Origin: Podarcis erhardii
Taxonomy: Eukaryota
Direction: 5' to 3' (one strand)
Assembly: GCA_964252035.1 (NCBI GenBank)
Contig: OZ176200.1
Length of the DNA: 64,000 bases
The translations under genes and the position numbers were made by a program. The notes under the pieces are model-generated. The model searched no databases and was not told the DNA's origin. It worked only from the letters and a program-made list of their open reading frames with translations. Numbering within the stretch: the first letter of the stretch is position 1; each line of letters opens with the position of its first letter. This document shows positions 1 through 64,000 of this stretch, in pieces.

Positions 1-392
1 CAAAATTCAGGGCCTGGGAAATAGATTACAAACGCCATTTCTTAAAAGCTGGATTGTGGCCATGGGTGGAATGCAGATCTCATTTCAGCAGGAGGAGTAT
101 TAACCCATCTCTTTAGGCTGTCCCCCCCCCTTCACTCGAAATAGGCTCCACTTCTCCTGCTTGCCTACCTGCAGGAGAAAGGATTTGAATGCCTCGTTTC
201 TTGGATGGGGTAGCAGTTAGTGAGAAAATGGTCAAAGGCAGAAAGGGGTTAAGTATACAGATAAGAAAACCTTTCCCTTGTAGACAGCAATGTGGGGCAG
301 ATGATTACCCAGTGGATTATTTTTCTGTGGAAAATGCTCTGTTTCATAAGTTAATTAGTAATGGTGAATGAATGCCAGTTGCAAATACAATA

Positions 393-618
393 CAGTGGTA
401 CCTCGGGTTACAGATGCTTCAGGTTACAGACTCCGCTAACCCAGAAATAGTACCTCGGGTTAAGATCTTTGCTTCAGGATGAGAACAGAAATCGCGTGGC
501 GGCAGCGCAGCGGCACTGGGAGGCCCCATTAACTAAAGTGGTACCTCAGGTTAAGAACTGTTTCAGGTTAAGAACAGACCTCCAGAACGAATTAAGTTCT
601 TAACCAGAGGTAACACTG
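393..618. mobile_element. Non-autonomous Tc1/mariner-superfamily (Tigger/pogo-like) MITE
   Basis: TA at 391-392, then left TIR cagtggtacctcgggtta. The right end ttaaccagaggtaacactg is its degenerate reverse complement, followed by TG (mutated TA). 226 bp, no coding capacity. Confidence 0.75.
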
Positions 619-891
619 TGTTAGGTAAGCATGGGAGTTTAGCTTCATTAACTAAATACAAGTAAAGCAAACAAGCTAAATTAGATCACTCTCTAGGGCA
701 CCAGAACAATTTCCAAAGCAAACTGAACATTTGTCAATGCAAATTAATATAGGGAAAAATTCTAGTTCAAAATTTTGTAGAAGACCATCTGCAGCTGCAT
801 TTCAGTTTTATTTTGTTTTGTTTTTAAAATCAGTTTCACATTTCCAAACATATTGGGCTTTAGTGGTGATTTTAGCCTTTTGATATACTAA

Positions 892-1240
892 GGGATGTGG
901 GTGGCACTGTGGGTTAAACCACAGAGCCTGGGACTTGCCGATCAGAAGTTCGGCGGTTCGAATCCCCGCGATGGGGTGAGCTCCCATTGCTTGGTCCCTG
1001 CTCCTGCCAACCTAGCAGTTCGAAAGCACATCAGAGTACAAGTAGATAAATAGGTACCGCTCTGGCGGGAAGGTAAACAGCATTTCCATGAGCTGCTCTG
1101 GTTTGCCAGAAGCGGCTTAGTCATGCTGGTCACATGACCTGGAAGGTTTATGCCGACTCCCTCGGCAAATAAAGCAAGATGAGCGCCGCAACCCCAGAGT
1201 CGGCCACAACTGGTCCTAATGGTCAGGGGTCCCTTTCCCT
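892..1240 (+). mobile_element. Sauria SINE (tRNA-derived), full length
   Basis: Head gggatgtgggtggcactgtggg (A-box-like) and B box ggttcgaatcc (about 955-965). Characteristic body ctgccaacctagcagttcgaaagc...gtagataaataggtaccgc and tail gcaaccccagagtcgg...ccctttccct. Confidence 0.9.
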
Positions 1241-2086
1241 ATACAAAGGTACGGTATGCTAAACACTCTGACCATTACTATGTGCGATCCTTGAGAGCTT
1301 GCTTCACGGCAAAATTTTGCAAAAGGGTAGTTAATCCTAAAAACACAGGTGCTTGTCTTTTTTTATTTATAAAAATAGTAGCCTCTTGGGTAGTGCAATA
1401 TAACAAAGGTAGAAATGCTTTCTGTTTATTGAACCTGTCAAACACAGATACCCTCAAGCTATTTCAAGGCATTCTCTGAAACAATGAAGGCTAAATATAT
1501 ATTACTTTTTCAAGCCTAGAAATACCACTACGCTTTGCAATGAAGCTGCTTGGATGCAGTCCACAGGCAGCATCACCTCTATGCCTGCTGTGTTTGGTCT
1601 TGTTTTCATTTCTCAGCTCAGCCCAAAAGTTATAAAAATTTCAGTTTGTAACAGTCCCAGCCCAAATTTCAAGTGGTGAGAGTAGAAAGTTGTAATTTTT
1701 CCCTGATCCACCCCAGAAAGAACAGGCATAGTAGCCTGAATGAGGAATATCAATTTACTCTATGTTAGAAAACATGGCTAAGCCCTAAGAAGGTCCACAC
1801 AGAGTTTCAGTTGTCATTCTAATGTGCTTATAACCCACATTTGAAGTTCTGTAGCCGTGTTGATTATGAAGACCACTATTGATAGTTTTCAGATGGTCCC
1901 ATTAACACTCTGCATAGTTATTAGCCTAATGGTGTTATAACTCCTTCTCAAATGTTGTTTCTGTATGTAGTCCTAATTATTAATTTCCTGACCCACAAGC
2001 ACTTGTGTATCACAGCCTATATATTTACAATAAAAATGACCACTAAAGACAGTCTCCAAGGTCGAATTGCTTGTAGGATGAATGTA

Positions 2087-2460
2087 ACATATTTTTCCGT
2101 GCATAACACGCCCTCCTGTATAAGACGCCCCCTATTTTGGGGGACTCAAAATTCAGAAAATGGGGGGAGATTGCTCAGAGTTGTTGAGTTTTTTTGGGGG
2201 GAGATTGCTGGAAATCGCTCACCCGCCTGACATATGCTGCCACTCGCATAAAGCCACCCATTTACCACAGCGACACCCAATCAACACCAGCCCTTGCCAC
2301 AGCCACCGGTGACACGCCAAATAGCCGTTGACAATCTCCAGCTCCCGGCAGCAACCAATCACACGTCCCCCCTATGCACTATCTGTGTATAAGACAATCA
2401 CCAAACTTTAACATAGTTTTTAAATAAAAAAAACCTCAGCTTATACACAGAAAAGTACTG
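2087..2460. mobile_element. TA-flanked DNA-transposon MITE (Tc1/mariner superfamily, Tc2-like ends)
   Basis: TA at 2085-2086 and 2461-2462. The ends acatatttttccgtgcataa and ttatacacagaaaagtactg are degenerate inverted repeats. Internal gtataagac motif recurs. Confidence 0.6.
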
Positions 2461-5189
2461 TAAGTTCCTTTCTTGGCAGACATTATTAGTATGTTGTGGA
2501 TGTTAAGTGGCTTGTTTGTAATGCAGGTCCAGTTCTGTGGAACCAGTTTTACTTGGTAAAAACATCTGGCTACAGGGACTGCTTTGCAGCATCCTAGATA
2601 TGTTTGCATAAGGATAAAAATGGTAGCACTGCATATTCACCATGTGTTATATATGTACACAGAGATAGGAAATGCATTAGCACTCAGCCTGTTAATGCTA
2701 TTGCAGCTTTTGTAAAGAGACTGCAGAGGCAGCAAAAATCCACTGCTGTTGTGGCTTGAAATTTAATGTCTTTATTAAGCATTGCAGCTCACAAGTCCAA
2801 AAGTAGAACCAGTTGAATTTCATGGACAGTAGAGCGGTGATGTTAAGCAAGTGTCTCCAAATTGTCCTAGATATAAGAGTGTTTCCAGATGCAGTCAATT
2901 CTCTTCCTTGTTGGAGCTATTTAGTTATGTGCGGGAAATTACAAATGTGCATTCAGAGACACCACTAGGAAAGGGGCAGTTTTTTCCTGCCTCACATGAG
3001 TCTAACGACCACAGATCAAGTCTGTTCCTGTCAGAATTGCTTCATCCTCATACAGTGCTATGAGTTTAGGAAAAAACCTAGCAAAGCCCCTTGAGCTGTG
3101 ACTCCCCAGTGCCTGACAACCAGATGGCTGTTTGGAGCTCAGGAAGTGTTGTGCAAGGGTCTTTGAAAGGTCAGTGGGGCAATCCACCTGCCAAGCATCT
3201 GACATCATCATGATGTCATAATGCCCCACCTACCTATCAAAGTTGGCCCATGGGGGTGGGGACAGATAAAGGTCTGGTCCACTGGGCCAAAAAGGTTCCC
3301 CAACGCTTCACTACAATGTGACAGAACGTTGGAAGGATGGGACAGAACACAGGGATCTTTCTTTTACTGGGAAGCTCAACAAAATGTTGCAGTGTATCAT
3401 CAGATGCGCTCATTTTCAGGGATCTTGATCATCTTGGAACAGCAGCCTTAGCACTGTTTGTGGCTCATGGTGGTAGTTTTTAGGAGTAGGGGAGGGGAAA
3501 ATACATACACACTACAATTGTTCACCTTTCTGAACCTCTCCCATTGTACTAGCCCCAAACCTGAAGTCTTGTTGTATAACTGGGATAGTGGGGAACAGAA
3601 AAGGTATATGTTTTCTTTCCTCCATATCAAAACCTCCCCATGTAGTGCAGAGTGGTGAGTGTTTTAATATTCAGGGTGTACATTCCTATAAGCCTAAAAA
3701 TACTATAAGTTGTTAGTGGCTCAAGCCAACCAGTTTCTTACACCCCACTTCTAATCCCTTCCTGCTCCCCCGGCTAATGGACTTTCTCATGATCCTGTGG
3801 GTTCTAGAAGCCACTGAGAATAGGCAAAAAGGGTATTTCGTTTTTCTTTTAATTTTCATTGTCATTTACAAACTATTTTTTTTCTGCATAAATAAGCAAT
3901 CCGCTACTTTATTTTTATTCCCATTTCAAAGGATGGGAAATCATCACTTGCTCCAGAGTTGTAAATTTAACATCAAATCAAATCTATAAAAAACTACAGG
4001 GGTACTTAAAACTAGATTTTGCATTGTTCAACAAGAGAAGGTCAACAATGGCTTAGTTTATCGCACATAATCTATAGTGTATCTGTTGAATAAGAAAATA
4101 GGTTTTTAGACTATGGGAATTATCTGAAATTTGGAGCTGCTCCTCTTTCTTCTGCCCATTTCAGTGTGGCAGTAATTCTGGGCACTCTTTTTATTTAAAA
4201 AACAACAACCCTATTTTTAGCCCAAAGGCTCCAAAAGCAGTAAATAGTATATCAAAACAACAAAATGACTACAAAAAAATTGCTGTGGATCGGTCAGCAA
4301 ACAAAACAATGTAAGATGCTCCTCCAGCAATTTTAAGTCATGGAGATGAGTTTTCTGTTGAACAATCAGTTAATTTTATTTTTCCAGGCACTGTACACTT
4401 GTAGTAACAAACTCTTTTTCCACAGCAGCCCACCTGTTCCATCATCTCAGAAGAGGATTTGCTATAATTTAGAGAAATGCTTAAAACTACAGTACTAGAT
4501 TACTAGATGCACGACTTGAGGGTTCTAGGGCTGCAGTCTTAAATCCACTTACAAGGAAATCAGCCCTGTTGAACCCAGTGGGATTGCTTCCAAGTAAACA
4601 TGCATAGGATTTCAGTATGGCAAACTTTGCCACAGGGATACTTACTTACAAGACCTTGAAAATGACCATCATGAATGAAGCAAGCAAGTTATATTATTCC
4701 CAGGCTGTATTGCATTACATAGCTATGACTTCTACACACTGTCAGTAAAGAACATCATCACTCTAAGGAAGCCTGACTTGTCTCATGAATTTCATGTTGG
4801 CTACTGTGTCTCGATGTTTCTAATTAAAAAGCATTGCTTTCCAAAATCACTTTCAAGCATTTGAAAATGTTGCTGCATTTCGGTACCATATCATCACTCA
4901 AGTTGACTCCTTCCTGTGGTATGACATAACTTTGCTTTTTTATCTTGACCTTCACTTTGTTTGTTGTTCTAGAGTGGGGCTGGAAAGCTGCTGATTTTAG
5001 CTCTTGCTCTGCCTAGCTGCTAAGCATTATTGCATTAGTTGTTTCTTTGTGGACGTAATCAAAATCGGCAGGGAAACCGATATCTTCAAACCACCCCACT
5101 TCCTGCTTTGTGTTCTATTTTCCTTGGAGAACAGAAATACGCAACAGAAATTGCCTAAATTTGTTTAAAACCATCCAATTTGGAGGCCA

Positions 5190-5820
5190 TCTTCTATAAT
5201 TTAATTATGCATTGTGTGAATAAGTATTTTTCTTTATCTGTCTTGAAAAAAATAATATTCAGCTTCATTGGATGTCCATGAGTTCTAGTCTTATGTGTGT
5301 GAGAGAAACTTTTCTTCATCCACTTTCTTCATACCATAAATAAATTATTTAAGTCTCTATCATGTTGCCTCTTACTCAGCTTTTCCCTAAACTAAAGAGT
5401 TCCAAATGCTATTACCTTTCCTCATAGGGGAGCCCCTTGATAATTTGGGCTGCCCTTTTCTGCATGGCCAGAATGATACCAGCTGTTTTATTTTCACTTC
5501 CTTTCCTAATGATCCCTAGCATGGCATTTGCCTTTTTCATGGCTGTGGCATTCTGAGTCAACATCTTCATGAAACCTATTCATTAGGACACCAAGGTCTC
5601 ATTCCTGGTCTGTCACCACCAGTTCAGACCCCATAAACATTTATGTGAAATTAAGATTTTTTTAACCCAACATGCATCACTTTACACTTGCATACATTGA
5701 AATGCTTTGCCATATTACTGCCCATTAGCTCAGTCTGTCTGGAGTTCTTCACAATCTTGTTTTGTTTTAATGGCCCTGAATAATTTAGTATTGGCCACCT
5801 TACTTCACTGTATTTACTGA
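5190..5820 (-). mobile_element. Degraded CR1 LINE 3' fragment (end of ORF2)
   Basis: Minus-strand translation contains HFNVCKCKVMHVG, matching the CR1 RT C-terminal motif FNxxKCKVMHxG. Flanking sequence resembles squamate CR1 3' regions. Boundaries approximate. Confidence 0.75.
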
Positions 5821-6209
5821 TCTTGATTATATACTCTTGCTTGAAATGGACACTGTCGGCTTGCTGGATCAGACTAAGATCCACCTAGTCTTAGTATTCT
5901 CTGCAAATATCCCAGCAACCAGCAGGTGCTTTGAGTTCTGCTAGAAATTAGCCAGTTGTCCACTAGTAGACTATGCACTATCTTCTACTCACTGTGACAG
6001 AAATGAAGTTTGTGTCTCGTTTTAGAGACTTTCAAAAAAGTGACTGCAGCATATACCCCATATATACTGAGAATGTTTCTCCAAGGGTTGCCACCAACTC
6101 CCCCCCCCCCTACACTTCAAGTTCTAAAGCAGTAACTCCCTGAAGATAGCCACATTTTCTCCTAAATTTGTGAGGTGGCTTAAGAGCTTTGAGGGGCAGA
6201 GAAAGAATA

Positions 6210-6454
6210 CAGTGGATGCTCGGGTTGTGAACGGGATCCGTGCGGGAAGCACGTTCGCAACCTGCAGCGCCGCGTCTGCACACGCGCAAGTTGTGATTCA
6301 GCGCTTCTGCACATGCGCAAAGCGCGATTTAGTGCTTCTGCACATGCACCAGTGCCGAAACCCAGAATTAACCCGTTCCGGCACTTCCGGGTTCAGCATG
6401 GTGCACAACCTGAAAACGCGCAACTTGAAGCGTCTGTAACCCGAGGTATGACTT
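6210..6454. mobile_element. Tc1/mariner-superfamily (Tigger-like) MITE
   Basis: TA-cagtggatgctcgggtt...gtaacccgaggtatgactt-TA. The termini are related to those of the 393-618 element. The interior is CpG-rich with repeated gcttctgcacatgc. Confidence 0.7.
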
Positions 6455-8047
6455 TATAGAAAATGGAGGCCCTCCCTACCAGATTCCACTTCCACATGCA
6501 TGTAGCTAGTCAACTGCAATAATGAATTGTTTGGGGGAAATGTCAACAGCTCTTTAATTTCCCTTCACACCAATGTGATTTGATATGGAAAAATTCCTTC
6601 CTATGTTCTCAAAGGAGAAATCTATATTTAGTGATTTAATAATCTTCACTGCGGCCTTCCACCTATAATCCCCTCAGATGAAAGGAGGATGAATCCAAAC
6701 AGCAGCCATGCAGTCTGAGAAATTAACTGCCTGTAGTTCCCTGAAGCAATTCTGTTATATCTTTAGGGAAGTCAACAAAGTACTTGAGGAAGCTTTCAGC
6801 AGTGGCAGTTCCCTTAGGCAAGGGGGGTGAACTTTATGCTACCTGACTTCTTCCACAGGGTTGAAGTTGTTGACGGTTCACAGATGCTAAGCTTCAAAGC
6901 CGTTTGCACCTTTAGCTGTTAGGGCAAGTTGCCATCCATTGGCCAGGATCCTTGGCTGTTCTAAATCTCCAGAGGAAGTACAGCAACTGAGCAGTTTTGT
7001 GTCTGGAGAATTTTCCGTATTCGTAAAGAGATTTTTCTCCTTCTTTTGGATCTCTTTGGGCTTTAAACCAAATTCACATAGCCTGCTGCTTCCTGATGTT
7101 TTTCTCCTTACTGTGGGCAACTAAAGTGATGATATAAGTTTATCCTTATCCCTCCCATTGCAAAGTGCTGGGATTCAATGTGTCAGATAATATTCTACTA
7201 ATTCAAAGCACTGCAGTACATTTGGTTATTGCAATAGCAGCAGTTTCTTCTTAGACAGGAGCTTCCCAGTGTTGTTGTAGCAGCAACACAGGATGTTAAA
7301 TGGGAAGTATCTTAACAGGATCCCCCAGATGTTGGGAGGGTTTTCACTTTTGATTGCCTAGTTTGGTGCAATGGTTGCTGTCCCATCTATGCCAATCCTG
7401 CCTCTCCATTTGGTCAGAAGCGACCATCATAGCAATTGACATACTCACGTTGTGGGATGCTAGTGATAATGTGCTGAATCAATGTGTCTGTTCATAGAAG
7501 CAGCATAATTGCTGGAGGAAGCAGCCTTTGGGAAATGCCTTCATGGGTGGATCTGCAAGCAGGCATCTGAACCTTGCTAATACAAGTAAGCAAGGTGGAC
7601 GGCCACCTGAAAGGCCATATAGAGATAAGCCTGATATCCAGTTTAAACCGTTCTTAAACCTGAGTACTGGTCTAAATGGAGCAGTTGTAAGGTGACCTCA
7701 CCTCCCCCACACCTCCAGTAGGATTACCAACTTCTTGATTAATTGGGGTTAGATGAAATAGTTTTCAGTTGAGTAAATGGTGCTGAACACATGGACAGAT
7801 TCTGCACAGCTCCATCAGACAATCACATCATTCCAGAGTGGAAAGTGTCAGGGAATTTGGATGGGACACAGTGAGAAATTGTTCTCTCACTTAATGTGTG
7901 ACCTTCTAGTAAATGGAAATCTTACTGCCTGCCTTAATGCTGCAAATTAATAGGAAGCAGCGCAGGAGAGTGTGGTCCAGTGATACAGCTCCACATGCAC
8001 ATGCAGGATTCTGCCTTTGTTTTCTACTGCAGGCAAAGTGTCATGTG

Positions 8048-8111
8048 GTTTTTTTTGTTTTGTTTTGTTTTGTTTTGTTTTGTTTTGTTTTGTTTTGTTT
8101 TGTTTTGTTTT
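8048..8111. repeat. (GTTTT)n pentanucleotide microsatellite
   Basis: Direct reading. Confidence 0.95.
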
Positions 8112-8275
8112 AAATGGACTCCCATTATAAATGAGATGTTTAATATACTGCAGATTTAAGGGACTAAAGGTGGACAGGTCATTTCAGATCCCCAATTCTT
8201 TCTGATTTGTTTTGCCTTTGATCTATCTTAGGCACTTGGTTATTTAGGCTGTCCAGTTTGTGATCCCTTTTAAAG

Positions 8276-8430
8276 AGTGATGGGGAAGGTGTGGCCCTCC
8301 AGATATCAATGATGCTGTTGGACTTCCAACTCCTATCAGTCCCAAAAATTACGGCCAATGGTTGGGATGATGAGAGTTGTGGTCTAGTAACACCATTATC
8401 TTCTGGAGGACCATATGTTCCCCACCCCTG
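8276..8430. mobile_element. Palindromic squamate hAT-like MITE
   Basis: ggggaaggtgtggccctccaga...tctggaggaccatatgttccccacccctg. Flanked by the direct repeat ccttttaaag (8266-8275 and 8431-8440), consistent with a target-site duplication. Confidence 0.7.
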
Positions 8431-9529
8431 CCTTTTAAAGAACCTAATGAACATCTTATTTATTTACTTTGTTACAACACCACCAGCAACAACTTTATGT
8501 TATTGCTTTATTCCACATAGTCTCAAAGTGGTTTACACCATAAAACAAAAAATATAAAAAATAGATACAATTAAATAAAATCACAGTGGTGGCAAGATTG
8601 GGGGAGCTCTGGGGTGGCCGCAGTTGCTCCAAAGCTCAGCTCAACTTGTCCTGTGCTTGTTCTGGTGGGTGCATTGCCTCTCTGCACCCCCACATCCCCT
8701 CACAAGCCGCTGCTGCACAGTAGCTTTCCTCCTTCATAGTTCCTGCTTTCTCCCCTTGGCCAATGGATTTTGGTATGACAGTGACGGTTCTGCCTGTGGA
8801 TTATATGTCTTATATTTGGACAGAGGATGAATCATTATGAGAAGAACTGATGAAAGCAGTTGAATGTATTCTGTGTTTACTGCTGGGGATCTGAGATCAG
8901 GGATAGATGAATTGCTTGCCATCAGAGAGGTTTTATTCGCAAGATGAGCCCCTGAATAGCCCCATGTTGACCACCAACCTTCACATTTTTGCCTGGTCCA
9001 TACTAACACAACTAGTCTTCTGGAAATTCTCTCTGCTGCACCCCCTCCCCTGCAGTGTTTACAATTTAATTTTCTTTGGATGTGCACTTGCTTGCCTAAG
9101 TGCCTGGGGGATTATACTTGTTTAGCTTGCCTGTACCTTTCGTAGGAGCACAATGGCAACAGATGCTCACTGGATCAGAAGCAAAGCTTCTGCATTTCCC
9201 TGAGCTTCTGGGGAGACTTTCTCACCAACGAATGGCTTTGGTTGTGGTGAAAGCTGGTCTTTGGTGGTGTATTATTCAGCACTGTGCATCTGAGTATCCA
9301 ACACCATTGTTTCTCTTGAGTGTCTCTTCACTGCCTTGGATAGTTTAAGTCACTTGGTTACCTCCAGTTTTTACTGCATTGCATTCATTACCAATCAAGT
9401 CAAAATTGGGCCTGTCTGATGACTAACATTCCCCAGGGTTTGTTCCTTCTGTGATCCATAAGTGACAGAGACAAGGCTTATCACAGAGAGAAACAAGCCT
9501 GGCTGTTACTTTGCCTGGAGGCAGGTTAA

Positions 9530-9790
<261 letters not shown>

Positions 9791-10510
9791 TGATGGGAGG
9801 GCAGTGGTGGGAGGGAAATAGGACTGAACTGCCCTGGGATCAGGTTTTATTAAGGGGTGATATACAAATATCCTCAGCAAATATCCAAAACTAAGTTTTT
9901 ATTGCTTAGGCCATCAACAGTGAATCAGTAAAATGTGGGGCATGCCACTGAGTATAATGAGAACACAGCATAATGACACAATCAGTTACAATATACAACA
10001 TATACCTTAATAAATTTTAGGGATTCGGAGCCCTTTCAGCAGTTCTGTTAACTGAAGTCGTTCTTTCCCTGAGTAGCTCCAGGATATATTACATCACTGG
10101 GAAGGACCTCAGCCTTGTGAGCCAAATGATGAGTTGTTCTCTTTCCATTCTCCTGATGAGAGAGAGCCTGAAATTGTATCTTTAGATATCTGTATAGGGA
10201 AGAGGAGGCTGGTAAAACAATAGCTTGCGTTCAGCTTGTGAATTATTAAACTGGATAACTAATGCAAAGAAGGGAGAAGGATTAGTTGCCCCTTATGGTG
10301 TGTTTTTTCTATGACACTTTCTTTCTATTTCCACCCCAGTTAGAAGGTCTGGCAGTGTGCCAAAGCCCTTAAGCATTAAGAACTTGTGTTCTTGCCCCAA
10401 ACAACCTTACCTACCATTGTTGTGTTGTCTCATTTCCCCCCAAGTAAATTTCAGGACAAAATCTAGAATACTGGATCTTTTCTGTTGACAGGTGTGGAAC
10501 ATAGGGGGGA

Positions 10511-10512
<2 letters not shown>

Positions 10513-10560
<48 letters not shown>
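10513..10560. repeat. (GT)24 microsatellite
   Basis: Direct reading. Confidence 0.95.
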
Positions 10561-10562
<2 letters not shown>

Positions 10563-11076
10563 GTTGGGAGAGGGGATAGCTTAATGATACTCACTATTGC
10601 ATTAACAATGAATTCTAATAATGCAGGAACTGCTTAGCACAGAGGAGTTCAGTGGGAAATTTTTGCAACCACAGAATTAAACCACCAACGCTGTTTGTTT
10701 TCAAAAACTCCAATATAAATATCCTGTTAGACAGGACTATTGTGAATAACAACCACTCATTGCTGGGACTTAGTATCTCGCTCTGCTTCTGATTGCCCAT
10801 TTGCCTCTGAATCTTTTTGTATCTTACCAGTTTCCAGTTGTACTTCAAATCCTCTGTTACTAATGTGTTAAATTAGAAGGCTGCAGAAAGATTCTCTCAC
10901 TGCAGCACAATACTGGAATTTAGTGCCTCAGTTGCAACAGAGGCTATGTGAGCAAATATATTAGCTCAGGGGATTTACATGGGCTCCATCTTCTGATAAA
11001 ATAGGAGAAGTGCAGTGGAAGTAGTTTGGGGGAGAAGAAGTGAACAGACTGCATAGATCTCTGGGTAAATGCTTTG

Positions 11077-11078
<2 letters not shown>

Positions 11079-11122
<44 letters not shown>
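11079..11122. repeat. (AT)22 tract, left flank of the Penelope-like insertion
   Basis: Direct reading. Confidence 0.95.
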
Positions 11123-11124
<2 letters not shown>

Positions 11125-11206
11125 TTTCGTAGATTTTCACGGGTACAGGAATGCAGGTTTTGGTGTCCTCGGGTGTCTTCCCGTGTAAAAGTTGGGGTGT
11201 CTAGGC

Positions 11207-11240
11207 GACGTTTCGACGAGGTCTCACTCGTCATCTTCAG
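11207..11240 (-). ncRNA. Minimal type I hammerhead ribozyme motif, left pseudo-LTR
   Basis: Exact reverse complement of 12541-12574. Confidence 0.7.
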
Positions 11241-11828
11241 GCTGGTGCTTTCGGCTTCTTGTTACTGGAACAGAGCAGGATCTCAGTGTTTGAGTTCCTA
11301 TAAATACTGTAGAGGGGGTGTGGTGTATAGCCTCCAATGTTCTGGGCAGAGAGGAAGTTCCCAGGCTAGTGTGCCTTTTCTTCTTTTGTTCCTTAATTAC
11401 TTGAGAGATATCTTGAGTGATTTCTTGAGTGATATCCTGAGTACCACTTAGGTGGGTCATTAGGTGTGGATTAGTTGTTAAAGTCTTTGTGTCTTGACCT
11501 CTTGAACTTTGTGAAGAGTTTTCCTGAGAAGATGGCTGTACTGTACTTAGTTGTGCTCTGGCTTGGCTTCGTGTATAGGGGCGAGCTGTGGTTTTGTGGC
11601 TTGTGTCAGCCAGATCTGTGTAGGGATTGCAGGGGGGTGCAGCATCCGGAGGTGCCACCATGGATTGGCTACTGGATGGTGTCTGTAATTCATCTGTGGA
11701 GAGGGTCTGGGTTTGGGTCTGGTGTGGTTGATTGGTGTTGGCGTTCTGTGTGCCTCTGGATCTGGTGTCAGTTTTTGTGGGGAGGGCTAATTTCCTCTCT
11801 TTTCTAAACTTCCTCTCTTTTCCAACAC

Positions 11829-12557
11829 ATGAAAGAAACAGGACACGAAATTAATTTTGCAGATTCCAAATTGCTCTTTAACACGGAACATCACCACAAG
11901 AGAATAATCATGGAAGCCATCGAGATAGAGAAACACCCTCACAACATGAACAAGCGTGACGACACATCCCGCTTGCCAGACATCTGGAAATTAGCCCTCC
12001 CCACAAAAACTGACACCAGATCCAGAGGCACACAGAACGCCAACACCAATCAACCACACCAGACCCAAACCCAGACCCTCTCCACAGATGAATTACAGAC
12101 ACCATCCAGTAGCCAATCCATGGTGGCACCTCCGGATGCTGCACCCCCCTGCAATCCCTACACAGATCTGGCTGACACAAGCCACAAAACCACAGCTCGC
12201 CCCTATACACGAAGCCAAGCCAGAGCACAACTAAGTACAGTACAGCCATCTTCTCAGGAAAACTCTTCACAAAGTTCAAGAGGTCAAGACACAAAGACTT
12301 TAACAACTAATCCACACCTAATGACCCACCTAAGTGGTACTCAGGATATCACTCAAGAAATCACTCAAGATATCTCTCAAGTAATTAAGGAACAAAAGAA
12401 GAAAAGGCACACTAGCCTGGGAACTTCCTCTCTGCCCAGAACATTGGAGGCTATACACCACACCCCCTCTACAGTATTTATAGGAACTCAAACACTGAGA
12501 TCCTGCTCTGTTCCAGTAACAAGAAGCCGAAAGCACCAGCCTGAAGATGACGAGTGA
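11829..12557 (+). CDS. Truncated Penelope-like ORF: C-terminal half of a GIY-YIG endonuclease plus a long low-complexity tail
   Basis: (TSSLFQH)MKETGHEINF...KRIIMEAIEIEKHPHNMNKRDD...LPDIW matches the recalled PLE endonuclease pattern H-x(4)-GH...R-x(3)-EAIEI...N...W. There is no RT domain, so the copy is non-autonomous. Confidence 0.8.
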   Translation: MKETGHEINFADSKLLFNTEHHHKRIIMEAIEIEKHPHNMNKRDDTSRLPDIWKLALPTKTDTRSRGTQNANTNQPHQTQTQTLSTDELQTPSSSQSMVAPPDAAPPCNPYTDLADTSHKTTARPYTRSQARAQLSTVQPSSQENSSQSSRGQDTKTLTTNPHLMTHLSGTQDITQEITQDISQVIKEQKKKRHTSLGTSSLPRTLEAIHHTPSTVFIGTQTLRSCSVPVTRSRKHQPEDDE

Positions 12558-12574
12558 GACCTCGTCGAAACGTC
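12541..12574 (+). ncRNA. Minimal type I hammerhead ribozyme motif, right pseudo-LTR
   Basis: CUGAAGA (CUGANGA box), extra U, stem II GACGAG/CUCGUC with loop UGAGAC, GAAA box, palindromic ACGU as stem III, and a GUC cleavage triplet ending at 12574. Stem I is only about 2 bp next to the core. Confidence 0.7.
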
Positions 12575-12625
12575 GCCTAGACACCCCAACTTTTACACGG
12601 GAAGACACCCGAGGACACCAAAACC

Positions 12626-12628
<3 letters not shown>

Positions 12629-12662
<34 letters not shown>
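12629..12662. repeat. (AT)17 tract, right flank of the Penelope-like insertion
   Basis: Direct reading. Confidence 0.95.
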
Positions 12663-12664
<2 letters not shown>

Positions 12665-12972
12665 CAGTGGAGTGCACTGTGTGTTAAATCCTGTGATATG
12701 CTCAGAGAATATGGTGTTGTGACAGTCACATAAATATTTTACTTAGAGCTAAAATTCAACAGCACAACTTAACTGGATAAAGGCGGTTTCTAGTGACTTA
12801 TCAGAGGGCAGTACAACTGACCTTAAGCAAAGTTCAGTTCATTACATTTGTGGCTGGCCTATTCGCCCTCCTGTCAGAAGCAAGACATTTATATTATGTC
12901 ATTGTCTGTAACTTGCATGCTGCATTCATGTTTATTGCGGTAAATGACAACTCTGTCTTGATTCCTCTTCAG

Positions 12973-13144
12973 CTGCTCAGAAGAAGCTAATGGCCGCACA
13001 AGCTCAGTTAAACCCTTCCACTGGTCCTGGGGCAGCAGAGTCTGTTGTGGAGACACGGACGACAGCAATGCAAATCACAAGGGACTTGCTTAGGAGCAAA
13101 GGCATCGCAGGACTTTATAAGGGACTTGGCGCTACGTTGCTAAG
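12973..13144 (+). CDS. SLC25A22: SLC25A22 internal exon ([10 protein letters not shown]...[23 protein letters not shown])
   Basis: AG at 12971-12972, GT at 13145, 172 nt. Phase is compatible with both neighbouring exons. Carrier motif GIAGLYKG. Confidence 0.97.
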
Positions 13145-13508
13145 GTAGGGCACCCCTTTAACCCTCTGGAGGACCTAAAATCCAAATGATGCCCAGTAGT
13201 CTGGGGTAACAACAAGGAATGAATAGGAACACCTGTTCCCTGGGTATTGACTCAGTTAGGGATGGGGACAGAGTGGGTAAGGGAGGGAGATGGCGATACA
13301 CTGCACTGGAGTTTCATAGTACTAAATGAGAACAGTGTAGAAAGAGAAATACCTGATGCATTTGAAAACTATGGAAAGGGGAATCTTCTTTCTGTGCACA
13401 ACTAACCACCCCTTACAACTGGCATGAGGCATGAGGCAGCTTGGTATTAAAGGACTAAAGGAAAGAGCTCTTCCCTTGTCCCTCATGGTCTTGCTTCTCC
13501 TTCTGCAG

Positions 13509-13663
13509 GGATGTACCGTTTTCCATTGTTTATTTTCCATTGTTTGCAAACCTGAACAAACTAGGGCAGACAACCCCAGATGTCAAGGCTCCATTCTATG
13601 TGTCCTTCCTTGCTGGGTGCCTGGCTGGCAGCACAGCAGCTGTAGCAGTGAATCCTTGTGACG
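13509..13663 (+). CDS. SLC25A22: SLC25A22 internal exon ([16 protein letters not shown]...AVAVNPCD)
   Basis: ttctgcAG acceptor, GTAGGT donor, 155 nt, frame continuous. Confidence 0.97.
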
Positions 13664-14623
13664 GTAGGTACTGCAGCAAAGTTCGGTCAAGGTGCTGTGC
13701 ATGTAAAATGTGGGGAGGTTCACCAGAACAGTTGGCAACAGGGGGAAACTGAGGAAAGAGTGTGAACACTGGTGTTTTTATGTTCTCACGAAGCACACTG
13801 TCACAGGAGGCAAGCTGGCATATAATGCAGTGGACTACAGCAGTGTTAAGAAAGAGGGGGGAAAGATCTAAGTTGCAAAGCACCCAATACCACAGTAAGA
13901 GAAGCTGCTATCCTGATTGTTCCAGCTAGTGGAGGTTTGTATACTTTCCACTTGAGAAAGAGAATTGAAGAGATGCAGTCAGCCACAGGCCCTTCTTGTA
14001 GAAAGGGGAAATTCTGTACTACAGATTATCTTTGAAGGAATGCTAAATGCATGTCAGATATAGAGGTGATCTCTGCCTGATCTCTTGCCATTTGATTGAG
14101 GGGCGGGGAGAACATCCTCAAAGCAACGAGGGGGCTTACAGCTCTCCTGAGCTAACCAGGGCTGTAGCCTGTTAAAGCATGTTTCTCCCTTGAAGAAGGG
14201 AGCCCTCAGGTACCACACCTTAACAGAGGAACATCTGAATCCTCCAGGGAGCAAATAGCTCCCATCAGCCACAGACTCAGGTAGCACTCATACACTAGAA
14301 ATGCATTGCAAGATTTTGTGGCAGAGTCCCACTTCTTTGTGATATAGTCAGAGTCTAAGAGCCTTGCAGTTGATGCAGAATGTGGCAGAGGTGCAGCATA
14401 ATGTGTTAAAGGAGGGAGGCAACTTCATCATAATGACAGAAGCAAATGAAGAGCTTAGTAAAAAGCATGTCTGGGTGATAAAGACTACCGGTAATCTGTT
14501 CATGGAGAGAGAGTTGTAAAAGGGGAGGTCATAAAAATCTCTTCCAACTTAGCAGTGCTGGGATACTTGTATATGCCTAAACAGCTAAAGGAAGCCTGGA
14601 GAAATTAATTAGATACAGACTAG

Positions 14624-14740
<117 letters not shown>

Positions 14741-15099
14741 TAAATGATCTTTTGAGAGTGATCAGCAATCGGCAAAACCTGGGTGTTTGTCCCAAGGATA
14801 CCAGTGAACACAGAGGCTTACTGCCAAAAGGATTGTGTTGCAGGCATAAAAACAGAATTTTACTCATATATGAATTTGATACATGTTTCTTGTGGGGGCT
14901 GCTGCTGCTGGATGTATCCAAATCCACTTTGATAAAACTGTGAGATTCTTATTAAAATACAGCGAACGAAATATGGTATAGTAACTATGGCAGCTTGCCT
15001 TGATGGCTATACACTTCCTCCAGGATTGGAGACGCCATAGTAGGCACAAGTTGCCAGTAGGTGTGGGGAACGACAGTAGAAGAGAGGCGGCGGTGGACT

Positions 15100-15195
15100 T
15101 ACTTCCCAGAGGCATCCAGTTGACTATTGCAGGGAACAGGATGCTGGACTAGATAGGCCCATGGTCTGATCCAGCAGGGCCCTTAGTTTTTTTTA
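15100..15195 (+). mobile_element. Squamate CR1-type 3' tail fragment
   Basis: aacaggatgctggactagataggcccatggtctgatccagcagggc motif. Related fragments lie near 5850-5940, 37683-37725, 41100-41280, 53050-53110 and 59770-59820. Confidence 0.55.
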
Positions 15196-15939
15196 ACTGG
15201 GCCCGTTGGTAGGTTCCAACCTTGAAGTGTGTCTCATCCTGCATCCAGTAGCAACTGGGAGGAAGGGATAGCACTGCTCACCTGAGCTCCCAGAGTCACT
15301 GCCACTTAGCAGCTTGGGGAAGGGTGAAGCAGCAGGGGGCTTGGCATGGGCATTGGTGCTGTGCAGGTATGCTGGCGGGAGTGCAAGATTGGCTCCACAG
15401 GGGCAACCACACACTGCTGGCATCCCCACTGCCTGGTCCCTCCCACTCTTCTCACCCATTAAGTGGCAGCAACTCCATCGCCAGGAAGTCAGACCCCTCC
15501 CCATCAGCTGCTGCTGCCTGCACCTCTCCCATCATTTATTTTGCATTGCTCTTAAAATCCACTACAAGCAAGCCTGGAAACCCACCCAGTGTTGTGTGTC
15601 CCAAACAAGGATGTGAAAATCACCTAGTCTGAGCTTTGTTTGGGCAAAGGCTGACACATATGTAAACGAAATTTGCAGCAGATAACCATTTTTATGCTAT
15701 TCCTGGCCAAATAGAAATTGAGATGAGCAGGAAATTGGTTTTTCATTGTACATGAAATGCCTTTGTAAAGTATGCTGCTCATGGGGGAAAGCCTGTTTGT
15801 TATAGATAACTGTGTGCTCTAAAGCAAAACGGGCGGGGCAAGCATGACTGAAGTAACAGATATTCTGATTGGCAACACTTAAATGGGAGTTGTGGTGAAC
15901 ACACGTAGTCTCATCTGATTTCTTTGTGTGCCTTTTTAG

Positions 15940-16093
15940 GAAAATCTGGCGGAATGAAGGTCCCACAGCCTTTTTGAAGGGGGCATATTGCAGAGCCCTG
16001 GTCATCGCCCCACTCTTTGGTATTGCACAAGTTGTGTATTTCATCGGCATTGCTGAATATTTCCTAGACATGCTTCCGATGCGCCGGGATTAA
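15940..16093 (+). CDS. SLC25A22: SLC25A22 last coding exon ([50 protein letters not shown])
   Basis: cctttttAG acceptor, stop TAA at 16091-16093. Matches the recalled human C-terminus. Confidence 0.97.
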
Positions 16094-16512
16094 CCCCTCA
16101 CACCTCTCCCCATCCAATTGGAATTCATCATAGTATTCTTTGTCACCGTGCTATCAGAGCAACAGCACAAGGAGTTAAAACAGTAATGGGGGGGGGAATG
16201 AATGTTGTCTCCAAACCAAGTCCCCCCCCTCCAGTCAACATGGCCTCACCATTATGCCAGGGAAGATACCTGATTATGCATATCTCCTTTCTAATTATCA
16301 ATCTCAAAAGACACTGGTTAGCACAGACTGTCTTACAGACCTGCTTTTTCTCCTCTTGGCTAGGGGAGAATGACCAACAAATCAAGAAAGAGCAAAGGAC
16401 TTTCCTCCCCCACCCCCACCCATTCTTGGTTTCAGGCCTCTGGGGAAGCCAAGGGGCTGCTATCCATTAAAGGGAGGCCAGTTTGTCATTCGAAAAGGCG
16501 GGTAATTTCTGA

Positions 16513-16518
16513 AATAAA
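16513..16518 (+). terminator. Candidate proximal polyadenylation signal of SLC25A22
   Basis: AATAAA about 420 nt after the stop, followed by U/GU-rich tgttttgttttcatgt. Confidence 0.5.
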
Positions 16519-17756
16519 AATGTTTTGTTTTCATGTAGGTCTTCTAAACATCCCTCTCCTAAATTAGCTGGACTGAAGTGAACTCTTTGGATATCAAAGG
16601 AGGAGGGGAAAGGGAAAGGCGCATTTTGTATTTAGAATTTGTGAAAGGGACTGCCTTCCTGAATGAGTGTGCACAGGTGAAATGTCCTCCCTGCAGATGT
16701 GCACTCAACTGCTAAGGAGCTGCATCTGTGGAAACACAGTGCTGTCCAGTGTCGCAAACTAGCTGAGCCATTGTGATAGGGAAGAACTGAATAATTTTGG
16801 GATCAATTTTTTTTTAAATCATGCTGGATTAAAAACAAAAAAACCCCCAACCCAGTAATACATTCCTTTCAATCAGCCTAGTTGATGCTGGTAATGCTGC
16901 TGTTCCACCCAGTGTTTCAGTTGTCTGTGTTTTGACCTGTACGTGTATTCCTTTCCTGTTTCCCTCTGGGAGCACAAATAATGCCAAAGGGTTACTTAGG
17001 GAAAGCTGATCTCTGATGTGGCTGTAAACACTGCAGAATGCCAGATGGCATAGAAAGACTTAGCTTAGCTGAAATCAGTGGAAATAATCTTGCACATTTC
17101 TTGAGGTTCAGTTGCACCGAAGTCAAAGAATTATGCTATATTCATACCAGTTCTTTACTGGCCTGCAATGATAAATTTTTTAAGGGTGCCAGCTAGTTTT
17201 CCTATTCAGACCAAAACTGACAGCAGAAGGTGGCTTGTTAACCTCCACAGGGCTCTCCATATCTCTTATGTTCTCTCTCAGAGATAGAAGCTTGGTTTTC
17301 TTCTGTTTGTTTCAACAGTTACTCTTCCATCAGAGCAAAGTAACCCAAGTATCAAAATCAATGCTAATTCTGGTAATTTCCCCTTTATTTCTATTTCCTG
17401 CTTCTCAGGTGCTGACACAGTGCTGCCTGCAACATTGCAGGGAAATATTTTATATTTTTAAAAAAATCTGTTAAAGTTTTGCAAATTCCTTTTTTTTTTT
17501 TTTGAGGGGGTGGGGCAGTCTGATTTTGGAGGATAGCGTGTTTAAGAGACATTCCCCCCCTCCTGCAACTTGGACTTTGTCTTCTTGTTGCTGCGCCTCA
17601 ATACTTCTTATATCCCATTCCAAAGAAATGAAATGAATTAGGTATGCAGATGGTGTGGCTATTTACATTTGCCTTTGGAGATGTCTTAAATGTTCCTAAT
17701 GCCCATGTCACTGTTGGCTAGGCTAGGCCAGACGCAGAAGAGGAAAGGAACTCTGC

Positions 17757-17866
17757 ACCTTGAATAGCTGTGTAGAAGAGGGAAGCATCAGCGGATGTTT
17801 CTTGTTATGAAAGCTGCACCTGTTGTGACATTCCCTCTTCTACACAAATATTAAAGGTACAGGAGC
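17757..17866. mobile_element. Palindromic squamate MITE-like repeat
   Basis: Perfect 16-nt inverted core tgtgtagaagagggaa (17769-17784) / ttccctcttctacaca (17831-17846) with extended imperfect arms. A degraded relative lies at about 37150-37285. Confidence 0.6.
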
Positions 17867-20800
17867 CCCTCTCTTGTCTTACATCTGGCCCTCCTATTGT
17901 TGGACCCTTTGAGTTAGCAGGGGGAGATGTTTTATTTATTTTAAAAATATGGCACTTTTTTTTTTACTTTTCCATCGTATGAAAACAAGGCCTGAAGAAT
18001 GTGGGGTTTTAAAGCATGGTTTCCTTGCTTATCTTGAACATTAAATGTTAGAATCATTACGTTTTAGAAGACTGATTGTCGGACTGATGGTGCTGACTCA
18101 CAAAATAACAGAAAGAAATTGCTGGAACTGGTTTATAATAGGAGCTGCATCTAATAATTTAATTTGCTTCATTTAATGCTGCTTTTTCATCACTGTAAGC
18201 CCTTGTTTACTTTCACATCTAATCATCATTTAAAACTCTATTGCAATGTCTGTCTTGCTTAAATGACCAAATGCCGCTTTGAAAGAGGAGGCCTTAAAGG
18301 ACTCGCTGCTGCTGCCGCCGCTGCCACCACATGTCTGAGCCCACCATGAGACTACAGATTCTCTGTCAAGGCCTGGAACATCTGCACTGATGTGCTTTGG
18401 TATTTCTGAAGTAGAAATCAAACAATGATTTAGTGTTTTAAGAAGCACAATCTTCAGGATTAGTTTTTTGCACTTTAAAAAGAAAGAGCAGCGGGGACCT
18501 CATTTTAAAGCAACCCCTTGCAAGAAAACTTTTTTTAACAATACTTTTGTCACATGAAGGAAAACTGAAGTGGTACCCAAAATGTAATCTAATGGTGTGT
18601 GAGAGATTTTATGGTTTGAAGCTTTATTTTAATGACAGGTGAACCTTTGTCCAGGTGAAAACAAGGGTTTATGTAAAAATACTGATAAAAAGAAAATATC
18701 TGTGCCTAAATAAAACAGGCTCCAGTTAGCAATGCTACCACTAAGGCAGCTGCTGCTTGCTTGCCAGGAGATTTTCCTGCTGAGATGTGGCTCAGCACTG
18801 TTGCTAGTAAAGGGAAAAGGCACTACTTGTTTTTTGCATGAATACTCCTAAGCCCCAATTTTAGTGTAGCATGACCAAGCTAATAAAGCAGAGTGGTGTT
18901 GTTTTCCAGTCCTTCATGCTAGCTGTCAATTGAAATGTTTAATGCTGGCATTCTTATTGTTGCAAACTTAGAATATGTCCACATTTCAGACACACATCGT
19001 TCAAACATGTTGAATTAAACATTTAAAATGATTGTGGTGCATCAGCAGTGTAGATAAAGCTTTATCACGTTTCATATTAAATTTTATTGTGAGTTTTCAA
19101 CATAAGATAACAATAAAAAACCAAACTAATCTAAAGAAAGATAATGATAAACAAGACAGGAAGCAGAAATAAAGAAAAGAGGGGGGACACTATATGTATA
19201 TATAAAACCAAGCCCTCTGTCACGATTATGTCTTGATCCTTATTCCACATACAGAAGAGTTAACCCTCCCAGCTCTCACCTTAGAGCTTTCCCCTCTTCC
19301 ATCAGCTTCACATCCTGAGGAAACCTCTCTGGCCTGCATCTCATGCACGTCCCTTCTAGAGAAAGCTCTAAGAGGCCCTTGTGTTTTCATGGAACCACAC
19401 TTCACTCGGTTCCTACTGAAGTTCCTACAGAAGCTGTGAATCATTTGAATTTACAATGTGGAGATAGCCTAAAATCATTGCTTCCTAAGCTTTCTGGCTC
19501 CTAAGGACTTATTGGCCAACATGTCTACAGTCCACATTAAGAAAGGAAGAAAGAAAGAAAAATCTAATGAGGTCATTTCAGGCATATCTGTGAGTGGTGG
19601 AAGTCTGCAATTCAGTTCTTGCTCCTATAGATTAGGGCTTTCAAGCAGAAGGTCCAGAGGCCTTATGGGTCCTCTGAGGTCCAAGGAATCCTATTTTAGT
19701 CCAGAGCTAATTTGAGTTTGATAGTGTAGATAGTGATCCTTCAGGTGTAGGGAGGTCTGTATTACAATCTCCAACACTTATGCCATAAACACAGACCTAT
19801 CAAGCTCTGTGCATGCCCTTCTATTCTAAGTAAATTTGGAGTAATGCTTAGATGTGTACTTGCAATCACCAGTGTGAATTATAGTTCCCATTCTAAACAT
19901 AATCGTGCACTGAAATAATAAAACCCACATTTTAGTCTCTCTTAACTACACTTTTGTACTAGTAATAAGGCTGGTTAAAGTCTGCTAAGGGGTAACAAGT
20001 ATCTTAGCCATTCCATGCTAACTGGGAAGCAAGCAGATTTTGAGGACAATAGCCCATGCTTTAAGTAGGGAATAGTGGCACCAATCTGTGTCGGCGGTAA
20101 AAAGTTACAAGTTTTCAGTTCAGCAGAGTTCAAGGAAGCTCTAGAGACCAAATGGTACAAATATCCTTCAAGAAAAAAAAATGAAATGCTGAGCTGTTCA
20201 GTTTTAAAAATCTAAATCTAAATCAAAATGGGTACCTGGAATGCAGTTGAGGATCCTGAGGTCCACATCTCATGATTCTCAAATATGCCAGTGAGGGAGA
20301 ATGTGCATGACTTTTTTATTATAGAAAAAAACTGTTATGTGGTTACTTTTCTGAGTCATTCCGTTGTGAAACTCCCCCAACCCGTCCTATGAATGTTGCC
20401 CCCTAAGTGTTTAGCTATGACTTAAAATAAATTTTGTTTTGGATTGTTTCTTAGCATAATGTTAAATAGAAATTTTGCTGTATGAGAATGACTGGGAATG
20501 TTGCAGTGCTGACATTCTCTTTTCACGTGATTGTATAAACTCATGTGAACATGCAGTCTTCACTCAGGCATGTTTCAGCCAAAAATAATTCTGAGGCAAG
20601 AGTGCTGTGCAAAGTCCAGTGTGAGGTAAAAACAAGCAAACCAGAGTTTAATTTGTGTGTGTGTGTGTGTGTGTAAAACAGATTTTTATTTTCTTAAACT
20701 TAATTTATCATTAAAATCAATTTTTAAATACCATACTAAATTAAGCAGGTAACCTAATAAAATGAATTAAAAAAACCCAACTGTGTCTGGCTTGCCTGTT

Positions 20801-21289
20801 ATATGTATCTTACCCTTTGAGATTCTCAATAGAGCAACCAGATCCTGTAAAAATGTGTTGGGGTTTTTTTTACGCAATTGATTATAATGAACTAATCATT
20901 GCAACATGACTAGTATCGGGTCTTAGGGAAGGAGTAAACAATCAACACAAGCTTCCTCATGTGATCTCAGAAGTTTTTGCCAATCACTGGACTTTTAATA
21001 GGTAACAATTTGACAGAAATGCCGTCCTCTCATGAAGTTTGTTTACTTTGGGCTATTCCTAGGCATATGTTGCTTCTAAAAGGCTCCCTATTTTTCACTC
21101 CCATTTATAGGTCTCATTTTAAAAGTTAACTTCACAAGGTTGCATCTTAAATGCTAACTAATAACCCTTCAGGCTACCAAGTGTATGTCTAGGATGTTGA
21201 ATATGTGTTCACACACTTCCACTAGAATTGGCTGTCCTTTCTGCTTTAAATATGTTTTACTCTATTAAAAATAACATAATCATCAGGAA

Positions 21290-21478
21290 GAATTTTCTGA
21301 CAGTAAGAACTGTTTGACACTGCAGCAGACACCAACAAGAGGAGGTGGACTCTCCTTCCTTGGAGGTTTTTAAGCAGAGGTTGGATGGCCATCTGTCATG
21401 GATGCTTTAGTTGAGACCCCTGCATTGGACTAGATGACCCTCAGGGTCATTTCCAACTATAGTTCTATAATTCTATGT
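21290..21478 (+). mobile_element. CR1 LINE 3' end
   Basis: ggtggactctccttccttggaggtttttaagcagaggttggatggccatctgtc...ggactagatgaccctc...ccaac followed by the octamer-type tail ttctataattctatg, typical of CR1. Confidence 0.85.
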
Positions 21479-22324
21479 TAATTGGCTTTCTTTCTAAGTA
21501 ACCCAAGTCCCTTTTTTGTGTGTGTTGATGCTTGGATTTATGGAAGCAGGTAAACTCCAGCTGGCTTCTATTCCTGCCACTGAGATGATGTAACCATGAA
21601 GTAGAATTCTGGCCATTCTTGTGTTTCATTATTCCATCTAGTTTATATTTAAGGATGATATATAGTGGACTTCTGGAAGCACTTTCACACAGAAAGATGG
21701 GAGAACTTTCAGAAGACAACATATGAAATGAGAAAATGCCACATTGCCCATTTTCCAATGGAAATAGCTGTGTGAACTGGTGCTTTGAAGCTTAGCATTC
21801 CTCCATTACGTTTAGAACAAAGTCTAAGGATCCTTCCCTCATTAGGGTTCCATCTGTCACACTAGAACCATCAAAGTTGCTCGATGCCCAGTCAGTGTTC
21901 CCTGCATATTAAAATATTGTGCTTTCACATCCAGTCTGCGAATCCAAATTCTGTTGTGTAAATAAAAATTAACTGGAACATGTTGTGTACTAGTAAGAAC
22001 AATACAGTTAAGGCAATAACTTCCCTTCATGTGAAATTACCTCACAGGAGCTCTGTACTTTTGTGTTCTACTTATGCCCATCTTTTAGATATTATATAGG
22101 TGCAGGATATTTGCTAGTATTAAAGTTTTGAGGTCTCCCCCAGTATCTGTGTTAGGCTATCAGCTTTCAGGCCACAAATAGTCCCCCCCCCCCATGGAAA
22201 TGGACCAGGAATGGTGTGACACAAGGCTCACACATGTCTGACTTTAAGCTTGGTTCTTTACTACAGCTAGTCAACACTGAAGATAACAGAACACTGCCGT
22301 TGGCTGGGGGATCTGACAGTGACT

Positions 22325-22500
22325 GCTTTGTACTGTGTCAGAGCAATGGTCCATCTAACTCAGTGTTGTCTACACTGACAGGCAGCAGCTCTCCAGGGTT
22401 TCAGATGGTACATTTCCACCCCTACCTGAATATGCCCAGGATTGAATCCGGGACTTTCTAGATGTAAAGCAGATGTTCTACCACACTGAGTTATGGCCTT
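22325..22500 (-). mobile_element. tRNA-headed squamate SINE (Squam3-like)
   Basis: Minus strand starts ggccataactcagtgtggtagaacatctgcttt...ggattcaatcc (A- and B-box-like), followed by the body ccctggagagctgctgcc...gtagacaacactgagttagatggacc. Confidence 0.65.
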
Positions 22501-23244
22501 TCTCCACCTAACTAATAAGGGTAGCTTCTCATGTGAATTTAGCCATGAGTGTTCAGATATTTTTTCCTCTGCCATGGCTGCTTCTCACTGACACTACTGT
22601 GAATTTATGTAAATGCTTCGGGATCATGGCTTACTTTTCTTCTCCATTTTGTGAAACTAAGCTGTTTGACCTTTGGACCCAAGCCACTTCTATCACATGA
22701 GTGGAAGGCATGTGTGTGCATGTTTGTGTGTGTGCTGTGTCTGTCTGTCCATAGACAGCCTCCTTATGCTCCTTGACATGCCATCCTGGAGCGTCCCTGA
22801 CTCTGGAACCAGTATGCATAGGGACATGGGGGCTGCAGATGAGGGAGCATTAGCCTTTGTGAGAACCATGACTAAGCTGTGTAACTTGCTGGTACTTGTG
22901 GCAATGGAGTCTGCAACACATAATAGGCAATCGAGCATCACTTGACTCCCATCTTTCAGTGACTGCAGAAGCTATTGGATGTTGGGGAGGGTGGAACGCG
23001 TGAAGAGAGAACACAACAAAGTGTTGACTGGACTGTGAAATAGTGCTGATGCATCCCCAAACCTCATTTTCTATTGACAAAGTGAATTAATTGCCTTTGT
23101 GAACCACACATGTGACACAATAAGCTCCTAGTTTGTTGATGTTCAGCCACCAAAACCTGAACTGTTGGCAATTAGCATGATAGGGTTTTTCAAGCTATCA
23201 CGTGAAGGAAGCTGAAAAACAACCTGAGTCTGTGTACCAGTGTC

Positions 23245-23430
23245 ATTTATTGATTTGTTTAATTTATATCCCTTTTCTCCAAGGAACCCAAGGTGGTTAA
23301 CATGACTGTCCCTTCCCTGTTTTTCCTCACAACAGCCCTGTGAGGTAAGTTAAGCTGAGAGATGACCCAGTGAATTTCATGGCTGAGCAGGGTTTTGAAC
23401 CCTGGTCTCCTAGGTCTTAGTCCAACACTC
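23245..23430 (-). mobile_element. Old MIR/CORE-type SINE fragment
   Basis: cctcacaacagccctgtgaggtaagttaagctgagagatgacccagtgaatttcatggctgagcagggttttgaaccctggtctcc resembles the MIR core. Confidence 0.6.
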
Positions 23431-24957
23431 CTGTGGCTATGATGTGCATAGTTGCTGGGGGAAGAGAAATTAGAGAAAATTCTGAGTTATTATGTGCAGG
23501 TTTTCAACAGTGTTTTCAGTGCGAGGACTGAGGGATGTGATGAAGAGTCCTGAGGTCCAAGAAGGATATGATATAACTGGAAACCACGTGAAGAAATGTA
23601 CAGGGAAAACAAGTGAAGGGTGAAGGTGAAGTGTGTGAAAATAGTCTATTCTAGGGAACGAGATGAATCACATCTCCTCTCTAGAATGACATTAGCATTG
23701 TCCCCTGCCCAATGCTAAACTGGACTGCACAGGACCGAAAGCTCATCTGGAAGGGGAGCTGAAGTCTTCACTTTAAATGTGTTGCTGCGTTACAGCTTCA
23801 CTGAAAGACTGAAACGCCATGTATTTTTAATGTCTCCAAGGTCACGTTTCTTCCTGATTAGCCTACTTCCGTCTGTTCCTTTCTTTCTCCGCGCAATGTC
23901 TGAGCTTGCTTCTCTACCCAGTCATGAAATCAAATGTCAGAAACTACTCGGCCACAAAGCAATCCCATAGGGACGCCTGACCCACTTCTGTAAATATGCA
24001 TCTGGTTTAGGTTGTTGGCTTTTCTTATTCCAAGGGTACATACAGATGGATCTTTACATGGGGGTTGCCTGGGCTTTTTCTCCCACAGGTCAAGCCCTTG
24101 CTCCCTGCTCATATTCCTCTCATGTTTGACAAAGAGTACTTATCACTTAGTCAAACAGAGCTCAATTATCTCTCTTGCTGCTCCCACCAATCTTCAGGTA
24201 GTTTAAAAAAAGAAGCCAGAGCATGACTTCATTTTAAATAAGGGTATTATTATTATTTTCTTTTTTAAAGTATGCCACACTGCTCTAGGGGTGGGAAGGA
24301 GACAGATTTGTCACACCACAAGCACCAACCAATATCTGTTGTGTGCAGTCGATTTTGGTTGGCAGAACTTATTTTTCCAGAGCTCAAAAGGGAATTGTAT
24401 AGTGTATAGAACATGGTGAAGGTGCTTCTCCAGCAGGTGAGCTGTTTAAACAACATGTCTGTATGCAACTCAGAAAGGACCAAGTCTTAGTTTCCTGCCA
24501 TCATTTTTAATAGTGGCAACAGAAGCACAGATCAAGGAGCCAGAAAACCTTTCTTTGTCAATTCGATTCACCACTCTCTTGCTTTCTATCATCTAAACTG
24601 GAAGGGTAGTTAGTTCTGGTTCTTGTTTGTTTGTTTATTAAAATGTCACATTTTAAACCTGAGCTTTCAGGAATCGTAAAATAATGTATGTGGAAATGAA
24701 GAATTTATCAACTTGTGATTTAAATAGAGATAAAAATATAGATTCGCAGTCACAGAGTTGGCTACACTTTTTTATTTATTTCATCAGCTGGCTGTGATCC
24801 AGAAAGCACCATCTTGGCATTGCACAAGGGTATATACACATGTGTGCAAAAAATGCTCTGTGGAATGGAACAATTTTTCTCTCTTGTCTGAAGCAAGGCC
24901 ATTCCAATCAGTTGAACAAATACTATGAGCGAATAGGAGGGGCTGTTACCTCCACTT

Positions 24958-25087
24958 CAGGAAAGGGGAACTTGCAGCCTTGCAGCTGTTGGACTCCCAA
25001 CATCAGCCACTACCAGCATGGCCTATAATTACAGGTGATGGAAACTGTAGCCCAGCAACATCTGGAGGCCCACAGGTTCCCCATCCT
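24958..25087. mobile_element. Palindromic squamate hAT-like MITE (same family as 8276-8430)
   Basis: ggggaac...gttggactccca...ccagcaacatctggaggcccacaggttccccatcc. Confidence 0.6.
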
Positions 25088-25142
25088 TTTCCTTATTAGA
25101 TCTTTAACCTGAAAACTCTGGAAAATCCTAATGCTTATGGTT

Positions 25143-25253
25143 GGTATTCAACTAAATTTTACTCAGAGGAGACCTATTGAAATTAATAGACCTAACTTAG
25201 CCATGTTCGTTAATTTCAGTGGGTTGGCTCTGAGTAAAACTTAGTTGAATACC
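25143..25253. repeat. Near-perfect 111-bp palindromic element
   Basis: ggtattcaactaaattttactcagag versus ctctgagtaaaacttagttgaatacc gives 25/26 inverted match, with further inner pairing. Confidence 0.8.
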
Positions 25254-25785
25254 CTCTGGTAATTTTCACGTGGAAACCGATAGGATTTGAATGTGTGTTT
25301 TCTGCAAAAAGCGTGTCTAGTGAATACACATTTGTGCAGGTTTTTTTTTTAGTGTGCTGAATCTAGCTTCCTTTGTGTGGCTACACTTATGTAAGGCTGT
25401 GCATTGCTGAATGTTCTTGTGGATGGAAATGCTTTGAGGTTGTTCTAACACTGATTTTTTTCCCAAAAAACAAAAAAACCCATTAAATTGAAAACTGTAA
25501 TTTTTCAGCTGCTGAATTCACTGCTCCAGTGACTTCGGTGAGCTCCTTTGGACCATGCATGACATCAGTCAGAAGGCCAGCAGTGGTCTTTTTCTTTGAA
25601 TCTGCTACCTCCTTTCCCAAGAGTATTTTTCAGCCCCGCCTACGCAGCTATTTCCTCAGTGATGTGAATTGATTAGTGCTTGTCGTTTGATGTTCAAAAT
25701 GGTGCTGGAGAGTTGGGTGTTAAGGTGGTGAAAAGCTCCCTCATTATTACTCTTATTTATCTGTGCTGACTGTGCTCTTGGCGTT

Positions 25786-25892
25786 TTTTTTCTGGTTTTG
25801 TCATGTGGCACTGGCATGCTTTTTTCTGGTTTTGTCATGTGGCACTGGCATGCTTTGAGGGCTTCTAAGCACTGGCATGCTTTGAGGGCTTC
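25786..25892. repeat. Two overlapping tandem duplications (34-bp period x2, then 27-bp period x2)
   Basis: ttttttctggttttgtcatgtggcactggcatgc x2, then gcactggcatgctttgagggcttc at 25842 and 25869. Confidence 0.9.
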
Positions 25893-28800
25893 CATTTCAG
25901 AAGAATCCCTCTTCTTAGGTTCTGCTTTCTTGGTGTAGTTCCTCGATCAATTGCAGCTAAGAAAGGGGGGGGGAGTCCAATAAATCCCTTTATGGGTTAT
26001 GTGCCCTGATTATATATTCATTTCAGTAATTCAAATCTCTGTTGACAACATGTTCAACCAGATAATCTTCATTTTAGGTTAACTATTTATTTGCTGGTAT
26101 TAAAAAGGATTCTGTTGCCAGTCATCTTGGCCACCCATTTGTTAAGTGGTGCTTCTAGTACAGTAATGTTTCAATTTCCAACAATGGCCATTGTGTGTGC
26201 GTGCAATTTTTGTTTGTGAGGCTTACAATCCTTGAATGGTGTGTATCAGTTAACACCTTTATGATGCTGTGTATCCTGTTGCTGTAGGAAACCTGGACAA
26301 TTATTGTACTGTTTTCTGAAACTGCTGCTTAAAAGTAAAATTAAAAAAGAGCAAACTTTTTCTCTTGGAGAGTTTTAAAAATAACTTTTTTTGTGAACTG
26401 TCATGTTAAATAAATATTCTAAACAGAACTTAATCCATTTCTCCAGTGCCGTGAGGGTTTTGTTTATGTGTTTAGCTTCTATTTCTGCACTTCACAACAT
26501 TGGCTGGATGTAGAGAGGTACTTGTCTCCGTTTTTCAATTTGAGAATCAAGAGTACACCTATCCTGGTCTACATACTAATTACTCATTGACCTTCAATTG
26601 GCTGTTTTAAATGGGCTTGTGAATTCTCCTGCACAAATCCAGATTGTGACACATCAATATCCTGGGGGGAAAATATTCTACAAGTTTCCTGGTTAACACT
26701 CATGACAGCATGGTAAAAATCTACCTGAAATTTCACCTCAAAGAAACACCGAAAAATCCAGCCCTCAAGAGCTAGCATAACATGTGCAGGTTTAATGTAA
26801 TAACATATGCACTAACCTCCCAGATAGAGAGCCCACATAGGTCCTAGAAACCTTTCAGCACCCTAGAGCCAAGCTGTTTTTGAACTCTGCTCAAAGCCAA
26901 GCTGGAGGGTACTTGAATATAATTTGATAAAGCTCCAGCTTGCTTACCAAGTTTAAAGTCAGGACGCCCCCCCCCCACAAACAAACAAATTAGAAGACCA
27001 GGCAGATATTGTAGATGTTTTCCATCTGGGATAACTTCCCTTTAATGTATTGAGTTGGACTAGAAGATCAAGGTTCCTTTTGTGAAATTTAACTGGCTCC
27101 TTAGTTTCTCCACAGATGGTCTTAATGTTGAAATGTTGAATCTTGCTATATCAAGAAGGCTGGTGCCATGCATCACTAATGCAGTACCATTTAAAGGCCA
27201 TTCTGCTTCCATGGAAACACAACTACGCAAGATGAATGTGCGTGTGCACATCCCTACAGACTCCGGGCTCATTGTGTGATGCCAAGATAGTGACACAGAC
27301 ACAAGTTAGCCATTTATCACTTTCAGAGCCTCACACCTTCCCTGTGGGATTTATGCTGGAAAACAGAGCAGCCAATCTACTGCTTAGCACTATGTCTTAA
27401 ATTCTCCTGAATTGTCTGAACTGGGAATTTTATGTGTTTCATTTGAGTGACAGCTGAATAAAACAACTGGGTAACCTGGACATGTCCTGCATTTCCCCTT
27501 TTCCTAAATTCTTTCTTAAACACTGGGTGGTCTTTTTCCGAAAGCAATAGTCACATGGTTCATTTTGGAGCTTGCTTCTCTCCATCTCCCCACCCTCAAC
27601 AGAACAGGCGACTGCCATCTGCTGGCCACTTGTAATTTTTTTCCTGGTTGGCATAGTTATCTCTGCCCACCTTATGACATTAAAAAAAAGTGGGTGTGGA
27701 TTGTGATTTCACTGTGATAGCTGCTGTATCCAAATACTAGAACCAGCAGGATGCAATTATGTTTCCCCACCATAAAGTGCAGAAGGAAGAGGAGGCATAT
27801 CCCAGACCCAAGGATCCTCTATGAACCTTTGCTGTGATGATGGTGCAATAGATGTAATACATTGAGGGCCTTCACTTGGAGAGATTCCAAATCACTTAGT
27901 TCAGTTACCCACCACTTTCATTCAGTTTACATTGTGCCTTCAGTGCAGAGTCCTAATGCAATTTACTGCATAAATAAGGGGGGACACGTACATTAAGATT
28001 AAAACAAGAGCAACTGAAAAGCAATTCCACCAGAGATTTAAAATCTGGAAAGCCAAAAAAGTCTTTTTACTTGGTCTCAAAAAGACTGCAGTGCAAGAAA
28101 CAGGCAAGCCTTCCTACAGAGAATGCTTCACAAATGGGTGCCACGACTATGATGCCTGTCTGCATGTGTCCCAGCTGCCTTGATGCAGATAGCAGGAACA
28201 CCTGTAGGAAAGCTTCGTGGACTATTTAAGTGTATGGGGAGGCTCATACTGAAGTACACCTGGACAGGTACCCATGCCATTTAGGGCTTTTGAAGGTAAG
28301 CACTCACAGGTCAAACCGTGCAAGGAAATGGAGCAGAAGCCAGTGGAAAATTTTGAGCACTGGCAAAATACACTCCCACCAACGGAGCCCAGCTAGTATC
28401 CTAGAGACCATGTTTAGGGCCAATTAATTTACTGTAGTCCATTCTGGAAGTTACTGAAGCATGGAAAACACTTTCTAAACAACTTGTGTTGAACCCCTGG
28501 CGCAAGAGATTTTATGAAAGGTACAGTGAAAATGAACCATGAATTTCAAATGCTGGACTACAAAAGGTAAAAAGAAGGAAACAATGCAACAGAATGGATG
28601 CTGGCATTTATTTATTTTGCAGTGGGGAGTTTAGTTGGCAAAACTCAAGAAATAACAGTAAGTTTGAAAGCATTCCAATACATTTTTCCACTATCCCATA
28701 CTCCCTTTGGGAACGCCAGAATGGCTTACATGGGAGCTTACTGATGAGTCGAAATACCTTTTTAAAAAATCCCACCAAACTTAAGATATTATTGCGAATG

Positions 28801-29859
28801 TCTTAGGTGTTTTAATTTTGAATTGCAACCTGCCCTGGGACTGGGCTGGGGAAAGGCAGGTAATAAAATTTAATAATATAAAATAATGGTTGGCTACACA
28901 GCGGTCTGGCTGCAATACACAGGAACAATTATACTTAAAGCACCTCCATTGGAGGTCAATTGATTGAGCATTAAGATGCAGCATTTCTTTCAAAAACACT
29001 GTTCTTGTTTATTTAAATGAGGTAAAATTAGAGACTCGAGAACCTTTTGCAACAGATTTGTATCTGACTTTTTAAATGCATTTTCAAAATGTAGTTTCAG
29101 CTAGGTACGGGAAATCAGACATATGGAAATCAGAGGCCAGATGATGCTCTGCAATCTGATTATTCTCTTATGAAGAAGCTCTATGAGTGGCTATCTCAAG
29201 ACTGAGGAAGGCACAAGACCTCTCCTCCAGGATTATTTTTCTGTCTAAATGGCTACTAGTCATGATGACTATGCTCTGCCTCCACAGTTGGAGGTCACAA
29301 TGCTTCTGGATACCAGCTGCTGGAAAATCACAGGAGAAGAGGGTGTTCTTGTACATGAATTCTGCTTGCAGGTTTCCCAGAGGTACCTGTGAGAGCTGAA
29401 TGCTGGAATAGAAAGGTGACTGCCCTGATCCGGCAGACTTTTTTTATGTTCTTAAGAATATTTTTTCTAGGAAGCAGGAGTAGATCCATCTCCTGCAATA
29501 GTAACAGAACTGAGGACCGAAGCTTTACTGACTCAGCCAGGTCCAGTTGCCCTGTGTCTATACCGTAGATATGGCGGAGGTGGGTGGGTGGGAGAATGTT
29601 TTCAAAGCAAAAGCATCTGGTTTCACAGACAACAGCAAAGACAGAAAGATCAATTAGCTTAAATCCCAATTTATCTCAGTGGGAGCTTTGTTTGGTAGGG
29701 AGAGTGGAGCCTCATGTTGATTCCACCACCCTCAAAATGAGAGGCCTAACCCTAACAAACCTTTTACCAGGCAAACTTCTAGCACCATTCGGAACGGCCA
29801 AGTAGACAGATGCAAAGGACGACTGGGAGGGAAAGCGGAATTCCAAGAGGTGCCGCTTT

Positions 29860-30800
29860 TGTCAGCCCTGGGGCGTGAAAAACTGCACCCCTCAAGTCTC
29901 TACTACGCGTCTGCAAAGTCAGGCTTACAGTAGAGAAGCGCCGGGGAAGCATAGGCGATAGTCGGGAACCGGCTTTCAGCGAACTTCGCCCCGCGCCAAC
30001 CCTGCTTTCTCCTTTTCTCCTTCCCCTTGTAAACAAACTCACGCACACGGGCAAGCGCAAGCCGGGGTCCCAGTGCGCACGTGCCTTCTCGGGGCAACGA
30101 CGGAGCGTGTTTTGGCGGCGCCTTGCTCTCTTTTTACGGGATAAGACACTCAGTTTGCCCCCACGAGGGCGGGATCGGAAGCCTCTTCGCTTCCCAGCCC
30201 GCGCGAAGTTCCTGTCTAGCCCATCTCAGAATCCATGCGCCTTCTATCACTGCCTTCCTTTCCCTACTAGGCCGGTGCTGGGGAGGGTCATCCGAGAGCC
30301 CCTAGGCGCGGAGAAACAAATCGCTCGGGGCCGCGATCTTAATCATCGCTCCAACCTCCAAGCTATTTTGTGCCCGTCGAAGAGGAGTCCACCGTGGCAC
30401 GAAAGTTCGCAAAACAGTGCGCGCGGTCATTTTTCGCATCCTCTCGAATACACACATTAACAGATCTCGTGGCTGCGTTTCAGAGGATAACACAGTGCCT
30501 GCTGGCGCTACTCCATACTGGGCGACGCTCCCCTCCGACGCAAAGAGGAGCCCAGTCGCCGGGGGCTCCTGAGCAGCAGCCTCCCACCCACACGGCGCCA
30601 GGCCTCCCTCCTACCACGTTCCCAGCTGCAAACTCGACTCCCTGCAGCCATACACCCTGAAAAGAGCGTCAGGACCTATCGCGGCTCACCTCTTCCTCCC
30701 ACTCCGCCATCGGCCCCTCCCTTGGTCCCGCCCACCCGGGGGTCCCCGCCCACTTTCCCCGCCTCTCTCCTCCTCAGCTTCATGCGGGTCTGCAGTGAGG
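29860..30800. promoter_or_regulatory. CpG island / candidate promoter with no adjacent coding exon
   Basis: Visibly high GC and CpG density, E-box CACGTG at 30078-30083, GC boxes (cccgccc) near 30728 and 30747. A downstream donor-like AAG|GTATGG lies after 30933. Confidence 0.7.
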
Positions 30801-33800
30801 CATTGTGGGAAACTCCCAGGGTATTTTCCTCCCCCTCCTTTCCCCCTGCTCTTCATCCGTTCCTCCTCTCTGCGGAACAGCCAGCTTCCAAGGTGTGACA
30901 TCAGCAAACAGAAGCCCTAAGGTGGAAGTAAAGGTATGGGTCGTTTGTTTTACCCTCGGTCTTCTGGAACATTATAGAAGACACCCCCCCCCAGTAAGGG
31001 AAATCGGTAGGCAGGCAAAGAGGGATGTGCACGGAGGAGGGAGGGGGGATGGTGGAGGAGAATGTTTTTGCATGCAGGTGAATAGAGGTAGAGCTGCTTG
31101 TTTAAAGCTGCCTGGGCATCTCTGAGAGCGGGAGAGGTCACTGGGTTGCTATGATAAAAGCATTTCAGTTGGCAACCCTGGCTTTCCTTGGTGCATTTGT
31201 CCTGATTCTGGCAACTGATGCCACCTGAGCAAAGTAGGGACGGGGCGGGGGCAGGGGAAAAACACCTGTGAAATGCGTTTTGAGTGCTACACCCAGGGCT
31301 CCTGTGCCACGTTTTCTTCCTTGAAGGTCAGATGGTGGGTGTGAGCAGAAGCGGAATACCTACGTCCTACCTAACCTGGGGGTTATATAGCACGGCAGAA
31401 TGTCATCTGCGTTTTGATTTGGTCATTGTGCAGCCAGTGCTGCCCAAGCATAACGATTGCAGTGGCTGCCCAGGAGAATTTCTGGCAAGACTTTTTCCGG
31501 AGAAGATTTAACATCCGTCTCTGAGAAATAGATGAGAATTAGAGCATGCTGGCACAATCTAGCAACGCAGCTATTTTTTATAATTTAAATTTAGAAAGGC
31601 GGGCTGATGCTATTGGGAAATCAGGTGTGTTTATTTAAGGCATATTTTATAAACTAAAAATAGATAGAATTGGGAGAGAAATAGGCACCCCTCTTTGTTT
31701 TAATCTTGTAACATTAATGGCACACTTTTCCAGCTTGAATAATCTTTTATGCTGTATTTTGCATTGGGTGTTTCATTCTCTTTCCTTATTTAGCCATCAG
31801 TCCTGCATGTAAGATGCCAAACCAAACATTGGCTTGCTTGATCAAACCTTTTGAAATTTTATGCTTAGGGTTGTATGCCCCCCCCTCCACTTTATGCTAG
31901 AAAAGTGTGTATCTGCGCCTGTAAAATTCTATTAAAACAAAAGGGGTAGTTCAATGATGCATACTGCATCCTAGCTTTCTTCTGATATTTTACATCTATC
32001 TAAAACTAGTGGTAAAGTGGTAGTTACTCTTAGCTCTAAAATAGGCCCTTGTGCATTGTTCCTGGGGGAAGGGGGAGGAGGAAACACTCAACCTAGTGGG
32101 TATTGGAATTCATGCTGAGCTATGGGACATCTGTATGACGCTGGAAGCTCTAATATTTAGTGTATTTCTGCCTTTGTACTGCCATGTATTCTTCACCTTG
32201 TGCCTGGAAAATACCTGTTGGTGTGGCCTTTTCCTTTAAAAAAGAGTGCCAGGTTTATCCAAGCATTCAGAAGTTGAGGCTTTAAAGCTCTCAAACGAGG
32301 GCTGCCCCTCTCCCCAATGCTGAGCAGCCTGCAATTGCTAGAAGGTATTAGTGTACTTCACTAACTGAAAACTGGAGATTTCTGGAAATCTTCACCCTTC
32401 AGCTATAGCAAGTCCCAGTAAAATCAGAGTGGACATGTGTACAACTGCACTGCTGGGGCAGGATTGCTTGAGGTTGTTTATTATGTCTAGAACACCCCTG
32501 TTCCATAGCACTCTATGGAATACCTTCACCAGAGATCCAAAATACAAATTGGGTAACAATTCAGAGCAAGCTATGTGCCCTCAAGTTCCATTTAATTCAG
32601 CACACCCTTCCTCCTGCAGGTTTTCTATTTGTTCTTTAATGGGGATTCAGTACTTTAATGGGGATTCTGCCTAACTTGCACAGGAATTTGCTCTTATTTT
32701 TTTATTGAACAGCCTTTGGGGGCATGTTTTGGTATATCATAGCTGTTCAGTATTTCCCAAGCTTGGGTTACATGATCATCTCCTTTACATAGGTGCCATA
32801 AGAAGGGGAACATTCACTCTCTCTTTGCCATTGTGGGTGATGCTGGTGGAGCAATTAAGGGAAACTAGGATGGCCAGAAATCAACCGGCTTCTTTGCAGG
32901 CTTTCCTTATTATTAGACATGCAGAACATCTGATCTCTTGGGCCTGCATTTTCACGCTTTCACCAATGAGTTCTGGATGAAAGCTACTTTGAAAGCTACT
33001 TCTACCGCTATCTTCTAAAGGTGTGGCAACAATAAAACTCAAGACACTCATAGAGTCCTGGCATTCTTGGTCTCCTTCACCATCACTTGCTCCTCTGGCA
33101 TTTTTCCACTGCTGCCTTTTGGCAAGCTTCAGGCCTCCATTTCCTTGTGGTCAGGCCTTTGCTCGCTGCAGCAGAAGGGAGGAAGAATTTACTGGCTCCC
33201 TTTCCCTCCTCAATAACATTGCAATAAATAATCCCTCATGGAGAGTGTGTGTGGATGATGAGTCAATGATGCTTATATGTTTTCCACTAGATAATGTCCT
33301 TCTCAGCATTACTGGGGAATAAGTAAGAGGGGAAGCACTGTTTTTGTTGGTTAGTGAGGTAGAGTCTGAGTAGGCCTGAGCTTTCCATGGCCACCCCAGG
33401 GAGCTTGTGCTCTTCTTTGCTAAAGGTCGTTGCCTCAAGCTGGGTCAGGATCTCTGTCTGCAACGGCTTCTTGAATTTCAAGTGCGACACGGCAGCTTTG
33501 AGCCAGCGCCTGCAACGTTCCGGGGCCTTGCGAGATTTCCAACCCAGTCATTTGTCTGCCATAGCAGAGCAAACAGGGGAATTGTTGGGTGACACATCCG
33601 GGGCATAGCTTTGAATTGAGTTACAGGGAAACAGAAGTTACTAGTTATCAGGAACGCTGATAAGATAAATAGAGCCATCATTCTCAATGGAGCCATTGTT
33701 CATCATTGTTTTGTGGCACTGGAGCTTTTTGTTCTTCTTCTTATGGTTTTATCTATCTCTGGATTCAACAAGCAGAGAGAAGGAAAAGTCCATGGGCCCA

Positions 33801-34702
33801 CCATGGCTTGGATACAGAAAGAAAGAAAAGCAGGTGGCAGGGGGACGGTGTTATGACTCAGTCAGACTGAACTCATGTTTGATGAACCAACTTCTATGCC
33901 AACTTTATACCTCTGCAAGCTTAACAGCCTGTCCAGGGCAACAACTCTGTGTGGCAATTAAGTATCCCTAACTCCATTCAGAGATGGAAAAGATGACATG
34001 CCTATATTGGAGGACTGAGGGTTGGTTTACATGTTTGTTTATCCTGAGCTAGGAACAGATCTGACACGATAATGCACACACTTCAGGCCACTCATCAAAC
34101 CCTGCAGGGTTGACTGCAGGCCTGAGGACACCCTGACCCTGAGCTTGAGCCGCTAAGCAGGCTCCATGCTATGCTGATGGCCTCTTCAGGTGGGGAGCAA
34201 CAGCGACAGCACACTTGTGAGCTTTGGGTAGATTTGAAACCATTATGATTTTGCAGTGTCCCCACATAGCATTGCTCTAGGAAACAAAAATGAGGGTTTT
34301 TAGACCCCCAATGGGAGCCACTGTGGATTTCATTGAAAGGAGCCTGCACAATGGGTCTTGCCAGGGTCCCGAGGCTTTGGCAGTTGCCCAGTGTTTCTAT
34401 GTGCTAATGATGGGACTTCCTCCCAGCTGCCAGTTACTCCAGTAACGAGGTGCCCCATTTTGTTCTTCACAGCTCTGCTGTCTTAATTTGTTAACTCTCA
34501 GTGAAGATTCTGGGATATCCTACCTGCTTTGAAGGAGCAACTCCTCTTCCAAAAGCATGTGTGTGTTGTATCTCTATGTGTGGTGGGTATGCACATAAGG
34601 GAGTGTGCAGTGGACACACCACTACTCTTGGAGGGTTGCCCAAATCTTTTGTGTGGTCCTTAGGCTGAAAAAGGTTAGCCACACGTGCTATAGGCTCTAG
34701 TG

Positions 34703-34838
34703 CAGGGTTTCCCAAAATTGGGGCTCCAGCTATTTTTGGACTACTGTTCCCCTCATCCCTGACTACTAGTCCTGCTAGCTAGGAACGATGGGATTTGTAG
34801 TCCAACAACAGCTGGAGACCCAAGTTTGGGAAACCCTT
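34703..34838. mobile_element. Palindromic squamate hAT-like MITE
   Basis: TIRs cagggtttcccaaaattggg / cccaagtttgggaaaccct, with inner ggactac...gtagtcc pairing. Confidence 0.7.
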
Positions 34839-37800
34839 TTGTAGTGGGACGGCTGCAACCAAAGATTTGGAAACTCACTAAATAATGTATGATCCACCCC
34901 AATCCCATCCAGTGTGTGTGGGGGGGGGGAATGCCTGTTTATACAATTGGTAAAATCAAGTGACAAGATACAAGCTTGAGGGAGGGGAGGTGCATGCTTG
35001 AATCTGACACATACAGTCCTTGGCACTTAGTAAACCAGTATGTCAGGCCGAGTTCTAGGGCAGAGCCCATCTCCCTGACAACCCTTTTTAGGGTCAGGAA
35101 ATATTTCACAGGTGACTATTCAAAGATGAAACCACCTACTTGTAGCCTGAAGTTAAGCTTTTTCTCTTTGGGGACAGACTCAATCACTTGATGCTGCTGA
35201 CTGTACAAACTTGCCCTGACTAACCGACTATTTGCTCTGCTAAGGGGTAGAAGTACTGTGGCAGCCATTTTGTCATGACTATGGAACTGGGCTGTACGGG
35301 ATTCTGGGGTTTTCCTTCTGCACCTTGAGAAAGTGTGGCCAATGTTCCAGCGCAGTGTCATGATCAGCATGAAAAGGGAAAGTGAACTCTGAGGGGACAG
35401 GCCTGTCTCTTTCCTGCTCTCTGATATCGCAGTTTGTTAAAGCAATTGCCAGCATTAGACTCTGTGGGCTGTGTCAGAATTCAAAAGGAAAAGACTGGTG
35501 GGCTTAGAGTGTGTGTCATAAATATATATTTAAAAAAATGGGTCAGCATTGCTTCCTGGGCCTCCTGAGTGCCAGTCAGCTGACTAAGCGATGATGGTTT
35601 TGCAAAAACATTTCATGGTGTGCTGCAAAACCGCCACGTGGTCCCAAAGGCTGCTTTGTGTGTCACAAAATCCCTATACAGGAAGTATCTCCGGCCTGGT
35701 GACAGATGTGCAGCCTCCGCAGAGATCACATGTGACAACTTGCATACGCAGGCTTCCTTGATGCTGATGGGAATCTGTGGGAAACAAAGAGTACACATGT
35801 GCTTTTCCACACAAGGCATTATTCTGCAGGTGGATCCAGTCAGAAGAGTCACTTGCCCATATCAGCTGGTGTCTCGACAGAGCCCTGAGATATGGTAACT
35901 TGGCTAAAGTGATAATTAAGACAGGTTTTGAAAATGACTTTTCCAGGTTCAACTTCAGCTGCTGTAAAGTCTACAAAAGGGCATCGCTTCCAGGGTCAGA
36001 ACATGGATACCCCTAGTTTTATAAACCAAGGTCTTGTTCACAAATACAATTGCTTAGTCCTTCAAACGTCTCTGAGCATAGAATTGCTTGTCAAAATGGG
36101 CAGTGCTTGGTAGGTGGGAAGAAAGTTGGTGGCTGTTCATTTTTGCTTTGCTCCTTGGTGGTGTTTTCCTTTCTGACACAGGAAGTGATCTGAGGCATCA
36201 CTCTGTTGAGACACTGAAGAAGAACAGCTGCTTAAGAAGGCACAGGTCAGAGAGTTTTGATGGGAGAAGAATTCGAATGGAGGAAAGGAAGAATTAGAAT
36301 GGAGGAATAACAGTAACAAAAAACAAACAAAACCAGAAGTCATGAGCATAGTGGATTGAAACTTCAGTGCCCGGAGCCCCGCAGGAGATGAATAGCCTGA
36401 CTGTCCCTGTTTACTTCAGAGTGATGTGTCCACAGTTCAAAGGGTGAGGGGTGGGGAAGCTTCACTAGGCCGCTGTTGGTTTGGTGGTGGGTTCCCTAAC
36501 CCGGTGCTTTCTAGACATTGTTGGACTACAACTCCCATCATGACTGCACATTCAGCATGGTGGCAAGGAGTTGGAAGTCTAATATGTGGAGTTGACCAGG
36601 CTGGTGAAGGCAGTTGTCTGTTTTGCAGCCGATACATTTGTAGATGCTGTCTGGATATGCGGGGCCATCACTGACCAAGTGCTTGACCATACATTGCTTG
36701 TTGAATCTTTCTGTGCTGTCATCATTTGGGGCTGGTTTTGGAGATTGCTCTTAATTTGTTTAGTGGTGGGGAGGGAAGGAAGAGTCCTACTCCTTCTACT
36801 GCGGTTGATGACTGCACTTAACTTTCTGTCAAAGCCAACATGACATTCACCTTGTCTTTAGCTATGTCAGATTTTTAAAAAAATAACACCAGGTAACAGG
36901 AACACAATCTTCACCAGGACCACAGTGCTTGGGGTGGGAGGAGTTCAACCCTTTCCTTCCCCTGCTAAGGCTACAGCTGTTTTGGTTTTAATTCCTGACT
37001 TGGTTGCTGAAGACACAGATCTAGTGGGCTGGAAAATGTGTTTGTAAAGCAACCCCTGGCCCTCTTTTACACCCGGAGATAGATGCTGTGTGGTTTCTCT
37101 TTAGAGTAGCAGCTCCATGAACTGCTTAGTAGCTGACAAAGGGAAACAGGGTGCCTGTACCCTTTGAATAGTTGTGTTAGAACTGGGAGTTTTTGCAGTT
37201 GCAGTTCAGCTTTGCTCAGCTGGACGTGACAAAGTCATCTACTCAAATCTCCCCCTGCTCTTTCTTCTTCCACTACTATTTATGTATGCAGGAGCCCTAC
37301 CCTCCACTTCAACTAGTTAGCTAGCAATATTATTAAGGCAGGAATTTTCCCTAAACATTTCAGCAAACTGCCCATTGTCTTCTCTTAGCGTGTATTGGAG
37401 CCACCCTAATTAGTGTGCACACAACTTTCTACTCTTGAGGTGGCACTTTTGTACATTGATTCCAAAGTACTTCCAGGTGCTTCTACCTGTTGCTACAGTG
37501 AGGAACAGTTGCTGGCAACCAGGAAGCACAACAGGAAATGCTAATTTAGAGACCCTGTATTGCAGGGTTATAGATCTATAGGAGCGGTTTTTTGGTTGGA
37601 CAATACTTCTGTTATCTGGGCCAATCCTGCTAACCCATGTAATGCTAGTACTAATCTGAGTGGGCCTCTATAAGGACATAATAGCCCTGCTTGATCAGAC
37701 CAAAGGCCTTTTTAATCCAGCATTCTGTGATGCTGAGACGAAAATTTTTCGTTGCGAAATGGTTGTTGCAATGGGCTGCAATATTCTAACTTGAACCTCT

Positions 37801-39023
37801 TCCAGAATATTGATTTTCCCCTCTGACCAAGAGTCCTGAGGTTCTTGTGCTGTGCCTGCCTCTGTTTCTAGTCTGACATCTTTCAAGAAGGGGATAATGG
37901 GCCCTGGAAAATGACTGTTGAAGGGGAAGAGAACGGGCTTTTTGTAATTATGGCTCTTTACAGAAAAACTAGTGTGACTCATCTATTTGGTGTAGGGTGG
38001 ATATCTTTCAGCAGCACAGACGGGAAAATAAAAGGGACAGATTAAATTTCTAGGCTTCTGGAGAAAGGAAGAGATGGCAAATGCTGGAAGGGGAGCAGAA
38101 ATCCAGCAATTGCAGTGGTCAAGTTTATTAGAACCAATAGGACCCCAACAAAATATGGAAGTACACCCCCCAAAAAATCCCTTTTCTCCATGACTCCAGC
38201 CTTTAGCTAGAAGGCATTTAAGCTAGCCAATTGTTTATTTCCCTCATTGGCAATCAATATTCCGTGGTTCCTGGAAGCCATTAAGCATGCTCAATACTCA
38301 ATTGGTCTGGGTTGTGGGAGTTTTGAGAGAATGGAGTCCCCTTTGAAACAGCCCCAGGACTCAGCTACTATTAGTAAACAACAACAACAACAGCTTTGTA
38401 AATGCGTTATAAACATGCGACACCAGATGGCACTATAGAGCACAAAACTTCTTAATATTCCCCCACATTCTAGCCTTTTGGGGCCTTTTGAAATTGAGTG
38501 ATTTGAGCTCACTGTTAAAAGGAACAAGTGTGGCCTGCAGCAAAATGTTGCAGTGTGTTCTGATACCCTAAGAGATGTGTGCTTGTTGGTGGCTCCAGAG
38601 CCTTGCTGGTGCTGCTCAGTGTGAAGGTGGAGTTTCAGGAGTGGGATGAAAGAAAGGGGGGGATTCTGTCCCCCCTCACCCTCTTGACTGTAAAAAGCAA
38701 ACAAAAAACAACCTACTATGCAATTCTATAAATTTCAAATCAAAAGTAAATTCCATTTTGATTTCAATAGAGCATCCTCCCAAGTAAGTGGATATCAGAT
38801 TATTCCCTGCCTCTTGAGTCACCACTGCAATAGCAAGATACCTTTCAGGAGCTAACTCTTTACTGAAACAATATATATATATATAGTGAGGGCAGAGCAA
38901 TCCTAATCATATCTACTCATAACTACATAAATTGTATTTAATTCGCCAGGGTTTACTCCCAGCTAAAGGAGGTTAAGATTACATCCTAACTTTCCATTTC
39001 CCTGCTGGAAAAGCCAAGTGCTT

Positions 39024-39083
<60 letters not shown>

Positions 39084-39091
39084 AGAGAGAG
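39024..39091. repeat. Compound (TC)n(AC)n(GA)n microsatellite
   Basis: Direct reading. Confidence 0.95.
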
Positions 39092-39589
39092 TGGGATGAA
39101 GATTTATGCATTCATTCCAATGAATTCATTCCTCCACTCCTCTCTGCCCTGAATTTATCAGTGTTCTGTTTGTTTGTTGTAATTTTTACAGTAAAGTTGC
39201 TTGTTTCTGTTGTACTGCTCCAGAAGAAACAGCCCTCTCAAAGAAGCCCTCCCAGTAAGACAATGTGGCTATGGATCTGTTCTCTCCCCCCTCCCCCTTT
39301 AAAAATTATTGGCTTTGTTATTCTGCTTCCTCCTTTTCTTTGCTTGCACATACCAAACAGCTTAGTGCAAGCTAGTAATTTGGAAGGGGAGAATGCCACT
39401 GCAGCTTGCTAAACAAAGTGAAAAGAGGGGGTGGAGGAGTGGGGGGGGGCTGGCTTTCTCAGCCGTGTTTGCAAGTTCTCTCCTCGGTACAGGATGCTGC
39501 GCTGGGAGAACGATGAATAAAAAGGCCACAGATAAATGGCATAGGAAGGGGAAATGGCGAAAGCTGAGAGGGCTGCCATTCCGAGTTCA

Positions 39590-39757
39590 CTTAGGAACAT
39601 AGGTAGCTGCCTTATGTGGACTCTGACCAACTGCTCCACCTTGCTCTGCATTGACCGGCAGAAGAGGCTCACCAGGGTTCTTTCTGGAGATTGCAAAGAT
39701 TGAACTGGGGTCTGTCTGCATGCAAAGCAGATGCTTCTACCACTGAGCTTTGGCTCT
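39590..39757 (-). mobile_element. tRNA-headed squamate SINE (Squam3-like)
   Basis: gattgaactggggtctgtctgcatgcaaagcagatgcttctaccactgagctttggc is the reverse complement of the tRNA-like head. The tail taggaacataggtagctgccttat is also present. Confidence 0.6.
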
Positions 39758-40688
39758 TTCCAATCACTTGAAAATTTGGGGAACATGGCTAAAGTGCTTG
39801 CCCAGCATTCATCCTATGCTGCCTAATACGTTCTATCCTAAATTTTACAATGATGGTATATGTTATGTAATAAGGGGTTTCACTCCCTTGTCCAGGTGCA
39901 CAACTCCAGGAGAAAAGTACAAACCATGTAGCTGGCTGCAGATTAATCAAAATCTCCATTCTATCAACCATCCACCCCCACTCAAGCTGCCAGATCACTG
40001 ACCCACCTACCCCATTGGAGGCTCTTACTTCCTAGTAACCTATTCTTGGAAAAGCAAGCTTTATCCAAGATACAACATTTTAGGATCTGTAATATCAAGC
40101 CCCCCCCCCCAATCCTGGTATTTGGAGGCAGAATACTTGCTCTGTGATGCTTAATCTGTGGTGGTTCATTCGCTGGTGCTTCAGTGATGACCAAGCTGAG
40201 CTTTCTTTTTTCAAGTCCTGGTTGGCTGAGTCATAAGTAATTAAAAGGCCTTCTCTAGTCTATTTATGGCTTGGCTTTTAATTTCTAGCTATTTCAAACT
40301 AAGTGCTAGGGAAAGCAGCTCATAGGGGAATAGTTAGCAGTCCCCCTCCCCCTCTTTGTCTGCTCAAAATTGCAGCCTCCCAAAGGTGCTTTGGTGCACC
40401 AGGGGACACTGGTGAGCTGCAAATACAATTGAAGACGTGCTGCACTGTTAGAATCTGATGTTTTTCCATGGACTGTGGATTATGGAGCTTTGGTATGTGC
40501 TGGTTGTGGCAGGTCTGTTGCTAGAGTGGTGTGGTGGGTGCAGATCTCTGGAGGTGGGATGGGGAGCAGGGATTGTTAAAGAAAAGCTGTTCATACTTTA
40601 TGAGTGTGCACGTGTGAATGGGCCATGTCCTGTTTGATGGGGACCCAGCACTGCCTGCCTTTTCACCTCCCTTTGGGGAAATAATAGA

Positions 40689-40691
<3 letters not shown>

Positions 40692-40760
<69 letters not shown>
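40692..40760. repeat. Compound (GT)n(AG)n microsatellite
   Basis: Direct reading. Confidence 0.95.
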
Positions 40761-40764
<4 letters not shown>

Positions 40765-41099
40765 AGAATCAAAATGCAGAGTTATAAAACTCCCTTGCTC
40801 AAAAAAGGTAATCTAGTTTAAATATTGCATAGAAATGTACTGTCACAACCCTGTTTTGAAAGATAAAAATACATAAACTCTTTCTACTTGTTTCCATCTT
40901 GGAAGAGGATGATGGGAGAGGATTGCCAGGAGATTTTCATTTTCTTTTTTTGCTGGATATATTATAGGTCTATATTTAACTTTGTTGGTGGAAAAACTGT
41001 ATGCAGCTGTTCCTGAAACCTCCAGCAGTTTTGCTGTGGTGGCAATGATGGCTTGCCTGTCTTTCCTAGTGCTTTCACCCAACATGTAGTAGACAGCAC

Positions 41100-41280
41100 C
41101 ATTAGAAGAGACCCTGACTTAGGCCAATGACCCATCAAGACCAGCACCCTCCTCTCACAGTGGCCAATCAAATGTCTGTGAGAAGCCAGCAAGCTGGTTC
41201 TGAGTGCAATAGTATTCAGCCCACCTGCAGTTCTCATGAACTGGTAGTCGGAGGCATAGTGCCTCTGACAATGGAGGGTG
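41100..41280 (-). mobile_element. Squamate CR1-type 3' tail
   Basis: aggccaatgacccatc...ccagcaccctcctctcacagtggccaatc...aactggtagtcggaggcatagtgcctctgac. Confidence 0.6.
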
Positions 41281-41739
41281 CCCCCTGACCTGTCCCCTCT
41301 AAGCTAGCTTTCTGCCCTGGGTGTGTTGGAAGATGCTGCCCTGTCTTGAAGTATGATTGAGCTATTAGCATCATTATATAAAATGGACAAGGGAGGGAAT
41401 GCACCTGCCTTGGGCAGCAAAATGTATTGAGCTGGCCGTGCTAGTTGAAAACCTTTCCTAAACGTTATTTGACCTGGGATGGAGACTGGGGAAAAGCTTA
41501 CCTTGCAACATTCTTGAAAGGGCCATGAGCCATCTAAGACCTTGCCAACAAGTTTTGATCAATTCCATCATTCCAATGACCTTTGGATGCTGCATTGCGC
41601 TTTTTCAAGGGCAACGGAAATAATCAAATATTTTCCCATCACACATTGTTTGTGGGGGACACACACACACCCCAAGATTTCATTGTGGATTTGTGAAAGC
41701 TTATTATCAAGGACCTCTAAAATGGAGGTTGCAAATTTA

Positions 41740-41912
41740 AGAACACCTATCAATCAATGCATAGGTAGCCATTGATCCATCTAGCTTCATATCAGCTACC
41801 ACATTACGTAGCAGTGGGTCTCCTGGGTTTCTGACAGGGGCCTTTCAGCCTTTCAGCCTTACCTGAAGATGCCACGAATTGAACCTGGGACCTTCTGCAT
41901 GCAAAGCACTAC
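41740..41912 (-). mobile_element. tRNA-headed squamate SINE (Squam3-like), partial
   Basis: aattgaacctgggaccttctgcatgcaaagc, plus body ccatctagc...ctcctgggtttctgacagggg. Confidence 0.6.
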
Positions 41913-42489
41913 TTTCCTTCCTCCTAATAGGAAGTAAATCCCACTGAGCTCAGTGAAATTTGCATCCCTTGTGTCAACGTGCTTAGGATTGTGCTGCATG
42001 TCTCCTACAACCTTCCAATAATTCCCAGGGTGTTTGTTCCTTGCCTCTGGGATTTTGATTCTTCCAATATTTACTGCTGGTCTAACACAGCGTGATGTTG
42101 GGAGCCTCTGAGTCTTGGTCTCTGGAGTGTGGTGCAGGAGACTAAAGGAGTGGCGGTGTCCCCTTCTGGGTCCAGGCTTGAAAATGATGAGCAAAAACAG
42201 TCAAAAATGGGGCCATGCCATTGGAGCTACTGACACATTAAACCACTGCCATCAGGTGCCCATGTTTTGTCCCGCCTTGCCTGTTTATTTCTCTTTCTCA
42301 GCGGAGTCTGTTGGAGTAAATGAGGCACTGCTTTTGCCATCTCCAGTCTGCACTCAGCTAGCCCCCACCTACTTACAACCCACCCACAGGGTGCTGCTGG
42401 CTCTCAGCTCCCTCCTCCCTATACTCGGTGCTGCCCTGTAGAAGTCAGCGAGGAGGAGGGTGGGGACAATACTAGAATTTGTGTGCTTC

Positions 42490-42633
42490 TTCTGTCATTG
42501 GCTGTGGCTCCCTGCCTTCCGCCCTACCAGCCCCAGTGGCCAGTAGCTGCCACGGCCCCTTCTTACGTCTTTTGCTGCAAGCTCTTCGGAACAGGAGACT
42601 GTTTGCCAGCCATACTTGGCAGCACAGTTCAAA
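42490..42633 (+). promoter_or_regulatory. Candidate proximal promoter and non-coding first exon of CEND1
   Basis: Inverted CCAAT (ATTGG, 42497-42501), GC box CCGCCC (42519-42524), local CpGs, and a consensus donor AAA|GTAAGT after 42633, 486 nt upstream of the strong acceptor at 43118-43119. Confidence 0.45.
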
Positions 42634-43354
42634 GTAAGTAGCCGCCATAAATGAGCACTGCCTTTTCTTAGAAAGTAAAATACAGAGGCCTCCCCCAAAC
42701 ATTTTTGTTTAGAACTGCCTACCCAGATATTTAGAAAGTTGGTGCGAGTTTTTAATCTGTTTTATCATCTATTGTTATTTTAGCTTGATTTTTTTTAAAT
42801 TACAGGTAATGTTTTTCTTTCATTCCTATTTTTTGTAAACAATCAGGCAGTGTTTAAATTTTATGAAATGAAATGAAATAAAAAATAGGCACCCTAGATC
42901 ATGGGCTGGTGTCTGGTGGGACAGGGCTGATTATTTGGCCTCAATAGGTCTACTGCAACATCAGCACTATATTACCATGCAAATACATAGCAAAATGTTA
43001 AGAAGTGAGTCCTGAAATACATGTCTGGGCAAAATGTGTGTCTCCAGGTCTGAAAAGATGGGCGACTCCTCTTGATGTCTTTTGTGACCTGACCTTCGTA
43101 TTTCTAATTTATCTTGCAGGTTCTGTAACATGATCCAGCGGCATATTGTTTGAGCAGGGCGCCCTCCGGGAACACGGAATTATAGCTGCACAGGCCAAGC
43201 AGTTTTGAGGCAGATCCTTCTTTATTGGGATTTTGGCTCGAGGGCCAAGTGAAGGGAGCCGGGGTCCGTCCAACCTGTTTTGTGCCTCCTCACCACGCCT
43301 TTTGGTTTGGTCTGAGAGCAGGAGTGGGCGGCCTCCACTGTGCAGCTGAGCAAG

Positions 43355-43777
43355 ATGGAGTCCAAAGGGAGCACCCGTGGTGGAAATAAGCCTGATGCCA
43401 AGACCGCCAGCTCAGGGAAGCCAGAGAAGCCCAACCCTGGCCCTGCCACAGCTGCCGATAAGAAAGAAGCCCCTTCAAAGGAGCAGCCGGCTCCTCCCAC
43501 CACCACCCCAGCAAAAAAGGCGGCAACAGCGGCAGCCAGTGAGGCAACCATGCTGAACAACCACGGCAACATGAAGCCTAGCTCTGTTGGGGGAGCGACG
43601 GAGGGCACAGAGGCTGCAGGTCATTCCGCTGACTCTGAGCACAAAGGGAACAATGCGGAGGAGTCTCCGGGCAGCAGCATTTTTGAGAACATGAAGCCTC
43701 TGATCATCGTCGGAGGGGCGGCGGTGGCTGCCATTGCTCTGATTGTGGGAGTGGCTCTCCTTGCCCGGAAAAAATAA
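43355..43777 (+). CDS. CEND1: Cell cycle exit and neuronal differentiation protein 1 (BM88), 140 aa, single coding exon
   Basis: MESKG...KKEAPSKEQPAPPTTTPAKK...LNNHGNMKP...ENMKPLIIVGGAAVAAIALIVGVALLARKK matches recalled human CEND1, including the C-terminal TM helix plus RKK. Strong Kozak aagATGg, upstream in-frame stop at 43313. Synteny agrees. Confidence 0.95.
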   Translation: MESKGSTRGGNKPDAKTASSGKPEKPNPGPATAADKKEAPSKEQPAPPTTTPAKKAATAAASEATMLNNHGNMKPSSVGGATEGTEAAGHSADSEHKGNNAEESPGSSIFENMKPLIIVGGAAVAAIALIVGVALLARKK

Positions 43778-46747
43778 ATTGGCACCCAAGAAGCACAGGG
43801 GAGAGGAATAACTCTGGGCTGAATGTACAGTTCCTTTTGAAACAAAATGCATGTGGTAAACTCTATACATACCTATAAATATGCCGTATATATAGAGAAA
43901 GAGCTAAGTAGGTACAAACGGCAATGCTGGCCGCTGCCTTGCTCCCAGCAGATGCGCCAGCATTGGCCTAGCGTGGGCACTTGGTGGGCTTCTGCTCTTT
44001 TGTGTAATATAACTCAGCTAGCAGCAATGTGTATAGATGGCTTTTCTTCTCTGGTCCGTATGAGCTCTTGCGGTGTTTTCCTTTCCTTCCCCACCTTTTG
44101 TCCCGAGGTTGGCTCCAGGGTCACTTAGAGTTCTCAGCTTGGTTACGCTGGATTGCAGTAGAGCAGGTGGAAAGGGAGAGTTTCCCATCGGCAAGGTCAC
44201 CTGTTGCCATCTCTGTTCCAGCACACACTGTAAAGTGGTATGAGAATGCTCACAAGCTAGAGCTTCTTTCCTGATCCAAGGAAGATAGGGTGTCCCTAGT
44301 ACTCGTTTCGTCATAGCATTAATGTGCTCACTCTGTCCCCCCCCCCTTGCCTAAGTTTCAAAGTAGCAGCTGGAGCACGGGGGGCTTTCAAAGGTCAAGA
44401 AGCAAGCATGGCCTGCTGAGAGCCATAGGGTAGCCTTGCCATCCCACCGTGCAATATATGGGCATGGTGACATATAGCAGCCTGGCTGCGGATTTCAGTG
44501 GGCATTGCAACTTAGTAGAGCATTTTCTGTTGAACCTGGTCCTGTGCTGGTAAACCTCTTATGCAGGACTTGATGTCATTGATACTTAAACAACATGATT
44601 CAAAATATGTGGAAGTCAAGGAGGCCTTCTGTGCATATGGATTTGGGATGAATGCTAGTGCTTCGCTGTGGAAGGTTGACCTGTCATTGTATGCCATGTA
44701 TGAAAGGGGAAAGTAAGGAGCAATTATGGGCTGGTTGGTTGGTTTGTTCTTTCTTTTGCTTTCCTCTTTTTTTTAAGCTTGTGACCAATCAACAACTGGA
44801 TTATGGTTTAGGAAGTATTTATGTATGGAGCATCCTGCCCAGGTGCACAGATTTGAAATGGAAGGATTGTCTTTTGCTGTCTGACACTTTATAACTCTAA
44901 TGCTGGAGGAGCCAGACAAATGGGCTAATCCCATTTATTTCACTGGACATTTCAGTGCAGAGAAAAAATGGCAACCGATTCATTGAGGCAACTGCCCCCC
45001 CCCCAATAAATTAGAACCAATGGGCATTTAAGAGGGGAGGAAATTCCCTGTGTCCTGAGTTAGCCTTGCTACATTGGTGGCCTTCCAGAAGAATTAAAAT
45101 CAGACTTTGAGAGGACAAAGGATCAGTGGAATGTATGTTGACGTATCCTTGTTAATATATCTATCAGAGATAATCCACTAACCATAAGAACATTGGGACA
45201 TAAATTGTAATGTAGGGATGACCGTTTGAAACAAGAAGCTTACATGTATATTTTTGCTTAGATTGAATCTGATGCGAAAGTGGTGATTGACATCAGATTA
45301 GTGTTGTTGTTTTTTTTAAAAAAGGAACGGCTAATTAGATTGAACTAGGAGTTGTAAAGCGTTTTTCTGTTGTTAGGTTGGGATAGATATGAGCAGCCAA
45401 GTTTTCAATGCAGTACAGACTTGCTCATAAATTAATGTGGGTACTAGATTTATTTTGCATTTTAGTCTCTGGACCCACAACTTGATCATGAAATAGGATG
45501 AGATGGTGACAGTGGCAGGACTACAGTTCATCGTCTTGAAGACCAACTTTCTCTCCCTTTCTTTCGTATTTATGGTTGTGATGTGATAGGTTAGGTCTAT
45601 AGGGGAATCATTCACCAACAGTCATTGCTTAGTACTGTGGTGTCCCACTGTCTAGAATAATTCTCCAGAACCCACCTCCAGTCTGAAAGCACCTGTATTT
45701 TTGTGTGTATGTATGTGTACAAGCTTTCCTATACAAGCTTTCCTACCCTTACCTTATTTGAGAATATCTGTGTATATAGTACAGTTTACTGAAGTCTTTG
45801 TAAAGCTACAAAACCTGTATTCTTTGTACAAAAAGCAAAAGGCAACCATTATTTGCGCACCTGCATTCACACAAAGTGTCCATGTTTTGTGCCACTTGCA
45901 TTCCACCATGCAACATCCGAAACCATGGTTTCCTTCCAATAAATGAATGTATGGTTAGCCCTGGTGAATGTACGATCATCCCTCTTGTGCTGGGAGCTGA
46001 AAACTACTGCTTCTAAGCAGACCCTTTTAAAATGATAAATCTAGTCAGTATAATCTTCTGATGCAGTCAGCAAAAAATAGCCGTGTACCAGCACTGCACA
46101 TTCTTTATATGTGTGTATGGCACATTCCTCCCTAAAGTTTCCATGTAAACCAGGAGGTGTTATCATTGTGACTCCTGCCCATCATTGACCCTTTTGGAAA
46201 AAAGAAGGGCACTCGCCTTGCTTACACCTTGCCTGGCTCCTGCTCCTGCTTCTCAGCTGCTCCTGCGTTGGCATATTGAGGCAGGGCATAGGCATAGCTG
46301 TCAACGTTTCCCTTTTTAAAAGGGAAATTCCCTTATTCTGAATAGGATTCCTCACAAGAAAAGGGGAAAGTTGACAGCTATGGGCATAGGCTGATGGGTT
46401 CCTCGAGTTTCTTAAGTAGCCCTCGGCCATGCATCTCCAGTCAGTTGTACTGCAACAAGGCACCTTGTTGTGTCTGTGACTGTAAGATCGTTCATTTGGC
46501 CAGGTGGTGGAGAGGGGAGGGAAAGAGGAATATGTGTGTGTGTTCTCTGAACTTACTAAATCTGTGCTTTATGGAAGTGTGAATATAACACTGCTATATT
46601 GGTAAGCCTTATGAGTTTCTAAATGCATGTCCCTGACTATGTGCTTAAAGAAGCTGAGAAAATCAGAGTGTGCTGCAGATTGTGTCTATTCTTTCATAAG
46701 CTTTTTCAACTTTACTAAGTTGGTGTCTTTGCCCAAAACAGCTAGTC

Positions 46748-46792
46748 ACACACACTCACTCACTCACTCACTCACTCACTCACTCTCACTCA
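46748..46792. repeat. (CACT)n tetranucleotide microsatellite
   Basis: Direct reading. Confidence 0.9.
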
Positions 46793-46904
46793 CTCTTACA
46801 CTCACAAATATATATATTGCCTGTTGCTTAAGAGCTGAACTATTAATCTATACCAACTCATTTTTCTTACTTTTGCTCTTAAGGTTTTATATTCTCCCCT
46901 TCCT

Positions 46905-47190
46905 CCAAGCTGTCATGGTACTGCCTCCTTGTATCCTCACAACAACCCTTCAAGATTGGCTAGGTTGAGAGATAGTGGCTAGGCCAAAGTCACCCAGTGG
47001 GCTTTATGAGTTTAGAACAGGACTAGGGAACCTTTGGTCCTCCAGATATTGCTGGACTACAGTTCGCATCATCCATGACCACTTGCCATGCTGGCTGCCA
47101 GTGGTGGAAATTGGAGTCCAACAACACCTGGAAGACTACAAATTGCTTAGCCCTAGCTGAGAACTTAGGTCTTCCAACTATGAACCTCTA
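46905..47190. mobile_element. MIR/CORE-type SINE fragment interrupted by a hAT-like MITE (about 47018-47155)
   Basis: cctcacaacaaccc...gttgagagatagtggctaggccaaagtcacccagtggg is broken by cagg...gggaacctttggtcctccaga...ccctag and resumes with gaacttaggtcttcc. Confidence 0.55.
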
Positions 47191-47416
47191 TGACACACTG
47201 GTTCTGTTAAAGTGCAATCCTATACATGCCTATTGAGAAGTAGGCTCTGTTGAGTCCTTTGTACTGGACTTGCTGCCAGGGAAGTAAGTACTGTATAGGA
47301 TTGCAGCTTTATTTGGTTTGTGGCAGCAGGTCTGCCAGTACAAAGGTTTGATCCACTCAGAGGCTGATGTGTGCTTTTAGTTAAATGCATTGCAAGCCCT
47401 GCTCTCTGAGGAGGGC

Positions 47417-47417
<1 letters not shown>

Positions 47418-47452
<35 letters not shown>
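47418..47452. repeat. (GA)n microsatellite
   Basis: Direct reading. Confidence 0.95.
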
Positions 47453-47455
<3 letters not shown>

Positions 47456-50400
47456 ATGAGGAGCTGGTGGCAGAAACTGCCTCAGGCAGAGCAGCACACA
47501 TAGAAGGGGTAGTAGAGGAAGTGAGTGATGGCTGGATTTTGTGCACCATATTTCTGTCATAATTGCAGGAACCTACTTATCTGAAATTGTTTTCGTATAT
47601 GCCAGAGATTTGTAATCCTTTCCTCGCATTGAGTATCATTTTAATCTGGTGGAATTCGTAGGGGATTATCCTGGGCATAGTATTTAATTAATATTGAACA
47701 GGGCATGCTAATTCACTTATAACCTGCTTTTGGTAGCTGTAGGTCTATATAACTATTTGACACATCATCAGAAGATGCCAAAAGCTGAAGTATGAGCATG
47801 TCACACTTCCTGTGTGGATATCATTGTTTGCTGTCGGGGCATGTCACCTGTTCCCATGGTTTGAGCCCAGGCATCTACCAATGGCGGCAATGTGAAAGTT
47901 TTATGCATTAACTTGGAAGTGCAATTCACTCTCGATTCACTGTTTTTGGTGGATGATGCAGGCCCTAGGTACAAAAAGTGTTGTTGGACTCCACTGAAGT
48001 TCAAAGTGACTGTGAATCTTGAGTCCCTTGTAGTAATGGGGGTCTTGGTGTGTATACCAAGGTTCATCCTGTTCCCCATGTTTACTGGGAATGGGTATTT
48101 ACTAATAGATCAGTGCAAAATACCGTGGACTGAAGAATATGGATCCAACTGCAGGTCAGAATTAAGGTGTCTAGGCAAACCTATGTGACAGGAGCTAGTT
48201 CAGTTCTTTAATGTGCTCTCCTAATGTGATAAAATACTCTGTACATACTTAGCCAATCAATATTGTGAGCATGAAACCAGAAAAAAATGAAATATTCATG
48301 TTTTGAGGAAAGGAGTAGCAGTCTTACTTCTGATTTAATAATCTTGGAAAACTACCACCCTCTGATTTCATATTCAGAAACATAAATGCACATTTGAATC
48401 TTTGCTTCACCCCTAAGCATGCATTAGAAGGGTGGTGAAAATCCGCCTTGAATACAGCAAGGATAATTGATAAGGGTAATTGAGGACCTGCTATTCGGAA
48501 CATAGAGAGAGGACTTGAACATGCACATAAAATCAGTATTTCAAGCTGGCACGGACATAACATTTCTGTTATGTATGCTAAGGATGAAATGCTCTAATTG
48601 TATTTGTTAACTGTGTATGGCTCACCCAGGATTTGGAAGCAGAAGAGTGACGGTGGGGGCGGGGCATTAATTTGGAAGCAGGAAACTGGCAGGAACGGGA
48701 TAAGATTCCTCTCATCTTGGAGACTGTGACCTGTGTGGCTGTATTTAGGAGCAAATGAAATGAAAAGGGAAACACTAAGGTAAAAGCTACATCTGATGTC
48801 ATGTTAAGTCTGAAAAACAACAGCTTTCACAGAATTGATATGTGTTTAAAGCAGACAGGTGGGTTGACAAGAGTTACTTCTACCACTTATCCAACATCTT
48901 GGCTCCATCTTTCACTGCTTCTGTCTGCCCTGCTACATACCCATCTGTTCCATAAGACCTCTGCCAAGACCTTGGTGGAATTTGATTGGGAAGGGATTCT
49001 GCTTACACACTTTGCTTCTTCATGAACCCTTGGCTAAGACACACAAATGGCCCCCGCTTCAGCTTCTCCACACAATGGAACTTCCCACACTCTGCTAGAC
49101 AGTTGTCATGTTTAATTTGACTCCTTAGGTCATTTTAAATGTGAGCTTGAGTTCTGCTTCTAATGTGAATGTAAAACCTGCATTGGCTGCAATATACATT
49201 TTTTATTTTTCTTCTGAATTCTCTCTCATATTGATAGCATTCATATGTACCCCAAGAAGTGTGAGAGAGACCCAAACTGTCTTGAATAAAATAAAATAAA
49301 ATCCTGCTATAGGGACTAGTATAGTCCCCAAAACTGAAGGGCATGCCTTGATTTGAAGTCAGACGTTGACACTAGATATTAAAGTTCAGTCATTATGGAT
49401 AGTCATGCAGGGTTTATTGGTAACAGTTGTAGCAATGCCTAGTTGTGAGAAATACATTTAATTCCCACCCACCCCCATGTAATTCTGTCTTATCATTTGC
49501 CAGTTTTTCTACCACTGCAGCTTCAACTAGCCTCCTGAACTATCAAAAGAGCAAGGGGAATACTATTGCCTCAGTAACCCTTTTGTAATTTGTCTGTGTT
49601 TTCATAAATGTACTTGTGGTGACCTTCTTTGCCCTCTTTTAATTCTTATGCTTTTTCCTAAACCAAAAGTTAGGGAAAGGCATAGAGTAATACTTGCAAA
49701 TGGGAAATGCTAATTTATTCAATCTGAACGTTCGCTATCTGCTTAAGGGGATCACTTGACTAAAACAAATATATACCAGATCAACATAGCAAAGCTCATT
49801 ACAAAAAACAAGTATTTCTAAAGGGTCTCCCCATTATCTCTAATGGGGCCCAGATATAATTTCTTTTTTGAATTGAATTTGTCAAGCAACATCTTGATTT
49901 CCGCCCCTCCCCTGCAAATGAACAGATCCACTTACCACTTAACACATCAATTGGCCTGTGTGTATAACATGCAGATTTGGGTTTCTTTTTGAGTCCATTG
50001 TTGGTGACTCCGTTTCCGCAAAGGAAATGAAAGCCTACTGACACACACCAAGCTAGAAAACTAATTTGTACCTTTTTGAATTTATAATCTTGCCTATGCT
50101 TCTATGGACACTTTGTATGGGCTGCAGCTCAACTCCTTAAAATCAGCAAGAATTTTTCCTTTCCCATATAGTATTCTCTTTTATTTGACTTTTAAAATGC
50201 GTATAAATGCAATAATGCAGGTAGACTAGAAATACTAGATTGAAAATTAAAGTAGTTTAGCTTGTCCCATTGTGACCTACAGTGTTGTATGTCACCCAAC
50301 GCTGTATCCTAGCATTCTCGAGGCTTTCCTACGTAGCTGAATCTAGTATTAGCTTTGAAAATCCATTGTGTGAATGGCGGGTGGGTTGATTGGGAAAGTG

Positions 50401-50513
50401 TACGCTTTTACACAATGTATGTTACTTGCATCAGAAGCTATATGGCCACTCCATATACTATGGAACTGTAAATGATTCCCAATATACCTGTAACTCTTAT
50501 CAAGATTGTGTGA

Positions 50514-50519
50514 AATAAA
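50514..50519 (+). terminator. Candidate distal polyadenylation signal (CEND1 long 3' UTR)
   Basis: AATAAA with upstream TGTA motifs and downstream U/GU-rich ttttttgtgttatgcttgagtgttgagt. Confidence 0.4.
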
Positions 50520-52194
50520 CTATATATATATGTATATTGTACACTTCTTATAGTGACCATCATTTTTTGTGTTATGCTTGAGTGTTGAGTCCTACTGTGT
50601 TTTAATTCTGGCTACATATTTTAAGATGACATGGAGTTCTGCACACAGAACTGGAATGATTTCCCATCCTACCAAGGAGGGACCCTGCTACTTAGTGAAC
50701 TGAAGTGACAAGAGAACATAGAAACTGGTACTTTCTAGCGACACATTTGTCTAAAATATGGAGAAAAAGGAGCCTTAACATGAGAAATTAGGTGAATAAT
50801 ACAAAATTTATTGCAGCCTGTTCAGACTAGAACCGTAGGAATGTATTTGTCTATTCTTCGTTAGTTTCTGGAAATCAGAGCAATAAGAAGGGTGGGTTGC
50901 GAACTACCTAGAGCAATATTCTGAACATCTCTGCTGGTAATACATTTCCAGAGTTTATTTAGAGCACAACTATGCTATTCTAACTCCAAGGCTGCAGGGA
51001 TTTAAATGAAAGCTTTATAATGAGTCTCTTCTGCATGTGCTTTCTCTATTTTCTCATGTTGCCTGCAAGAGGGATTCAAAATGTTTGCTTCAGGATCACA
51101 CTTGTTTTCCATTATACCCAACACTGCCCACATTGGCTAGGGCTTATGGGAGCTGTGAATTCATAAACATCTGAAGGGCGCCAGGTTGTCTACCTTCGGC
51201 ATACATGATTCTTTTTCTTTCAATGTGTATCACTTTGCTCTAACACTGAGGTCCCCAACTTGGCAGACATGGGCCCTTTCCCCTCCAAGGCCTCTTGCCC
51301 CTGCTAATAAAAATGTTGCTCTTCATTTGGTTGGAGGGGTTGCCAGGTTTCTTTTGGGGGGAGGGATATGGTCTGCTTTTTTCAATCTGTGTTTTTTTTG
51401 TTTTGTTTCAGGTTATATGTAGGTGTTTTCTCTAGTTGCAGGAGGGTTCTGAGCACTACCAATATGTATTCTGTGCCTTGGAGCAAACTCCAAGGGACCT
51501 TGGGCCCACCAATAAAATATTTGAGGGGACTGCCCTCCCCCAAGTTGTTGGGCATTGTCATTCAAATAGTGTGTGTGCTCTGCATATTGTGATCAATTAT
51601 TTGGGGAGGGCTTACCTCCCCCTCCATTTTATTCAAGGTGGCATCCCTGCTTCTGTGAAATGAGCCAAACTCTTTGCCTAATGTTCAGATGGTTTCAGCT
51701 TCTTCAAAGAATTCAACCCCCTACAATCGGTGGAGTGTCGGGAGATTATTGACATACATAATATACTTTGTGAGCTAAAATGAATATTCTCTGCAAATGA
51801 AAACACACAAACTGGTGTTATGTCATTACCTCACATGAAGTTAGTCAGTCTCTAGTTTCTCCCCTTTGTACTTTTTAGGATCAACAGGCAAAATCCTTCA
51901 TGAAAGAATGATTAGTTCCTGGTTCTCTAAAGAAAAAGTGACAGCATTTATAGAGACTATTTTTTTCCTTGCTAGTCCTATTTTCTCTTACTAGGCAACC
52001 CATGCAAGCTGAGCTATAACTTGTTCACTGCAGTAATCTGATGGCTAACTTCATATTGTGTAGAATAGTAATTAATCAATATATAAACAAATAAATATAA
52101 AAGCCATGCTAATCTTTTGTGATAGAGAAATATGTCTGATAGCACCTTGAGACTAATTATTAACAAGCTTTTCATTACAAAATGTGTATTCAAT

Positions 52195-52560
52195 TGATTA
52201 TTTATTTATTGCATTTATGAACCCCCCCTCCTTCAAAAGGAGCTCAGGGTAATGTATGATAAGAGATAAAACAAGATTTATCAACAAATGATAACTAATT
52301 AAAACACAGATTGGTTTCAGCTGTGAGTTATAAAACCAACAAAATATTATTCTGTAAAGGGAGGGCAAACAAAAATGTCTTCAACTGGTGTCTGAATATA
52401 AAAAAAGAGGAAGCCAAATGTAAGTCCAGGGAGAGGGCATTCCAAAGGCAGAGGAGACTGTTACACATTCCTGGGCAACAAAGCCTTGTAAAGATCACAA
52501 ACAGAACCTTGTCTTTGCCTCCCAGTCTCAGGTACTGAAGCAACTGGTATTGGAGGAGGC
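52195..52560 (-). mobile_element. L2 LINE 3' fragment
   Basis: Minus-strand translation LWNALSLDLHLASSFFIFRHQLKTFLF matches the L2 terminal motif LWNSLP...FKxxLKTxLF. Ends in an (aata)n-type tail. Confidence 0.75.
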
Positions 52561-53179
52561 GCTCCTGCAGATACTTGGCTCCTGTCTGCAACTGGTACTT
52601 TACTGCACTAATCTTGAATGAATTTGGCACCCCAAACCTATCTTGTGGCTGGGGCAACCCAGTCAGATGGGTGGGGTACAAATAATACAGTTCTTGTTGA
52701 GCCTATTCTCCATGTAGTTTGGACCAGTTTGATGATGACACAGAATCCCAGTATTCTACCAACGGAGTCTTTGGATGCTAAGAAGACAGTGCACATGTTT
52801 TTGGAAGCTTCTATGAGCAGGCAAGCAGATGATCATTTTTTCTATGCCTTTGAATTTGAGAACAAATCAATAAAAGGAATCAATAGAACGTGTTTCCTGC
52901 TCCAGAGAAGTTGTCCCATGCGAGTCAGAAAAAGCCTTGGTATGAAATTAACCTCATACATAAATTCTGCTTTTAAATGATTAGTTAAGCAGACAGTAAT
53001 AGTCAATGTGCTGCTTCTCAATTCTGTTCCTGATTTCTCATTAAAAAGGTAAATAAAGGTCCTGCTGGATCAAGTCAAAGGTTACACATAGCTGAACTTT
53101 CTGTTTCCAGGTAAGTCTCCCTGGGGGAGCCAATGCAGAAAAGGCCTCTGCAGCTGGGGCTTGTGGCTATTTAGAGGCT

Positions 53180-53900
53180 GCCTAACCCTTCCTCCTCCCA
53201 GCCCTGCGTCTGCTCCGACTCCGCCTGCTTTGTTTCGGGCGCTGGAGGGATCCACCCTTGCTGCTGCTGCCGCCTTCAAGGCATCGCACCCGCTTCCCCG
53301 CTCTGGCGGAGGGAGGAACCGCCCTGCCCCGCAGTGACGCCCCACCTGACTCGGGCCCGTCTCCCTCAGCTGCGGCCGCCTCACAAGGGCCGCGCGCATC
53401 ATGGCGCCTGCGCAAGCGCAGCCTGGCGGAGCGGGGATCGGCCTCTCGGCTTGCATTCCAGGCGCTGCTGGGCTTCCCCACCTCCGCCGGCCCGGGAGCG
53501 CATGAGAAGGCGGCCGCCGCCTGCTTCCTCTTTCCCGCGAGGAGACTCCGCGGACGCCGCCGCCGCCATGTCGGAGAGGCTCAGCAAGCCGACGTGCCTC
53601 ATCGTGGCCAGCGCGGCCGCAGCAGGTGAGAGGCGGGCAGAGCGAGCTGGGGCGGGCGGGCGCCCCTCTGAGCTTTTTACCTCCTCGGCTCGCCCTGAGG
53701 CGGAGACGGAGCTGCGCGGGGCTTCTGCTCGGAGGACCCGGGGGTGGCGGGAGGGAGGCGCCCGAGGGAGGCTGCGGGGAGCCAACCCACGCCCGCGGCA
53801 TTCCCATTTCTGCAGGGCGGGGCGAGGTCACCTTGGCATTTCTCTAGTGTTATCATCATGGTTGTTGTCCGTCGCGTAAGAGTTGTCGGAGCCCTGGCAA
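53180..53900 (+). promoter_or_regulatory. CpG-island promoter of GATD1
   Basis: Very high CpG density around the GATD1 start codon. NRF1-like tgcgcaagcgca (53409-53420), YY1-like catggcg (about 53400), GC boxes and a TGACG half-CRE (about 53335). Confidence 0.85.
53568..53625 (+). CDS. GATD1: Glutamine amidotransferase-like class 1 domain-containing protein 1 (PDDC1), exon 1 (MSERLSKPTCLIVASAAAA)
   Basis: Kozak gccgccATGt, donor CAG|GTGAG. Similar to recalled human MASERLPNRPACLLVASGAAEG. Confidence 0.93.
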
Positions 53901-54667
53901 AATAAACAATTCAATATAAAATAAAATTGCAACCCTAAACAGGAGAGGGGAGGCCGGGCCTGCCTTCCTGCACAAGCAAACATGACACTCCTTTTTTTTG
54001 TATTGTAACAATCCGGAACACCTGCCATACTCTCATTCTGGTACTCTTAGTCTCCGATACGAGCCTGAAATCCTTACTCATATTGTACGAATTGTGCTTG
54101 AAGCTGGCTTGTTGAGATTGCCCCTTACACACCACACCATACATTGAAAATGCTCTTATGCCACCTTAAACACTCGGGGAGGATCCTGGGAACTGCAGTT
54201 TGTTAAAAGATTCTGGGGATTGAAGTTCCTCTGTAAAGTCAGCCATCATAAGAGACTGGAGTTCTCTGTGTCTGTTAAAGTGGTTTAGGGATACTTTGAA
54301 TGTATGGTGTGGATGCAACCTACTTAATAATGCTCCCTGCCTGGAGCTCTGCTTCCCCTTTTTTGACTTTTATGATGTGGCTTTTTCTTATTGCATAGCT
54401 CTCCTGCTGCATGAAATAGTTTGTCACAATTCTTCTCTCCTGGAGTTGTAAAACTGATTAGATGTTGATGTAATTGCTTGTCTGTTTGGGGCAGCTACCA
54501 GCATCCTAAGCTGGTTGTCTTTTTCAATACTATTATGAATGTTGTGTATTATTAAAATGCTCCTTATAGGAGAAAAATGACCGCCAGAAATAGTAGATTA
54601 GTACTGTGGAAAATGTGCACTTGAAAACAAACGAAATATGCATTTCTTTTTAATTCCTGTTCTCCAG

Positions 54668-54744
54668 GGGTGTCTGCTGATTCCTTCCTTCACTCTTTTA
54701 CCCTGGCAAGCTCTGCTTTTAATCTACAGGTTGCTACTCCAGGG
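54668..54744 (+). CDS. GATD1: GATD1 exon 2 ([26 protein letters not shown])
   Basis: AG at 54666-54667, GTAGGT donor, 77 nt, phase consistent. Confidence 0.95.
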
Positions 54745-55367
54745 GTAGGTAAAAAATGTTAATACTTAACTGTGGATATTGTTGCAGTAAATTTCAGACA
54801 ATAGTGTTAGGCTCATTTAAAACAAACAGAACTTGCAAAAATCCATGAGGTTTATTCCTCGACCAGTGAAGATCATTTTTTTGTCTCTGAAACAATTGTT
54901 GAGGGAGCTGCATCGCAGAGCAAGCAGCTCATACCTCAAAATCACATGTGTCGGTGGGAGGATTGGGTGAAGGGATTGGGCTCCAAAGATACATTCCACA
55001 CAAAAACTTTCAGAATAAAGAGGTGGCCCTGGGTGCTGGGTTCAAGTGCATTAGGTTCCAAAAATGCATGGTGTTCTGCTGCCGGGTATATTGCCTTGTG
55101 ACATGAGGGAAGATTGCAGAAACAGTCCTTGGCTGCTGATTCTTTTTTCTTTGTAGCAGGAAGTAATTTTCATCCCCTGCTACAGAAATTGGAGCCTTAC
55201 TTTCAAGAGCCAAATGTGGCTCCCCAGGAGGCCATTGGGACTCTCCCCAGGTCATACTCCTTCATAGACTTGCTTTGCGCCCTCTTTGAGTGTCTTGCCT
55301 AACTGGAATATGTCCTTCAAATCTGAAAATGTTTCTTGCTTATCTGGACAGAGGCATGGGCATCCAT

Positions 55368-55368
55368 G

Positions 55369-55432
<64 letters not shown>
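55368..55432. repeat. Compound (GT)n(GA)n microsatellite
   Basis: Direct reading. Confidence 0.95.
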
Positions 55433-55435
<3 letters not shown>

Positions 55436-56129
55436 GACAAAAAGTACAGGTACTTTTAACCTCACTTTTTGTACAAAATTAGCCTACCGTACTTCCTGCT
55501 TTGAGTGTTTTACTCACGTTCTCCCTGATAAATTCCTGTGGATGCCCATGAATACAAGAGTGTGTGTAGAAACTAGCCTACTGCACAAAGCTAATATTCT
55601 TTTTAGTTGATCTGCCCACTTTTGCCTCTGGCCTTGCACTCCACTGGCATGCAGCCTCCAGAAGGTAGCTCAGGTGGAAATGTGGCTTTTGCACTGAAGT
55701 TCTCCATCCCTGTACTGTTCTCTTACCTGAGAGCCCTAGCCTGCTCTCTCCTCTCCCTACCTGAGGGGGGAGGGTGTCTTTCCACCATCAGATTCTACAT
55801 CAGACTCTGACTTTGGAAAGAGACAGGGCAGTAAATATAGGTCTTTTAAGCGGAAACTACTAGCTTTAGGCTGTGTTATTTGGGAAAGGGAGAGGCATAG
55901 GTTTGAGCTGCACTGCTGTTCATATGTGTAGCTTTGTGCATGTTTTACAAAATCAGAACCACTTGTTTGCATATGAATTGTCTATCTTATTTCAGTCAAT
56001 CACCAATAAATGGTATGTCTTAAAAAAATGGGTGCGCTTATCAAGTCTTGCCATGTATAAACGCTTGCATTTAACTAGTCTTTCCTCACATATTTTCATT
56101 AATTGAGCTTTGAACAATGATTCTGCTAG

Positions 56130-56235
56130 GGAAAGTCAATTGATTTCACTGGTGTTAATGAAGCAAACATGCGTTGGATCCAGGACTTCCGAATGAAATC
56201 TTACGCAAATCCTGCCAAGCTGGAATCAACTGATG
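56130..56235 (+). CDS. GATD1: GATD1 exon 3 ([35 protein letters not shown])
   Basis: ctAG acceptor, GTGAGG donor, 106 nt. Confidence 0.95.
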
Positions 56236-56529
56236 GTGAGGTATCTTTTAACTTGCAACTCAGGCAGGGTCTGTTCTCTGTGCACAAACTGTTCTTATCT
56301 ACACAGTATAGTGTTCCTTGCTGCCAACTCTGTCAAACTTAAGCACTCGTTGATTTTAAATGTGACTGTTGAGCACGTGCTGAGAATGATGCTATTACTA
56401 TTTCTTTTGCATTTTTAGCAATGATTTAGATAGAAAGGTTTTTTTCTGTTTGCCACAATCTCAAGACCTTGTATTTGTATTTGTGACAGAGAGCATTCAG
56501 ATATGATAGGGAACTATGGTTTCTTTCTA

Positions 56530-56891
56530 GGTACGCGGGTGGCGCTGCGGGTAAAACCTCAGTGCCTAGGACTTGCCGATCGAAAGGTCGGCGGTTCGAA
56601 TCCCCGCGGCGGGGTGCGCTCCCATTGCTCGATCCCAGCGCCTGCCAACCTAGCAGTTCGAAAGCACCCCCGGGTGCAAGTAGATAAATAGGGACCGCTT
56701 ACTAGCGGGAAGGTAAACGGCGTTTCCGTGTGCTGCGCTGGCTTGCCAGATGCAGCTTGTCACGCTGGCCACGTGACCCGGAAGCGTCTTCGGACAGCAC
56801 TGGCCCCTGGCCTCTTAAGTGAGATGGGCGCGCAACCCCAGAGTCGGACACGACTGGCCCGTATGGGTAGGGGTACCTTTACCTTTACCTT
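56530..56891 (+). mobile_element. Sauria SINE, young CpG-rich full-length copy
   Basis: A- and B-box head, (accttt)n tail, and a 15-bp TSD with one mismatch: tatggtttctttcta (56515-56529) / tatggtttccttcta (56892-56906). Confidence 0.92.
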
Positions 56892-58220
56892 TATGGTTTC
56901 CTTCTACGACAGTAAACCATGGCAGATCTTTGGCTCACACATTCCTTCCTCCACTCCTTTGCATCCAAGAGGAAACGGAAAGGTAGCACTTTCACTTTTA
57001 AACTGACAGCAGTTTCCTGTGATATCTAAGCTTGGCAAACTGTGGTTTATTTCAACTGTAACTTGTGATAACAAACCAGGATCAAGGAGTGATTTGGGAT
57101 CCTGGCTTGTTTTCAAACTATAGCTTGAACAAACATTGTTCAGCTCCCTGAGGGAACTGTGGTTAGTTTAAAATATTTTTGCACCATGGTTGCAGAGGAA
57201 ATGGTGATGGGAGGGTGCCTTAAACCCAAGGCTCACCATGGTTTCCCATTGCATCTGAATTGACATTTTCCTGCCAGTGACCTACCAGATCACTTTGGGG
57301 AGGAAAAAGACCTAAATAGGAGCATAAATCCTCGTAAGGCAGCCCCCTCCATAATGTTGCCTCTCATTTTTATTTGATGGGCAATTGGTTTGTCTGTAGT
57401 TTTCAGGCGCAAACATGGCCATGAGCAGTTTTCAGACATTCTGTCCTGTTTCAGTGTGACCTCAAAACAGAAAACATTGGGGCGAAAGGGAATCTAGCCT
57501 GCTCTTAATAGTTTCGGAGTGTGGTCAATAGAGCCCATTCCAATGTTTTCTTGAACAGGCCCCTTCCAATTACCCCATAATGAAGAATCATTCCTGCGTG
57601 CACTTAGAGATAGTGTTGCTGTGGGAACAAAGCTGCCTATGAAAGGGACACAGTGGGGAAGGAGAGCAGCAACTATTCTTCTGAAGTCAGCTGCAGGGTT
57701 GTTTCCAAAGCTGTCCTCTTGCACCTTGTTGCACCCTGGAGGCTGTGGTTGGTTTGGAGTAATGGCTCTACCCCTCATTCCAGGTATGGTAATCCCCTTG
57801 ATGGGCAGAACAGGGAAAAGGTGGAACAACTCTTCACACCTTCAAAATCACACCTGCCGTTGGAGCAGGTAAAGTAAGAGCCAGGTCACTGGGGGAAATG
57901 AATATGGGAGAGGGGTCATACATGTATTTGTAGAAAAGCACTGTTCCTGTAGTGCCAACTCCAGGAATACTGGTTTGGGGGAATGAAGGGGAAGGCAAAG
58001 GCAATTATTAGGAGAGCAAGGATTTAATTTGCACATTATAGGACTTTAGTGACTAAAAGCTGGGGGAGTGAATGGAGTTGCATGAAATATTTTGGGGTGT
58101 ACCCGCTAACACATGGAGTCATCTCTACCAGCCTGTCAACCTTGATAAACCTTTAGCTGGTTTTGAAATAAACAGAGCTTGCAAGTGCCGTAAGCTTCTT
58201 TGCTGCTGCTTCCTCCCTAG

Positions 58221-58328
58221 GTGCCAGATACCATGCTTTGTTGATTCCAGACTGTCCTGGTGCCATGGTGGATCTGGCAAACAGTGGTTACTTAGCTAGA
58301 ATATTGCAGCATTTCAGCTCTGAAAACA
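58221..58328 (+). CDS. GATD1: GATD1 exon 4 ([36 protein letters not shown])
   Basis: tcctccctAG acceptor, GTAAGT donor, 108 nt. Confidence 0.96.
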
Positions 58329-58674
58329 GTAAGTAAACCTCATTGGGGATTTATGCTTTATTCTGTACACTTTGTGCATCTTAGACTGGGAAGCATATAA
58401 ACTGCTAAGACTAATTAAGATCTCTCTTCCTGGTACGGGTGAACATCCAGGAGGCCTTAAGGAAAATTTTGATAATGTGGATACAGTAGCAAACTAGTGC
58501 AAACTCAGTTCAGTAACATAAGAACAATTGTAGCCAGTTTAGAACCTAACATTGTGGATGTGCATCGCTTAATCTACAAATACCAACACTGAACTTCTTT
58601 CCACTTCTTTTTTACACAGCCCCTCCCCCCACCAATGTTTGCTATCAGTCAAATCTCAGTCATTCTGAGTGGTT

Positions 58675-58800
58675 CAGATTTGGAGAACCTGTGGCCCTTG
58701 AAATATTGTTGTGATTATAGTTCCAACATCTCTGTTCATTGGTCATGCTGGCTGGGGCTAATAGGAGTTGGACTGCATCACAGAAATACCTGAAGTCAGT
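58675..58800. mobile_element. Degraded squamate hAT-like MITE (family of 8276-8430)
   Basis: ggagaacctgtggccc...cattggtcatgctggctggggctaataggagttgga. Confidence 0.5.
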
Positions 58801-58904
58801 TAAATGGGAAGAATATTTTGTAGCATAACTGAACTTCTTGGGGGGGAAAGCAGTTGTAATTTTTCTGAATAGGGATTTTTAGATGAAGCTGTTTTTCTTT
58901 GTAG

Positions 58905-58999
58905 AACCCATATGTGCTGTTGGACATGGAGCTGCTGCCTTATGCTGTGCCACAAATGAGGACAAATCCTGGGTATTTCGGGAATACAGCTTAACAGGT
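58905..58999 (+). CDS. GATD1: GATD1 exon 5 ([32 protein letters not shown])
   Basis: tttgtAG acceptor, GTAGGT donor at 59000, 95 nt. Confidence 0.96.
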
Positions 59000-59085
59000 G
59001 TAGGTGCAGTATGTTTAAGCAAATCACGATTTTTCATATATCACTCTTCTAAAACTCAAGTTTCTGTTCTGATGAGTCCCGTAAG

Positions 59086-59243
59086 CAGTGGCGTAGCGTG
59101 GGTTGTCAGCACCCGGGGCAAGGCAAGTAATTTGCGCCCCCTAACCCGTGGATTTGCGCCCCCTAACCCGTGGATTTGCCCTAACCCCAGATGTTGCGCC
59201 CGGTGCGGCCGGCCCCCCCTGCACCCCCCACGCTACGCCACTG
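59086..59243. mobile_element. Young 158-bp hAT-superfamily MITE
   Basis: Perfect 17-bp TIRs cagtggcgtagcgtggg / cccacgctacgccactg and a perfect 8-bp TSD cccgtaag (59078-59085, 59244-59251). An 8-bp TSD is characteristic of hAT. Confidence 0.9.
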
Positions 59244-59915
59244 CCCGTAAGAAGTAGCCTTTGTCTTCATTTTATATGTGGATTTCCCCTTGGGCTTCCC
59301 AGATTACAACCACAGATCTGATCCAAGCCTTTTATAGTAGTCTGTTTTCAGTGAAGCCAAGCACATATTTACTGGTGTTTAATTCAGGGTCACTGCAAGG
59401 TGAAATGACTGATAAAGTTGTACTTATTTACTTAAAAAAAAAATAGCCAAAAGACTCCTCAAAGCAATTTAGAAAAAGAATCTCAATAAGATCACAGTAT
59501 AATCAATACAAACATAGCCATATACATTTTGTAGTTTTAATTACTAACTGTGAGGGAAACCATGTACTTAAATTTTCTGTTGACATGCCAGCAGTGGGAT
59601 AGAAATGTGCATGTTTACTGAAATAACTTTCTTTTATGCTCAAGTATAAAAGAAGTGTTATGAATTATTGCAGGGATAGGCTCACTTTAGCCTTGTTTCT
59701 TCTCCCCTCCCTTTAAAATTAAGTCCTATGACCCACTAATGTGTTTTGTGTGGTTTGATCCTGAGTCTTGGTTAGGAACTGCTTGTCTGGATCAGACCAA
59801 GGTCAACCTAGTCCTGTATTTTTGCAAGAATCTAGTCAAGGTGTTGGGTAGCCCACTGAAAACAGTATCTTCCTCTACGTGTTTTGTGACATATTTATTT
59901 TCTTGTATCTTCCAG

Positions 59916-60009
59916 CCCTGTGTGTATGAACTAATAAGACTGCCTAGTTTTGCCAGTTTGCCTATTATCTTTGAGGACTTTGCAAAAGATTCTGGAGCTA
60001 TCTATAGCG
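59916..60009 (+). CDS. GATD1: GATD1 exon 6 (PCVYELIRLPSFASLPIIFEDFAKDSGAIYS)
   Basis: cttccAG acceptor, GTATGT donor, 94 nt. Confidence 0.95.
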
Positions 60010-60751
60010 GTATGTCATTTAAGGCTCTGTTCCCACAGGTTTTTCATCAGTAGTTGATTAAATGTGATCAAGAAATGCTTGGGCTGTACTGTATTAATGC
60101 AAAATCTAATGCAGATGTAAGACCTTAAAAGTGGAAGTTAGAAAGTGCTTGTCAAAATTTCTCATTAAAACATTCAGCAACATGGAAGCTATAACAGCCC
60201 AGCATTCCACAGTAAATCTCCCAACCTTGGAGATTTCAGTCTTTGCCACTGACCATCTCAGAAATGAAGTCAAGCTTGTTCATGAGTGGAATCTGAATGC
60301 CCTGCTGGAGAGCCCTCTAGTGGTCCTTAATGTTGTTGCTGGCAGAAGTTAAGCTCCACTGTGTTCTTTTATACCCTCAGCTTGCTCTTGCACACAATTG
60401 TGCAATATTTTAAAATATTAATAGGAAAATTTCATTCTATTTGTTTCAAACACTAAGGAGAGGGGAAGACAAGCAAAAGAGTCACTGTGGCTCACATGCA
60501 ATAATCTAAATCATAATCTGAGCCTGGCCAATGTTATAGATATCCCTATAATTGCTTGGGTTTTACAAGTCACAAAGGACAATAAAAATGGTTTGCAAGA
60601 GATTGAAAAAACAACAACAAATCAACTTATTAGGAAGATGAAATTAAATCGATAAACAGCAGTAAAGACTTGTGTATAGGTTTTCTTAAGTGTCAGAGAA
60701 ATGGAGGTTGTAGTATGTAAATTAAGACATGAATATTTTCTCCCAATACAG

Positions 60752-60863
60752 CCAGCAAAGCAGATGCAGTGCATATTGTATTGGACAGACACCTTGTCAC
60801 TGGACAGAATGAAAATTCTACAGTTGCAGCTGTCCAGAACCTTATTTTTCTTTGCAATGGCAG
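60752..60863 (+). CDS. GATD1: GATD1 exon 7 ([37 protein letters not shown])
   Basis: tacAG acceptor, GTAAGA donor, 112 nt. DRHLVTGQN is the DJ-1/PfpI-type D-x-x-L-V-T-G-Q-N motif. Confidence 0.96.
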
Positions 60864-61240
60864 GTAAGAAAAGGTGGGGGAAGTTTCAGTAAAATTTTGT
60901 GCCACTGCCGACATAGCCCTTCAGTTCTGGAGTATTCTAGCTAATGTGTGTATGTCTGGGAGGGGGAGACTAGTTTTATATTAAGAATTAAAATTTTATT
61001 TGGTTACAGCTAGCCAAACTCAATCTTTTTCTTCAAAGAAAAAATGAATCTATATTAAAGGCTAATGGGGTGGCAGTACGTAGTTTCATTTTTTAAAATA
61101 ACCTGGTCAATTGTGGATAAGTAGATGAAGCAGATATCTGATACTTAGCTGCTTGGTTTTTTTCTAGCAAATAATTACTGTAGTTTAGATGTGAGCTGTT
61201 TACAGTGATCTAACTATTATGTTCTACTTTCATTCAGCAG

Positions 61241-61247
61241 AAAATGA
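61241..61247 (+). CDS. GATD1: GATD1 last coding exon (..RK*)
   Basis: cattcagcAG|AAAATGA. The eight exons sum to 657 nt (218 aa plus stop). The recalled human protein also ends in RK. Confidence 0.8.
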
Positions 61248-61977
61248 TGGTGCTCTTTGTAAATGGGATGAATACAGAAGAAGTCTTCGACTTTGAGAAA
61301 TGGAAAGGAGAATACTGCACATTTGTAAGGATGGGGACTGTAAATCATGTGGTAAAAACCTTAATTGAACTATGTTTTCCTGTTTTTTGAAAAACATTGT
61401 TCCATCTTGTGTTAATACAGATTCTTAAAAGCCTGGTTGAAAATTAACTAGAAAAACCATGGTTTGCAGCTCTGTCAACAGCTGAACACCTGAATTAGAT
61501 ATTTTTGAAGCTATTACTTTGTTAGTTATCCATGTGTCCAAATCCTCATCCTTGTGCAGGACTATATGGTATTATGTTATCGTTAATTGCAGTAACTGTA
61601 AACTAACAATACAAAGTAAAGTATTTGTTACACTTTCACCTAGGAGTTTTGAGTTTGATAGCAGGTGCTAAAAAGACTGCTGTATTGAGATTACCTGAAA
61701 GTTAAAATAAGCTTCAGTTCAGTAAGCTACAAAAATTATTCTAGATAATGTCAACTCAACTTTTTTTTAAAAGGCAAAGACCATGAAGATTCTTATAAAG
61801 TGGAAATACAACAATTGAATGGAAAGGCATTTGGTCTTGTGGCTGTGGTATGTGTGCTGGTTGGTTCGCTTAATGCTTTTAAAGTTAATTTTATTTAGTT
61901 TTTTTGTACCACCCATGATTGTACAAGTCAATTTTTTTATGACCACAGAAGTTAGAGAAGCTGTTGAAGTTGGACTC

Positions 61978-61983
61978 AATAAA
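61978..61983 (+). terminator. Candidate polyadenylation signal of GATD1
   Basis: First AATAAA downstream of the stop, followed by ttttgtagtgt. Confidence 0.5.
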
Positions 61984-62667
61984 TATAATTTCACCCTCTT
62001 AAAATTTTGTAGTGTAAGGACTTTTGCCTGTAGCTGATCAGAATTGTAATAGGCAACATCTAGAAGGCTTCAAATTGGCAAAGGCTGGTTTGAAGTAACA
62101 CGTAATATAGCTGTTTCACAAAATGATTAGACAAATGCTCTTCTTAGCTGCTAGTAGCAGCTTGGCCATGTTTTTTGTGAAATTAATTTTAATTTACCTC
62201 TTAAGGCTGGCTTAGGTATTGTAAACCATGCATAGGACTACAGGGCAGATTTCTCGTCATACAATATTCTGGCACTATACCAAGCCACCATTTGAATTTC
62301 CAAACATGAAGTTTACACTACAGCTACGTACCTAAGTGCTGCATTCCTAAGAGATCAAATTCTCATCAATTCAGACATCAAATCATGATTACAATTACAG
62401 TTTGCAAGTCTCACTTCAAACCATAATTGGAGATCCTTAATCATTGCTTATTCAAGTTCATTTGGTACCGCTAGGTTAGTAATCATAATTGTATGTAAGG
62501 AAACAAACATCTTGCTTAGTGCTATGACTCCATCCATAGGAATAAAGTCTTCAGCTATTTTGATGAGAATTCTTCAACACACTTCCTGCATTATGGTAAG
62601 TGTAGGCAAGATCAACTTACCTATTACTTAGTACAAATACGTGAAAGCATTGTTGTACCACAATAAT

Positions 62668-62673
62668 TTTATT
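62668..62673 (-). terminator. Candidate polyadenylation signal of TALDO1
   Basis: TTTATT on + (AATAAA on -), about 220 nt after the TALDO1 stop. Confidence 0.6.
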
Positions 62674-62894
62674 ATTACCACTACCACCATCATTTTGAAG
62701 GGAAACCCTTCCAGTCAATTGGTCCTTTAGTCATCTGCAACTCCCCCCACAGCAGTATCAATTTTGATATACAAAAGTGCCAAACACACTGAGAATATGT
62801 TAAGTTTGCAAAATCATATAAAAAGCCTGGAATACAGAAAATCCATTCATATGCAGCTTGTACAGCCATACATCTTCCAAGAAGTTTGGCATGC

Positions 62895-62927
62895 CTACTT
62901 TCCATTTGCAGCATTGAACATTCGTTC
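62895..62927 (-). CDS. TALDO1: Transaldolase, last exon (ERMFNAANGK*)
   Basis: Minus strand cttctcttAG|gaacgaatgttcaatgctgcaaatggaaagTAG. Recalled human end is ERMFNAENGK. Confidence 0.95.
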   Translation of the reverse strand, partial: ERMFNAANGK

Positions 62928-63331
62928 CTAAGAGAAGAAGAAAAAAAATCAAGCATTTAACAGAAGGCAAATCATATGAAACGTCCAGAAAATAGTTTCA
63001 CATGTGTCAGTTTTCAACTTGTATAATTGAAAAACAGTATGGATTCGGCTTTAATAGATCTCGTCAATTTAATACTGATTTTATCAACATTTTACACTGC
63101 TTTATATAATAAAGCACTGTTTAAATTCAGTATTCTATATGGATATTGACAGTTCTAAACAATAATGCTAATCTCTAATATCCAGTTAGTCTTATGGAAT
63201 TATCATGTTTTAATCTTCTCCATTGGTGAACAGAAATGAAACTGAAACAGAAGCTGCAAATAAGCCACATTCTTATATGACCTAATGTATAGCAGACTGT
63301 AGGAAGATAAAACCCTTTTAAATAATGTTAC

Positions 63332-63477
63332 CTTTATCATCTGCTCCAATTTAACTGCATCAGCAGCAAACTTTCTGATTCCATCAGACAACTTCTCCAC
63401 AGCCATTTGGTCCTCATTATGGAGCCAACGGAATGTCTTCTCATCCAGATGGATCTTCTTCAGGTCAGATGCTTGAG
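63332..63477 (-). CDS. TALDO1: Transaldolase, penultimate exon ([49 protein letters not shown])
   Basis: Minus-strand ttcatttcAG acceptor and AAG|GTAAC donor, 146 nt. Near-identical to recalled human TALDO1. Upstream exons lie beyond the window. Confidence 0.97.
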
Positions 63478-64000
63478 CTGAAATGAAGAATGCACAAAGC
63501 TACTGAATCTTGGATAGAACAGCTCTTAATGGGTGCGGAGTCCTTTTCACAAAATCACTAAATGCTAAGACAGCAATTGCTGCTGCTCAACTTTGCACAG
63601 CACCCACAGCAATGTTTATTCTGAACTCTTACATAAATCAACCAGCTTTACAGAGTTCATGGTATGTTTTTTGTGTTTTTATATTGCAAACTACCCTGTG
63701 ATCCTCAGATGAAGTACAATATAGAAATAATAATAATAATAATAAGTGTTGTACTTTAAGCTCCACAGTAGGTTCAGCAACCTAGGTACAAGAGCAAACA
63801 TGCTGATCTAAAAACTATTTGATTATCAAACTATCAAACTATTTGATTATCAAAAAGATGAGTTGACAACAGTGCTTCTCTAATAGTTACACACAAGGCC
63901 AGAGCCTTTAGATATATTTACTCTAACTCCCATCTGCTCTTATCCAGAGAATACACTTGTTCAACAGGAGAAAGTTTAGAATAAAAGATTACAAAAAACC

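What the first reader, a model, noticed from the sequence alone, without database searches (positions are those of the whole stretch)
11123..12630. Very young palindromic Penelope-like retroelement inside SLC25A22
Seen: two 645-bp arms (11151-11795 and 11986-12630) are reverse complements with no mismatch found in spot checks or in the translated frames, around a 190-bp spacer. The spacer and right arm encode a GIY-YIG C-terminus. Established: Penelope-like elements use RT plus GIY-YIG and often leave inverted pseudo-LTRs. Inference: identical arms and retained CpGs point to very recent transposition, so an active and possibly undescribed lizard PLE family should exist and the locus may be polymorphic.
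Basis: partly seen in the sequence, partly recalled or inferred. Interest (0 to 1): 0.8.

Follow-up and report, generated by a model that had tools for sequence, protein, structure and literature searches.

The report
Young palindromic Penelope-like retroelement insertion
A lizard "jumping gene" of the Penelope class recently landed in a TA-repeat inside an intron of the mitochondrial glutamate-carrier gene and was laid down as two mirror-image halves; this layout is a known signature of the class, so it is a clean textbook example, not a new kind of element.

Summary
Positions 11151-11795 and 11986-12630 are perfect reverse complements (645/645) around a 190-nt spacer.

The insert (11123-12630) is the 3' end of a Penelope-like element (PLE) laid down head-to-head:
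- an inverted 5'-truncated copy (11795 back to 11123);
- a 10-nt templated filler;
- a sense 5'-truncated copy (11806-12630).

It sits in a (TA)n microsatellite. It carries the 28-nt PLE "tail" on one arm only and a minimal hammerhead motif in each arm. It encodes the C-terminal half of a GIY-YIG endonuclease with an open frame to the native stop. Relatives of 800-850 aa carry RT in the middle and match this region at their C-terminus.

The family is highly repeated in four related lizard organisms, and other copies end at the same base next to (TA)n. The host is an intron of a mitochondrial carrier gene, whose only named relatives are glutamate carrier 1/SLC25A22.

All these features are published PLE hallmarks (Craig 2021; Frangieh 2024; Cervera 2014). 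This scan has already noted similar perfect PLE palindromes elsewhere in this genome.

Recent insertion is well supported. Polymorphism, an intact autonomous master copy and "undescribed family" could not be tested. Interest is low to moderate.

The parts
11079..11122 (.). (TA)22 microsatellite, left remnant of the insertion target
   Evidence: other copies of the family also abut (TA)n
11123..11150 (-). 28-nt PLE 'tail': extension of the element's 3' end, present on the inverted arm only
   Evidence: No partner beyond 12630. A similar sequence lies next to a (TA)n in the Phrynocephalus copy L002. It fits the roughly 30-40-bp one-sided tail described by Craig 2021 and Frangieh 2024
11151..11795 (-). 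Inverted 5'-truncated copy of the element's 3' end (left arm; 673 nt with the tail)
   Evidence: 645/645 reverse complement of 11986-12630
11207..11240 (-). Minimal hammerhead ribozyme motif of the inverted arm
   Evidence: The descriptor scan finds only this site and its twin in the 64 kb, and none in 200 shuffles
11796..11805 (.). 10-nt filler TCTCTTTTCT at the inner join. Its first 9 nt repeat 11814-11822, following a shared TTCC (13-mer at 11792-11804 = 11810-11822)
   Evidence: parental sequence differs upstream of 11806 (loose ends; L001)
11806..12630 (+). Sense 5'-truncated copy (825 nt) of the element's 3' end, in the same orientation as the host gene
   Evidence: Colinear with L001 from its base 587, 9/825 differences. 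Loose ends before 11806 carry the parental upstream sequence
11808..12557 (+). Open remnant of the element's ORF: C-terminal half of the GIY-YIG endonuclease (conserved H, H, R, E, N kept; GIY, YIG and upstream R/H lost by truncation), a lineage-specific tail of about 190 aa, and the native stop
12541..12574 (+). Minimal hammerhead motif: CUGAAGA, bulged U, 6-bp helix II closed by G10.1-C11.1, GAAA, palindromic C-G, UC. It overlaps the last codons (PEDDE) and the stop of the ORF
   Evidence: 34/34 identical in the agamid copy L002 while the flanks are 64-75% identical; architecture as in Cervera and de la Pena 2014
12629..12662 (.). (TA)17 microsatellite, right remnant of the target
9598..9716 (+). 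Host exon upstream (mitochondrial carrier; AG acceptor, GT donor)
   Evidence: Mito_carr 28.8 bits; splice sites read
12973..13144 (+). Host exon downstream. It joins the upstream exon in phase 1. The acceptor lies 342 nt from the element's end
   Evidence: Mito_carr 23.7 bits. The next exon's named relatives are glutamate carrier 1/SLC25A22

Best explanation
This is one recent retrotransposition event of a highly repeated lizard Penelope-like element with a Penelope/Poseidon-type endonuclease, into an intronic (TA)n microsatellite. The inferred mechanism has three steps. (1) The element's GIY-YIG endonuclease cut both strands of the TA tract. (2) Each exposed 3'-OH primed reverse transcription near the 3' end of element RNA. 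The minus-strand primer on the right started at the inner start site (...CCUGC/AU). The plus-strand primer on the left started 28 nt further downstream, which gives the one-sided tail. (3) The two cDNAs grew towards each other for 825 and 673 nt, stopped, and were joined through a 4-nt TTCC microhomology with a 9-nt templated filler. The result is a head-to-head pair of 5'-truncated copies: a perfect 645-bp inverted repeat with a 190-nt loop. Shown: the anatomy, the family membership, the shared termini and TA targets of other copies, and the near-uniformity of the family. Inferred: the two-sided priming, the order of events, and the end-joining step. The fragment is dead as an element, having no RT and only half an endonuclease.
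For: Perfect arms and asymmetric ends. Both flanks are (TA)n. Contigs of four runs show (TA)n directly before base 11151, so other copies end at the same base in TA repeats; L001 and L002 do the same. The tail is on one arm only and the inverted 5'-truncated copy is adjacent, exactly as drawn for PLEs by Craig et al. 2021 (PMC8557442). The Anolis PLE protein cleaves and extends both strands, prefers AT-rich DNA, and starts reverse transcription at two adjacent internal sites that define the tail (Frangieh et al. 2024, PMC11167929). The ORF remnant is 97% identical to P0001, which holds GIY...YIG with the C-x2-C between them. 800-850-aa relatives carry RVT_1 centrally and match at their C-terminus. 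A minimal hammerhead lies in each arm. On youth: there are 0/645 differences between the arms. The best-holding run has no position where 10% or more of family depth differs from this copy, whereas the family in three other organisms differs at 1-4 fixed positions. 1845 of 2421 contigs are at least 99% alike. The 249-codon frame is still open. Unique flanks are colinear with the host intron, and the flanking exons join in phase.
Against: No independent read or contig was shown to bridge the palindrome or either flank junction. All laid records are short-read contigs that stop in the (TA)n, and the best holder may be the sample the assembly came from. Identity of palindrome arms can be kept by gene conversion, so 0/645 is not a clean clock. 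Two-sided priming is inferred from one locus plus in vitro data from a different lizard family. No intact autonomous copy of this family was retrieved. The ORF remnant alone has no Pfam hit, and Rfam's hammerhead models do not score the motif.
Confidence: 0.8

Rival explanations
1. Two independent insertions of the same family, in opposite orientation, into the same (TA)n tract, which happen to lie head to head.
For: The family strongly targets (TA)n and is very abundant, so double hits on one microsatellite are conceivable. The two copies use different 3' termini, one with the tail and one without.
Against: No TA units lie between the two 5' ends. There is only a 10-nt filler that copies the neighbouring element sequence after a TTCC microhomology, which points to a direct join of two cDNA ends. 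The overlapping 645 nt are identical. Adjacent inverted 5'-truncated copies are a recurrent PLE layout.
Confidence: 0.07
2. An older insertion whose arms are kept identical by arm-to-arm gene conversion, so that it only looks very young.
For: Large palindromes are known to homogenise by intrachromosomal conversion (general knowledge). Presence or absence in the related organisms could not be read.
Against: Conversion between arms does not explain why the unpaired 180 nt and the arms both match the family's dominant sequence in the source organism at every position. The family in organisms A, B and D has 1-4 fixed differences. The truncated frame has no stop in 249 codons.
Confidence: 0.07
3. 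Assembly artefact: a palindrome created by a chimeric or hairpin long read, or by mis-joining copies of a repeat.
For: Perfect palindromes are a known artefact class, and PLE arrays are known to trouble assemblies. No independent bridging read was obtained.
Against: Library hairpin artefacts mirror whatever lies at the fold, including unique DNA. Here the mirrored part stops exactly at the element's two natural 3' termini. Both outer flanks are different unique sequences, colinear with one intron whose exons join in phase. The inner join has a microhomology filler, not an adapter or a blunt fold. Flank contigs of four runs run into (TA)n at both edges.
Confidence: 0.05

Closest known systems
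[quoted passage not shown] 2021, PMC8557442, Fig. 2)
   Same: Strong 5' truncation; an inverted 5'-truncated copy directly adjacent, which makes inverted repeats; a tail of roughly 30-40 bp at only one end; a hammerhead motif in the repeat; a microsatellite/AT-rich target; a GIY-YIG endonuclease with two Cys between GIY and YIG.
   Different: Here both copies are short 3' fragments (825 and 673 nt), so there is no full-length unit or direct pLTR. The tail is 28 nt, slightly under the quoted range.
PAc, the Poseidon element of Anolis carolinensis (Frangieh et al. 2024, PMC11167929)
   Same: A lizard PLE whose protein cuts and extends both DNA strands in vitro, prefers AT-rich sites, and starts reverse transcription at two adjacent internal RNA sites that bound the tail, inside an AC-rich region. 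This locus shows one arm starting at each of two sites 28 nt apart, in an AC-rich 3' region.
   Different: It is a different host family (lacertid-like, not anole), and the sequence relationship to PAc was not measured because no PAc sequence was on hand. Here the hammerhead overlaps the end of the ORF, which has an extra C-terminal tail of about 190 aa. In PAc the hammerhead is described at the pLTR-ORF junction near the start codon.
L1 twin priming (Ostertag and Kazazian 2001; recalled from general knowledge, not checked here)
   Same: Both ends of a staggered break prime reverse transcription, and the two cDNAs are joined by microhomology. This gives an inverted 5' part and a direct 3' part.
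   Different: In L1 the second primer anneals internally on the same RNA, so the two parts are different segments of the element. Here both arms start at the element's 3' end and duplicate the same 645 nt, producing a true palindrome.

Membership tests
Penelope-like elements (endonuclease-positive, C-terminal EN) | GIY-YIG endonuclease with the PLE-specific CCHH motif (two Cys between GIY and YIG) | tested here: met
   The window keeps only the C-terminal half, with invariant H, H, R, E, N aligned. The 97%-identical copy P0001/L001 reads GIYEIPCKVCPATYIGQT...EH...QH. PF01541 scores 20-25 bits in P0001, P0003 and P0005; only P0003 passes the cut-off.
Penelope-like elements (endonuclease-positive, C-terminal EN) | Reverse transcriptase upstream of the endonuclease in one ORF | tested here: inconclusive
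   RT is absent from this truncated copy. P0005 and L001 reach back into the RT end/thumb. Eight relatives of 679-853 aa (37-48% identical) carry RVT_1 centrally and match the query at their C-terminus. No full-length copy of this same family was retrieved, and PLE-type RT phylogeny was not done.
Penelope-like elements (endonuclease-positive, C-terminal EN) | Insertion layout: 5' truncation, adjacent inverted 5'-truncated copy, one-sided tail of about 30-40 bp | tested here: met
   against the description read. The tail is 28 nt.
Penelope-like elements (endonuclease-positive, C-terminal EN) | Hammerhead ribozyme motif in the terminal repeat | tested here: met
   The minimal-HHR descriptor has a bulge between positions 9 and 10.1, a G10.1-C11.1 pair, a 6-bp helix II and a palindromic 15.2-16.2. 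It matches once per arm and nowhere else in 64 kb, with 0 hits in 200 shuffles. The motif is 34/34 conserved in an agamid copy. Rfam models give no hit. Cleavage was not tested.
Penelope-like elements (endonuclease-positive, C-terminal EN) | AT-rich / microsatellite target preference | tested here: met
   (TA)n lies on both sides here, and at the ends of other copies in four runs, in L001 and in L002.
Penelope/Poseidon clade, as opposed to Neptune, Nematis and Hydra | CCHH present, and no CX2-5CxxC zinc-finger-like motif in the RT-EN linker | tested here: met
   The L001 translation has a single Cys in the 140 aa before GIY, and has C-x2-C inside the core. Criteria are from Craig 2021.
Penelope/Poseidon clade, as opposed to Neptune, Nematis and Hydra | RT groups with Penelope/Poseidon in a phylogeny | not tested
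   No RT sequence of this family and no reference set were on hand.

The most novel reading that the evidence does not exclude
The family is transposing now in this lizard lineage, and this particular insertion is a segregating allele. It places a 645-bp perfect double-stranded RNA hairpin, plus a sense hammerhead, in SLC25A22 pre-mRNA 342 nt upstream of a splice acceptor. That would make a natural vertebrate system for watching PLE transposition (both reverse-transcription start sites captured in one event) and its effect on a host gene.
Probability: 0.3. Interest if true: 0.45.

Novelty: new member of a known kind. Interest (0 to 1): 0.25.

Why it matters
The locus is a readable in vivo record of features that so far rest on comparative surveys and one in vitro study. 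It shows both DNA strands used as primers, two reverse-transcription start sites 28 nt apart used in a single event, and a microhomology join with a templated filler. It also shows that a Poseidon-type endonuclease without the linker zinc-finger still targets (TA)n tightly. The family is very abundant and nearly uniform in several related lizards, so it may be a useful vertebrate model of PLE activity. None of this changes what is known about the element class. For the host gene the practical point is a long perfect hairpin in an intron, which could matter for RNA editing, splicing or DNA stability, but none of these effects was tested.

Tried and rejected
- Pfam on the window's ORF alone gave no hit even at E 10. 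The GIY-YIG assignment therefore rests on homologues.
- Rfam at E up to 1 gave no hammerhead. The MIR2646, mir-297 and mir-1277 hits only reflect the long hairpin and the TA tracts, and I reject them.
- Read laying on four runs gave Logan short-read contigs only. They stop in the (TA)n, so they give no filled or empty-site call, no bridge across the palindrome and no polymorphism test.
- The Phrynocephalus locus L002 was fetched to reach the RT, but it is also a 5'-truncated copy.
- The big representative search found full-length RT+EN relatives only at 48% identity or less. It found no intact master copy of this family.
- Three literature searches found no dedicated description of a lacertid PLE family. 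One lacertid genome paper merely lists 'Penelope' among LINE types. This does not show the family is undescribed, since Repbase and Dfam are not on hand.
- A foldback DNA transposon or MITE was considered and rejected. The arms are the coding 3' end of a PLE ORF, and they end at that element's natural termini.
- A folding check of the 3' region gave no significant structure (z -0.86), so I make no claim about the 'AC-rich stem-loop' here.
- Host exons were searched one by one by reference.
The consensus lines printed by the alignment tool were not used.

Full report
**Observation.** The window holds a perfect inverted repeat. Arms 11151-11795 and 11986-12630 are 645 nt, 100% complementary, with 190 nt between them. 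The match stops sharply on all four sides. The insert is bracketed by (TA)n: 44 nt at 11079-11122 and 34 nt at 12629-12662. No other copy of the sequence occurs in the 64 kb.

**Anatomy.** Comparison with an independent copy refines the picture. That copy is L001, a 1436-nt Logan contig encoding P0001.
- The sense copy begins at 11806 and runs to 12630 (825 nt; 9 differences from L001).
- Loose contig ends in three of the four runs show the parental sequence continuing upstream of 11806. So 11806 is a 5' truncation point.
- The inverted copy runs from 11795 back to 11151 and then 28 nt further (11123-11150). The right arm has no counterpart for these 28 nt.
- L001 and the right arm both end at ...AAAACCTGC(AT) followed by (TA)n. 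The left arm reads on as ...CCTGCAT-TCCTGTACCCGTGAAAATCTACGAAAGC before its (TA)n.
- Between the two 5' ends lie 10 nt, TCTCTTTTCT. Together with the preceding TTCC they make a 13-mer (11792-11804) that is repeated at 11810-11822. This 13-mer occurs nowhere else in the window.

**What it encodes.** The frame 11808-12554 is open for 249 codons up to the native stop.
- On its own it has no Pfam hit.
- The word search found P0001 (97% identical, 368 aa), which extends upstream into ...GIYEIPCKVCPATYIGQTNRRI..EH.. It also found agamid (Phrynocephalus) proteins named GIY-YIG domain-containing proteins.
- PF01541 scores 20-25 bits in P0001, P0003 and P0005, and passes Pfam's cut-off in P0003.
- In the alignment the window retains the conserved H, H, R, E and N of the second half of the domain. 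It has lost GIY, YIG and the upstream R/H through truncation.
- The exhaustive representative search found 145 proteins at E up to 1e-30. Its long members (679-853 aa) match the query at their C-terminus, and all eight that I tested carry RVT_1 in the middle. That is the canonical C-terminal-endonuclease PLE architecture.
- The RT-EN linker of L001 has no CX2-5CxxC motif, while the C-x2-C inside the GIY-YIG core is present. By the criteria of Craig et al. 2021 this is the Penelope/Poseidon type. RT phylogeny was not done.

**Hammerhead.** I wrote a descriptor following Cervera and de la Pena 2014. It requires CUGANGA, an optional bulged base, a helix II of at least 4 bp closed by G10.1-C11.1, GAAA, a palindromic 15.2-16.2, and UH.
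- It hits only 12541-12574 (+) and its mirror 11207-11240 (-) in the whole window, and never in 200 shuffles.
- The motif has the published peculiarities of PLE mini-hammerheads: the bulged U, a 6-bp helix II, no helix III and a very short helix I.
- It is identical at 34/34 positions in the Phrynocephalus copy L002, within a 44-nt identical run. The neighbouring sequence is 64% identical upstream and 75% downstream.
- Rfam's models do not score it. Cleavage is untested.

**Family behaviour.** I laid the contigs of four public runs, from four coded organisms, on 10300-13400.
- The element bins carry summed word depths of about 5e4-9e5, against 3-110 on the flanks. Between 888 and 10155 contigs were laid per run. 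The tool warns that this is not a copy number, but the family is clearly highly repeated in all four organisms.
- In every run several contigs show (TA)n immediately before base 11151. Other copies therefore end at the same base inside TA repeats, as do L001 and L002.
- In the best-holding run (flanks identical; possibly the source sample), 1845 of 2421 contigs are at least 99% alike. No element position has another letter at 10% or more of depth.
- In the other organisms the family differs at one (11426) or four (11884, 12043, 12180, 12258) fixed positions. Their unique flanks differ from the window by roughly 0.6-2%.

**Age.**
- Zero differences in 645 paired sites puts a 95% upper bound of about 1-3 million years on the arms, for substitution rates of 0.8-2.4e-9 per site per year. 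The rates come from my own general knowledge and are approximate.
- Arm-to-arm gene conversion could fake this. It would not explain the match of the unpaired 180 nt to the species' dominant family sequence, or the open frame.
- The CpG argument is weak: 0.35-0.37 against 0.25.

**Host context.**
- Exons lie at 9598-9716 and 12973-13144 on the + strand, with AG/GT boundaries. They join in phase 1, and both hit Mito_carr.
- The next exon's named relatives are all mitochondrial glutamate carrier 1 / SLC25A22, or 18/22.
- The insert therefore lies in the 3256-nt intron 9717-12972. The sense copy has the gene's orientation, and the element ends 342 nt before the acceptor.
- I searched the exons one by one and did not build a joined model.

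**Mechanism.** The layout matches published PLE hallmarks point by point.
- Craig et al. 2021 describe an inverted 5'-truncated copy adjacent to the unit, a 30-40-bp tail at one end only, and a microsatellite bias.
- Frangieh et al. 2024 show that the Anolis Poseidon protein cleaves and extends both strands, prefers AT-rich DNA, and initiates reverse transcription at two adjacent internal sites whose interval is the tail.

The most economical reading is a single event in three steps. First, both strands of the TA tract were cut. Second, each 3'-OH primed cDNA synthesis on element RNA, one at each start site. Third, the two cDNA ends joined through TTCC microhomology with a 9-nt templated filler. 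The anatomy is shown. The priming and the joining are inferred.

**Rivals.**
- Two independent insertions (about 0.07). This is disfavoured by the absence of TA units between the copies and by the templated join.
- An old insertion homogenised by conversion (about 0.07).
- Mis-assembly (about 0.05). This is disfavoured because the mirrored part stops exactly at the element's two natural termini, the outer flanks are distinct unique sequences colinear with one intron, and the inner join is a microhomology filler.

No read-level bridge was obtained, however. All records were short-read contigs that break in the (TA)n.

**Earlier scan notes and verdict.** The scan's earlier notes list several other perfect PLE palindromes in this same genome, judged by their follow-ups to be clean examples of a known layout. 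My independent analysis reaches the same conclusion for this locus. It is a real and very probably young PLE insertion. It is a new copy, and perhaps a new family, of a known kind. Interest is low to moderate.

Noticed in passing
window 12535-12557: The ORF's last codons (P-E-D-D-E-stop) are encoded by the hammerhead core and helix II (CCUGAAGAUGACGAGUGA). The same C-terminal ...HQPEDDE is kept in diverged relatives (P0004, the L002 copy). The peptide end is therefore probably constrained by the ribozyme, not the other way round.
   Followed up: partly
window 11151-12630 (+), in intron 9717-12972: Transcribed with the host gene, the insert is predicted to fold into a complete 645-bp perfect RNA duplex (-1396 kcal/mol), 342 nt upstream of a splice acceptor. 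It is a possible substrate for editing or dicing and a possible fragile cruciform in DNA. No expression data were examined.
   Followed up: partly
protein P0002 (UniRef, Podarcis muralis, named translin-associated factor X): The last 105 residues or so of this gene model are 91-94% identical to the C-terminal tail of this PLE family's ORF. This is either an exonised PLE fragment or an annotation run-on in TSNAX. It also suggests the window comes from a close relative of Podarcis.
   Followed up: no
L002:4700-4820 and 6560-6920 (Phrynocephalus forsythii, GCA_029282475.1): An agamid relative of the family is also 5'-truncated and flanked by long (TA)n. Downstream of it lie an inverted tail-like segment and a second short 3'-end fragment between TA tracts. 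This is another complex PLE insertion in a microsatellite.
   Followed up: partly
family level (L001:43-1338): The family targets (TA)n tightly although its RT-EN linker lacks the CX2-5CxxC motif. That motif was hypothesised to mediate microsatellite targeting in Neptune and Naiad elements (Craig 2021).
   Followed up: partly
window 10501-10570: The read tool skipped this stretch as a repeat and contigs of all four runs break there. I did not look at what it is.
   Followed up: no
window 11744-12037 (-): There is an Rfam 'MIR2646' hit (52.8 bits against a gathering score of 245), and mir-297/mir-1277 hits on the TA tracts. They are artefacts of the long hairpin and the simple repeat, not microRNA genes.
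   Followed up: yes

What the first reader, a model, noticed from the sequence alone, without database searches (positions are those of the whole stretch)
12541..12574. Minimal hammerhead ribozyme in each pseudo-LTR, arranged so the two copies can mask each other
Seen: CUGAAGA-U-GACGAG[UGAGAC]CUCGUC-GAAA-CGUC at 12541-12574 (+) and its mirror at 11207-11240 (-). All core boxes, a 6-bp stem II, a palindromic ACGU stem III and a GUC triplet are present. Established: PLE pseudo-LTRs carry minimal type I hammerheads that work mainly as dimers through the palindromic stem III, and an extra nucleotide between A9 and G10.1 occurs in natural hammerheads. Inference: a self-cleaving motif sits on the sense strand of SLC25A22 pre-mRNA, with predicted cleavage after 12574. 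Because the partner copy is inverted rather than tandem, read-through RNA would base-pair the ribozyme shut. Stem I is weak (about 2 bp), so activity is uncertain.
Basis: partly seen in the sequence, partly recalled or inferred. Interest (0 to 1): 0.85.

Follow-up and report, generated by a model that had tools for sequence, protein, structure and literature searches.

The report
Penelope retrotransposon hammerhead, inverted pair
The motif is a real minimal hammerhead ribozyme of the kind already known from Penelope-like retrotransposons, carried twice in a young head-to-head insertion in a lizard intron, where it is most likely silent.

Summary
CTGAAGA-T-GACGAG-TGAGAC-CTCGTC-GAAA-CGTC lies at 12541-12574 (+), with an exact mirror at 11207-11240 (-). 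The same descriptor found nothing in 300 simulated windows.

It sits at the end of a 5'-truncated Penelope-like element (PLE). The element has a GIY-YIG endonuclease tail, a perfect 645-nt inverted partial copy, a 28-nt "tail" and (TA)n on both sides. This is a textbook PLE insertion.

The motif has the same build as the tested Poseidon_Ac hammerhead of Anolis: a bulged U, a 6-bp stem II, GAAACGUC, and the element's AUG at A9-U-G10.1. Stem II covaries between relatives. The 34 nt are identical in agamid copies that are otherwise 72-80% identical.

Rfam models miss it, which fits a hammerhead with almost no stem III.

Read-through RNA folds into a 645-bp duplex that buries the ribozyme. The inverted layout is a by-product of PLE integration, not a masking device.

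Cleavage at this locus is unlikely: there is no sense partner in cis, stem I is 2 bp, and the Anolis ribozyme needs its own protein.

The scan has noted PLE hammerheads elsewhere in this genome. This is a new member of a known kind, of low interest.

The parts
12541..12574 (+). Minimal hammerhead motif of the right arm. CUGAAGA 12541-12547, bulged U 12548, stem II 12549-12554 with 12561-12566, loop II 12555-12560, GAAA 12567-12570, CGUC 12571-12574. The cut is predicted after 12574.
   Evidence: covariation; same build as the PAc hammerhead read
11207..11240 (-). Identical hammerhead motif of the inverted left arm. The cut is predicted between 11207 and 11206 on the - strand.
11806..12630 (+). 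The longer 5'-truncated PLE copy. It runs from inside the GIY-YIG endonuclease domain to the proximal end point of the insertion. 11986-12630 is the right arm of the inverted repeat.
   Evidence: 98.9% identical to L001 over 835 nt
11151..11795 (-). Inverted, shorter 5'-truncated PLE copy (left arm), 100% complementary to 11986-12630.
11123..11150 (-). 28-nt PLE 'tail', present on the left arm only. It continues the element's 5' ORF region (…SCTRENLRK) and matches the equivalent stretch of L007.
   Evidence: tail concept from PMC8557442 and PMC11167929
11796..11805 (.). 10-nt filler (tctcttttct) at the head-to-head junction. The 13-mer ttcctctcttttc occurs at 11792-11804 and again at 11810-11822.
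   Evidence: read directly
11829..12557 (+). Remnant of the PLE ORF: the end of the GIY-YIG domain plus a T/Q/S/P-rich extension of about 190 aa. Its stop codon TGA (12555-12557) lies in loop II of the hammerhead.
12547..12630 (+). Start of the next PLE ORF. Its ATG (12547-12549) is A9, the bulged U and G10.1. It reads MTSETSSKRRLDTPTFTREDTRGHQNLH. The same reading frame on the left arm runs 11234 down to 11123.
   Evidence: same arrangement as PAc
11079..11122 (.). (TA)n microsatellite on the left flank, the likely target.
12631..12662 (.). (TA)n microsatellite on the right flank, the likely target.
   Evidence: L001 and the Phrynocephalus copies also end in (TA)n

Best explanation
The motif is a genuine minimal (dimer-type, type I) hammerhead ribozyme belonging to a Poseidon-like Penelope-like retrotransposon (PLE) of a lizard.

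In the element's own tandem transcripts the ribozyme straddles the junction between one unit and the next. The ORF of one unit stops in loop II. The next ORF starts at A9-U-G10.1. Self-cleavage after GUC, about 25 nt past that AUG, would process the multimeric RNA. That cleavage probably needs a second ribozyme copy, which would supply a 4-bp ACGU/ACGU helix III, or the element's own protein, or both.

What sits in this window is a dead product of one integration into a (TA)n tract in an intron of a + strand mitochondrial-carrier gene. It is an 825-nt 5'-truncated copy joined head-to-head to a 645-nt inverted copy. The two insertion ends lie 84 and 112 nt after the AUG.

At this locus the ribozyme is most likely inert, for three reasons. 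Host read-through RNA pairs it into a 645-bp perfect duplex. There is no sense-strand partner in cis. No intact PLE protein is encoded here.

Shown here: the motif, its context, its conservation and covariation, the gene orientation and the duplex fold. Inferred: catalytic competence, by homology to the tested Anolis ribozyme, and silence at this locus.
For: Motif and mirror at the stated coordinates. No chance hits in 300 simulated windows.

PLE context:
- The ORF 11829-12557 has lizard relatives carrying the GIY-YIG and HTH_animal Pfam families.
- L001 shows the full GIY-YIG domain upstream of the same motif.
- The inverted copy, the tail and the (TA)n target match the published PLE anatomy (PMC8557442).

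Conservation: the 34 nt are identical in L001, in the intact Phrynocephalus forsythii copies and in L006. Elsewhere these elements are only 72-80% identical.

Covariation in stem II:
- L007 has GACAAA/UUUGUC. That is two compensatory pairs, with 100% of cells paired.
- Poseidon_Ac has GCCUGC/GUGGGC. Read by eye from the published consensus, that is three compensatory changes and one one-sided change.
- The L007 changes alter the encoded amino acids, so the RNA pairing was kept at the protein's expense.

Same layout as PAc. [quoted passage not shown] C3G or G8C abolish cleavage and the double mutant partly restores it. Cleavage occurs only with PAc protein. Reverse transcription starts at +111-118, with the tail lying between two start sites (PMC11167929). 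Here the ends lie at +84 and +112.

Published min-HHR features (PMC4209133): a bulged nt between 9 and 10.1, G10.1-C11.1, a palindromic 15.2-16.2, a helix I as short as 2 bp in D. virilis, and dual motifs on opposite strands 100-700 bp apart.

Masking: the 1480-nt read-through folds as a 645-bp duplex at -1396 kcal/mol.
Against: No cleavage was or could be measured here.

- Stem I is only 2 bp and never varies, so nothing supports it beyond its presence.
- No Rfam hammerhead model scores the motif.
- Two-strand folding does not predict the dimeric hammerhead as the lowest-energy state.
- Published min-HHRs cleave poorly in vitro.
- HHR mutants did not affect PAc insertion in vitro, and no RNA-seq ends were found at the PAc cut site.
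- The covariation rests on few independent sequences. One of them (L007) has U4 changed to A in the core. The PAc comparison was made by eye.
- The identity of the 34 nt between lizard families could partly reflect the overlapping stop and start codons.
Confidence: 0.84

Rival explanations
1. The sense-strand copy at 12541-12574 is active at this locus. It cleaves the host gene's pre-mRNA or intron by dimerising in trans with other PLE transcripts, or with help from PLE protein made elsewhere in the genome.
For: All core nucleotides are intact and the copy is very young: the arms are 100% identical and a 98.9% identical sister copy exists. The motif is in sense with the host gene. The homologous PAc ribozyme cleaves when its protein is present. 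Earlier notes of this scan report PLE junctions at predicted cut sites elsewhere in this genome (untested).
Against: The complementary arm is transcribed first. The hairpin would zip from its loop outward, so the complement is already in place when the ribozyme emerges, and the duplex is 645 bp at -1396 kcal/mol. The window holds no second sense copy. Stem I is 2 bp. Min-HHR activity in vitro is low. No RNA-seq ends were found at the PAc cut site in Anolis.
Confidence: 0.07
2. The hammerhead resemblance has no catalytic role. The block is conserved because it holds the overlapping stop codon of one ORF, the start codon of the next, and the adjacent protein-binding and RT-initiation region.
For: The stop TGA (12555-12557) and start ATG (12547-12549) both lie inside the motif. 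The sequence downstream of the motif (ACACGGGAAGA-ACCCGA) is about as conserved as the motif. HHR mutants do not affect PAc insertion in vitro. HHR-free PLE clades proliferate well.
Against: A full hammerhead core with a 6-bp G-C-closed stem II is not expected by chance (0 in 300 simulations). Stem II changes are compensatory and alter the encoded amino acids. PAc cleavage responds to C3G, G8C and the double mutant as a true hammerhead should.
Confidence: 0.06
3. The perfect palindrome, and hence the second mirrored hammerhead, is an assembly artefact such as a fold-back chimera, not a real genomic structure.
For: The arms are 100% identical over 645 nt. Complex PLE insertions are known to trouble assemblies.
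Against: The structure is asymmetric in the way real PLE insertions are: a 190-nt unique spacer, a 10-nt filler, and a 28-nt tail on one side only. The same inverted-copy-plus-forward-copy layout occurs at three independent Phrynocephalus loci. Both ends abut the same (TA)n tract.
Confidence: 0.03

Closest known systems
Poseidon_Ac (PAc) hammerhead of Anolis carolinensis (Mob DNA 2024, PMC11167929)
   Same: Same order of parts: CUGANGA, a bulged U, a 6-bp stem II, a loop of 6-7 nt, GAAA, CGUC. The element's AUG is formed by A9, the bulged U and G10.1. The cut lies 25-26 nt after the AUG. Stem I is very short (3 bp in PAc, 2 bp here). The insertion ends lie about +84 and +112 here; PAc starts reverse transcription at +111-118, with a 30-40 nt tail. 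Targets are AT-rich. The host is a squamate.
   Different: The stem II sequence differs at four of six pairs, with pairing kept. Loop II is 6 nt, not 7. Here the upstream ORF runs on into loop II and stops there, whereas PAc has a 126-nt untranslated gap. Activity of this family has not been tested.
Minimal hammerheads of metazoan Penelope-like elements (Cervera and De la Pena 2014, PMC4209133; Lunse, Weinberg and Breaker, RNA Biol 14:1499, cited in PMC6765202)
   Same: Location in the PLE terminal repeat. An unpaired nt between 9 and 10.1. G10.1-C11.1. A long helix II. Helix III reduced to a palindrome that can pair only in a dimer. A short helix I. Pairs of motifs on opposite strands a few hundred bp apart were already described.
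   Different: Nothing fundamental. This is a lacertid-type family not listed in the papers read. The Lunse paper itself was not held in the library and was not read.
Canonical type I hammerheads (Rfam Hammerhead_1 and relatives; newt and Schistosoma satellite ribozymes)
   Same: The same 11-nt catalytic core, the GUC cleavage triplet and the type I topology.
   Different: There is no hairpin helix III, no recognisable loop I-loop II tertiary contact, and a 2-bp helix I. The Rfam covariance models do not report it.

Membership tests
Hammerhead ribozyme (catalytic core) | C3 U4 G5 A6 N7 G8 A9 box | tested here: met
   CTGAAGA at 12541-12547 and its mirror. Invariant in 5 of 6 aligned relatives; L007 has A at position 4.
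Hammerhead ribozyme (catalytic core) | G12 A13 A14 followed by A15.1, with U16.1 and H17 at the cleavage site | tested here: met
   GAAA at 12567-12570, then C G U C, so U16.1 = 12573 and C17 = 12574. Invariant in intact copies.
Hammerhead ribozyme (catalytic core) | Helix II closed by G10.1-C11.1 and supported by covariation | tested here: met
   6 bp, GACGAG/CUCGUC. Two compensatory pairs in L007, with 100% of cells paired. Three more compensatory changes against the PAc consensus, read by eye.
Hammerhead ribozyme (catalytic core) | Helix I flanking the core and the cleavage site | tested here: inconclusive
   Only C-G and G-C can pair (20-21 with 56-57 in A2). Both never vary, so there is no evidence either way.
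Hammerhead ribozyme (catalytic core) | Match to a curated Rfam hammerhead covariance model | tested here: not met
   No hammerhead hit at gathering score, nor at E<=10 on 1.8 kb or on 86 nt. This is expected for a motif without a helix III hairpin.
Hammerhead ribozyme (catalytic core) | Site-specific Mg2+-dependent self-cleavage | not testable with these tools
   Shown only for the homologous PAc motif, and only in the presence of PAc protein (PMC11167929).
PLE minimal hammerhead (Cervera and De la Pena 2014) | Lies in the terminal repeat of a Penelope-like element, next to an RT/GIY-YIG ORF | tested here: met
   The ORF remnant has GIY-YIG and HTH_animal relatives in lizards. L001 shows the full GIY-YIG domain upstream. 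The RT part is absent from this truncated copy.
PLE minimal hammerhead (Cervera and De la Pena 2014) | Unpaired nucleotide between A9 and G10.1, and a longer than usual helix II | tested here: met
   U at 12548 and a 6-bp helix II. The feature is described in PMC4209133.
PLE minimal hammerhead (Cervera and De la Pena 2014) | Helix III reduced to a palindromic 15.1-16.1 stretch able to pair only between two copies | tested here: met
   ACGU at 12570-12573. RNAcofold does not make this 4-bp helix the lowest-energy state, which fits the weak activity reported.
Poseidon_Ac-type junction | The element's start codon lies at the start of stem II, with the cut about 26 nt after it | tested here: met
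   ATG at 12547-12549 and the cut after 12574, which is 25 nt later (loop II is 1 nt shorter).
Poseidon_Ac-type junction | Insertion ends at internal RT start sites, with an optional tail of about 30 nt between them and an AT-rich target | tested here: met
   The ends lie at +84 (12630) and +112 (11123) from the ATG. The tail is 28 nt. (TA)n lies on both flanks.

The most novel reading that the evidence does not exclude
In this lizard PLE family the ORF fills the whole unit. It starts at the AUG inside the hammerhead core (A9-U-G10.1) and, one unit later, stops at a UGA in loop II only 5 nt downstream of the next AUG. Folding or cutting of the ribozyme and translation would then exclude each other. 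A unit-length RNA cut at two hammerheads and then ligated would be a circle with almost no non-coding sequence. The ribozyme could therefore act as the switch between the messenger role and the template role of the RNA.
Probability: 0.1. Interest if true: 0.55.

Novelty: new member of a known kind. Interest (0 to 1): 0.2.

Why it matters
It matters little beyond annotation. It adds a lacertid-type family to the PLE hammerheads. It gives independent covariation support for stem II of the Poseidon-type ribozyme. It is also a natural example of an insertion whose two ends fall where the Anolis in vitro work places the two reverse-transcription start sites.

For the host gene, the relevant consequence is the 645-bp perfect intronic hairpin, not the ribozyme. 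That hairpin is the subject of another note of this scan.

Tried and rejected
- Rfam scans at gathering score and at E<=10, on 64 kb, 1.8 kb and 86 nt, gave no hammerhead hit. I read this as a limit of the models, not as evidence against the motif. The MIR2646 hit is only the inverted repeat.
- Pfam on the 242-aa ORF remnant gave nothing. The GIY-YIG assignment rests on relatives.
- Folding of the 100-nt monomer shows only stem II and no better stability than shuffles (z = -0.3). RNAcofold of two copies does not predict the dimeric hammerhead.
- The Lunse et al. paper on dimeric PLE hammerheads is not held.
- The metagenome scan returned only distant PLE-like loci. Only one of them, L008, carries min-HHR-like motifs.
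The stem II comparison with PAc is by eye, and no formal clade placement (Poseidon versus Neptune) was made.
- The name SLC25A22 was not verified.
- The window is lizard, not human. Its nearest relatives are from Podarcis muralis and Phrynocephalus forsythii.

Full report
**Observation.** The window reads CTGAAGA T GACGAG TGAGAC CTCGTC GAAA CGTC at 12541-12574 on the + strand. The exact reverse complement lies at 11207-11240.
- the CUGANGA and GAAA boxes;
- a 6-bp stem II closed by G10.1-C11.1, which also forms in the free-energy fold;
- one extra U between A9 and G10.1;
- an ACGU palindrome in place of helix III;
- a GUC triplet that puts the cut after 12574.

Helix I is limited to two pairs, C-G and G-C. 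A descriptor with these features found only these two sites in the window. It found none in 300 simulated 64-kb sequences with the same dinucleotide make-up, so chance is excluded. Rfam's hammerhead models do not report the motif at any threshold tried. That fits a hammerhead without a helix III hairpin. Such motifs were found in the literature with relaxed descriptors, not with these models.

**Context.** The two motifs lie in a 645-nt inverted repeat that is 100% complementary, 11151-11795 against 11986-12630, with 190 nt between the arms.
- The + strand ORF 11829-12557 is the end of a GIY-YIG endonuclease ORF followed by a T/Q/S/P-rich extension.
- Its relatives come from lizards (Podarcis muralis, Phrynocephalus forsythii). 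Two of them carry precomputed GIY-YIG (P0003) or HTH_animal (P0005) Pfam hits.
- A 98.9% identical sister copy from a public read assembly (L001) shows the whole GIY-YIG domain upstream of the same motif, and also ends in (TA)n.

[quoted passage not shown] The longer copy starts at 11806, inside the endonuclease domain. It is joined to the inverted copy through a 10-nt filler that repeats a nearby 13-mer. On the left arm only, 28 further bases (11123-11150) continue the element. They align with the equivalent stretch of a distant relative, L007. Both ends abut (TA)n.

This is the published anatomy of PLE insertions: strong 5' truncation, an inverted 5'-truncated copy next to the main one, a 30-40 bp tail at one end, and a microsatellite target (PMC8557442). 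Three Phrynocephalus loci show the same inverted-plus-forward layout. That argues against an assembly artefact.

**What the motif is.** Cervera and De la Pena (PMC4209133) defined minimal hammerheads in PLE terminal repeats by the features seen here:
- a conserved G10.1-C11.1 pair;
- a long helix II;
- palindromic 15.2-16.2 positions, so that helix III forms only between two copies;
- a short helix I, 2 bp in Drosophila virilis.

They also noted pairs of motifs on opposite strands 100-700 bp apart.

The closest tested relative is the hammerhead of Poseidon_Ac (PAc) from Anolis (PMC11167929). Joining the end and the start of its published consensus gives CUGAGGA-U-GCCUGC-CAUAGAU-GUGGGC-GAAA-CGUC. 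The order of parts is the same, and in both elements A9, the bulged U and G10.1 form the start codon. Here ATG is 12547-12549 and the cut lies 25 nt later. In PAc it lies 26 nt later, with a loop one base longer.

The paper reports the following for PAc:
- C3G or G8C abolish cleavage, and the double mutant partly restores it.
- Cleavage occurs only when PAc protein is present.
- Reverse transcription starts internally at +111-118.
- The tail is the stretch between two start sites.

In the window the two insertion ends lie at +84 (12630) and +112 (11123) from the ATG, which fits that picture well. [quoted passage not shown] That gives a simple origin for head-to-head copies.

**Conservation and covariation.** The 34 nt are identical in L001, in the intact Phrynocephalus copies and in L006. 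Elsewhere these elements are 72-80% identical to the window's. Decayed copies carry scattered, uncompensated hits.
- A more distant tandem junction (L007) has GACAAA/UUUGUC in stem II. That is two compensatory pairs, with all cells paired. Slid controls drop to 25-60% paired.
- Against PAc, three more pairs change on both sides and one changes on one side (by eye).
- The L007 changes alter the encoded N-terminal residues. The pairing, not the peptide, was kept.

Caveats:
- The independent sequences are few.
- L007 has A at core position 4.
- Helix I never varies.
- The block downstream of the ribozyme is about as conserved as the ribozyme itself. It probably corresponds to the protein-binding and initiation region mapped in PAc.

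**Host gene and masking.** A stop-free + strand segment within 9530-9790 scores as Mito_carr. Further carrier-like exon peptides lie on the + strand near 13040-13150 and 13507-13620. The peptides look like glutamate carrier SLC25A22/18 from memory, but the gene name was not tested.

The 1480-nt read-through RNA folds into an uninterrupted 645-bp duplex at -1396 kcal/mol, with the ribozyme inside it. The antisense arm is transcribed first and the hairpin would zip from its loop outward. The complement would therefore already be in place when the ribozyme emerges (inference).

Four other points make cleavage of the host transcript unlikely:
- there is no second sense copy in the window;
- helix I is 2 bp;
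- published min-HHR activity is weak;
- the PAc ribozyme depends on its protein.

The masking is a physical consequence of the way PLEs integrate, not a designed arrangement.

**A feature seen on the way.** In this family the ORF does not stop after the endonuclease domain. It stays open through the extension and stops at TGA 12555-12557, in loop II.
- L006, at 41% amino-acid and 73% nucleotide identity, ends at the same codon with the same HQPEDDE end.
- Frame 0 has no stop, against 7-16 stops in the other two frames. Composition predicts 7-10 stops. The extension is therefore truly kept open.

Stop and start thus lie 5 nt apart inside the ribozyme, whereas PAc has a 126-nt gap. This raises the untested idea that ribozyme folding and translation compete at the unit junction.

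**Verdict.** The thing is a new family-level member of a well-described kind. Its nearest relative has already been tested at the bench. Earlier notes of this scan report other PLE hammerheads in the same genome. They were used only as context.

Noticed in passing
window 11829-12557 (+); L006 59-730: The PLE ORF stays open for about 190 aa beyond the GIY-YIG domain and stops at a TGA in loop II of the hammerhead, 5 nt after the next ORF's ATG. L006, at 41% aa identity, uses the same stop. Frame 0 has 0 stops against 7-16 in the other frames, so the unit seems to be almost wholly coding.
   Followed up: partly
window 11123-11150 (-); L007 1236-1263: The 28-nt stretch found only on the left arm aligns with the ORF 5' region of a distant PLE (…GTACCCGTGAAAA.ATACGAA…). 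It is therefore the PLE 'tail'. The two insertion ends lie at +84 and +112 from the ATG, close to the two RT start sites mapped for Anolis Poseidon.
   Followed up: partly
window 11792-11822: The head-to-head junction carries a 10-nt filler (11796-11805). The 13-mer ttcctctcttttc occurs twice, at 11792-11804 and 11810-11822. This looks like a template switch at the join of the two copies.
   Followed up: no
window 9530-9790, about 13040-13150 and about 13507-13620 (+): Exons of a mitochondrial-carrier gene on the + strand flank the insertion (Pfam Mito_carr for the first). The peptides …[29 protein letters not shown]…, …[15 protein letters not shown] and [16 protein letters not shown]… resemble glutamate carrier SLC25A22/18 from memory. 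The name was not verified.
   Followed up: partly
L003 13422 (-) and 7357 (-); L008 3606 (+) and 2866 (+): Other min-HHR-like motifs with a bulged A and stems II of 4-7 bp, for example CTGACGA-a-GCTGTTT…GAGCAGC-GAAA. They occur in Phrynocephalus DNA and on a metagenome contig near a PLE-like ORF, and are probably other PLE families.
   Followed up: no
L007 1137-1143: This tandem PLE junction has CAGAAGA instead of CUGAAGA (U4 to A) while keeping a compensated stem II. It is either a dead copy or a core variant.
   Followed up: no
window 11744-12037 (-): Rfam MIR2646 matches below threshold (52.8 bits against a 245-bit gathering score). The match is simply the inner part of the inverted repeat, not a microRNA gene.
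   Followed up: yes
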